Of a stretch of 64,000 bases of DNA, positions 1 to 64,000 are shown in pieces. The notes beneath the pieces were generated by a model, which searched no databases, had not been told where the DNA came from, and was given only the letters and a program-made list of their open reading frames with translations. Source of the stretch: the human T2T-CHM13v2.0 reference genome, Homo sapiens; the NCBI GenBank assembly GCA_009914755.4, contig CP068257.2, forward strand, positions 37,088,001 to 37,152,000. The letters run 5' to 3'. A program made the translations under genes and the position numbers. Position 1 is the first letter of the stretch. Each line of letters begins with the position of its first letter.

Positions 1-2054
1 CAATTACAGGGAACTTTAACTGGGGCTCTGATTGAATGTGTGTTTCACCCATGCATGGTAGAAATCCCAGCGTTGAAACAAGAGCTCAGGGCTTAGAATT
101 CGCTGACCTGGGTCCAGCTCTCACTCTGCCTGACACCAGTGAGTGAACTTCAGGAAGATAGTGTTCCTTTCTTTTGCTAAATTTTCCTTTCTTTCCCTTT
201 CCTAGAAGTAAAAATGGGCATAATAACAACCTCACATGACTCCCAGGACCATTGTGAAGTTCAAGTGAATGTATGTGTGCATTCAATCATTCCCAGGCTT
301 TTATATGATGACTCTGTCCAGTAAATTCTGTCTCACAGTAACATATTTCAAAATAAATAAAAAGAAGGGCTTATAAGCAAAGACCTATAAAGGTGCCCTA
401 CTGTTACTTGCAGAAAAGCAGTAGATTCCAAGAATAGAGTCTTGAGCCTTCAGTGTTACTACTCTTTTAAATAACATTTGTTTTTTTTCTAATTTACAAA
501 TAAATACACATTTTTCCTAAAGGCAAAATTGAAAAAGAAAAAGAAAAATATCACTCAAAACAAGAGGTAACAATTCTTAACGTTTTTATTTTGTTTTCTA
601 CCAGTCTACATCTATGAAGATACATGCTTTTCTTTCTTATAAAATTTGGACCACAACACATGTGAATCTTTGTTCCCGTTATTAACTATTTCCTTTGGAT
701 GGTTCCCAAGAGTGAAATTACTCCATCAAAGAGTAGTAACTCTTTGAAGGCTCTTCATAAATTCGTCTGCATCTTTTGAGAAAATCTGTACCAATTTAAA
801 ATGCCATAAGTAGGGAATGAGAATACTTATCTTGCAGCAGCCTCCCAAGCACTAAATGTCATTATCTATTCAAAATCTTTGCCAAATTTCATTTATTTGA
901 TTATTATTGATGCGGAATTATTTTTTAAATATCTGATTAGCCATTTGTGTTTCTTATTTTGCACATTGTATTTGTCAGGAAAACTTTGAGCCGCAAGTAA
1001 GAGAAAATATGACTTCCAATGATAGAAACAAAGAATTTTTTAAGAAGTCTGAAGAATTTGGCTTTAAGGGTTGGTCCAGCAGCTCAGCAATGCCAATGAC
1101 AGTTTTTCTGCCAATCTTATAGCCTCTCACACATGTGGGCAAAATGGCTGCTGAAGACCCAGCATCTCATCCTTATTCAAGCCAGAAAGAAGGGAGGAAG
1201 AACAAGGCAGCCATATCTGCCCCCACACACTCCTCACAAAGATTTCTGCTTATGTTCCATTGACCAGAATTATGCAACATGTCTACCCTAGCCACAAAAG
1301 AGCCTGGAAAAGATTATTAGTTTTTCCAGCCTCTATAATGGAGATGGGCAAGAGTGAAGGGGGCTTGAAAATGGATGTTGGGTTACTCAGCAGTCATGGT
1401 CTAGTCATTTGCACATCTTCACCATAAGTTTTTTTCGTGGTGATATTTAAAATACCAGCCAGCCTCCCTGGCAGTCCCTGGAGAAGCATTAGCTATTATT
1501 GAATAAATAAAACTACTGGTGATTATCTTAGTCCATACTACATAGGTTGACCACATGAGAGGCAGCTGGATCACTTGCCTAAGTCTGCATTTTCAAAGCA
1601 GCAGTCTCCATGTGACCCATATACTGATGGGAAACCAGTTTCTTCCTCAGTTCATGACACCTAAATGCATTTGGCATGTTTCTTCACGAAAGCCATCATG
1701 AAAAATTTCTTATATTTCTGCATGTCATACAGATGGGGGAAAATCACATCTTTATTTTGGTTGCACTCTGTCCTCTGGGGCCCTGAAGAGTGAATACCAT
1801 ACATACCACACAGCCTATATATTCTATTGGACCCTCCCAAGCTCACTCTCCAAATTTTATCTGAATTCATCTACAATTATACCTGATGGTACAACTGTTG
1901 AAGAAGTGGAAACTCAATTTCAAACTATATAAATGGATAGAAATACTTTCATATTTTCCTGATTATATATTACTTAATTTTATTAAGGCTGTTCTTTGAA
2001 ATACAGGCATCTTTTTATTTTAAAAAAATTAAGGTAAAATTTATCATTATTTTC

Positions 2055-2295
2055 ATGGTGAGGCAGCACAGCGTTTGGGGAAGAACTACTATCTGGGTTC
2101 CAATCCCGGATTTGCTGTTTCCCATGGGGAACCACGGCAGTTATATAACCTCAGTTATGTCTTAGTATCCTCATTTGTTAAATATGGTAATATCAATAAT
2201 ACCAAAAACATATAATTTATGAGAAGATTAAATAAGATAACTTGCATAAAGCCCTAGCTCAGTGCCTGGTACCTGATCAATAGTTAATGATGAAT
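2055..2295 (+). mobile_element. MIR SINE (ancient tRNA-derived SINE), plus orientation
   Basis: Matches the MIR core and 3' region: '...aatcccggatttgctgtttcc...cctcagtt...tcctcatttgttaaatatgg...gccctagctcagtgcctggtacctgatcaatag'. Confidence 0.55.
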
Positions 2296-2774
2296 TTTTG
2301 TTAGCATTATTAGATTATTGATATGTGTGTGATATATATGTAACATGAGGATGATATACATTAATATTTTTATGTAGCTCATTATTCTTCTGGATTTATT
2401 TCAATGTATATGGGAGAATCTAGTTAAATCTTTTTTCCAAGTACAGTTAATTTTTCTATCACTACTTGTTGAGTAATTCATTCCTTCCCCATCGGTTTGT
2501 GGCATTTTCTTTCTTGTGTATAGTTCTGTTTTTATATACACTAGAATCTATTTGAACACATCTTACCTGATACTATAGAATGTTACAACAGTAACCTGTC
2601 ATTTTAGTTGCTGGTAGAATCATTCATAGTATGCCGAAGACTGCTTAAAAATTTGTAGAACCAAATCAATTTGGATTGTTACTTTAAATTATAACAAAAA
2701 ACAATCCAGAGAAATTCAGAAGTCAAATACAATAAGTGAATTATTTGTTTTTAATCTAGGAGGAAAAGCATTGA

Positions 2775-2985
2775 GAGCTTAGTATGTACTAGGCACAGAA
2801 CTAATAGTCCACCCATTACCCATGTGCAGTTATGCCCACTGTACAGTTGAAGAAGTGGAAACTCAGTTTCAAGTATATAATTGACTGAGTCAAAGAGACT
2901 GAGGTAAGAGAAGCTCATCACACAGTCACAGCAGAGCCGGGACTCAGTCCTAGCAGCCCAGACTCTGAAGGGCTCTGCTAGGTGA
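2775..2985 (-). mobile_element. MIR SINE, minus orientation
   Basis: The reverse complement matches MIR: 'gagagcttagtatgtactaggcacag...cccactgtacagttgaagaagtggaaactcag...gtcacagcagagccgggactcagtcc'. Confidence 0.55.
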
Positions 2986-3084
2986 TCCCTTCACTGATCT
3001 CTGCGTATACGAAGAGTCTCTAAGCATAAACAACATGGAAAAGAATAACAGAGAAATATGTCAGCAGATTGGACTAAATAACAA

Positions 3085-3194
3085 ATATATATATATATAT
3101 ATATATGCCATTTTGCCCACATGCGTGAGAGGCTATGAGATTGGCAGAAAAACTGTCATTGGTATTGTTGAAATATATATATATATGTGTGTGT
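3085..3194. repeat. (TA)n/(TG)n microsatellite interrupted by a 62-bp non-repeat insertion (3108-3170)
   Basis: The sequence reads 'atatatatatatatatatatatat' + 'gccattttgcccacatgcgtgagaggctatgagattggcagaaaaactgtcattggtattgttg' + 'aaatatatatatatatgtgtgtgt'. Confidence 0.9.
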
Positions 3195-3400
3195 CTTAGA
3201 AGTAAATAACATTGGCCTTTTGGCTACAAGCAAGTGTAAAAGCAAATGACAATGTAGGGAAATATCTGTTACAATAAGAAAAAAACTTAGAAATTTATCG
3301 TGGAAACTGATGAAAAAACACTAATGACGTCAAGGGCAGAAACCATAAAAGAAATGATTAACAGACGTGGCTTGATAGTCATTTAAGCTTTTTCTTATCA

Positions 3401-3750
<350 letters not shown>

Positions 3751-4844
3751 TTAACTAACCTGATTAAAATGTACTCCAACAAAGATAATACACACTCAGT
3801 ATCCTTTTTAAATAATTCTTAATAAATTTTGTCAAAACAAAAGACAAGCAATTCAATGTGAATATGAACAGAAATGTGTAAAATTTTTTCACAGAAAGAG
3901 AAATACAAATTGACAATTGACATACAAAAAAAAGTTAAATTTCACTCACTTATAATCAAAGAAATGCAAACAAGGATAATAATGGAATTTGTTTTGGTTT
4001 ATCCAATTGGCAAAGACAATAAACACATAACTCCTAATGTTGATGAAAACATAGAGAATGAAACATTCTCATGTAGACATTCCTTACAAGAATATAAATT
4101 GATATAAGCTTTTTGGAGGGCAAGTTGGCCATGTGTGTCAATGACCACAAGAATTTGCATACATTTTTCCCAGCAATAATAGGATGTTTAAGGAAAAAGT
4201 TTAAAGTTAAAGGAAAAAACTATGGGTATGCATGGTGATTTCTCTTTGCTTTATTTATAATCATTAAATATTAAAACCACCCTAATGTCCAACAATATAG
4301 GATTGCAATGAAGTAAATAAAATATGATATATTTATACAGAGGGGAAACTGATGCTTTAGAAGAATATTTAGTGATATGAAGAAATACCTGACAGTGTGG
4401 AAATCGTCAATATAGTCACAAAATAGAAAATAATGCATTGACTAAAAATGGCATTGTGGAAACTGTGGTAAGATGTTCACAATTTATATTTGAATATAGT
4501 AAGCAACAGATACAGAATTATATGGTATGATCCTATTTGTAAAATAAAATGTACTATATACACATAATTTTGTATATATAAAAAAGTTACTAATTTACTT
4601 ATTTTCTAAGTTTATTCTAAGTTTTCTGTAATAAAATGGGATTCAGTTTCAGGACAAATACTATTAGGTGCAAAACGTCAAGCATTACTTCCTCTTTCTT
4701 GCTAACTAAACCCCAATATTATCCACACAGCCTGAATTGTCCCAGGGCATGAGTAATGACTGGTCTAGGCTTAGAGCGGACATGATTTAAAATAATGCTA
4801 ATTAAACAATTTTCAAGAGAAAAAGCACTTTAAAATTTTTTGAG

Positions 4845-5060
4845 AAATAAGGAAGGTGTCTTTGTCTGCTCAGTCTGCTATGACAAAATACTATGGACAA
4901 GGTGGCTTATAAACAGCAGAAATTTATTTTTCATAGTTGTGGAGGCTGGGAAGTCCAAGATTAAGTTGCCTGTAGATTCAGTGTCTGATGAGGACCCACT
5001 TCCTGGTTATAGACAGATGTCTTCTGCATCTGTCCTTGAAAATGACCCAACTGTCCCATA
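4845..5060 (-). mobile_element. MaLR LTR fragment, MLT1-like
   Basis: The segment 'gacaaggtggcttataaacagcagaaatttatttttcatagttgtggaggctgggaagtccaagattaag' is the reverse complement of the MLT1-type LTR 3' end. Confidence 0.5.
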
Positions 5061-5356
5061 GACAGGTTTTTTGGGGTTTGTTTGTTTGTTTCATTTTGTT
5101 TGATAAACATAGAAATTGACACTTCTAATCTTAAATCTTGAAACTTACAATTGTTTTATCTGAGTTCCTTCCTCAGGGAATGACCTTCATGCCTCTCAAA
5201 AAAAAGTATCACAGATCTGAAACTCACCAGATCACCATATCCTGGCTATGAGATGCTGGACCCCTCATTTATCATGATTGTTTCCTTGCCCCTCCCTAGT
5301 TCCTATTTTCTTACATATTGTTACATTGCTTCCCTGCTATAGAAACCTCTAGTTTT

Positions 5357-5692
<336 letters not shown>

Positions 5693-6370
5693 TCAGGGAG
5701 GAGATGGATTTGAGAGTGAGCTCCCATCTCCTTGGCTGAAGAACTCGACTAAAGCCTTCTTCCTTGGAAATACTCATTGTCTCAGTGATTTGCTTTCTGT
5801 GCCTGAAGCTGCAGGGCCTAGACCCCCTGGTGTTACAGTAACATCCTCACATAGAGGAAGCTGAGGAAGCTCTCTGGGGCCTCTTCTATAGGGGCATTAA
5901 TCTCATCCATGACGGCTCCACCTTCATGACCTAATCACCCTCCAAAGGCCCCACTTCCACACACACCACTTGGAGTTTAGGATTTCTACATATAAATTTT
6001 CGGGAAAGGACAGAAATATTCAGACCGCAGCAGAAGGTCTAAGTATTTTTAAAAGAAAAAGAAAGGAGAAGACAGAGGAAGAAAAGAGGAGAGGAGGAAA
6101 AATAGAAGGAGAAAAAGAAATCAAGAGATGTAAAAAAAAGTCACATTTAATCACACTTGGAATCAGAAAACAACAGAGCCACAGTGACAACCATGTGATT
6201 TAGTGTGGGGGAAAGTGCAGCAAGATTTCCTGTGGGGGGATGTAGCAGCACAACTTTTTAAATAAGCAACTTTTATGGAAAAAAATTTGACTTTACCATT
6301 TTTCGTATATTCTGATTTGGTAATTTCATTCTCGTCATCTGTCCTGAGAAAATAATCTGTGGGCAACGCT

Positions 6371-6715
<345 letters not shown>

Positions 6716-8842
6716 TAAATGTCCAACATGAGGGAAGGGGTCACTCTGATGGGGTTCTATATCCTTCTTCAAACATGATTATCGAGAGATCTAAATAGCA
6801 GGAAAATGTTTGAAATACGATTTTTCAGGAAAAAAAATAAAAAAAATCAACAATGTATAGGGGGGAAAATGTCCAGAAATAAAAGTGGAAGGAAATATGC
6901 CAATGTATAATGAGTTGGCTCAGGAATAGAGAGAAAATATCATTATTATTTTTTTACTACTTGGTATTTGTATGTTTCTAAATTCTGTATAATGAGCATG
7001 CATTTCTTTGAAAACATCAGAATAAAAGTAAATTAAAAGATGTAGTAATAATTATATCAAGAGATCCCTTCTTTGGTAAGAAAATGGGTTGACTTTGCTA
7101 TGCCTGCTAGACATTATGCTGTGGCAGAAGTAATCAACCTGCATTGTATTCTGAGTACTTCCTCCAGAAAACAGCTCTGATAAGCAGTCCAATCTCAGAG
7201 GAAGGTGAAGAAGGGCATCACAAAAGTGTCCTCCAGTATCCCTGTATTTCTGTCTGTTTTTATATCAGCTGCTCCTGCGAAACTCCTATAACAACCACTA
7301 AACCAGCCCCAAAGCTGGTGGAGTCTAGTGAGATATTCATTTCAATGGATTTGAGCTTCTGTTGTTTTAATGTGTATGTCTTGTGTGTCAGTAAGTGAAT
7401 TTCTGTGTAGTAGAATAAATAGATTTTTCCATTTTTTCCTGCAATGCCTGTATATTACTCTAATCGGAAAGATGGGACCACATTTTTAAAAGAATATTGT
7501 TAGAAAATAATTGAAGGGGCTTTAAAAGTAAAGATCAAAAGGGGAAATATTTCTATTTTTTTCTCAAATAAAATGTCAAAAGTGTTTCAGCTTTGAGTTA
7601 GCATTCAACCGTCCTGCAATGCTTTGGAGAGTGAGAAAAGGTGTGGCATATCTCCCAAAACACAAAGAAGAATATATTAATGAATGTATTGTCTGTGGCC
7701 GTTTCATACTACAACACCAGAGTTGTGCAGTTGCTACAGACTGTGTTTGGCTTACAAAGCCAAAAACATTTATTATCTGGCCCTTTGCAGAAAAGGTTTA
7801 CTAAACCCTGGCGTTACATGTCATGACATTAAAAACACTTGAGTTTGCAAAATCTGTCTTAGAGAAGATAGATAAGTTTCTTTCAATAATGCTGCTTTTA
7901 GAAATTCAACCTTAAGCTTTCTTGACAGAAGCACATTGAATCAATTTGGATTGCCTCTGGCTGCAAGGAACAGGAAAGCCAACAGTGGCTTATAGACACA
8001 GGGTGAACTCAGCTCAGGCAGGACAGACTCTCTGGTGCCATCTGGCTGTTTCCAGCTTTTCATCCTTAGCAAGAGGTGCTTGTCTGTGCTTTTGCCTTAA
8101 GGTCACAAGGTGCTGCTGCACCACAGTCCTCAGGCTCACCATCCAGCAGGAAAGAGAAAGAAAAAGATAACTAGAACAAAGGCAGAAAAGCAATTCCTTT
8201 TTATTCTGGAGGGCCTCCCTTTCCTGCGATTTACAGCTTCTTTTGAATGCCCTGTTATGTCGTATGGCTTTTGGAAACAGCAGAGTTGCCTGGGTGAGTT
8301 ATTTTTCTTTAACTAGGCATGTTGAGGCCACAAACCATATGAGGGTTTTGTTAGATAGAAAGGGGACGACATGTACATTGGATGGGCAGCTGATGGTGTC
8401 TGCTGCAAATATATACAGCATCACCACCAAGAAGCCTATGTATTGATACATTGAATGTATCATCTGCTTTCAAATTGTTTTACTGCAAGCAGTAAAATGA
8501 ATGCAAACCCCTAGGTACTGACTAAGCTTGTCCCCTGTCCTGCCTAGTTGTCAGCCCTGTTTCCTAATATGAGGCTGTCCTTTCTAGGGTCCTTTGAACT
8601 CCCTTCATATCTCTCCCAGACAAAAGCTCTAAAGGCGGAGATAAAGCTCCTGGGGCTGGGAGGGCACAGCCACCCGCCCTCAGCAGCACATCTGTTCAGG
8701 GATATGAAGTACCTTCTCCTTGCTATAGAAGCCCCTAGTTTTAGTGGGTCAGTTTACTTTCCCCCATCTCCTCCAAGGACAAATAATTTGTATCTGTAGA
8801 GACTGCCCTTGGCCTTGTCTTCGGTAATCCATACTCTGAGTT

Positions 8843-8878
8843 ATTTGGTGGGGGGAGGGGGGGGCGGGGGGGGGGGCG
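8843..8878 (+). other. G-rich homopurine run (potential G-quadruplex motif)
   Basis: The run reads 'ggtggggggaggggggggcgggggggggggcg'. Confidence 0.8.
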
Positions 8879-11800
8879 CATTCATATCTCATGGCTCCTT
8901 AAAGAAGTTCCAAAATCCAGACACATGACCGACTCCCTGGTCCCTGCAATTTTAACTCATCTAGAAGAACCACTCTTGATTTCTGAATGGTTCCTCCATT
9001 GTACCATAGAATTCTGACAGGTATTTCTTAATTAACCGTTCAAACTTTCTTCCCTGAAGAGTTTAACAGCACAAAAACCCAACAAAATATGCATAATCTT
9101 TAAATAAACTCAACAAAGTCTGCTTCATAAAAGCATTACACTTTCCAAATTCTTTATTCCTTCACCCACTTCTTCAATATTTATGAATTATAGATGTGGA
9201 AGAGGATTTATCATGATAAAGTATCTATATTTCAAACCCACCAGTGATTTACTTCTCAGGGGTGACCAAAAAAGATGCAGATTGATGTGCAACAATTGAA
9301 CACAGGTGGGAGTGTCCACCCTCTGCCACTGTGCTAGTTATGCACGGTGTTGTTCCGTTTCCATTGTCTCTCCAGGAGCCACCTTGAGACTATTTGTTGG
9401 ACATGCTCTTGCTGATTCACTCACTGCCATCATCCAAGGCAGAAGATACTGAGAATCATACAAACAGGGACCCATTCCAGAATTCTAAAGGGCTAAAGCT
9501 GAAAATGACTTTAGTGATTCCCTGAGCAACTTTCTAATTTTAGAGACTAAAACCCCCAAACCCAAAGAGGCTGAGATCCCCGAGCCTCTCCCCCAAGTTT
9601 TAATTGGTATGTTACATTAAACAATGTAATTTGGCTGTGTTCTGTCTCCCTGCATTGGACTAGAATTGGCCTTGAAATGAGTAAATACAAAACGATACTA
9701 TGGTGCATTCACGTGTTCAATATTCTACTAACACAAAGATAATAAAACAGAAAGAAAATAAGATTGAACTAAAATATCCTCCCCCTTTGCCAATTGTGCT
9801 CCCCTCCCACTGCTGCCCGAGTTATAGCCCAGAGCCCAAGATCTCTGTCTGCCAGCTGTCAATGCAAAATTCTTTCCACCCATGGTGGTGTTTGCCATGT
9901 GTAGGCAGGGGCAGTGGGAAAAAGTTTATAGAAACTTTGACTTCCAGTCATCACTTGTAAGTGTTCCATGCACATTCACACAGTCAACCAAAAGCATATG
10001 TTCCGACAAGTTCACACTCTCCCACTGCCCTCCCCGGCATCCTCAGGGTTATGTAGAAGAGACTAGAACAGAAAGCTGTTTCTGGTTTTTGTTTTTGTTT
10101 CTATTTTTATTCTTTATTTTAAAGAAGGTAGTTCTTGGAAGCAATTGGCTAAACTTCTCACCAAAAATTAAGATTAAAAAACACAATGGGTGACCTAAAG
10201 AGGCCAATCAAGTAGTAAGGAAACCAGAAAATGCCAAATAACCAAGCATAGCATTATTCTCAAAGGGGGTGGAAAGTCTATACAGAAATTAAGCCCAAGA
10301 AATACTGAGTTGATTTACAGCTGATCTAACTAATGCATTTCAGAGGGAGGAACAACTCTCCTCCCATGACTATATCTCATGAGTTTGCAATGCATATTAT
10401 AAATGATGCAATGAGAGACGGGATCCATATTTCCTGGTGTTAACTCTTGGAAAAGAATGTGATCATCTAAGGGTTGCAAAGGAGATTCTTTATCTGTGCA
10501 TTAATATCTAAGTTACTGGTGTTTCTGAGGTTGGAAGGCATTTATCTTGTTCAAGCCATTTCTTATTCATCATCATCATTGTCATAATAAAAGTAACATT
10601 TCTTGATTGCCTGCTCTACTTAAAGGCAAATTAGATCTTACTGGAGCAAAGTCTCTCCGGGTCAGGATTGTTGGGCTTGATGCTGTGAACACTCTCCTGG
10701 CTGAGGTCCTAAGCAGATCACTCAGCTGCTACAAATGTTCTACCTTCATCAAACAAGAGCCTAAATTGTGTAGGATTTTTGGCTTTTAGGGTGTGTTTGG
10801 GAACGTATTTTCTTCAACATCTGTTGAACCGGCCACTGTAGATTCATTGAGTACGAGAACAGTCATTCCCCAGGCTCTCCTGTCAGTGTACATCACGTGG
10901 TTTGGCATTTGCACAACAGAGAAATAAGCAAGTTCATTCAAGATGAACTAAGGAATACACTGATTGCACCAGTCACACACCAGAGTTATTGATTTCATCA
11001 CGGTTCATAACTTGTAAGTAACAGTAGCTATAGTAATTGACATCATACTTTATATGCCACAGGTCAATTGCAGAGATGATTTACCTGTGTTCAGTAGCTA
11101 CCCTAGTGATCTCTATCTCCTGGTATTCACATGCAACCTGAACAGGGCTGACTGGTATTGCCAAGAGGATATTGTAGAAATAACTGTGTATGACTTCCAA
11201 GTCTAGCTCACAAAATATATTGCAGGTTCCATTTTGTTCTCTCCTGGATTACTAACTCTGGGGAAACGAAGCCACCATGTTGTCAGGACACTCAAGCAAA
11301 GACAGCCCTTTAGAGAGGTTCACAAAGACAGGACTAGTGGTATCCTGCCACCAGACGAGAGGGCCATATGAATGAGCCATCTTAGAAGCTGAGCCTCCAA
11401 CCTCAGTCAAACTTTCAGAAGACTGCAGCCCTGGCCATTGTGACTGAAATCCCAGGAGATGCCCTGAGCCAGAACTACTCAGCTAAGCCACTTCTGAATT
11501 CCTGATCCACAAAAACTTTCATATAGTAAATGTTTACTGTTGAAATTTGGGATTTTTAAAGGCATCAATGGGTAACCTTGTAACTCATGAGCAATGATAA
11601 CTAACGTCGTAGTTAAAAACAACAGTACAGAGGCAGAAAATTTGAGTTCCATTACACAAAAAGACAAAACAGGCCTAGGGGAAGAATGGAACTGATGTTT
11701 CATGTGAATTTCACTTATGCCCTTGTTTGGTCTAGTCTACTTCTGACAAGCACAAAAACTAAATAAGGAAATTGGGTTTACGGCAGCTAAGTAATAGTCC

Positions 11801-13049
11801 AAGAATCCACAGAAGTAGTGAATGGCAAAGCTCAGATTCAAACACAATTCTGTCTGCTTTCAAATTCCCATGCTCTATCCCTGTATAAAGATAAAAGCTT
11901 CTCCCAAGATCAATGAAATCTGAAATACTCATCATTTATCACTCTATTCATTCCAGAAAAAGTTTACACGTCTATCATCAGAAATAGTGTTTTATGCCAT
12001 ACAAAATGGGCCATTGTATCCACAACACAAGGCACATCAGCCTCAATGTGGTTTGCTGAATGCACATTTCAGTTTGTTTCTGCACCACGTCTTCCTGTGT
12101 GTTCTGAAACAAAAGTGCATTTGGCAAGAATAAGGCAAAAGAAAAATTGCTAATAGTGAAGATATTGCTCCCACCACCATCTTAGATGCACCAGTTAATA
12201 CAAAGTAGATCTGAGACACAAAGCCTACCCAGTCTGGAAGATATGAGACTGTGGTAGGCAGGTCCCAGAGCCGAGAATCAGAAGAAGGGTACTGCTAGGC
12301 AGATTTTGGCAATGGCAGTTTGTGACCAACAGCAATTCCCTGCATTTGTTTTGGCCTCAGTTTTGCCATATGTGAAATGATGGTAATGTACTCACTGGAT
12401 GTTCCCTAAGATCCACTCAGGCATCCTATGTTATACATGCATATGCACAGATGCGCACACAAGGCAGGGACTTGGAGAGGGAGAGAGGGAGAAAAAGAAA
12501 GAAAAGATAATGTAGCTATTTGTTATTTGCCTGCTCAGTATTCATTGCTGCCTCTTTGGGTCATAAGGCCTGATTTGTTTTTATTGCAAAGCCGCCCCTC
12601 TTCCTCTTCTACTCTTAGTCCGTGACCCTGGGTGAGTCTCAACTCAGCTCTAGGAGTGGAGAATGTAACTCAGGCTTGGCCAATGAAAGCACTGGCATTC
12701 TCCACCTTGATGATTAGGTCAGGGATGGATGCATGACCTAAAGGAGTCCTGTTAAAATAAATCTCAGGACATCGGCAGGAGCTACACTTTCCCAGTGAGA
12801 TTGAATCTGGAAGGTTGTTGGCTTTAGTTAGAGTTGCCATAGTCATTTTGCCACCAGTGGTAAAGTCAGTGAAAGAAGAGCCAAGAGACAGAGAGAAACT
12901 AAATCCTGATGACTCACCGGCGTCCCAAGACCAATGATTCTAAGCAGGAATTCTCTTTCAGGCAGTGTTTTGGTTTGGGCTTCTGCACAAGCGGATAATG
13001 AGACAAGATTTCTAGTACAAGTAACTGATTTGGGAGATGATCCCAAGAA

Positions 13050-13590
13050 AACTAATAGGGAAGTGGGGCTGTGAGACAGAGAAGGGAATGAAGCCAATAA
13101 GGGATGATGCGGTAGGCAGAATTTTGGCCCCTAAAAATGTCTGCATCCCAATCCCCGGAATCTGTGACTATGTTAGGTTACAAGTCAAAGGTGAATTAAT
13201 GTTGCAGATGGAATTAAGTTTGCTAATCATCTGACCTTCTGATAGGGAGAATTTCCTGGAATATTGAGGTGGGCCTAATGCAATCACAAGTTCCTTAAAG
13301 GTGGAAGAGGGAGGTCAGAGTCAGAGAGAGATTTGAAGATGCTGTAATACTGGCTTTGAGGATGGAAGACGGAGTCACAAGCCAACGAACGCAGGCGGCC
13401 AGCAAAAGATGGAAAAGACAGGGAAACAAAATCTTCCCTGCAGACTCCAGAAAGGAATGCACCTCGCTGAAACCTTGATCTTAGCCCATTTCTGACCTCT
13501 GAGCTTCATAACCATAAAGTAAGAATATTTTAATCCACTTAGGTTGTGGTAATCTTTCACAGCAGCCATAGGAAACTAACATGAGTGTGT
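13050..13590 (+). mobile_element. MaLR LTR, MLT1-like
   Basis: The internal part reads 'gggcctaatgcaatcacaagttccttaaaggtggaagagggaggtcagagtcagag...'. The end reads '...gatcttagcccatttctgacctctgagcttcataaccataaagtaagaatattttaatccacttaggttgtggtaatctttcacagcagcc'. Confidence 0.5.
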
Positions 13591-13794
13591 TGTCAAGTCA
13601 GTGACTGTATGGGCAGCTGGAGCTCCATCCCGCTGGGAAGCTCTGACAGACAGTGCAGGGCATGCTTCAAAGTGGCTTCAATCCCAGGTGAGAAAGCTGG
13701 GGCATTCGTCTCCCAGCCCACAGTCATCTGTGGTTGAGGGTTGTTTCCAGGCACGCTATCTAGCACTTCCATATTGTCAGAGTGGTATTCATAG

Positions 13795-14258
<464 letters not shown>

Positions 14259-15256
14259 TTATCATTATAATTGGGGGCTTCTACTAGTATTTATTGGCTG
14301 GAGCTGGGTATGTTGAACAACCCACAATATTTGGGATAATTCTGTACCAAGATTTATCTCACCCAACATGCCAGAAGCACCTCCTTAAGAAACACTGGCT
14401 GAGACCAAGCCGCTCTCCTCCTAGGCCATTGCATCAGACTAACCAATGTATTTCCTTCCTCCGTGAGCTGGGTTGGAATGAATTCCTCTTCACTTAGCCC
14501 AAAGAACTTCAAGTGCTACTCGTAGATGACAGAGAGACAGAGATATATGGAGATCTAGGTATTCCTTTCTGTAAAAATGTCCAACAATTGCTTTCAGAAG
14601 AAAAGAGAAAGCCAGCAATCCACAACAGCTTGGACTAGATTCCCATCCATTCTTCACACTTTTTTGCACAGTGTTGAAAGCAACGTAAAATCAGCTCAGC
14701 CCAGTCAGAACATTCTGTCATGAAGTAACAGAGACGCATTCCAAAAAGAAGGAAAAGGGGATTGCAACGTGCTTTTTTACTCCCCAAAGCACATACACCA
14801 TAAGCCGGTAAATGTTCAAAGATCAAAACAAGAGCCAAGCAACCTGCTACCTAAAGCCTGTCCTGCTAATGCCCATGTCAGCAAATGAAGGACAGTGAGG
14901 GAGAAAGACGTTGAGATTTTTAAATGGAAAGGATGGGGGGAAGAAAATACTTTATTTTCTTGCTTTAAAATACTCTGTGGAATTTTTCAGCACCTGTAAC
15001 CTTTAATCAGCCTTCCACTTGAACTCTGGAGTGGAAGAAGCCGTATTATCAACATGCGTTTCAGAAGCAGGTGACCCTGAAGGAGGGATGCAGAGGGGAG
15101 AATCTGGGAAGCTGATGGGACAGGCCCAGGGTGACCCATACATCACTTCTCTCAGGCGCCCACCTTAGCGAATTTCTTAAGATACTTCCTGTATTAGCCT
15201 CCTGGGGCTGCCATGACAAATGACCACAAGCTGAGTGGCTTCAAACACCAAAATGT

Positions 15257-15850
<594 letters not shown>

Positions 15851-17885
15851 AAATGTATTCTCTCCCAGTTCTGGAATCTTGAAGTCTGAAATCAAGGCGT
15901 TGTCAGGGCCCTGGTCTCTCTGAAGCCTCTGCTAAGGTCTTTCCCTCACCCTTAGCTTCTGGTGGCTGCCAGCAACCCTTGAATATCCCTTGCTGTATAG
16001 ACATATCGCGCCGGTCTCTGCCCGTGTTGTCACGTGGTCTTCTCCTTGTGTGTGCATGTCTCTCCATGTCCAAATTTCTGTCTTCTCATAAGAACACTGG
16101 TCATTGGATTTAGGGCCTACTCTAACCCAGTACAACCTCATCATAATGTAATTATGTCTGTAATGACCCTATGTCCAAAAAGAGAAGCTCTTTGTCAATG
16201 CTCAGCCAGTCTTCATCTAGCTGTCATACCCTGGGCATTTCTTCTAAGTTCCCTGCCTCTGAGTGGAGCCTCGTTCCCTGGGTCCCGAGAGCCTTTCCTT
16301 CCCTTCCCAGTTCAGTGCTACAAGCCGGGTGCCCGAACTCTCTTGTCAACTGCCTTCTGGCTGAGTTTGGCTGGTGGAAGGCACTGGCAGGGAAGTGGTT
16401 GAAATATTAGGTTAGTCATATTAAATCACCAATATCTGAACTTTTTTTAACCTGAAAAGGCAATTTCATATAATTGTAAGTAGTTTTTGTTTTGCTGGTT
16501 GGACTTCAATTGATAAGGAATTGAGCTTAGCTGTAAAGATTGGCCCTGCTAGAAAGATTGGCCAGCAAAGCTGAAAGTCATTCCCCAGTAAGAAGTAAAA
16601 ACTACCCATTTTTAGTTCAGCGTGGGCTAATTTATTGATCATACTCTTTAATTCCCTCCAGGACAAATCGGCCTTGTTAAAACTGCTAGGAAATGAAGCA
16701 GACGTTGTCAGGAGCAGCATGTTATTTAAGAAGTGAAGGAAATATTGGTTTGATTTATAATAATTTGCATTAATGGTTTTAAATCATAATGTTGTAGAAT
16801 TTTCTCCTTAGTTCAGCTAAAACCAGGGTCTTGTCACATGACCAGGAAAGATTAGGCTCGCAGACACACAGAAGGGTGAGAAAAATGGAATTTTATTGTT
16901 TGAAAAGGAAAAAAAAAAAAAACACAGCAAAGCGAGAGAGGTTTCTGTAAACAGGCCCACATCTCACAGACCAAACCCCAGGTTACCACCCAGGAACAGG
17001 AGAGGCCAGGATCCTCCCCGCTGCAAACAACTGGAACTTCCCAAGACCCCGCCCCATCTTCCCAGTGAGCAAGTCGGTTGCAGATTCTCCAGGGAGCCCT
17101 TTTTACTTGGCTGTCTCAATAACACCTACTAATAAAAATGCAGTGGAGGTCTTAGGCTTGTGGGAACCTCAACCACCATTCTTTTATTTTAAAACCACGA
17201 TCTGACATCTAAGTTAATGTATCCTTCTTTCAAGTTGTCTGTTTGAAAGGCTCTGACCTTTTTCCAGGATTAACATCAAAACTTCTCTCAAGAACCTCCC
17301 TGACACAGCTTTTCAGACCCACCTTTTTAGTCCTAGGATAATTTCACTGACTTTGACAACTCACTTTATTCGTCGGATTAATCGCAAACTGACTTCTCGT
17401 TGTTACAAAAGGGTGAGCTCTCCCTTAGATGGAATGTGTTGTCACCACTCTTTAATATTCTAAACAAGGCCTGAAAAAAAGGTGTTTGCCACATGCTTTA
17501 AGCTGTCGTAGGAGCAAGAGTGTAAGCTCACAAGCCAGCTACTCAGAAGAGGCCAATTTTTATTTAGAAATTTAAGCCCTGTTACATTCATTTATTTTTA
17601 AAGTACCTTGATTTTATAATTCCACCTGTTTATGACAAAACCACTGTTTTTCACAGGAAGCACAAAATTCATTTAGGCAAAGAAGTGTGAAAATGAATGA
17701 AGTTCTGCTCCAGCTCAGCTTCAGAGGAACCAAAGCCACTTGTACCACAGAGGATTCTACAAGGTCCCAACTGATCCCAAATGGCTTCCTACTAACTGTC
17801 ACAGAGCCGAATCACACACCATTAGATTCACTGCTTAGGTCTGGTGTTATCAGAGGGCCTGCCCCAATATATGGACATGTCATGA

Positions 17886-18207
<322 letters not shown>

Positions 18208-20282
18208 TCCACCATCTTTTATCATCTTGATTAGATAAACTGTGGGAAGCAGAGAGCAGTAGCCTGGGGAAAGGGGCTTGGGTAGACAAGCTTTGATGCG
18301 TGAGTTGTCTGCAGAAACACCAGAAGCATGAAAGAGTTTGGCATTGAGCTGCTGAGCTCAGGAGGTAGCTGCAGACACAGGGCTCCTGGCTGAGCCCTGG
18401 AGGTGGTGGGAACATGGGGCTGTGGCAGCCTCAGGGCCTGTGTCAGCCAGGTGCCCCTTGAGCAGGGGAGCAGAGTCACTGTGAGTGTTATGAGAAAAAA
18501 ACTTTTATTGTAGAAATTAGACCTTGTATAGTTGTGGAGGGAGCTGAAGAAGCCAAAGTCTCAGGGGCAGGGGGTGCGAGGAGAGGATCCTTGGTGGCGA
18601 TACCAGCCAGTCACTTTGAGAAGCCAAACACACCTTGCTGCCAAATGAGGCCACAGAGGTAGAGGGCAGGAAGGGGGTTGCCGCTGACACTGTGTCACCT
18701 CTTAGGGTCTACAGCCAAACACCTAGGAAGACCAGCAGTCAGCATCACGGGCTCGGCAGAAGAGAGGACAGAGGACGCCCGCTGAAAACCCCGAGCGACC
18801 GCTACATCTACCCACCACCACATCTGGCTGATCAAAAGGCCTCCAGACAGCAACGGCCACGGCTTCACGTCTGCTTTTAAAATCTCACTCAAATTTCCCT
18901 TTGGGCTAGCTCTAACTCAAAACCACACGGGGACCTTTCAGCTGTAGATTCTGAAGAAGTTTGTTATGGAAACATGGCCTCATTAGAATAATCGGGGAGT
19001 GGATAGGTTAGATTATTGATTGGAAATATTCATTCTTCACCCTCCCATCCTCCCATGAAGGATAGAGTGTATTTTCCTATTCCTTGACTTTAAGTTTGTC
19101 CATGTGCCTTGCCTCAGCCAGTGGAATGAGGCGATTGAGGATGTGCCAATTCTAAGCCTAGGATTAAGAGGCTTCATGGGTTTCCACTCAAATTATTTTG
19201 CTCTGCCATGGACATGAGACTAGACTACCAGGTTGGACTCTTGCTTCTAACAGGAGGATAAGAGACATAGGCAGAGTTGAACCAGTCCAGCTGAACCCAC
19301 TATACATCAGCCAAATGCTGGCTGACCTCCAGATGTGTGAGCAAACCTACCAAAATCAGCAGACCCGGATTAATCAACCCAACCTAGATTAGCTGACCCC
19401 CTGCTGACTCCCAGATGCATGAATTACATAAATGCCTACTGTTGTATGCCACTGAGCTTGTGCGGTTGTGTCTTACACAGCATTACTATGGCCATAAGAA
19501 ACCAGAACAGAAATTGGTACCAGAAGTGGAGTGCTACTCTAACAAAAACCCAAGATATGTTGAATTGGTTTGGGGACCAGTGGAAGGAAGTAGAGAAACC
19601 TAAAGAGGCTGAGAAGATGATGAGAGAAAATAACTTGAGGATGCTGAACAGTAATGATTCATGTTAAGGAGTCTGAAATAGAAAATGTACCCAATTAACT
19701 TATGAATCTAGGCATGGACATCTCCAGGCAGAATACTGAAAGTGTGGGTTGGTTGCTTTTGACTTCAAAAAGGAGATGAGCTCAGAAAAGAACTGGCCAG
19801 TTTGTAAGCAGAATTTGGAGGGAATATGAAGAATTTGGAACGTGCTGAGTTAGAAAATAAAACTGTTTCTCATTTCCAGCCTTTCCAGTCAGCAAAATAT
19901 TTTCAAATTAGGATACAGCCTGGGAGCAATAATCAACCCCAGGGTGCTTCCAGCAAGGCCTGACCTCAGAGTAAAGACCAAATCAAACACACAGTTGCAA
20001 GATACATTGTTAAGAACTTCATAAGAATTAAGGTGGAGTCTAGTAATCCTTTCAATTGTTCAAAAAGATTTTTAGAAAACTTAAGGGTGGGATGTGAGAG
20101 CAGTCTGATACACCACCTATAATACCAGTAAGCACATCGAGAAAGGAATATTTTTAAATGAATTACGGATATGGTTTTTGGTACATAGACTAGACGGAAA
20201 CCAAATATATATAAAATACACAAATTTTTCTGAGAGAGCCAGAAACTGTTCCAAATATAAAAGGATCCCTGGGCCCCTGTAT

Positions 20283-20318
20283 TTGAGTTCTCCAGAACTC
20301 TGAATAGTTCGATAGATG

Positions 20319-20394
<76 letters not shown>

Positions 20395-20503
20395 GCTAGC
20401 TAGCTATGGGGGATGGAGAAGGATTGATTTTAAGGAATTGGATCATATAATTGTAGAAGTTGGCAAGTCCAAAATCTGAGTTCTCCAGAACTCTGAAGAG
20501 TTC

Positions 20504-20546
<43 letters not shown>

Positions 20547-20680
20547 CAGATAGATAGATAGATGATAGAGAGAGAGAGAGATGATAGATATGGAGGGATG
20601 GAGAAGGATTGATTTTAAGGAATTTTAAGGAATTGGATCATATAATTGTGGAAGCTGGCAAGTCCAAAATCTGTAGGGAA
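20283..20680. repeat. Two tandem ~195-bp cassettes, each holding a (GATA)n(GACA)n tetranucleotide STR and an MLT1-derived flank
   Basis: Unit 1 reads 'gagttctccagaactctgaatagttc(gata)n(gaca)n...ggatggagaaggattgattttaaggaattggatcatataattgtagaagttggcaagtccaaaatctg'. Unit 2 reads 'agttctccagaactctgaagagttca(gata)n...ggagggatggagaaggattgattttaaggaatt...ggatcatataattgtggaagctggcaagtccaaaatctg'. Confidence 0.9.
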
Positions 20681-21528
20681 GGTCAGCAGGCTTGTGACCC
20701 AGGGAAGAGTCAGTGTTGCAGCTCTAGTCCAAAGGCAATTTACAGACAGAATTTTCTCTTCTCCAGAGGAAATAGTCTTTTATCAGCCTTCAGCTGATTG
20801 GATGAGGCCCACCCACATTATAGAGGGTCATCTGCATTACTCAAAATCTACTGGTTTAAATATCATTCCCGTCCAAAAATTGACCAAATATCTGGATTCC
20901 ATGGTCTAGCTAACTTAACACACAAAAGTAACCATCACAGTCCCAACGTTCTTCAAAATGAAAGCCAACTGGGAAAGTTTCTGGGCCACCAATAGAGCAC
21001 ATTTTCTGAAATCTTTTTCAGAAGTGCCCCAGGAGATGATACAAAAGGGAGAGGAACTCAGAGAACAGAGCCAAGACTTATGCCAAACAACAGAATGAGG
21101 AACTAGACTCAGTGACCTGAACCTGGGGCTAATCAGAGAACACTCAACGTCATCAATGCAGGGGAGCCTGGCAACATTTGCCAAGTGAGATTTCAAAATT
21201 GCTATGGACCAGTGACTAATATGTGCCTCCCATTCTTCTCCCTTTTACCTAGGTGTGCTTACTATAAGTATCCTGTCCTCATTTTACTATATTATTCTGA
21301 ATGTGTGTGTACAGGAGAGAAATCAATGTGTTCTTTTACTTCGAAAGGAGTGAAGAGGAGTTACATCTTGCCCTGATGTAGACCATGAGATCTTGAACTT
21401 TGAGTCTAACACCGTGATTGGATGAAACTTTTGGAATCTTCCTATTGAGGTTAACGTATTTTGATTAATATTATTAATAAGAGGGTGATTGTATCAACTT
21501 ATTATTCAGACATTCATTTTCTCCTCCC

Positions 21529-21554
21529 CCAATACACACACACACACACACACA
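21529..21554. repeat. (AC)n dinucleotide microsatellite
   Basis: The tract reads 'acacacacacacacacacacacaca'. Confidence 0.95.
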
Positions 21555-22299
21555 AAAGCAGAGCATGTATTACTGCCTCTAGACTTTAGGAATGCCATAT
21601 GACTTGCTTTGGTCAACAGAGCAATGTGGAATTGTTGGTGTATCAGGCCTGAGCCTAGCCCTTTTGAGGTCTCATGTGTTTCCACTTGCTTTCTTCATGG
21701 GAAAACATGTCCAGGTGAGCTTGCTGGTCACATAAGGAAAGCAATAGTCACAAGGCAGTGGAGATCAGCCCAGTGTAGATCAGCTGACCCGCCAATTCAT
21801 AGATGCATGAGCAAGTCCAGGCAAGATTGGAAAAGCCAAGCCAAATAAGTTGAGCCTAGATTAGATCATCTATCCCCAGACACATGATGCAAAATAAATA
21901 AGCTTTTTGTTGTATAAAGTTGAGTTTTTTCTGGGTTAGTCCATTTGTGTTGCTATAAAGGAAACCTTAGGCTGGGTAATTTATAAAGAAAAGAGGCTTA
22001 TTTGGCTCACAGTTCTGCAGGCTGTGCAAGAAGCATGGCGCTAGCATCTGCTTCTGGTGAGGGCTTCAGGGAGCTTTCCAATCATAGTGAAAGGGAGAGA
22101 AGAGCCAGCATATCACATGGCAAGAGAGGGAGCAAGAGAAAGGAGAGAAGGTGCCAGGCTCTTTTAAACAACCAAATCTCATGTGCACTAATAGAGTAAG
22201 AATTCCCTTATTGCCGCAAGGAAGGGACCAAGGCTTTTATGGGAAATATGCACCCAAGACAAAAAAGTCACTAAGCAGGCCCCATCTCCAACACTGAGG

Positions 22300-22644
22300 G
22301 TCAAATATCTCCCTCCCTCCTCCTTCTTTCCTTCCTTCCTTCCTTCCTTCCCTGACACAAACACCACTCACCAAGCCCCACCTCCAACATTGGGAGTCAA
22401 ATTTCTTTTTTCTTTCTTTTCTTTCTTTCTTTCCTTTCTTCCTTCCCTCCTTCCTTCCTTCTTTCCTGCCTTCTTTCTTTCTTTTTCTTTCCTTCCTTCC
22501 TTGCTTCTTTCCTTCCTTCTTTCTTTTTCTTTTCTTTCCTTCCTTCCTTGCTTCTTTCCTTCCTTCTTTCTTTCTTTTTCTTTTCTTTCCTTCCTTCCTT
22601 CCCTCTTTCCTTCCTTCTCTCTCTCTCTCTCTTTCTTTCTTTCG
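22300..22644. repeat. Long (TTCC)n/(TTTC)n polypyrimidine microsatellite, with a duplicated leader
   Basis: About 340 bp is almost exclusively T and C on the plus strand. The motif 'ccaacactgagggtcaaatatct' recurs as 'ccaacattgggagtcaaatttct'. Confidence 0.95.
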
Positions 22645-22777
22645 ACAGGTTCTGGCTTGGTCACCCAGGCTGGAGTGGAGTGTGGTGGCATGACCTCTGC
22701 CTCCTAGGCTCAAGCCATCCTCCCACCTCAGCCTCCCGAGTAGCTGGGACTACAGACTCATGCCACCATACCCGGCC
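22645..22777 (-). mobile_element. Alu fragment (right monomer only)
   Basis: The fragment reads 'gacaggttctggcttggtcacccaggctggagtggagtgtggtgg...gcctcccgagtagctgggactacagactcatgccaccatacccggcc'. Confidence 0.85.
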
Positions 22778-23155
22778 ACGAATCAAATTTCAACGTGAGA
22801 TTTGGAGGGGACAAATATTCAAACTATATCACTTTCTGATTGCTTGTGATACAACATTCTTGTGAGCATAGGACATCTATACAAGAAGTAAGCTGGAAAA
22901 AGCTTTAGGAGAATTAATAGGGGAGGGAAAATAATATTTAATGATGGCTTATAACATTGTACTTTTTTTAATTCTTAGTAAAAAATAAGATGAGATAGAG
23001 TATTGACAGATGCCTCGTATTTAATGTAATGAAAGCTAATTTCCTGTTCCCACTCCCACCCTTCCACCATCACCGCTTCCCACTGTCTTCACCAACTTGA
23101 AAAATGGCAACTTCATTCTACCAGTTGCTCACGTCGAAACCTTAAAGTCATCCTT

Positions 23156-23270
23156 GATTTCTCTCTTTCTCTCACTTCTCACATCCAATTCATCAGCAAA
23201 TTCACTTGGTGCTTCCTTTAAAATAGATCCAGAATCAAAAAATGTGTCTCATCCCTACTACCTGCTTCAA
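23156..23270 (+). repeat. Copy 1 of a ~114-bp low-copy direct repeat (partner at 24709-24822)
   Basis: Copy 1 is 'atttctctctttctctcacttctcacatccaattcatcagcaaattcacttggtgcttcctttaaaatagatccagaatcaaaaaatgtgtctcatccctactacctgcttcaag'. Copy 2 is about 95% identical. Confidence 0.9.
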
Positions 23271-24083
23271 GCCATAATCATCCTTGGTCTTGACTTTGGC
23301 CATCCTTTGGCCACCCCTGACACCTTCCTGCTTCTCATGTGCCCCCCTACACTTCATTTTCCAGAGGAGAGCCAGTATTCTTCCAGAAGAAGTCAGATCA
23401 TGCCATTATTTTTCTCACAACCTTACGATGACCGACCCCCTCCCCCCCATCACTTAGAATAAGATTTCTTACAACGGCCCACGGAGACCTAAGAGATCTA
23501 GATTCCGCCCCTTACCTCTTTGACGTCAGCTCTTACCACAGTCACCCTTGCTGGCTCTACTGCAGTTGCACGAGTTTTTGTGGTAGACCCTGTCAGGACT
23601 AAGGCCACATCCCCACAATACTCACAGGTTCTCAACTCATTTGTGCCTTCCTGCTATAAGTACCTGTGGCTCTTGACCTGAGTACTTTCTCTGGCATACT
23701 GCACCCGCGCTCACGAAAGGCACAGTGCTGCAAAGCAGCCCTCAGCTGATGTCAGACTGGATTTGGAGAATCAATATCTCTGCTTCCTCATCCCTTGGGT
23801 GGGAAAATACTGAGAGCTTATTTGACACACTGGCCTGGGTCCTCAGCAGGACTGAGCCACTTGTGCCCGTGGTGACAGCTTGCTCATTAATGCACCTAGT
23901 ATTTTCTTCTCCCCTTCCCTGTCTCACTTTCCTTCTCTACCAGGCTTTCTGGGATCACCTCCCAAGTATTCTACTTATACTCAAATCCTTGTCTCAGAGT
24001 CTGCTTTGAGAAAAACCCAATCCAATATAGCTTTCTTGCTGTTTCCTAAACATGCCAAGTATACTGCAGGGCCTATGCACTGA

Positions 24084-24517
<434 letters not shown>

Positions 24518-24708
24518 TCATTATTCTTCTTAACACTTTCACCCTGTTCATTTGTTGTTGGTGGTCTTCCCCACTAAAACGTCCCTGTGTGAGAGCAGAG
24601 AATTTGCTTGCATTGATCACTGCTGTACATTTCATTCCCAGCACCTAGGACAGTGCCTGGCACATAGTAGGTGCTCAATAAACATTTGTTGAATTAATAT
24701 ATTTCTTA

Positions 24709-24822
24709 ATTTCTCTCTTTCTCTCACTTCTCACATCCCATTCATCAGCAAATTCACTTGGTGCTTCCTTGAAAATATATGCAGAATCAAAAAATGTGTC
24801 TCATCCCTACTACCTGCTTCAG
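24709..24822 (+). repeat. Copy 2 of the ~114-bp direct repeat
   Basis: The copy reads 'atttctctctttctctcacttctcacatcccattcatcagcaaattcacttggtgcttccttgaaaatatatgcagaatcaaaaaatgtgtctcatccctactacctgcttcag'. Confidence 0.9.
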
Positions 24823-24949
24823 ATATTTTTACAAATTTTATTTTTTTACAGATTTTATTTCACAGATTTATATTTTTAAAGATATTAATGACAATGGCAC
24901 TTATTGAGGGATTTATGTTTTGACTCCTTTAACTCTCTTGACAAGTACT

Positions 24950-25105
24950 ACTGCTATCCTCACTTCACAGCTGAAGAAACTGAGGCACAGAGATGCCTCA
25001 GTTTCAGCTGGGGTAAGTGGATTACCCCAGCCACACAACCAAGATAGAGGAGAGATAGAATTTGAACCCAGGCAGTTTGGTTCTAGAGTCCACAGTCTTT
25101 GCCAT
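24950..25105 (-). mobile_element. MIR SINE fragment
   Basis: 'cagctgaagaaactgaggcacagagatgcctcagtttcagctggggtaagtgg...gaatttgaacccaggcagtttggttctagagtcc' is the reverse complement of the MIR core. Confidence 0.5.
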
Positions 25106-26640
25106 TTTCTTTCTGAGTCCCAGAAGTGTCCACAATTACACTAGACAGCTGATCAGACCACAAACTCCATTCTTTTTTGGGGGCTTGAATTTTTACTTTT
25201 TGGTAATTTTTTTTCCAATTGTGAAAGCAATACATGTTCATTGTAGGAAATGTGAATAAGAAAAAAAAATGAAGAATATTAATCTCTTAGGAATGCTGTT
25301 CATATGTGGTTGATTTTATTCCAAATTTTTTTCATCTAAGTATGTATGTCAAATATTTGATGCAAAATTAGTATCACGCAATATACTTTTACATTTTGTC
25401 TTACTTTTTACAATTTTAATATTGTGTCAGGAAACACTTGCTGTGTTAATATTCTTAGAAAATAGAATTTAAAATGCCTACACAATAGTGCAGTGAACAT
25501 GTCTTTTAATTTATTTAGAAATGTTCTTACCCTTAAGTATTTAGCTTGTCTTAGGTTTTGGTTTGGAGTAAATGAACATGTACATAAATTTCTGTGTCTG
25601 TTGCTGGATTACTCATTAGGACAATTCCTAGTAACAGAACAGCTGATTCGGAGGGCATGCCTGTGGCTGATATGGGGCTTGATTTATACTTGCAAATGGT
25701 GCTTCCAAAGTATTTGACCAATATGCATTCCCCCAGTGGTAGAGAAGACCCCGGTGCTCCCTTGCTAGAGGTTGTTTGGCTGAGTCATGCTGCCTCCCCA
25801 GCATACACAAAATGGATCTTACAGACGAGAAAATAAGGCTTAGACCAACTGGGTGACTTATGTGAGATTAGTGACAAAACCAAGCAGGGACAACAAATTG
25901 TGTTTCCTCCAAACCAGAAGAAAGAGACACGAACCAAGTGACACCCAACTGGCAGAGATACCACAGCTTGAAATGTCACCTCTCCGCCCACCAACTCCAC
26001 CCCAGCCCCTGGCCACCCACAGACTCTCTTGCAAAGCAAACACAGCATACTATGTCTTCAGCGATTCCAGAAACTTCGCCTCTTGGAACCTGCCGGAACA
26101 TTTCCAAATCATGGCCAAATTATAATTTCTCTCACCCACACAGTCACCAAATGACCCATGTGATGAGGAATTTGCTATCCATGGCAGACAAGATCCAACA
26201 CCAATAAAATGTCCTGGCCCCGGGCTGTTCAAAGGAAAGCCTCTGTTTTTAAACCTCGTATTAAAAATAAATACATAAAGTTGACAGCTGTCAGCAAGAC
26301 GTACGTGAACTAGAAACTCAGGTCATTGTCTTTTGCCTTTTTCTTAAAACAAGATGGGGTTTCTGTCCTCTATTGTGATTTGAGCCACAGCAGAGGGACC
26401 ACAGCTTGTTTTAGGATTGCAGTCAAAGCTATCACTGGAAGAACAATTTGTATTGCTATGCCAAAGCTGGGCTGCATATTAAAATATTCCCACTTCTCCT
26501 TTTGTAACTTGGAGTTTCTCATTTCTTTTTCCAAATGTCTATCAAAAATAATCTTTTTTTAAAAGAATAGCAACTTAGCCCTTGAATCATTAATTTTATT
26601 TTTTTCAATCTACTTTAAATATATATATATATTTAAATGC

Positions 26641-26995
26641 AGAGATTGTCTTAGTCCGTTCAGGCTGCTATAATGAAGTATCATAGACTGGGTGGCTCAT
26701 ACACAACAGAACTTTATTTCTCACAGCCTCGGAGGCTGGAAGTTGGAGATCAGGCTGCTGGTATGGTTGGTTGGGTTCTGGTGAGGGCTCCCTTCCAGGT
26801 TGCAGATGGCTGCCAACTTCTCATTGCATCCTCGCACGGTAGAAAGAGAACTACCAAGTTCTCTGGCCTCTTCTTATTAAGATGCTAATCCCATTTATGA
26901 GGGCTCCACCCTCATGACCTCCCAAAGCTCCCAGTACCAAGTACCATCATCTTGGGATTAGAGTTTCAACATATACATTTTGAGGGGAACATAAA
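26641..26995 (-). mobile_element. MaLR LTR, MLT1-like, near full length
   Basis: 'tcttagtccgttcaggctgctataatgaagtatcatagactgggtggctcatacacaacagaactttatttctcacagcctcggaggctggaagttggagatcagg...ggctccaccctcatgacctcc...agtttcaacatatacattttgaggggaacataaatattcagtccattgcag' is the reverse complement of the MLT1 consensus ('...tgtcttagtccgttcgggctgctataacaaaataccatagactgggtggcttaaacaacagaaatttat...'). Confidence 0.65.
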
Positions 26996-27098
26996 TATTC
27001 AGTCCATTGCAGATATAATGCATTAATTCTGTTTTCATCATCCACTTTGGAAACAGATATATTCAAAGATAGATATAATACATAAGTTTCCAATTCCC

Positions 27099-27412
27099 TT
27101 TTTTTTTTCTTTTTTTGAGACGGAGTTTCACTCTTGTTGCCCAGGCTGGAGTGCAATGGTGTGAACTACGGCTCACCGCAACCTCTGCCTCCTGGGTTCA
27201 AGCAATTCTCCTGCCTCAGCCTCCTGAGCAGCTGGGATTACAGGCATGTGCCACCACACTAGGCTAATTTTTTATGTATTTTTAGTACAGACGGGGTTTC
27301 TCCATTTTGGTCAGGGTGGTCTCAAACTCCCAACCTCAGGTGATCTACCTGCCTTGGCCTCCCAAAGTGCTGGGATTACAGGCGTGAGCCACCGCGCCTG
27401 GCTCCAATTCTT
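27099..27412 (-). mobile_element. Alu SINE with TSD 'ccaattc(cc)tttt'
   Basis: Poly-T head, 'gagacggagtttcactcttgttgcccaggctggagtgcaatgg', end '...ggcgtgagccaccgcgcctggct'. Confidence 0.95.
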
Positions 27413-27900
27413 TTTTAATTGGTTAGGATCAACTACATAAAGAGCAGCAAACTTCTGTAACTAAATGCAGGGTTTTACGGAGCTTGAGAGGTCTCTACAA
27501 TTTGTTATCTTTTAGATATTTAGATTTTTTTTCCTTTTAATCTTTATACTCTTATTTCGAACTTTCATTTAATTTTTTAGTTGAAATGAAAGTTAGACTT
27601 AACTGCAAACACTTTAAGATGAGCTCAGTTTCCTGCTCACATATTGTCTTCAGAACCCCATTCCCCACCGGCATCTGATGCCCAGCCAATTCTCGGTACA
27701 CATTTGTCATCTGTTTAGCAAAGAAGAAAGCCTCACAGATGTGAAGTGACTTACCTAGGCTGCATCATAAGACTGACAGAGGCAGGGCCAGAACCTTCTT
27801 CTGAATCAAATTCCGTCCCAACCTCCCTACCCAGAGAGAAAGCCTAGCTAAATTGCTAAATTACCTGCAGGCCAGGCCCTATTCCAGCTGCATGCAATTC

Positions 27901-27924
27901 TTTTTTTTTTTTTTTTTTTTTTTT
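27901..27924. repeat. T24 homopolymer not attached to a recognisable SINE body
   Basis: 'gcatgcaattc' + t24 + 'gccttgcaatgcact'. The flanks resemble each other. Confidence 0.9.
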
Positions 27925-29035
27925 GCCTTGCAATGCACTGGGGGCCATGTTAAGAACATCCTTAGTTCGGTACAACTTTAGACTGGTGGGTTGTTGTCTA
28001 GAAAATATTTTTTCTACTAGAAAATTATTTGTTCAAGCTTTGGGAGAACTTGCAAAAAACATTTTCAACTTTGTTTAAAAATCATAGTTAATGCTTCAAA
28101 ACCCAACCCATGTCCTAATTCCAGTCCTCTCCTCTCTAGAGGAGAGCGTAGGGCTTTTCCTTTCCACCCTGCTGCCCAACCAGTAGCCAGGACCCTTCCC
28201 TGGAGAGGTCACCTGCCCACCATCCTGTCCCCTTCAACCCCCAAGTGCAAAGTCACCAGGTGCCAGCTCCCTATACCCCTCACCCCTCACCTGCACTCTC
28301 TCCTGATGGTGACTCCTTGCAGCCCTCACTTGTACACATGGGCAGGAAAAGGGAGCCAGTTCCTTGGGCATAGGGCTGCCCCCTAGGCAGAAAGATAAAG
28401 ATCCACGCCCTATTCACCCCACCTCTGCCCAGTCCAAGGGAAGCCATCATCAACCTTCCACCATCTCCTTGGCAAACTCCAATTTTTTAACCCACACACC
28501 CAATATCTATTAAAATATTGATTTGTTTTGTAAATAATATACAAGTGTTCAAATAATTTTTATGTGTCCTATAAAAATAAAAGTACTGAAATTTGAGATA
28601 AAAATAGGTATGAAGAGAAATCCTAATATTTTCTTTCAGCACCCCCAGGAGACTGCTTACAGAGGTATTTGCTCGCACACATACACACACTCCTTGAGGT
28701 GTGCACACTCTTCTCAGAACCTTTCCATCCAGCGTGTTCTGGAGCCTGGGTCTGTAGCATCAGTGCTCTGCGTCGACCACTGGGGAGTGGGGAGGGGTGG
28801 GCACCCATCAAACAAGCACTTTAGGCACACTTCACCCATCCTGTCCACCATGGACAGAATGCTAGAGGAAAAAAATTTTCTCATGTTTTTTGCCTGTATC
28901 TGCTTTTGTATTTTTACATTACCAAAGCCCATCCTACTCAGCCTTTAGAATTCTAAAGAATACAATTTATGTAATGTATAGCTGAGGGTATAGGATGGCG
29001 CTCAGTTCAGTATCTTTGTGTTTCCTTTTTCCTTT

Positions 29036-29650
<615 letters not shown>

Positions 29651-29789
29651 AGCCTCAGTATTTTTAAACCCAAATTATTGCCAGAGAAATTGGTATATTT
29701 ATTCAGATGAAAAATACTTGCATTAGTAAGCGAAAATATCTGTCATCGTCACTTTACAGAAAATGGAAAAGGATGAGGATTGCACAAAA

Positions 29790-30340
29790 ACTAGAAATTC
29801 CATCCCGGGTGTTTTTCCTCCTCAGCAACGGGCACAGGTCGTTCCAGTTTTGGCCAGGCGGTGGCGCTCGAGGCAAACGGTGTCATGAAACGGTCACTGG
29901 ATGCACTGACCCTGAAGATGCTCTCAAAGCACGAGTCCGTTCATCAGAGAGTGGACTTGACACCCATCAGAAACATTCCCGGAGTGCGTTGGTGTGAAGG
30001 TGCGAGGAGAGTCGGGGAAGCATCCCGAAGCCCTGCTAGGCGAATGGGTACTGCTGAGATTACAGGGTCAGCACAAAGCAGAATACAGGACCCGAAAATA
30101 ACAGCTGCACCGGAAGAATACTTGACCACTGTTTAAGAAGGAATTTGACGAAGAGCAGTCACCGAGTGCAGCCCTGGGCCGGCTAAAGGAAAAGAAAAAA
30201 AATCACTCAACTGCCGCTCGGCGGCGGGAATGCCAGGCGGGTCAGAGAAGGGAAACAGGGTGCTTTGCAGCCGCGGTGCAGGCGCAGGGCAACCCCCTGC
30301 CCAGCACTGAAGTCTAGAGCAGGCTCTGCGGGTAAATAGG
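29790..30340. promoter_or_regulatory. CpG island (candidate promoter or TSS region)
   Basis: CpGs are dense and non-depleted over about 550 bp ('cccgggtg','ggcggtggcgctcgagg','acgagtccgtt','gccgctcggcggcggg','gccgcggtgcaggcgcagg') in an otherwise CpG-poor, AT-rich window. A consensus 5' splice site 'aggtaagt' lies downstream at 30661-30668. Confidence 0.6.
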
Positions 30341-30988
30341 AGAAAATCCTAGTGAGCCTTATTGTGATTCAACATTTAGAATTTTCCCCCAGTTCTGACC
30401 TTGAGATTTAATAAAAGGCGTTTTCAAGTTACACTGGTTCTCTTTTCATATGGAAATGAATTTGGGGTGATTGTTTTCACTGGTGTCTTATTACTTTACG
30501 AAATTATGAGCACCCCTTTGCAAGGAAAAATACCTTCTGTCCTTTGGATTGCTGGTTAAATACGGGTAATTTTCATTCCTATTTAAATCAACTTGAAAAA
30601 ACAAAAGGAGGCCACGTAGGCAAAAGTTCGTTTTGAGGAAGGAAGTTCTCCTAAAAGCTAGGGTAAGTAGATTTTGCTTCAATCTGCATATTTTTCAAGG
30701 AAAGACTTTTAAAACGAAATGTTTCTAAAACCTGAAATTTTAAAGGCAAATACATAGTCTTTTTAATAAAGCAAAGCATATTCTGCATTCCCACCTTTTA
30801 CGAGAATAAAATAAAATATCTAGAGACAAATACATTTGGATTTGTGAAAGGAAAATAAATATTGGGACCACAAAATCACTAAGCTAAAGAGAAAAGTCAA
30901 GCTGGAAACTGCTTAGGTCAAACCTGCCTCCCATCCCTCTGCTTGCTAAGATGAATGCATATCTGCTTGCCTCATTTTAAAAAGTTAA

Positions 30989-31310
<322 letters not shown>

Positions 31311-32579
31311 TCATTTGTCTCTTAACTACCTGTGACATGGAAGCCCTGTCTCTGCTTCAAGTTGTCCTGCCTTTCCAGACCGAACCAAGATACATTTTAC
31401 ATATGTTGATCAATGTCTCATGTCTCCCTAAAATGTATAAACCCAAGCTATTGCCCCGACCACCTTGAACACATGTCGTCAGGACTTCCTGAGGCTGTAT
31501 CACTGGTGCAAATCCTTATCTATCGCAAAATAAACTTCCTAAATTGACTGAGACTTATCTCAGATAGTTGGGGTTCATAGGTTCATTTTCAATTTCTAGA
31601 GAACCTCTAATGGAGTCATAATTATAAAAGTCTCATTCCATTTCTTGGAAATTTGGGGACAGACAGAGAGAGAAGATTATGATTTACAATGGGGCAATAA
31701 GGAAGAATAATGGAAAAAAAAAAGAAAAGAAAAGATCAGCATCCCCTTCAGGAATAACTATGTTTTATGAGGCTGAGCCATGAAGCAACTAACAGAATCA
31801 TATCCCACACCTCTCCCAGTAATGCCCAAGTTCAAGACAAGCTTTGCAGTAAGAGCACCTGAGTCTGTCATTTCATGTCCTATTTTTCTGTTTCATTTTG
31901 TACCAGTCCCTGGAAAATTCTCTGTGACTTCCTTTTCCAGCACATAAGGGCTCATGTCTCTGAGAGAAGCCAAGTCCTATCCTCTCCAGATAGAATGAAA
32001 AACTAGGACTCCTCCCTACCACCCATTCAGCCCATGTGCACAGGAATTCTCTTCCTTCACTCAACTTTCCCACAACCCCCAGAGCATATGTGGATGTTGG
32101 GTTGTTATCTATTAATTGTGTGATTTGGAAAAGGGCAGCAAAATGGAAAGCATATTCCTCAAATGTGTCCTGGGGAGCTGCTTGAAAAACACCTACACAG
32201 AAAGTACAATTGACGCTCTATTTTTTCCAGCTGCACCCCTTCTTCACAACAGATGTACACTTTGGTGAAATACTGCTGGTCTGTAAAAAGGAAAGGTTTA
32301 TTTCTAAAACAGTGTAGTCATTCTCTCCAAAGTTATACCATAACCCAATTTAAAATAGGGTGGGAAGCAACCCACTGAAATTTTGAACCAGCTCTAAATT
32401 AGAGTCCAGAAAAACAAATGCCTAAATAGTTAATTACGGAAAGTCCATCCAGGCTTTGGATATCATGTACAGATCTTTCTATTTTCTTCCAAATAAAGAA
32501 TAATGAAAAGAAATCAGCGGTAGAGCATTTCTGATTAAATACCCAGAATAAATACTCTATGTAAAAAAGACAGTGTAGA

Positions 32580-32800
32580 TTCAGTGGTAGAGAATACAGT
32601 TTCTGGAAGTAGATTTCGTAGGTCCAAATCCCAACACTTCAATTTACTAGAGTGGTGACCTTGGGCAAGTCATTCAACCTTTCGGTGACTCAATTTCCTA
32701 ACCTCCAAAGTAGACATAAGAAAATTGCCTCTTGAGATAGCTGTGTGGTATGGGTTGATACTTGTGAAGTATTTGGGATAGGTTCTGTGCTAGGAAAATA
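32580..32800 (+). mobile_element. MIR SINE
   Basis: The segment 'gtccaaatcccaacacttcaatttactagagtggtgaccttgggcaagtcattcaacctttcggtgactcaatttcctaacctccaaagtagacataag' matches the MIR core. Confidence 0.6.
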
Positions 32801-33120
32801 TAAACTGCTCAGCGTATTTTACCATATTATTGTTCCTTTTAACTGATCACTTTTTCTCAACACACAGGTAAAATACTTTACTTTCATCATGTTTCAACAG
32901 CCACGTCTAAAATACCATGTTCTGTAGGGTTTTCAAAACTGTATGTCACTTCACTAGCAAGAAGGGTAAAATGGCTATATGATTTGGAGACGTTCCATAC
33001 AATAAGCATAAAACTGTTAATATTTTTAATATGTTTTGATGTTCTTGGAAACAATCTAAATATCCTACAACAGGGAAATAGGAAACGGTTAAGAAAGTTA
33101 TGGAAGACGGCCATATGTTA

Positions 33121-33455
33121 TGGGCGCACTGGCTCAAATCTATAATCCTAGCACTTTGAGAGGCCCAGGTGGGTGGATTACTTGAGGTCGGAAGTTCTAG
33201 ACCAGCCTGGCCAATATGGTGAAACCCCGTCTCTACTAAAAATACAAAAATTAGCCAGGTGTGGTGGCACGCACCTGTAATCCCAGCTACTTGGGAGACT
33301 GAGGCAGGAGAATTGCTTCAACCTGGGAGGCAGAGGTTGCGGTGAGCCAAGATCTCACCACTGCACTCCAGACCAGGCAACAGAGCAAGACTACATCTCA
33401 AAAAAAAAAAAGAAAGAAAGAAAGAAAAAGAAAAAATAAAAAAAAAAAGAAAAGA
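33121..33455 (+). mobile_element. Alu SINE with (gaaa)n/A-rich tail
   Basis: Head 'gggcgcactggctcaaatctataatcctagcactttgagaggcccagg' and a long A/GAAA tail. Confidence 0.9.
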
Positions 33456-33740
33456 AGTTGCAGAAGGGGCAGAGGATTTAAATAATACAAATAAATGCTT
33501 GTGGTGTGTCAAGTGAAGCAAAAAGTGTAAATATTTTACAAGTGGTAAACTCTCAGATTATAAAATGGATAGGGATCGACTGAAAGTAATATGCTAAAAT
33601 GCTACTAATGGCTTCTGCAAGTGGTGGAAAGTGGGTACTTTTTGTTTTCTCAGTTCTACTTTTACTGACTTGCCAAATTTTTCACAAGATTGACTGAGCA
33701 CTTACTCTGGGCAAAGCACAGCTCTAAGTGTTTCACATGT

Positions 33741-34535
33741 GTTAGTCCATTTGTGCTGCTATAATAAAACACCACAGACTGAATAATGTATAAAGAACAG
33801 AAATTTACTTCTCATGGTTCTGAAGGCTGGAACGTCCAAGACGGAGGTGCTGGCGGGTTTGGTGTCCAGTAAGGGCTCCTCTCTTGGCTTCCAAGATGGT
33901 GCCTTGTTGCTTTCTCTGGAGGGGTCTTCTATGGCAGAAGGGATGGAAAGGCCAAAAGGGCCTAAACTAGTCCCCGCCAGGCCTTTTATAAGGTACTAAT
34001 CTATTCTAATCCACTGGGATTTAATCACATCCCCAAAGGCCTCATCTCTCAATGCCATTGATATGGTTTCGCTGTGTCCCCACCCAAATCTCACCTTAAA
34101 TTTTAATAATTCCCGTGTGTCAAGGGCAGGTGGAGATAATTGAATCACGGAGGCAATTTCTCTCACACTGTTCTCGTGATAGTGAATAAGTCTTATTAAT
34201 TGAATCACAGGGGCAATTTCTGTCATACTCTTCCCGTGGTAGTGAATAAGTCTCATGAGATCTGATGGTTTTATAAATAGGAGTTCCCCTCCACAAGCTC
34301 TCTTGCCTGCTGCCATGTAAGACGTGCCTTTCTCCTCCTTTGCCTTCTGCCATGATTATGAGGCCTCCCCAGCCATGTGAAACTGTGAGTCCATTAAATC
34401 ACTTTTTCTTTATAAATTACCCAGTCTTGGGTATGTCTTTATTAGCAGTGTGAGAACAGACTAACACAGCCATCAAAGTGGGATTAAGCTGCTACATGGA
34501 TTTTAGAGGAGACACATTTAAACCATAGCAACATA
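33741..34535 (-). mobile_element. MLT1-like MaLR LTR carrying a nested THE1/MST-like LTR
   Basis: The 5' piece is 'gttagtccatttgtgctgctataataaaacaccacagactgaataatgtataaagaacagaaatttacttctcatggttctgaaggctggaacgtccaagacggaggtg...'. The 3' piece after the insertion is 'gggattaagctgctacatggattttagaggagacacatttaaaccatagca'. Confidence 0.55.
34059..34468 (+). mobile_element. Solitary MaLR LTR (THE1/MST-like) with an internal 58-bp tandem duplication
   Basis: Starts 'tgatatggtttcgctgtgtccccacccaaatctcaccttaaatt' and ends '...tttataaattacccagtcttgggtatgtctttattagcagtgtgagaacagactaacaca'. The units 34139-34196 and 34199-34256 are about 85% identical. Confidence 0.8.
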
Positions 34536-36232
34536 TATTAATTTATTTCTCTCTCGCAGAGGCCATTTTACTTAGGTGGTTTATTTTTGCCATTTTACAG
34601 ATGGAAAAAAGAAGAGAGAGTGAGAACAAGTAAACTCCCCACAGCTCTATCCTTGGTAAGTGAGGTAGCCAAGATTCTGAAGCAGGCTTCTGACTCCAGA
34701 GTGCTCCTAACCACCAGTCTACACTGCCTCTTTACATACACATCACTTCGAAATAAGAAAAAAAGTTCATTTTAAAGAAAAAAGAACTTAATTTTGCCAG
34801 ACAAATAATTTGACAAAATATGATATTTACTTTAGAATACATTATTCATACATATTATGGATTTAGTCTTCATGCAGCCCAATATAGTATCTGAAACATA
34901 TTAGATTTCTATGGCTTGTTTTGATTTTTCTGAAACACTATTTCTTTCGAATTTCTTTGGTGAAAGTAACTTCTAAAAATACAAATCCAGATTTACCCTC
35001 TAAACAAACACAAAGGACATAAATCTTATTACATTAAAAGAAATGTACTTCTAAAGCATATTTGGATGAGGATATATTGAAATATGTCTCTGCAATTCAT
35101 ATCTGGAAATGGCCCTGTGGAGAAGAGAATTACAGGATGAGTAGGTAATGAGGACTGACTTCTACTTATTTAAGAATCATAAGGCTTCATTAAATTCCAA
35201 GGTTTACTTCATTTTCTATCTTCTTTAAACATCAAGTTTAAGAATTTGAACCAAGAAGTAGAAGAAAATAATTATTTATTTAAAAATATATTTAATCTAA
35301 CATCATAAGTGAAGCATAGCAAAGTCTTAAAAAAAAATTGCGGCAAATTGGTCTGAGAGTCCACCATTATGACAGATTACAATGACCAAGGGCATTCGCC
35401 TCTGTCAATTGATATTCTAATGTCTTCATTCAGCAAATATTTACTGGACATCTTCCATTGTGCCAGCCACGGATCTAAGATTTAAAAGCATTTGGCAAAT
35501 TCTTTTTTGAATTGCCTACTCAGTCTACAGAGTCTACAGATGTTTAGACCTAAGGAAACCAGACATCAGGGATATGTTGAACCTTCCAGTGTCAACCCTG
35601 GACAAAGCTTTCCTTTGAAAAGGTAAATGGGAAGCATAAAGAATTCTCCTTGAAAAATCTTGGTAGACGATGGCACAAAGTAGGTGAGGGTTTGGATGGT
35701 GATGGGGGGAGAAGCCTAGCAACTGAGTTTATGAAAGATTCTGGGAAAGCCTTACCCATTCAATGTGCCAGAAATAAACCTAAAATAAGTGGCACCATTC
35801 AAGCAATGACATTTTGAGAATTAAAACATAGCCAAGTCTGAAAGCAGGACACACCATCACTAACTCAGGAGAACCTTGACATGAAACAATGCCCCCCTGC
35901 CTTTCCTCTTGCTTCTCTTTGCCTGTTTGTTTAATCAAATTACGCTACAGCCATCCTACAACTGCACAGTGATTTCTGAAAGGACTCCACTGGAGTTCAT
36001 TCCATTTGCATCAGTCAAAGAAGCTGTCTTTCCCTTCAAATTGCCTTCCCTATAGCCTTCAAAATTGGAACAAGGGATGGCTTTTGTCTTCCAGCCTTAC
36101 CAGGAAGATGAAAGTGAAACAGTTCCCTTCTCTCTGCAGCCGGTCTGCACACGATGATCTGCCCAGGAAACTGTAGGTATATTGTAAACTATTACTGCTC
36201 TGTAGATAAAAAATGGTTGTGGTGAGATGCCA

Positions 36233-36556
36233 AGAAGTCTTTATTTATATATTTATATATATATTTATATATATTTTTATATATTTATATTTATATATAT
36301 TTATATATAAATATATACATTTTTATATAATTATATTTTTATATAATTATATTTATATATAAAATGTATTTTATATATAATGTATTTTATATATAATATA
36401 TAAATATATTTATCTATATTTATATATTTATATATATATATTTATATATTTATTTGTATATACATTTATATATTTATTTATACATATATTTTTATATACA
36501 TTTATATATTTATTTATACATATATATTTATATATTTATATATATAAAGTCTTTAT
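36233..36556. repeat. AT-only minisatellite (TATATATTTA-like units)
   Basis: About 320 bp is composed almost entirely of A and T in degenerate 8-12-bp units. It is bracketed by the direct repeat 'aagtctttat'. Confidence 0.95.
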
Positions 36557-36569
36557 ATATCTGGTTTCC

Positions 36570-36655
36570 TCTCAATCTCTCTCTTTCTTTCCTTCTTTCT
36601 TTCTTTTCTTCTTTCCCATTTTCCTTCCTTCTCTCCTTCCTTGCTCCAGATTTAA
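36570..36655. repeat. (CTTT)n/(CCTT)n polypyrimidine microsatellite
   Basis: The tract reads 'ctctcaatctctctctttctttccttctttctttcttttcttctttcccattttccttccttctctccttccttgctcc'. Confidence 0.9.
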
Positions 36656-38751
36656 CATTAAAACTCACATGATGCCACAAGTTTGAGCACAACATGTCTA
36701 AGAACAAGTTCTTAGGAGATGCGCCTGGGCCCCAAGAAGCACAATGATGATGTGCTCCTGGGCCTGGAATCTCAAGGCTCAAGGAGCTCCATGGTCCTGA
36801 CCCAGGTGATGAGGAGGAAAGCTCTCCACTCCATCAGGCCTCTAATTCCACACCTGGAAAAAAGAAAGACGAATTGGACCAGAGTCTCCCCAAGTCTCCT
36901 CTCGTTCTTAACTTGTAGTTCTAGAATAATGGAATGTCGGGAGCCCACGAAAGCTGCCTTCCTCCAACAAATGTGCACTGGGGTAGACCCCTCCTTCTTT
37001 CCACCCTGCTGGGTTGTACTCAGAAGCATCTCTGCTCTTGGCTCTCCTTAACCATGCTATGGCCAACCACACCCTCCCTGAAGGATGGTGGTATGAGTCG
37101 CTCACCATCAACAGCTCCCACCTTCCTCTTGGGTTCTTCAGCAGCTTCTTAAAGTCCCTGGCAAGAGGAGAGAGAACCTAATACTTATCCATCAATGTAA
37201 TGGGTATATAGGAATGAGATGTAATCACCTTTATACATTCATAATTTAATCCTCCCAGCAGCCCAATGAAAGCCAATCAACCATTCATGGATCCAACAAA
37301 TATTTCAGAGCCTATTTCTTGTGTGGTTGGCAGTGGGGCCTGCGTCTCCAATGGGGACACAGTAGAGCTGAACTGCCATCCAGGAGGTGACTCTCAATCA
37401 GGAAACAGGAAACAAGAGAGCACACAAATAAAAAGATAGCAGGAAGGGAGGTGCCCTTAAATTAAGTGAAGGGGCACCTTAAAGGGAAGGGGCATTAAGT
37501 AAGAGATCTGAGGGGTTGAGGAAACCAACATTGCAGGTGAGGGTACAGGCCAAGGACTCAGGGAGCCTGGTGATCTCAGGCTCAAAACCTTAGTGTGGCT
37601 GGAACTAAGGGGGAAGAAAAACATTACAACATCCCCAAGGTAGGCAGGGCCTCAGATGCTGGGCAGCAAATGTGGGTTTTATCCTGAGTACAAAGAGCAG
37701 TCATCTGCCAAGGAGCCCAGTGCTGCTTCCACTGCAAATATCTAGGTTCCAAGAGCCCCTCAACCCTTCTCCTCCCTGGACAAAGATCCACCCTCAAGCT
37801 ACTTCTCATATCATTCGCTTGCATGTCGCTGACTCTCAAGCATGCTCCTGGTCATATCTGGGACTTGTTCTTCAAGTCTTATCTTTTATTGTAGCACAAA
37901 ACCTTTTGGCCTCCGTTATGCAAATTCGAGATACCAGTCATTTGAGGAAGAAGTAGAGAAGGGAGGGAAAACAGGGTCATCTTCCCCAGCTGCCCTAACT
38001 CGTTTCTGCAAAAGACTAATGTGTTTCCAAACTCTCCAAGCACAAGAGCTCCCAAGCAATTACTTTAGGGAAGCCAATGATAAATTTACATTGAATTGCT
38101 GGGTTTATGAAACGATAGTGTTTCCACAAGTGTAGACTGCAGAAGTTTTGAGAGGTATCAAAACTTATTACATAAAGGTTTGGCAATATGGAGTTTATAG
38201 AAATTAAGTAGGTCTCTTGACTATAGGACTTCTCAGACCTTAATCGGCAACTGCAGGGCAGGAGTCTCTGGATCATCATGGCAGCTATGTTGGTCCCATG
38301 TCCCTGGACTCTGCTGGTCTGCTTTCTCGTCTCTATCTAGAGTACTATATAAGTACTAGGAAGGCAGAGATTGTATCTTAAATATTGCATGTCTTGAATG
38401 GTGTCTCAAGCATAGTGAGATCTCAATTATTAACAAATACTTATTAATAAATAAATGAAGGAGTCACCAGCAGGTGATTATTTTCCAAACTTCTCATATT
38501 TTTTTCATGGAACACATCTTTGGACTCTTGCTAAAGAACAGACCCCTTAGGAATGCTTCTAAGGAATGCTGCTTCAGGAAAAAATGACAACAAAACTATG
38601 ATGTGTACAGGTTCTTTACCTAATATGGAAGAACCTAGAATTCATTATTATATTTGGTACTTTTTTCTTGTAGGGAACTTGTGTCCTCTAAAATTTATTT
38701 AAACTAAAAATGTCATCGTCATCATCAGTCAAGATAGCCATCTTGCTTTGT

Positions 38752-38958
38752 TTCTCTGTCTCTCTCTCTCTCATTCTCTCTCTCTGTCTCTCTCTCTCTC
38801 TCTCATTCTCTCTCTATCTCTCTCATTCTCTCTCTCTCTGTCTCTCTCTCTCACTCTCTCTCTGTCTCTCTCATTCTCTCTCTCTGTCTCTCTTTCTCAT
38901 TCTCTCTCTCTCATTCTCTCTCTCTCTCATTCTCTCTCTCATTCTCTCTCTCTCTCAT

Positions 38959-38991
<33 letters not shown>

Positions 38992-39145
38992 GTCTCTCTC
39001 TGTCTCTCTCTCTGTCTCTCTCTGTCTCTGTCTCTCTCTCTGTCTCTCTGTCTCTCTCTGTCTCTGTCTCTCTCTCTGTCTGTCTCTGTCTCTCTCTCTG
39101 TCTGTCTCTGTCTCTCTCTCTCATTCTCTCATTCTCTGTCTCTTC
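38752..39145. repeat. ~400-bp imperfect (TC)n tract with periodic 'cattc' and 'tgtc' interruptions
   Basis: The motif 'tctctgtctctctctctctcattctctctctctgtctc...' runs throughout. It is the source of the LS-rich ORFs 38710-39189 and 38748-39182. Confidence 0.95.
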
Positions 39146-39311
39146 CACACACACTCACCTACACAATGATGCATGGCCATAATTATTAAAAATTATTTTC
39201 AGATTAGAAAATTCAGAGAAGAAAACAACTATTGGGAATCCCACCAGTTAAAATGTTGGCATTTTTCTTTCTCCTGGTCTTCCTTCTTTGCTTTTTGTTC
39301 TGAAATCATGC

Positions 39312-39607
<296 letters not shown>

Positions 39608-40280
39608 CCAAATCACGCTTTTCATGCACACACTGGACATGCCATGGGAGGGATCTACCAGATACCTTCCTCCCTTCTCTCAGAAGCCCGGTGTGCTCTG
39701 CATGCCCGCAGCCCCATTCTTGGGCCAATCCAAAGCGGCTCCTTTTGCATGAGGAACTGACCAGAGGCACGCTGGAGCCACTGAGCCAAGCTGGCTTGAG
39801 CTTCCTGCATACCTGGGCATCTCAAAGGCTGGAAGCTGCTCTTGAGAGTGAATTTCCTATAAGCTAAAACCCTCCCACTGCAAAAAGATCCGTCTTTTCC
39901 CCACCACGGTAAAAAAAAACGTAATTCCTTTTCCTTCTTTCTTATTCTGCGTATAGTATAATGTCTTTAAAAGCTGTTGCAAAAGTAACTGCTCGATATG
40001 TCACTCCAGGACACTAATTGTTTAGTGGGAACACACATTTCCTGAATTCATTGCAGGGTTATAGGTCAGTTGATTTATTATTATTTGTGCAAAAGTAAAT
40101 GGCTTTTGAAGTGAAGCTGCTTCCTGGCAACAGAGGACGATCCCAGCCCTCGGAGTGTGCGTCTGCAGCTTACGACCGGACGCATCCCGGGACAGGGCTG
40201 TGGTCCTTCACAGCACCTGTCTGGGTCTGGCCCTCTCACATTGCAAACTTCGCAAAGACCTGAACAACTGAGGCAGCTAA

Positions 40281-40617
<337 letters not shown>

Positions 40618-41291
40618 CCTGCTCACTCTTGACAGAGTGAACAAGCACTCCTCCCCCCTCCCCAAAACACTGAATCCCAGCATTCCCAACGTGCAAGCAA
40701 GCCTTTCACAGAAAAGCGTTACAATCTTATAATTAAATTAGGTGCTTGTGGGAAACAGCACAATTAAAACCAGAAAATAATTTAGGAAGATTAAACCCAT
40801 TAAGGTAGGACTTTTCTTCTTTAGTGGAGAGGAAATACAATTAGGTGAACTAACTTATTAAAAACACCTACACAGATATCTAAATATCTCCCAAATGCAC
40901 TGAAATGCTTTGCTCCCTGTGAGGCAGAAAGACTCCACTTCCTTTTCTGCCAAATCAAATTAGAAAGCCCAACTCAATGATTCCCCAGGAGAAATATTTA
41001 CACCTCAAAATAGATTGAAGGAAATCTAATCTGAAGCTGCCCAGAAATTACTACAGAACTAAGTTATTTCTGTCATTTTAGGGTGGTAAGCTCATGATTT
41101 CATGATAAGAGCACCCATTCTATCACCTAAATTTATATAAACCTTGAAGAATAAACACGGGGTAGAGATCTACTTTTCAGGATATGGACAGAAAAGTTCT
41201 TGTGGTCTTACGTAATTACAATATAAAAATGGGTATAGATATGACCTGACACATTATACAATAGATCATTTAGGTATAATGTAGACTTAAT

Positions 41292-41630
<339 letters not shown>

Positions 41631-41928
41631 TTAACGATATATATATATAGGAACAGTTATAGCCAGATGTTCTCAGAGTTTGACGGTTGGAGAAATATAA
41701 CAGTGATTAAAAGCTTCACCTTTGGAGTCAGATGAACTTGGATCTAACATGGCCATAAGCATGTTAAATCTGTCTCTAAATTTTAGCCTCCACATCTGTA
41801 AAATGGAGATTCTAGAACCACCTTTGAGGAATGTTATGGGGATTGGATAAGGCCATACCTATTGTTTGCTCAGCAGTGCCCTGGTACTTAGGAAATGCCC
41901 ATAGTCACTATTTTAAATAGTAAAAATA

Positions 41929-42392
<464 letters not shown>

Positions 42393-42406
42393 TTTTGGTA
42401 ATGTGC

Positions 42407-42776
42407 TGATATGGTATGGCTCTGTGTCCCCACCCAAATCTCATCTTGAATTGTAATCCTCTTGTGTCAAGGGAGGGGCCTGGTGGGAGGTGATTGGATC
42501 ATGGGGACGGTTTCCTCCATGCTGTTCTTGTGATAGTGAGTGAGTTCTCATGAGATCTGATGGTTTTTTAAAAGTGGTATTTTCTCCTTCGCTCTCTCTC
42601 TCTCTCCTGCCGCCATGTAAAACATGCCTGCTTCCCCTTTGCCTTCCACCATGATTATAAGTTTCCTGAGGCCTTCCCAGCTTTGTGGAACTGTGAGTCA
42701 ATCAGACCTCTTTTCTTTCTAAATTACCCAGTCTCAGACAATCCTTTATACCAGTGTGAGACTGGACTAATACACA
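42407..42776 (+). mobile_element. Solitary MaLR LTR (MST/THE1-like)
   Basis: Starts 'tgatatggtatggctctgtgtccccacccaaatctcatcttgaattgtaatcctcttgtgtcaagggaggggcctggtgggaggtgattggatcatgggg' and ends '...ctaaattacccagtctcagacaatcctttataccagtgtgagactggactaatacaca'. Confidence 0.8.
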
Positions 42777-43105
42777 CACCAGTGTCATACGTCCAGTACA
42801 TGGCTAGGCCTGCATAGAAACCCCTCATTCCTGAACCACATGATAAGAGCTTAGATCATTTCTTTGGTAGGTGGGAAAGGTGGTCTCCAGAGCAAAGAAG
42901 CAGCACTAGTACCCCAGTTCACGACCACATTTCAAAAAGCAGTGTCATGTACTCCTGTCATCACTGTTCACTGTTAGATAATAAAGGTATGCAGTCTTTG
43001 CTTTGGTCCCATGTGCGGAAATTTCAGATGGAAGCTGAACCAGACTTAGAAACGTAGGACAAGTCACCAATGCCTAGAAAGATGCTTTAGTAGTGTACAT
43101 CTCCC

Positions 43106-43515
43106 TCAGTTCATTCTCACATTGCTATAAAGAAATACCGGAGACTGGGTAATTTATAAAGAAAAGAGGTTTCATTGGCTCACCGTTCCACAGGCTGCAC
43201 AGGAAGCATGGCAGCATCTGCTCCACTCCGGAGGAGGCCTCAGGAAACTTTCAATCACGGCAGAAGGCAAAAGGGAAGCAAGCACATCGTATGTGGCAGG
43301 GACATGTGGAGGAGAGAGGTGCTGGTAAACACTTTTGAACAACCAAATCTCGTGAGAACTCACTCACTATACAGTGCCAAAGAGGGATAGTGCTAAGCCA
43401 TTCATGAGAACTCCACCCCCACGACCCATTCGCCTCCCACCAGGTCCCACCTTCAGCACTGGGGATTACAATTCAACATGAGATTTGGGTGGGGACACAG
43501 ATGCAAACCATATCA
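43106..43515 (-). mobile_element. Solitary MaLR LTR (MST/THE1-like), opposite orientation to the 42407 copy
   Basis: Starts 'ctcagttcattctcacattgctataaagaaataccggagactgggtaatttataaagaaaagaggtttcattggctcaccgttccacaggctgcacaggaagcatggc' and ends '...attcaacatgagatttgggtggggacacagatgcaaaccatatca'. Confidence 0.8.
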
Positions 43516-44106
43516 ACATCATAGGATGAGAAGAAGCAGCCAGGCATTTTTTGAACTACTCTTGATAAATTCTTTACAGATAAATAAAACACTTTAATGT
43601 TTGGAACGTTTCAATCACAGTGTATGAAACGAATGTTAGTTACTCCATTTCTTTTTATTTCCCTGTACTGTACATTTATAACTGACGCTAAGACAACCTT
43701 GAATGTTTGGACAAAATGGTTTAAAGGTCACAGAACACTCACAAATTTCCCGTTAATTATTAAAACTGTTTTGCCCAGTTTCAGCTTGCACCGTCAGTTT
43801 TATGGCCCTGCTGTAAGGTGTAAATGCTATATTTGTTAAGTGTCTATACATGTGGAGTGTGTTCATTTCCTACAAGGCTGATCACAATGCTAGATGAAAG
43901 TGTGCCCCTCCCCTGCTCCTCAGACCCTGGTGGGTTCTGCTTCTCCATGCATTCTGGGCTGGCTTCCATCTCCAGAAGTGATTCTTCTCCTGTGCTCCCC
44001 TTCCTTACACTCCCTAGTAATGGCTTAGCTACACAGCCTTCCTGCCTCTCAGTCTCGTTCCTGCCTCCACTTCCTCCTGAAGCTCCTGAAACAAACCCAG
44101 GCTATT

Positions 44107-44108
<2 letters not shown>

Positions 44109-44140
<32 letters not shown>

Positions 44141-44418
44141 AGATGGAGTCTTACTCTGTTGCCCAGGCTGGAGTGCAGTGGCGCGATCTTGACTTGCTGC
44201 AACCTCTGCCTCCCAGGTTCAAGCAATCCTCCCACCTCAGCCTCCTGAGTAACTGGAGTACAGCCACATGCCACCACGCCTGGCTAATTTTTGCATTTTT
44301 AGTAGAGATGAGGTTTCACCATGTTGGCCAGGATGGTCTCAAATTCTTGACCTCAGATGATCCGCCCCCTTCAGCCTCCCAAAGTGCTGGGATTATAGGC
44401 GTGAGCCACGTGCCCGGC
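44109..44418 (-). mobile_element. Alu SINE with T31 tail
   Basis: A 31-nt poly-T, then 'gagatggagtcttactctgttgcccaggctggagtgcagtggcgcgatcttg', ending 'ggcgtgagccacgtgcccggc'. Confidence 0.95.
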
Positions 44419-44519
44419 TCCATGCTGTTCTTAACACCCTTCTATTCCATGACAATAAGAGCTAACGTGTCGAGTGCATGCTTGCTTGTAAGTCATTTTA
44501 GCCTCACCCTCACAAACTC

Positions 44520-44660
44520 TGACAAGCAGGGTGATACTAGTATCACTCCCATTTGGCAGAAGAAACTGAGGCACAGAGAAAGCAGGTCACTTGTTCAGGC
44601 CACCAGAAAGTGTCAAGGCAGGCTTCAGACCCAGGTGGCCTGGCTTCTGAACCTGCGGGC
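44520..44660 (-). mobile_element. MIR SINE fragment
   Basis: The fragment reads 'cccatttggcagaagaaactgaggcacagagaaagcaggtcacttgttcaggccaccag...gacccaggtggcctggcttctgaacc'. Confidence 0.5.
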
Positions 44661-44896
44661 TGGACCGGCCCACCTGGGTGCCCTTCTGTGGTCCTTGCCT
44701 GCAGTCATTTTTGCTATTGGGCCCAGGGGCACAAGCTAGTCATGAGACTTCCAAAAAATATTTAAAATTGGGGAAAGGAAAAATACAGATACTCTCCAGA
44801 ATATGAAAACTGCAAAAACAAAACCAATCCATTTAAGTAAGTGTGTACACAATATAATATTTATGGCATTTAAAAATAACTAAATTTGGTTTTTAA

Positions 44897-45314
<418 letters not shown>

Positions 45315-46280
45315 TACTTATGTTTTTAAATAAATTGATAAAATCATTTCAAATTATTTTATGCCCAAATACATATGCATGTGATGTGAAATGTGGTTGC
45401 CTTTTCAAATGTGTGACTTGACATAGGCAGGGGTCTCAGCTTTAAGAAAAAGGGGAAACCAAGTCCTCAACATGGTCTTGTCTTTCCCTGGGCCCATAGC
45501 TCCTATGTAGATGGTCCCAGACCAATTACAACCGGATCTGCATGTCCAGCTCCTGCCGGGGACCACCCCAGCTGCACCTCTCCAGACAGCAGGGACAGGC
45601 TCGGGCACCTTGTCCAAGGCAGAAAGACATCAGAGCTAAGGCTGCCTGGATTCAAACTGTCATTCTCCTGCCGAGTAAAAAGATGACCTTGGGGGCTTAC
45701 TTAACCTTGCTGATCTCAGACATGCCTGCTTCAAGGGGCTGTTTGTGAAGATTGCCTACCTGAAAGGAAGAAGGTGGGGCAAAATTAATCCAAGCAGATA
45801 ATTTATTTGGCCAAGCTTGAGGATTGCAACCCGAGAGCATAGATTCAAGTTGTCCTGAATCTACAATCCAAAGAGCGCAGGTAGTCGTGGATTTTTAAAA
45901 ACAAGAGGCAGGGAGTTGGCTGCTACAAAGTTGTTTGCCAGGAATTCTCATTGGTGTACACGAACAACATTGAAGAGCAATTGGTTATACATGGTTAAGC
46001 TATAGGTTGTGGGTTACAGCATCCCCTGTGGCATTATTAGGTTAATCTACAGCTATCTGTGGCAATAGCAATAGTTTAAAGAGATGAACACACAGCTCAA
46101 AGTGGGAAAGTGGAGAATGGTTGCTATCTCATTTTAATGCCTCTCTGGGCCTGATAATTTGAAAGGGCTCACGTTCCTCACATGAAAGTTCTTTTCTTTC
46201 CTCTGGATTGAGTTCACACATGGCACATGGAGTATGACCTGTACATTCATTCACTCAAAACAAAAAACAAAACAAAAAAA

Positions 46281-46599
46281 TAGCTCCAGGCAGTGACTCA
46301 TGCGTGTCATCCCGTACTTTGGGAGGCCAAGGCAGGAGGATCTCTTCAGGCCAGGAGTCGGAGACCAGCCTGGACAATATAGTGAGATCTCATCTCTATT
46401 TAAAAAAAGTTTTTTTTTAATTAGCCAGGCGTGGTAGTGTGTGCCTGTGGTCCCAGCTACCTGGGATGCTGAGGTGGGAGGATCAATTGAGTCCAAGAAT
46501 TTGAGGCTGCAGTGAGCTGAGATTGTACCACTGCACTCCAGCCTGGATGACCAAGCAAGATCCTGTCACAAAAACAAACAAACAAACAAACAAACAAAA
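46281..46599 (+). mobile_element. Alu SINE (diverged) with (caaa)n tail
   Basis: The body reads 'tagctccaggcagtgactcatgcgtgtcatcccgtactttgggaggccaaggcaggaggatctcttcaggccaggagtcggagaccagcc'. Confidence 0.9.
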
Positions 46600-46805
46600 C
46601 TATGCAGCAGCAACTATGTGCTGGGCCCTGTTCTGGACCCTGGGATACAGCTGCAAACAAAGGTCCTGCTCTTATGGAGCTCACATCTTGTGAGGGAGAA
46701 GCAGGAGATGGAGATGTAACGTGCTCAGGGTGATGAGAGCTGAGGAAAGAAGTGAGCTGGAGAAACGGATTGGGACACGGGAAGGCATCACTGACGCGGG
46801 GTATA

Positions 46806-47487
<682 letters not shown>

Positions 47488-47619
47488 GAAGCAAGCAAGG
47501 CCGTTAGCAAGGAGCGGGCTGGGGAGAGCACTCCAGGCAGAGGGAACAGCCAGGGCCAGGGCCTTGAGACAGACGTGAGCCAGGATATCTGAGGAACAGC
47601 AGAAAAGCCAGTGTGGCCG

Positions 47620-47830
47620 CAGCTAAATGAGGAACAATGTGTGAGTTCCCTGGGGCGGCCAAAACAAACACCACGGACGGGGGCCTTCAACCACAGACAC
47701 CGATTTCCTCACAGCTCTGGAGGCGAAAAGTCCAAGAAAACTGCACGGAGTATCTATGAGGCCCTGATGGAGACCTGACCTGGTCCACACCCATGGCCTG
47801 GCAAGCTAGATGGGGTGAATTTTCACCTGC
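47620..47830 (-). mobile_element. MLT1-like LTR fragment
   Basis: The fragment reads 'ggccaaaacaaacaccacggacgggggccttcaaccacagacaccgatttcctcacagctctggaggcgaaaagtccaagaaaactgcacgg'. Confidence 0.4.
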
Positions 47831-47994
47831 CACAGTCGCAAGTCAAAGCCACCGGCTTCTCTCTTCTCCCTCCCATTGCTCCTGACAGCCAGGGTTAATA
47901 TTTTGCCTCATGTAAACAGGGAGGCATCCACCCGAGAATCTCCCCTCAGCCCACATAAGCTCTGCAGAGAGGGCTGTGTTGCTCCAGTTCCCAC

Positions 47995-48283
47995 CTGGAC
48001 ATGAGCACTTTGAAGGGCAGCTTCCCTCCCGGGGTCTGGCTGAGCTCAGGGTAGGCGTCAGTCTGCATGGATTGGATGGAGGAAGGCTGTGCGTGGCAGG
48101 AGATGACACTGCCCTTGGGCTGTGTGGTTTCTCTCTGTTCCGAGCCCTGTTCCTCCACCTTAGCGGAATAGCGCCTCTCCATCCAGTTCTCATCTTTGAG
48201 AACGTTTCTTGGGATGAAAGCCACGACGTTGGATATGAACAACCTGGTTGCCAAGTTGTTTGCATTTTTGCCTCCTCTCCTTT
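47995..48283 (-). CDS. Candidate internal or terminal coding exon (hypothetical; product unknown)
   Basis: On the minus strand a strong acceptor, '...cagcttttcccttcag|AAAGGAGAGG', precedes 289 nt. Downstream is a donor 'CATGTCCAG|gtgggaac'. One frame is open across the whole segment ('...KNANNLATRLFISNVVAFIPRNVLKDENWMERRYSAKVEEQGSEQRETTQPKGSVISCHAQPSSIQSMQTDAYPELSQTPGGKLPFKVLMSR') and runs on to a TGA at 47946-47948 if the exon is unspliced. It is non-repetitive GC-rich sequence. I could not match it to a known protein from memory. Confidence 0.2.
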
Positions 48284-49994
48284 CTGAAGGGAAAAGCTGT
48301 CCTTGTGTGGGGCCACTTCAGACCCCAGTGAGCAAAAGGAGTGATGTTTAGGGGAAGGCAGGGAGAGCAGAAACTTGCATATTCCACACCTTCTGCGGCT
48401 GGGCACTGGGATGGGCCTTTCTCATGGCCGGTGGGATGGGAGAGGAGAGAGGTCTCCATCCAGCACCACTTACATCACACACATAAGCGACCTGGGGTAT
48501 TAGTGGCTAGGAGTGCAGGTTCCAGATATCTCTCAGGTATAGTCTCCGCAGGATCCTGTTCCTCCCTTACCACTCATGAAGCCACTTTTCCCCCCAGGAG
48601 CCTTGGTGGTCTCCTATCTAAAGTGGGGATGGCACACAAATCCATGTCCTTGTGACGGTCCCATGAGAGAAGCAGACAGACCCTGTGCACACAAGGGCCT
48701 GCAGGGAGAAGCGCTCTACACGTGGCGACACCCTTTCCTCCCAGGATGGTCTCCTCTGCATTCCTGCTGTCATCCCAGCGTCCCACCTGATTCCCCAGGA
48801 CACAGCTGACTAGAAATCAGCCCTGGACTAGAACCCACCGCCCGCCAGGGGTGGGTACGCTTTCTCGGAGGCCCCCATGGGGAGGCAAAATGGAAAACCA
48901 CACCCAATACTCAACCTACAGTGGGCCACTAATTCCCAAGGCAATTCTGCTGTTTGTATCTGTGGGAGAAATGCATTTCCTTTGTTTTCGAAAAAGCAGA
49001 TGGCCAGGTGTCATTGGCAGAGGGGCTGCAGTGAGGGCAGTGAGGGAGAGCAGAGGAAATGAATGGACAGTGCAGAGGACAGGCCAGGTGGCCCACAACC
49101 AGGCAGACAGCTCACGTTGCCTTTTCTGGAAATAGGGACTGCATGACCAATCTGTGCCTGTGCCTCTCTGGCACACAATGGACAATTTCGGAAAACTTCA
49201 AAAGAAAAAGCCAAGTTGATTTTGCTAAAAATGTGAAGTTTCTCTCTCTCTCTCTCTCTATCTCTTTAATGCAATGCATAGTTTATCATTTTCTTGTCTT
49301 TAGGATTAATTAAAGACAGGGCTAAATTTGTTTAAACAAGCTCTAAAATATTAAAAAAGAAGAAGAAGGCAAAGTACATAGTGTTTCCAAGTCCAGGGAA
49401 CATTCTGTTCCCTGGGCTTCAGTTTATAACTGAATGTGCTTTACGTTTAGAAGACAAGCTATAGCTTGTAAAATGAATGTGGAAATAATCTAAAGTATGA
49501 GGCCTCCATTATTTATTATGTAATTGGAGAAAATTCTGGCTGGGAGAAATCTTTAGCTGAAAGCCAAGATGATCCCTACTCAATCGTTCTTAAACAAAAT
49601 TAACATGTATCCATTTCTTTGATAATATTTCACTGGCAGGCAGTTCCTCTTCTAGGCTGCTATGAGCAAATTGCCAAGTTGGGTGTCACCCGTATAATCA
49701 TTATCATGGGAAACCGTCAGAGTTCCTTGGGCAAGGGAATCAAAGATTTCAAGTGTTGACATTTTGTTAAGTAGGTTTTTTATAAAGTCTTACATTTAGA
49801 ACTTTTCAGAACATGTCATCTCCAAAATCAGTAATCATTAAACGACGTCCAAGACCATGTTTTTGAGATCCTTCTATACTCTAAAAGCATTTTGATAATA
49901 TTATTCCATAAACTGCCCCTTTTTTATTAAATGCATATCACAATCTTTTCAAACTATGAATATGGTCCTGGTTCATTCAAGAGAAAGAAGCTCT

Positions 49995-50282
49995 GCCCAG
50001 TGCAGTGGCTCACGCTATAATCCAATCACTTTCAGAGGCAGGAGGATCACTTGAGGCCAAGAATCGGAGACCAGCCTAGGGGGCAACAAAGTAAGACCCT
50101 ATCTCTACAAAAATATTTAAAAGTTAGCCAGGGGTGGTGGCACATACCTGTGGTCCTGCCTACTCAGGAGGCTGAGGCGGGAGGATCCCTTGATTCCAGG
50201 AGTTCAAGGCTGCAGTGAGCTATGATCATAGGATTGCACTCCATCCTGGGTGACAGAGCGAGATGCTGTCTCTTAAAAAAAA
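49995..50282 (+). mobile_element. Older Alu (AluJ-like)
   Basis: The body reads 'ctgcccagtgcagtggctcacgctataatccaatcactttcagaggcaggaggatcacttgaggccaagaatcggagaccagcc'. Confidence 0.9.
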
Positions 50283-50929
50283 GTCATTGGTGATGACTTT
50301 CTTTATTGCCTTTCATTAACAAAGTAATTTCCCCATAGATGCCTCCCTCCCGCCATCTAGGACTTGTGGAGGTCGAAAATATCATGAATGAATGTTCACT
50401 TTTATAAAATGTTCTTCCTGCACCACTTGTGCCTTGAGAAGCTCTGTGGAGTGCAGGGTCATTCTCAACTTTCTTGAGGAGGGGATGTCTCCACCCCCAA
50501 CTCCACTGTAGGCACCCTCTTCCCTTAAGCTGCTTTAATTTTTTTTCACTTAATATTCACTCAACTATATTCTTTACAAGAAAATAAATTCCAAGGGGAC
50601 AGGGACTTTTCTGCCTTACTTCTGTTTCCAAGCTTTTAGAAAAGCACCTGGCACATGGTAGGTGCTCAATAAATATTTGTGGTGATACTTATTAAGAAAT
50701 GGAGTGACAAAAGGCACTGTGAATTCATTAACATTAAAAATATTTTGTCTTATTGCATGAAATTAATGCATACATATAAAAATGGTGGCATGTAAGTGTA
50801 TGCGTTATTTAATCTCTGTTATAGGTTTCTGAACCCCTGGGAGTAACTCCAAGGATCAGAGATTGAGAACCACCTATATCAGGGGGAACAAGTACTAAAT
50901 TGAAGTGCCGTAGACTGACTTGATTCTAT

Positions 50930-51170
50930 TACAGGCTGAGCATCTTTTATTTGAAATGCTTGGGGCCAGAAGTGTTTTGGATTTCAGATTATTTTGGATT
51001 TTGGAATATTTGAATTATACTTACCAATTGAGCATCCCAAATCCAAACATCTGAAATCTAAATGTTCCAATGAACCTATCATTAAAGCATCTTGTCAGTA
51101 CTCAGAAAATTTCAGATTTTGAAACATTTTGGATTTTTGGATTTGGGATGCTTAACCTGTACCTGCTAGG
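50930..51170. mobile_element. Palindromic MITE-like element (non-autonomous DNA-transposon relic)
   Basis: The left arm '...gttttggatttcagattattttggattttggaatatttg...gagcatcccaaatccaaacatctgaaatc' is the inverted complement of the right arm 'gaaaatttcagattttgaaacattttggatttttggatttgggatgcttaacc'. Confidence 0.5.
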
Positions 51171-52145
51171 TAACTCTGAACAACACCACTTAATTTTCCT
51201 GAGTCTTGGTTTAATTGTGTGGCAGATGGGAGTAATAATAGCTGATTTACCTACTCGACATAGCTGAAAATAGAATGATATGTATATATGCAAATACATT
51301 TTGTAAACTACAAAGAACCATACACATATAGATTATTTTTGCTACTATAATAAAACATAGGTCTTGGGTCCGTAATCCCAGCAAAGCAGAGGACTGCTGC
51401 CTGCAGCTTTAGTCAATTTGATCACCATAGTCTATCATCACCATCATTAGAATAGAAACACTTACTCTCCCTGGGGTCTGTTGACCATCCCACGTGCGAA
51501 AAAACCCTATACAAATTTGCCCGGAATGTAGACTCCCCATTGGCCACAGTGGTAGTTTATTAGCTTCATACTGTGTGGAGTCAATGACTCATAGAAGGCA
51601 CATTTTTCACCTCTTAGCCTTGGCAGCAACGACCCGTTGCTCAAAATTTGCTAACAGGCTCCCTCAGCTATTTCCTGTTGTGTTGCAGTAACACCGCTTT
51701 TTCTTTAGGCCACATTAAATTTTAAAACACATTAGAAACATTTCATCCCTGGCCTTCCTCTTCTAGTCATTGCAAAAAAAAAAAAAAAAGTGCTGTAGCA
51801 AACATGAGGATTATGATGATTGGTTAATTTCCCTCCATTTTAACCAATGAAATGTGTTCCTTATCACTATGGTTACATAACAACTAGCTCCCACAGGTGG
51901 AATCCAGCCTCACCAAAGCACCTGGGATAGTTCATCTACTCCTGCTCACTGATTATATCTAAATCACCAATAATGACCCAAATAACTTCGTATTTTTAAA
52001 AGTTATAGAGGTTATGTTATTTTTAGCCACTTCTATTGTGAAATATACTTCCCAAACAGAAAACTGTGCAAATCAGAAATGTCTAGCTCAATGAATAGCA
52101 CGTAGATTTCCTTGCTCTTCTTCAGCTATACCCACCTAAGCATGA

Positions 52146-52494
<349 letters not shown>

Positions 52495-53102
52495 CCTGTC
52501 TGTTTTTTAAAGTATATAAATGGGATTCTGTGATATGTTTTCTCTAGTATCTGGCTTGTTTTGCACGTCATTCTGTTTATGAGGTTCATTCATGTTCATG
52601 TAACTGTGGTCCAATTTCTTCACTGCAGTGAAGTTGTTTATTATATTTTAAAAAACATTTTCATGAATCCATTTCATTGTTGATGGACAGTTGGGTTTTT
52701 TCCAGTCTAAAGCTGCTATACACACTGCTGCTGTGAAGATTGCTGTACAAGTCTCGTGCTAAAAATAGGCATGCTTTTCCGCTGAGTATCTACCTAGGAG
52801 TGGAATTACTATGAAAGAAGGAATGCACATCTTCACTTTAATAGATAATACCAAACCTCTTCCTTTAGTGACTAGAACCAAATGTATGATATGAGAGAGT
52901 CTCCATCACTCTCCATTGTCACCAGCCCCTGGCATGGATATTCCCTTTAATCTTAGCCACCTTGGTGAGTGTATTTGGAATCTCAATGTTTTTAATTTGC
53001 ACTTTTCTGATTACTTAAGAGTCTGGGCCCCTTTCCCTATATTTATTGACCATTTGAATATTGTTCTTTGCCAGGTATCTTCAAGTGTCATCCATTTCTG
53101 TC

Positions 53103-54095
<993 letters not shown>

Positions 54096-54905
54096 TTTCA
54101 AAATGACATATTTCTATATCTTACAATTTTCCTGAGTTTTGGTGTTAATTAAATGTACAATTAAATCTTTTGGTTTTTAAAAATATAGATAACATCTTCC
54201 ACTGTTTAATTCTATACTGTTTTTTAAAAAGAAAACCTGAAGAGTGCAAACCTGTAGAGTAAGAAAAGGGGAGGAATGAAATTTATCTTACTCCTCCTGC
54301 CAGATGCAGTTTGGTACATCTTAACACTAAATGCTCATTTTACTGAATTCTCACTTTAAGAATGTTCCATTATATTTTAAACTCTTTATAGGCATATTGA
54401 TTTTGTGCTGAAAGAGATTAAACAGCCCTCAAGAGTTTCAAGCAAATTCTCTTAGTCAGTAAATGCATTTCCTCTTTCATTCATGTCCCAATGCCCAGTC
54501 AACATTTTTTGTGTGCCTGTATCACTTAACCAACAAAGATTTTGGAAACAATCTTTGGATAATACAATATTTGATTTCTCATAATGTGACCTGAAGATCC
54601 ACATGATTTTGTTTTTTTGTCAGCCCATGCCACCCCATGGTTTGGAGGAACCAAACCCCCAGCCTTTTGAGGGGTGAGACTCCTGGAATTTTCGTCCCGT
54701 GCCTTCGTGGGGATTTCTCCTGTATTTAGTATTTGTTCACCCGACACAGACTTGCAGAGCCTAATGCATTCCAGACACTGCGCTGAGTGCCAGGAATAAA
54801 GAAACATCTGTACCTGGTACAGTCTGGCTGGGGCAAGAAACCACCAACATGATAAGCAAATGAATGTATAATGTAACAGAACATGGGTTGTGCCCTGAAG
54901 AAAAA

Positions 54906-55038
54906 TAAAGACTGACCAGGAAAGGGGATGGGAGTGGGGAGAAAAACCATATTAAACTGAATTATACCTTCCACCTTACCTTGTATTATGATCAAAAGAA
55001 ATCCCTCTGCTGTCCTTTCCTCCTGACACTCTTCCCAC
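54906..55038 (+). repeat. Copy 2, in unique context, of the 133-bp duplicated segment, followed by (CA)n
   Basis: Same sequence as copy 1 with 'aaaaaccatatt' in place of 'aaaaaacatatt'. It runs into 'cacacacacatgcacacacacacgcac'. Confidence 0.95.
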
Positions 55039-56279
55039 ACACACACATGCACACACACACGCACATCTGTAAACCCCTGACAACAGTGGTGACGTCTATC
55101 TCACCTTTGTGCACCCCCAAAGCTGAACACAGCTATGCATGACTGACACAATTTTGTTAAACCAAAGAAAATCTTTTCATGATGTCTCCATTAATTTCAT
55201 GTGGCCAACCAGCCATTCCTGGAAGTTTCTTGAACTCTCTGGAGATCCCTTCTGCCTTTAGGCATCTTCTGTCTACTCAGCGAGTAGTTCCTGGGGCTTT
55301 CCTAATGGCATTTCTGCTTATCCGATATCTGCTGGATGTCGTTCAGAAAAATGACATTGGAGGCTGAGGCCTCAAACTTTAGCTCCATATTCTTGGTCAG
55401 GTTTCAGATTTTCACTTAAACACAGCCCTGTCTGCGATGCCAACAGACTTTAGCTCAATTTATTATCAGAGGGCGATCTGGCACTCCCATACAGCTCCGC
55501 AAATGCCTCTGACTATCTAATAACTCATCATTAAACACCACATTCCCTGAGAGGCTGTGGAGACCAGGCAGGGAGGGCCTCTCCCTTCTGAAAAAAGGAG
55601 CCCCTTCCAGGGCTCACAACAAAATGTCAAGTTTGGCAAAAGATAAAAATAGAAGTCTTTGTTTCACACTTGCAAAAAGGCTCAAACTTTCACGTGTGCT
55701 TCTGTTTATATTAAATAAAAAGCCCATTTTTCTTGGGATAAAAGCATCTTAAGAAGAGTTGTAGGGAGAAGAGACTAGGTCCTTTCTTAACCGGAATTCA
55801 ACTGATTAGACCCTGGCCAGACTCTCCAGTCAGACCCAGAAAGAGAAAACAGTGCCAATCCGAATGATTCAGCTCAATCCGTTCAAAACAACAAATCATG
55901 AAATGGCATCATGGACAGGCATGTTACGATAAGACTCTGCTAACGTGGCTTTTGCTGCAAAGTGGGAAATGGTTCTGGGAACTTACAGCTTTAATAAGAT
56001 CAAACAATGCATCAAATGGAGGTCTGAGTTGGAGATCTGGGCTTCGACCTGCAGAAATAAGAATTGAGGCCTGTTGGGTGCTTCGCTGCTGGCAGTGCTC
56101 TCTCACGTGCCCTTTCCAGCTGGCTCTCACCTGATTCTCAGACACCTCTGAGAGCTAGGTGGTGTTCTCGTGTACATGTTAGAGATGAGGAAACCCAATC
56201 TCTGACAGCTGTCTATCCACCTGTTTGGAAGGGGCTGAACTGTGTTCCCCCCAAGCTCATCTGTTGAAGCTTTAACCCC

Positions 56280-56610
56280 CAGTACTTCAAAGCATGTCTT
56301 TATTCAGAGATAGTCTTTCAAGAGATAATTAAGATGCAGTGAAGTCATTAGCGTGGGCCCTAATCCGATCTGACTGGTGTCCTAACAGGAAGAGGAGATT
56401 AGAACACAGACATGACCATGTAAGGACACAGGGAGAAGGCGGCCGTCTGTAAGCCAAGGAGGGAGGCTCAGAAGGAACGAACCCTGCTCACACCTGGATC
56501 CCAGACTTCTAGCTTCCAGGACGGAGAAAATAAATGTTGTTGAAGCCGCCTACCCTATGGTACTTTATTATGGAAGCCCTAGCACACTAATACATTAAGG
56601 TAAGTTCTCT
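56280..56610 (+). mobile_element. MaLR LTR 3' portion, MLT1-like
   Basis: The fragment reads 'gtgggccctaatccgatctgactggtgtcctaacaggaagaggagattagaacacagacatgaccatgtaaggacacagggagaaggcggccgtctgtaagccaaggagggaggctcagaaggaacgaaccctgctcacacctggatcccagacttctagcttccaggacggagaaaataaatgttgttgaagccgcctaccctatggtactttattatggaagccctagcacactaatacat'. Confidence 0.65.
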
Positions 56611-56963
56611 GAGGGCAGAATGGGGCTTTTGCTATTTCGATGAAAGTTCTTCGGATTCTGCAAAGCTGACCTCATATTCTGTGATGATTTTGGTAGAAGG
56701 CACACAGGCCACCTGCTCACTCCCTGCTCCTCTCATTCCTCCTCACTTTCCCTCCTATTTTCATCATCTTCCCTCTCCCTTTCTCCTTCTTTCACTCCAG
56801 GGGGATATGTTTGCCAACCATCTGCAAAGTGCCTACTGTGTTTCACGTAAACGCTTTTAATTTACGTAACTCATGCTATTTATCTCGTCATGATTTGACT
56901 CTTTTCCTTTTGGATAGTTTTCAAGATCAATCCTTGTTGCAAGATGAATATTTAACCTGTTAC

Positions 56964-57259
56964 TTTTTTTTTTGGAGACAAGGTCTCGCTCTGTCGCTCA
57001 GGCAGGATTGCAGTGGCATGAACACAGCTCACTGCAGCCTCAAACTCCTGGGCTCAGGTGATCCTCCCACCTCAGCCTCGCGAGTAGCTGGGACTACAGG
57101 CATGCACCACCTCACACAGCTAATTTTATTTATTTTTCTAATAGAGATGGGGTCTTGCTATGTTGCCCAGGCTGGTCTTGAACTCCTGGCCTCAAGCAAT
57201 TCTCCCACCTCAGTCTCCCAAAGAACTGGGATTACAGGTGTGGGCCACCACGCCTGGCC
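56964..57259 (-). mobile_element. AluJ-like Alu with TSD 'taacctgt(t)aac'
   Basis: Poly-T head, 'ggagacaaggtctcgctctgtcgctcaggcaggattgcagtggcatgaacacagctcactgcagcc', end 'ggtgtgggccaccacgcctggcc'. Confidence 0.9.
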
Positions 57260-57882
57260 TAACCTGTAACTTCTAATTGACACCTCAACATTTCCGAAAA
57301 TGCCTTTATTCTGCCTGTGCACTGGATTGATAGTTTCTATAGGTGTAGAAGCCCAGGTCGAAAACCACCTTCCTGCAGAAAGCCCCATCCTCTTGTCATT
57401 CCCAGAGCGGCTGCAGGGAAAGCTACAGCCATTCTGAGTCCTGAGTCTTCATGTGTTGCCTTTTTTCTTCTCCCTGGAAGCTTGTAAAATCTTCTTCCTG
57501 TCCTCACTGCTCTGAAATTGCACAGCAACGAGGCTTCGTGTAGGTCTATTTTTATCTCTTGTACTAGGCCCTTTAGACCTGCAAGCTGGTGTTATTCATT
57601 TCTGGAAAAGTTTCTTGAATTGTATTTTAAAGACTTACCAGCTTCTCTGTTCTCTCCTCCTGGAATTCATCTGGAAGCTGCATTTCCTGGTCTGGGCCTC
57701 CAATTTCATACATTCTCTCCCTTTTCTTCTCTCTTTTCACTTTGCTCTATTTTCTAATACAATTTTCCAGCCATGCCTTCTAATCCTTGTACTGGGTCTT
57801 TCATTTTGGCTATCATGTGACTTTCCCCAAGCTTGCCCAGTGCTTGTTATTTTCCAAATGTTGCTTTTTTATGGTCTCTCAC

Positions 57883-58109
57883 TTTTTTTTTTTTCTTTTG
57901 AGACAGAGTCTTGCTCTGTCGCCCAGGCTGGAGTGCAGTGGCGCGATCTCGCTCACTGCGAGCTCCGCCTCCCGGGTTCACGCCATTCTCCTGCCTCAGC
58001 CTCCTGAGTAGCTGGGACTACAGGCGCCCACCACCACGCCCGGCTAATTTTTTGTATTTTTAGTAGAGACGGGTTTCACCGTGTTAGCTAGGATGGTCTC
58101 GATCTCCTG
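57883..58109 (-). mobile_element. 5'-truncated AluY-like Alu with perfect 12-bp TSD 'tatggtctctca'
   Basis: Poly-T head, 'gagacagagtcttgctctgtcgcccaggctggagtgcagtggcgcgatctcgctcactgcgagctccgcctcccgggttcacgccattctcc...gtgttagctaggatggtctcgatctcctg'. The last ~70 nt of the consensus are absent and the flanks are identical. Confidence 0.95.
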
Positions 58110-58451
58110 TATGGTCTCTCATTCTTGATGCATAGAAGAAAACTCATCTCATCTCTCTAAAGGTGTTAACAGTAGGTGTAGTCTTGGTTTCCTCCAGGTT
58201 TCTTTTGACTTTTATTTTTACTGAGATACAGTTCACATAAGATGAAATTTGGCCTTCTTAAGGATATTCACACAGCTGTGCAACCACCACTATCATTTAT
58301 CCCAGCCTATTTTTATCACCTTAATAAGAAGCTCCATACCTGTTAATATTCATCCCCCATCTCCACCTCTCCCCAGCCCCTGGGAAGCACTAATCCATTT
58401 TTCCATGTCTATAGATTTGTCTATTCTGGAAATTTCATATAAATGACATAA

Positions 58452-58764
<313 letters not shown>

Positions 58765-58789
58765 AATTTCTGGTCTTTTGTGTCTGGCC

Positions 58790-59050
58790 TTCTTCACTTA
58801 GTATAGTGTTTTCAAGGTTCATCCATGTTGTAGCCTGTGTCAGTACTTCATTCCTTTTTAAGGCTGAATAATGGTCCATGGTACGAAGAGACCACATGTT
58901 GCTTATTCATGCATCTCTGGACAGACGCCTGGGTTGTTTTCCACCTGTTGGCTGTTGTGGATCGTGCTGCTGTGAACACGGGTGCACAAACTCAATGCGG
59001 ATTTGACTTGTGCTTCCCTGGTAGCTAATGGTAACAATACTCAATATCTT
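58790..59050 (+). mobile_element. L1 (LINE-1) ORF2-region fragment, old subfamily
   Basis: 'ttcatccatgttgtagcctgtgtcag...ttaaggctgaataatggtccatggtacg...gacgcctgggttgttttccacctgttggctgttgtggatcgtgctgctgtgaacacgggtgcac' parallels the L1 'ttcatccatgtccctgcaaagg...atggctgcatagtattccatggtgta...gggcatttgggttggttccaagtctttgctattgtgaatagtgctgcaataaacat'. Confidence 0.5.
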
Positions 59051-59199
59051 TTCACGGGCTTATTAGCCCAAATTGTTTTATAACTTTTTCATGTGCTTTT
59101 ACCTTTCACATTTGTTACCTCCAGCAGGTCCTTAGTGGTCAGCCAGTCCTTGGCTGCTTTGCTGTCCATTTTTTTTAAGTTGTCAAAATGGTTTTTTTC

Positions 59200-59492
59200 T
59201 TTTTTAATTTTTTAAAATTATACTTTGAGTTCTGGGATACATGTGCAGAATGTGCAGGTTTGTTATGTAGTTAAACACATGCCATGGTGGTTTTCTGCAC
59301 CCATCAACCCGTCATCTACATTAGGTATTTCTCCTAATGCTATCCCTCCCCTAGACTCCCACCCCCCAACACACCCCAGTGTGTGATGTTCCCCTCCCTG
59401 TGCCCATGTGTTCTCATTGTTCAACTCCCACTTATGAGTGAGAATATGCGGTGTTTGGTTTTCTGAAGCCATCATTCTCAGCAAATTAACAT
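59200..59492 (+). mobile_element. L1 (LINE-1) fragment with a ~26-bp terminal micro-inversion next to an Alu
   Basis: The L1 part reads 'tactttgagttctgggatacatgtgcagaatgtgcaggtttgttatgtag...gccatggtggttttctgcacccatcaacccgtcatctacattaggtatttctcctaatgctatccctcccc...ttctcattgttcaactcccacttatgagtgagaatatgcggtgtttggttttctg'. It is followed by 'aagccatcattctcagcaaattaaca', the reverse complement of the next L1 segment 'tgttagtttgctgagaatgatggtttcc'. Confidence 0.7.
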
Positions 59493-59873
<381 letters not shown>

Positions 59874-60145
59874 TAGCATGCTCTGCCTGAACCATTTATT
59901 AGGAGACTCCTGATGTAATTTTTTTTTTCTGGACCAGAGAAGATCCTTCCAGTCTGCAGCCTGGAAGGTAAATGTCTAGTTGCCATCTTAGGGAGCTCAG
60001 GGGCTCTGCATTCTGCTGTGTGTCTGCTTCCTCAACGCCCTGTTTTCTGTATAGTCCCACCTGCCATTGTGCCTGTGGTCCTCCATGCCAGCAACTGCAG
60101 TTACAGCTTCTCCAAAGAATAAATCCCCAAGTTCAGCCAGGGTAA

Positions 60146-60486
<341 letters not shown>

Positions 60487-60829
60487 CCCAAACAACTTTC
60501 ATCCCGTCCTCCTTCCTTAGGCCTCCTCCACTCCCATTTCTGGAGGCACTGGGTCCTGAACATCAATGTTCTGTCGTGCAAATCAGGCAATTTCTGCACA
60601 GCTAGTGTAGGATTTGGCTTTCTTAAATTGGCCAAGCCCAGCTCCACTATCCACCTGCACTCCAGCCTCTAAAATCTGCACCCTGTTCTCTCTTCTCCTG
60701 GTCTTCCCATCTATCCTTGGGGATTTACAACTTTAAAAAATAATCTCTTTATTGAAGATAGTCGAGTTCCCTCTTCACCACGTTTACCTAGGAGCCTTCC
60801 TAGTGATGTCTTTAATTTTCACATTGCAT

Positions 60830-61040
60830 TCCATGTTTTACAACGATTGTCTCATGAGACAATCCTCATGAGAACCTCTGGGGAAGATGCTGTAGTCACC
60901 TCCCAGTGAAGAGGAAATTGAAACTCACAAAGTTTCAGGGAGGCATCCGCATCTGCACATGGCAATGTGGAGCTGGGACTTCAGCCCAGATGTCTGACTG
61001 CGGAGCCTGCACTAGTCCTGAACTAAACGGTGCAGTCATT
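60830..61040 (-). mobile_element. MIR SINE
   Basis: The segment reads 'cctcccagtgaagaggaaattgaaactcacaaagtttcagggaggcatc...ggagctgggacttcagcccagatgtctgactgcggagcctgcactagtcc'. Confidence 0.5.
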
Positions 61041-61854
61041 GCCAGTTACTTCATGGCTAGGCTTTGCCACAGTGGCTCAGTGAAACCAGCACTTCCTCGT
61101 GCAGGGAGAGGAGGACCTGCAATGTCCAGGGTACCATGCTGATGGGCAGTGGGAAGCTGTGCCCAGTGACAGCCCTGGTCATCAGAGATAAGAGGGGACG
61201 AATGGCAGTGCAGAATTGGAAGGATGTCTTGAGCCAGCACTGTGCCAAGGCACTTAAACAGGACATGGGTAAGGGTGGGAGCATCCTCCTCCTCATGGGG
61301 GTCTGCTCAGCTCCAATGGGGGCAATAGAGAACTGCAGCTATTTGAGCATTGATGAGTACTGCTCTTGAAGATTCTGTGACTTCTATTATAACAATTTTC
61401 AATCTCTATTCCATTGAAATGCCCTCCCTACAACAATTCATAGCCAAATTGCTTCCAGAGATAATTGGTGGAGATCACAGGTTGCTAGATTGATAGCCTT
61501 TGTTAATGAATCCAGGAATCATGAAGTTTCACCTTGGAAGGGACCTGGAGACCTTCTAGACCAACATGTTTCTCTTGGGGAAACTCAGAGAGGCCAAAGG
61601 CCAGACTCAAGGTGCAAGGCTGGTAAGCAGCAGCTTTGGAACCATTTTTGTGGGGAGAGCAGGAAGATGTGGGGGAAAGATGGCTCAGGAGCCTGGAGGG
61701 GGCTTGGGGAAGGGGCCCACGAAATGCCAGCTCATGGGGCTGAGTAGGAAACCTTGCAAAGGACTAAGATCTCTCCGAAACTCCACATCTAGAGCCAATC
61801 AGGAAGATGCAGCAATGGCCACTGTGAGAAAAGGAAACCTGCAGAGGACATCTG

Positions 61855-62395
61855 TTATCGATATTTTGAAGCCCTAACTTCTGGGACCTCAGAATGTGAC
61901 CTTATTTGGAAATTGGAAATAGAATCCTTGCCAGTGAAATTACTTAAGTTGAGGTCATATGAGAAAGGGTGGGCCCTTCATCCAAGAAGATTGGTGTCTT
62001 TATAAGAAGAGAAGAAGGGACACCGACATAAAGGGAAGAGGACAGCCACGTATGTGATGATGCAGACAGAGACTAGAGGGATGAGTCTGCAAGCCAAGGA
62101 ATGCAAGGATGGCTGGCAACACCAGACGCTCAAAAGAGATAAGAAAGGATCCTTCCCTACAGTCTTCAGAAGGAGCAAGGCCCTGCTAACATGTTGATCT
62201 TGGACTTCTGGCTTCCAGAACCATAAGGGGGTTCTGGTGGTTTATGGTGCTTTGTTGCACCACCTGGTTTATGGTGCTTTGTTGCAGCAGCCCTTGGAAA
62301 GGTAATTGAATGTCCCGTGAGGTGTCATGAGGGTGTGACCTGGAATTAGCTCTGCTGCTCTGCATGGCATCACTTTTTTTGTCCTTAGTTTGATT
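61855..62395 (+). mobile_element. MaLR LTR, MLT1-like, near full length, with an internal 21-bp tandem duplication
   Basis: The body reads 'cctcagaatgtgaccttatttggaaattggaaatagaatccttgccagtgaaattacttaagttgaggtcatatgagaaagggtgggcccttcatccaagaagattggtgtctttataagaagagaagaagggacaccgacataaaggg...ccttccctacagtcttcagaaggagcaaggccctgctaacatgttgatcttggacttctggcttccagaaccataag'. It carries the duplicated 'ggtttatggtgctttgttgca' twice and ends 'gcagcccttggaaaggtaattgaatgt'. Confidence 0.65.
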
Positions 62396-62417
62396 CCCCT
62401 TATTAAAAGTAGCTGGA

Positions 62418-62799
<382 letters not shown>

Positions 62800-64000
62800 C
62801 TAACTTCCGGTGAGCACTCACATGCCTATCTCGCTGGAGTCCTATGTTCCCAGGCTTGCATCTGTCTGCCTGTTCCCCCTACGTCTCCACCCACAGAGGT
62901 AGCCGCGGCTCTGCAGCTCTGGAGCCTCAGGGCTGGAAGCAGGTGAGGGGAGGCCTTTGTTGATCCTGCTCAACCAATGCCCCTGCTGCCACATAGAAGA
63001 AACAGTGGACGTGTTTAGAAAATGATACCAAGTTTACCCCTGAAACGCAATTGCATATCCTGTGCAGGCTGAGTGAGGCAAGGTGAAACTATTGACTGGT
63101 ATCACTTGAGATAGAGCCAACTGTTCAAACTGAAACTGAAAGACAGCGTGGTCCCTCTGAGGAAAAAAGGGCAGAAGTAAAAGCACGAAATTGTCACTTG
63201 TGTAGTGGCAAACAAAAAAGAAAGAGAAAATAGGTTTCACTTATTTAAATTATAAAAGTAGTTAGTATGTGCTGATTCAAAAAACTTAAAAGATACAGAA
63301 GTGTATAAGATAGAAACAGAACTGCGTCTGCCTCCACCTCCTCCCCTGCCCACAAGCCAGCCCTCCACTTTCAGACTCCACAGAAGCAACTGTTTTAATG
63401 CGTGGTAAACATATTTAGAAGAACTTTCTCTGCTGTGCATAAAAGCATGCTCTAACATCATTTGGTTTCACTTCATTTTATTTTAAAACCACAGTATTCA
63501 ATGACTTGCTTTTCTACTCACTAGTATATTATGGGCAACTTTTCATAGCAATGAATACAGATTTATCTCAGAACGTAATCTTGAATCAATTTCAGAATAA
63601 CTCTGTGGGATACATGGGTGATTATAAATTCACAACGTGCCTTGGGGGAATATACCACCTGTTTCTATGGACGCAATTTGCAGTACATTAATTCGGCACA
63701 CCACAAAGGCTGGACGGTTATCAATAGATTGGGTCAAGAAGAGAAGTATACAAAACATTCAGCTAGCTTTAAAGCTAAGGTTTGTCACCACAAATCTATG
63801 AAGTGTCTCTTCCGTGAGTTGGAGAAAGTGATTATTAGAGAAGCCTCAATAAAGGTCAACAGTTACAGATGATTTGAAATTTTGCCAACGTAGAAAACAG
63901 TTGGAAAACCATTGGAAATTATATTTTTTATCTTGAGTCAAGTAGGAAATAAACTTAATTTACATAGTGTAAGAATGGTTGATATACAATGTAATCCTAA

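What the first reader, a model, noticed from the sequence alone, without database searches (positions are those of the whole stretch)
1087..3194. 62-bp inverted duplicate inserted inside a (TA)n microsatellite
Positions 3108-3170 are the reverse complement (about 93% identity) of 1087-1148, which lies 2 kb upstream. The copy sits exactly in the middle of a (TA)n tract, with TA repeats on both sides. The source lies in a block (about 1090-1700) that looks like an old DNA-transposon or LTR relic. Possible explanations are a hairpin or cruciform-prone (TA)n tract acting as a break site repaired by templated synthesis from a nearby sequence, or the two copies being the inverted termini of a non-autonomous DNA transposon.
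Basis: seen in the sequence. Interest (0 to 1): 0.5.

Follow-up and report, generated by a model that had tools for sequence, protein, structure and literature searches.

The report
DNA-repair patch inside an AT microsatellite
A 65-base stretch of human DNA was copied in reverse from 2 kb away and pasted into an (AT)n repeat, most likely when a chromosome break there was repaired; this is a real but ordinary example of a known kind of repair scar.

Summary
Window 3107-3171 is the reverse complement of 1084-1148: 65 nt, 61/65 identical, and all four differences are transitions. There is no other copy in the 64-kb window. The copy at 3107 lies between AA(AT)11 and A(AT)7(GT)4. Two independent human assemblies show the same sequences, so this is not an assembly artefact.

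The window is human, Alu-rich DNA. [quoted passage not shown] 2009. In this reading a break in or at the AT tract was patched with a 65-nt copy of sequence 2 kb upstream. The features that fit are:
- a donor less than 5 kb away;
- a length of at least 50 bp;
- no poly(A);
- nearly blunt junctions with one filler base, or alternatively a 16-nt target duplication.

Divergence suggests an age of about 30 My (CI 8-72).

The transposon-terminus idea fails. There is no target-site duplication outside the arms, the same AT tract lies on both sides of one arm only, and much older MIRs lie between the arms.

Genome-wide copy number, the repeat family of the donor, and primate orthologues could not be tested here.

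The same window holds three more short local patch duplicates. One of them interrupts an Alu, with filler and 5-nt microhomology. This is a known kind of event and of low interest.

The parts
1084..1148 (+). Donor (template) copy of the 65-nt segment, in ordinary non-repetitive-looking context on both sides
   Evidence: the flanks are not AT repeats; present in independent human contig L001
3107..3171 (-). Acceptor copy: inverted 65-nt patch, 61/65 identical to the donor
   Evidence: present with both flanking tracts in independent contig L002
3083..3106 (.). Left part of the interrupted microsatellite: AA(AT)11
3172..3194 (.). Right part of the microsatellite: one untemplated A (3172), then (AT)7 (3173-3186) and (GT)4 (3187-3194). 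Read together with the templated A at 3171, 'AAATATAT...' repeats the left boundary 'AAATATAT...' (possible 16-nt target duplication)
   Evidence: (family D7)
1149..3106 (.). Spacer between donor and acceptor (1958 nt). It contains two sequences read by eye as MIR SINEs (about 2050-2290 on the minus strand, about 2760-2990 on the plus strand), which would be much older than the duplication
   Evidence: sequence read; the MIR assignment is from memory of the consensus and was not tested against a library

Best explanation
[quoted passage not shown] In a primate ancestor, a break occurred in or at the edge of an (AT)n(GT)n microsatellite at about window 3106. A 3' end from the break was extended on a template 2 kb upstream (1084-1148). 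This could have happened either by the resected left-hand tail folding back on itself, which automatically gives an inverted copy of a same-side donor, or by the right-hand end invading the donor duplex. About 65 nt were copied. The new strand was then released and joined to the other end with almost no homology, leaving one filler A or alternatively a duplicated AA(AT)n target. The donor stayed intact. Afterwards both copies drifted neutrally (4 transitions) and the two tract halves changed length by slippage. What is shown: the two copies, their orientation and identity, the interrupted tract, the absence of poly(A), and the absence of a TSD outside the arms. What is inferred: the break itself, the AT tract as its cause, which end primed, and the polymerase or joining pathway.
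For: (1) 65 nt at 93.8 % identity, with only these two copies in 64 kb. (2) Removing 3107-3172 rejoins (AT)11 and (AT)7(GT)4 into one ordinary compound microsatellite, so the right copy is the insert and the left copy is the donor. (3) The features match the RD class of Pace et al. 2009 (PMC2671141). In that study 824 of 1,136 duplicons had a donor less than 5 kb from the acceptor. Length was at least 50 bp (median 147). None of 39 inspected proximal cases had a poly(A/T) tail. Junctions showed microhomology, filler (1-68 nt), deletion or TSD (4-21 nt), and 8 of the 39 had no microhomology. One published case is an inverted copy at about 94 % identity. (4) Here there is no run of 5 or more A or T at either end of the insert, 0-1 nt of microhomology, and one unexplained A. 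(5) Inverted templated insertions made by fold-back priming at breaks have been shown experimentally (PMC11724301). Inverted nearby-templated insertions are a recognised MMBIR signature (PMC8421209). AT/TA repeats are known structure-forming break sites (abstracts). (6) The same window contains three more short local patches. One interrupts an Alu, with 13-nt stutter filler and 5-nt microhomology. The process has therefore acted here repeatedly. (7) The structure is present in independent human assemblies.
Against: No outgroup sequence could be obtained, so the empty site and the pre-existence of the AT tract are inferred, not seen. Present-day junctions show essentially no microhomology, which is the minority pattern among published RDs. 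It fits capture of a free copied fragment by end joining as well as it fits primed synthesis. The tract is short: at most 18 AT units if it was simply split, or 7-11 if the target was duplicated. Experimentally fragile AT repeats are longer, for example (AT)34. Genome-wide uniqueness of the 65-mer was not tested. The published fold-back and MMBIR examples use templates tens of bases away, not 2 kb.
Confidence: 0.72

Rival explanations
1. Replication-based template switch without a two-ended break (FoSTeS/MMBIR type). A fork stalls at a hairpin in the AT tract. The nascent strand jumps to the opposite-strand template 2 kb away, copies 65 nt, and jumps back upstream of where it left, so the AA(AT)n tract is replicated a second time.
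For: The inverted orientation and nearby template are the stated MMBIR signature (PMC8421209). 'AAATATAT...' is present on both sides of the insert, which a return upstream of the departure point would explain. Short-range template switching that creates inverted copies is documented in human and great-ape genomes (abstracts). The Alu patch at 53845-53992 shows stutter filler and 5-nt microhomology of this type.
Against: Both junctions of the 65-nt insert have only 0-1 nt of microhomology, whereas template switches normally use 2 or more. The evidence for a target duplication rests on a single extra A. A 2-kb jump is far beyond the ranges searched in the cited studies.
Confidence: 0.17
2. The two arms are the terminal inverted repeats of a non-autonomous DNA transposon spanning 1084-3171.
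For: The arms are 65 nt long, 94 % complementary, and lie about 2 kb apart.
Against: No direct repeat of 2-10 bp flanks the outer ends...CCAGCAGC versus AATATATA.... The AT tract lies on both sides of the right arm, which a transposon end would not produce. The interior holds two apparent MIRs that are far more diverged than the arms. No other copy of either arm was found in the window or in the DNA and protein collections searched.
Confidence: 0.02
3. Reverse-transcriptase (L1 ORF2p) mediated insertion of a short local transcript, of the class-1 TSIP or retro-copy type, with AAA(TA)n as the target-site duplication.
For: A possible 16-nt TSD begins with AAA. The target is A/T-rich. Class-1 TSIPs have TSDs (PMC5110952).
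Against: There is no poly(A) tail (only the AAA that is shared with the tract boundary) and no polyadenylation signal in the insert. A donor only 2 kb away is not expected for retroposition. In Pace et al., 0 of 39 proximal duplications had poly(A/T), against 17 of 29 distant ones.
Confidence: 0.04
4. Two independent fragments of one interspersed-repeat family that merely happen to lie 2 kb apart, that is, an ordinary repeat fragment.
For: The donor region (about 1084-1400) resembles, from memory only, the 3' part of a MaLR-type LTR. This was not tested.
Against: 94 % identity is far above what two independent old copies would share. The right copy is only 65 nt long, with abrupt ends inside a microsatellite. 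There are no further copies in 64 kb. No protein-level or DNA matches were found in the collections searched, although this is weak evidence because those collections contain little human DNA.
Confidence: 0.04

Closest known systems
[quoted passage not shown]
   Same: A conservative copy of a single donor less than 5 kb away on the same chromosome. Length is at least 50 bp. There is no poly(A). Filler or TSD-type junctions occur. The age is within the primate radiation. Published cases include an inverted copy at about 94 % identity.
   Different: Here the acceptor interrupts a microsatellite, not a transposable element, so their pipeline could not have found it. The insert is 65 nt, at the short end of their range (median 147). 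Microhomology is 0-1 nt, whereas most of their cases have 2-9 nt.
'Doublets', short paired local duplications (Thomas et al. 2004, as described in PMC2671141 section 14; details from memory)
   Same: A short (25-100 bp) pair separated by about 1-2 kb, arising by insertion of a copy without disturbing the surrounding sequence.
   Different: From memory, doublets were defined on exact matches and are mostly on the same strand. This pair is inverted and 6 % diverged.
Fold-back and MMBIR-type templated inverted insertions at breaks (PMC11724301; PMC8421209)
   Same: An inverted copy of nearby sequence inserted at a break. Synthesis is followed by release and end joining.
   Different: The described events use templates within about 100 bp (a 41-nt loop in yeast), are mostly under 35 bp long, and start at clear microhomology. 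Here the loop would be about 2 kb, the copy is 65 nt, and no microhomology is visible.
Templated sequence insertion polymorphisms, class 2 (PMC5110952)
   Same: A patch of genomic sequence at a presumed break, without poly(A).
   Different: TSIP donors are distant or on other chromosomes, and the authors argue for RNA intermediates. Here the donor is 2 kb away and the insert appears old, and I found no direct evidence that it is polymorphic (both contigs that carry the tract show (AT)11).
MITE / non-autonomous DNA transposon with terminal inverted repeats
   Same: Two inverted 65-nt arms about 2 kb apart.
   Different: There is no TSD, no other copies, an older interior, and a microsatellite on both sides of one arm.

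Membership tests
Repair-mediated duplication (Pace et al. 2009) | The acceptor is an insertion that interrupts a recognisable pre-existing sequence | tested here: met
   Removing 3107-3172 rejoins (AT)11 and (AT)7(GT)4. In the original definition the interrupted sequence is a TE; here it is a microsatellite. No outgroup empty site was seen.
Repair-mediated duplication (Pace et al. 2009) | Donor on the same chromosome within 5 kb but not within 50 bp | tested here: met
   1958 nt lie between the copies.
Repair-mediated duplication (Pace et al. 2009) | Insert of at least 50 bp | tested here: met
   65 nt.
Repair-mediated duplication (Pace et al. 2009) | The inserted sequence is found at only one other place in the genome | tested here: inconclusive
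   Only two copies in the 64-kb window. No human genome is available. Scans of bacterial and metagenome collections were empty but carry little information.
Repair-mediated duplication (Pace et al. 2009) | No poly(A/T) tract of 5 bp or more at an end of the insert | tested here: met
   The ends are ...ATAT|GCCATT and TTGTTGA|AATAT.
Repair-mediated duplication (Pace et al. 2009) | Junction hallmarks: microhomology 2-9 nt, filler 1-68 nt, deletion, or TSD 4-21 nt | tested here: inconclusive
   0-1 nt of microhomology. There is either one filler A (3172) or a 16-nt AA(AT)7 duplication. A deletion cannot be scored without an outgroup.
DNA transposon / MITE | Target-site duplication directly outside both terminal inverted repeats | tested here: not met
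   Flanks compared for k = 2-10, with none equal.
DNA transposon / MITE | Multiple dispersed copies sharing the termini | tested here: inconclusive
   None in the window. The genome-wide count is not testable here.
L1-mediated retro-insertion (class 1 TSIP / retro-copy) | Poly(A) tail downstream of a polyadenylation signal | tested here: not met
   No A-run of 5 or more and no AATAAA in the insert.
L1-mediated retro-insertion (class 1 TSIP / retro-copy) | Target-site duplication | tested here: inconclusive
   AAATATAT... is present on both sides, but this cannot be told apart from a split microsatellite.
MMBIR-type templated insertion (MMB-TI) | Inverted copy of a template within about 100 bp, flanked by microhomologies | tested here: not met
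   Inverted: yes. The template is 2 kb away and microhomology is 0-1 nt (definition).
   No Dfam or RepeatMasker library is available. A protein-level search of one open frame spanning the arm boundary gave one chance-like hit.

The most novel reading that the evidence does not exclude
The most novel reading not excluded has two parts. First, the AT microsatellite was itself a germline fragile site. Second, this 64-kb region is a local hot spot of break-induced patch duplication. It holds four short donor-acceptor pairs 1-2 kb apart, of different ages (about 1 % to 12 % divergence). The published genome-wide count of 824 RDs corresponds to roughly one per 3-4 Mb. If microsatellite-embedded acceptors are common, they would give a natural record of where primate germline breaks occurred.
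Probability: 0.2. Interest if true: 0.4.

Novelty: new member of a known kind. Interest (0 to 1): 0.2.

Why it matters
On its own this locus matters little. It is one more neutral scar of imperfect break repair in a human intergenic or intronic stretch. Its modest value is as a clean example in which the acceptor site is a structure-prone (AT)n tract. TE-based surveys of such duplications cannot see that class of site. A genome-wide count of patches embedded in microsatellites could test whether short AT repeats break in the germline as long ones do in cancer cells.

Tried and rejected
1. Other copies or repeat family: sensitive blastn of 1000-1750 against the window found only the known pair. 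The shared 25-mer had no match in metagenome contigs or genome contigs.

2. Protein searches: searches with ORFs covering the arm or its boundary found nothing usable. The one hit, P0002, is an unrelated tandem-repeat protein.

3. Primate orthologues through the protein and contig index:
- The neighbouring 69-aa ORF has only the identical human sequence on record.
- Several ORFs next to the site are not on record.
- A guessed edge-truncated ORF did retrieve an independent human contig with the insert.
- No non-human sequence was obtained.

4. Empty-site allele: a gapped pattern for flank-(AT)n-flank and a left-flank pattern found nothing.

5. Third protein search: not spent, because searches indicated that the collection holds no variants for this locus.

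6. Inversion with staggered breaks: rejected, because the left arm is not followed by an AT tract.

7. Hairpin or structure of the insert region: the DNA fold is no better than shuffles (z = -1.3).

8. Rfam: the only hit is an Alu/SRP match at 6567-6683.

9. Thomas et al. 2004: not held in the library.

Full report
**What the window is.** The sequence is human genomic DNA rich in Alu elements. Alu-type repeats lie at 3443-3747, 5356-5677 and 6377-6685, and there is an SRP/Alu Rfam match. A Logan contig from a public run is 100 % identical to window 1-3106.

**Checking the observation.** The repeat finder gives one outstanding inverted pair: 1084-1148 and 3107-3171, 65 nt, 94 % complementary, with 1958 nt between the arms.
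- MAFFT and blastn agree: 61/65 identical, no gaps, E about 1e-23.
- A 25-mer and a 29-mer from the arms occur only at these two places in 64 kb, with none in shuffles.
- The four differences are all transitions. One is a CpG retained in the right copy.
- The right copy is bordered on the left by AA(AT)11 (3083-3106; TRF reports (AT)11).
- On the right it is bordered by one A, then (AT)7, then (GT)4 (3172-3194).

The insert lies 11 units from one end of the tract and 7 from the other, not exactly in the middle.

An ENA human-gut-metagenome contig (host DNA) carries A(AT)11-insert-AA(AT)7(GT)4 identically (L002). The structure is therefore not an artefact of one assembly.

**Which copy is the original.** Deleting 3107-3172 restores an ordinary compound (AT)n(GT)n microsatellite. 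The left copy has unrelated, non-repetitive flanks. The right copy is therefore the insert (acceptor) and the left copy is the template (donor). This uses the same logic that Pace et al. applied to interrupted transposable elements.

**Rejected structural readings.**
- *Transposon termini.* The outer flanks share no direct repeat of 2-10 bp (CCAGCAGC versus AATATATA). One arm has the same microsatellite on both its sides. The interior holds two apparent MIR SINEs (about 2050-2290 minus strand, about 2760-2990 plus strand; read by eye, not tested against a library). These are far more decayed than the 94 % arms. No further copies exist in the window.
- *Inversion with staggered breaks.* This would place an AT tract next to the left arm, and none is there.
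- *Independent fragments of one repeat family.* Two independent old copies would not be 94 % alike, and would not end abruptly after 65 nt inside a microsatellite.
- *L1-type retro-insertion.* There is no A-run of 5 or more and no polyadenylation signal. A donor 2 kb away is not what retroposition gives. In the survey of Pace et al., none of 39 proximal duplications had poly(A/T) tails, while 17 of 29 distant ones did.

- That study found 824 human duplicons with the donor within 5 kb.
- The donor-acceptor distance distribution peaked at about 1.2 kb.
- Length was at least 50 bp (median 147).
- Junctions bore microhomology (2-9 nt), filler (1-68 nt), deletions or TSDs (4-21 nt).
- The events were spread through primate evolution.
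- One inverted example has about 94 % identity.
- The authors link these events to the 'doublets' of Thomas et al. 2004. That paper itself is not held in the library.

**Junctions at this locus.** The junctions are nearly blunt. At the left junction the tract ends ...ATAT and the donor context would read ...CAGCA, so there is no shared base. At the right junction the last templated base is A3171, followed by one unexplained A (3172) and then (AT)7. This can be read in two ways:
- as a 'filler only' junction, a minority class in the published table (8 of 39 proximal cases lacked microhomology);
- as a 16-nt target duplication, because 'AAATATAT...' begins both the left tract and the sequence after the insert (family D7).

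The evidence for a duplication rests on a single base and is weak.

**Mechanism, with its uncertain steps.** I infer a break in or next to the AT tract. An inverted copy of a donor on the left-hand side arises most simply in one of two ways:
- The minus strand is resected leftward for more than 2 kb. The plus-strand 3' tail then folds back and is extended on itself from 1148 to 1084.
- The right-hand 3' end invades the donor duplex, as in synthesis-dependent strand annealing.

In either case the new strand is then released and joined to the other end.

Fold-back priming that gives inverted insertions of 2 to about 150 bp, finished by end joining, has been shown in yeast (PMC11724301). Inverted, nearby-templated insertions are the accepted MMBIR signature in human genomes (PMC8421209). 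Both differ from this case in using templates tens of bases away and clear microhomology.

A replication template switch at a fork stalled by an AT hairpin is the main rival. It would explain a target duplication, but it also normally uses microhomology. Capture of a free copied fragment by end joining cannot be excluded.

That the AT tract caused the break is plausible. AT/TA repeats form hairpins and cruciforms and are cut by structure-specific nucleases (abstracts). However, the tract here is short (at most 18 units) compared with the experimentally fragile ones.

**Age.** K2P distance is 0.066. At the pairwise rate used by Pace et al. (2.2e-9 per year) this gives about 30 My, with a Poisson interval of 8-72 My. 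Four or more differences would be unlikely (P = 0.015) if the copy had arisen after the human-chimpanzee split. Error-prone repair synthesis could account for some of the differences, so this is an upper-leaning estimate.

**Context found along the way.** A self-comparison of the whole window shows three more short low-copy local pairs.
- *53856-53990 copies 54905-55039.* The match is 134-135 nt with 1 mismatch, direct, 1049 bp apart.
  - It interrupts a minus-strand Alu after ...GGGACCACAGG.
  - It is preceded by 13 nt of filler (GTAAAGTAAAAGG) that stutters the first bases of the patch.
  - It ends ...TCCCACA before the Alu resumes with GGCATGCACC.
  - CCACA is therefore microhomology, and CCACAGG is duplicated.
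  - This is a textbook RD and is young.
- *24694-24821 copies 23142-23269.* About 117-128 nt at about 93-96 % identity, direct, 1552 bp apart. The donor is continuous with what I read, from memory of the consensus, as an old L2-like repeat (not tested against a library), while the copy is not.
- *1894-1935 and 2843-2883.* They share 37 of 42 columns, direct, 949 bp apart.

These cases show that the process has acted here repeatedly. Four in 64 kb is many compared with the (conservative) published density, but I have no genome-wide background for my own detection settings.

**What could not be done.** No human or primate genome and no repeat library are available.
- Attempts to reach orthologues or other family members through the protein and contig indexes and through pattern scans returned only human sequence or nothing.
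- From memory the 1150-1400 stretch resembles the 3' part of a MaLR-type LTR. This is a lead, not a result.

**Verdict.** It is a new instance of a known kind of repair scar. Its small twist is that the acceptor is an AT microsatellite and the copy is inverted. Interest is low.

Noticed in passing
window 53845-53992 (acceptor) and 54905-55039 (donor): About 135-nt direct local duplicate with a single mismatch, 1049 bp apart. The acceptor interrupts a minus-strand Alu. It is preceded by 13-nt stutter filler (GTAAAGTAAAAGG) and ends in 5-nt microhomology (CCACA), which duplicates CCACAGG of the Alu. The donor is followed by a (CA)n tract. It looks like a young, possibly human-lineage, repair-mediated duplication.
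   Followed up: partly
window 23142-23269 and 24694-24821: About 117-128-nt direct local duplicate, 93-96 % identical, 1552 bp apart. The first copy is continuous with an old L2-like repeat on both sides. The second sits just after an L2/MIR-type 3' tail and ends abruptly, so it is probably another repair patch, about 20 My old.
   Followed up: partly
window 1894-1935 and 2843-2883: 42-column direct duplicate (37 identical, one 1-nt gap), 949 bp apart, lying between the two arms of the main finding. The downstream copy is inside an apparent MIR and includes a MIR-core-like motif. Polarity and origin are unresolved.
   Followed up: partly
L001 position 1 (= window 3106) and L002 position 1 (= window 3084): Two independent short-read contigs stop inside or at the edge of the (AT)11 tract. 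The Logan contig ends exactly at the tract/insert junction. This would fit an assembly-graph branch caused by AT-length (or insert presence/absence) polymorphism, or simply low coverage.
   Followed up: no
window 22237-22713 and 38710-39189: Long purine/pyrimidine-rich low-complexity tracts. The first is GAAG/GGAA-type, giving 'KEGRKE' ORFs. The second is CT-rich, giving 'LSLSLS' ORFs. Both produce spurious ORFs of 100-160 aa.
   Followed up: no
window 20284-20673: Tandem-like direct repeats with a period of about 195 bp (27-52-nt matches at 96 %).
   Followed up: no
window 46000-48500: The most GC-rich 2-kb stretch of the window (GC 0.515). It includes a 187-aa ORF on the minus strand (47843-48406). 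This could be an exon or CpG-rich region and was not examined.
   Followed up: no
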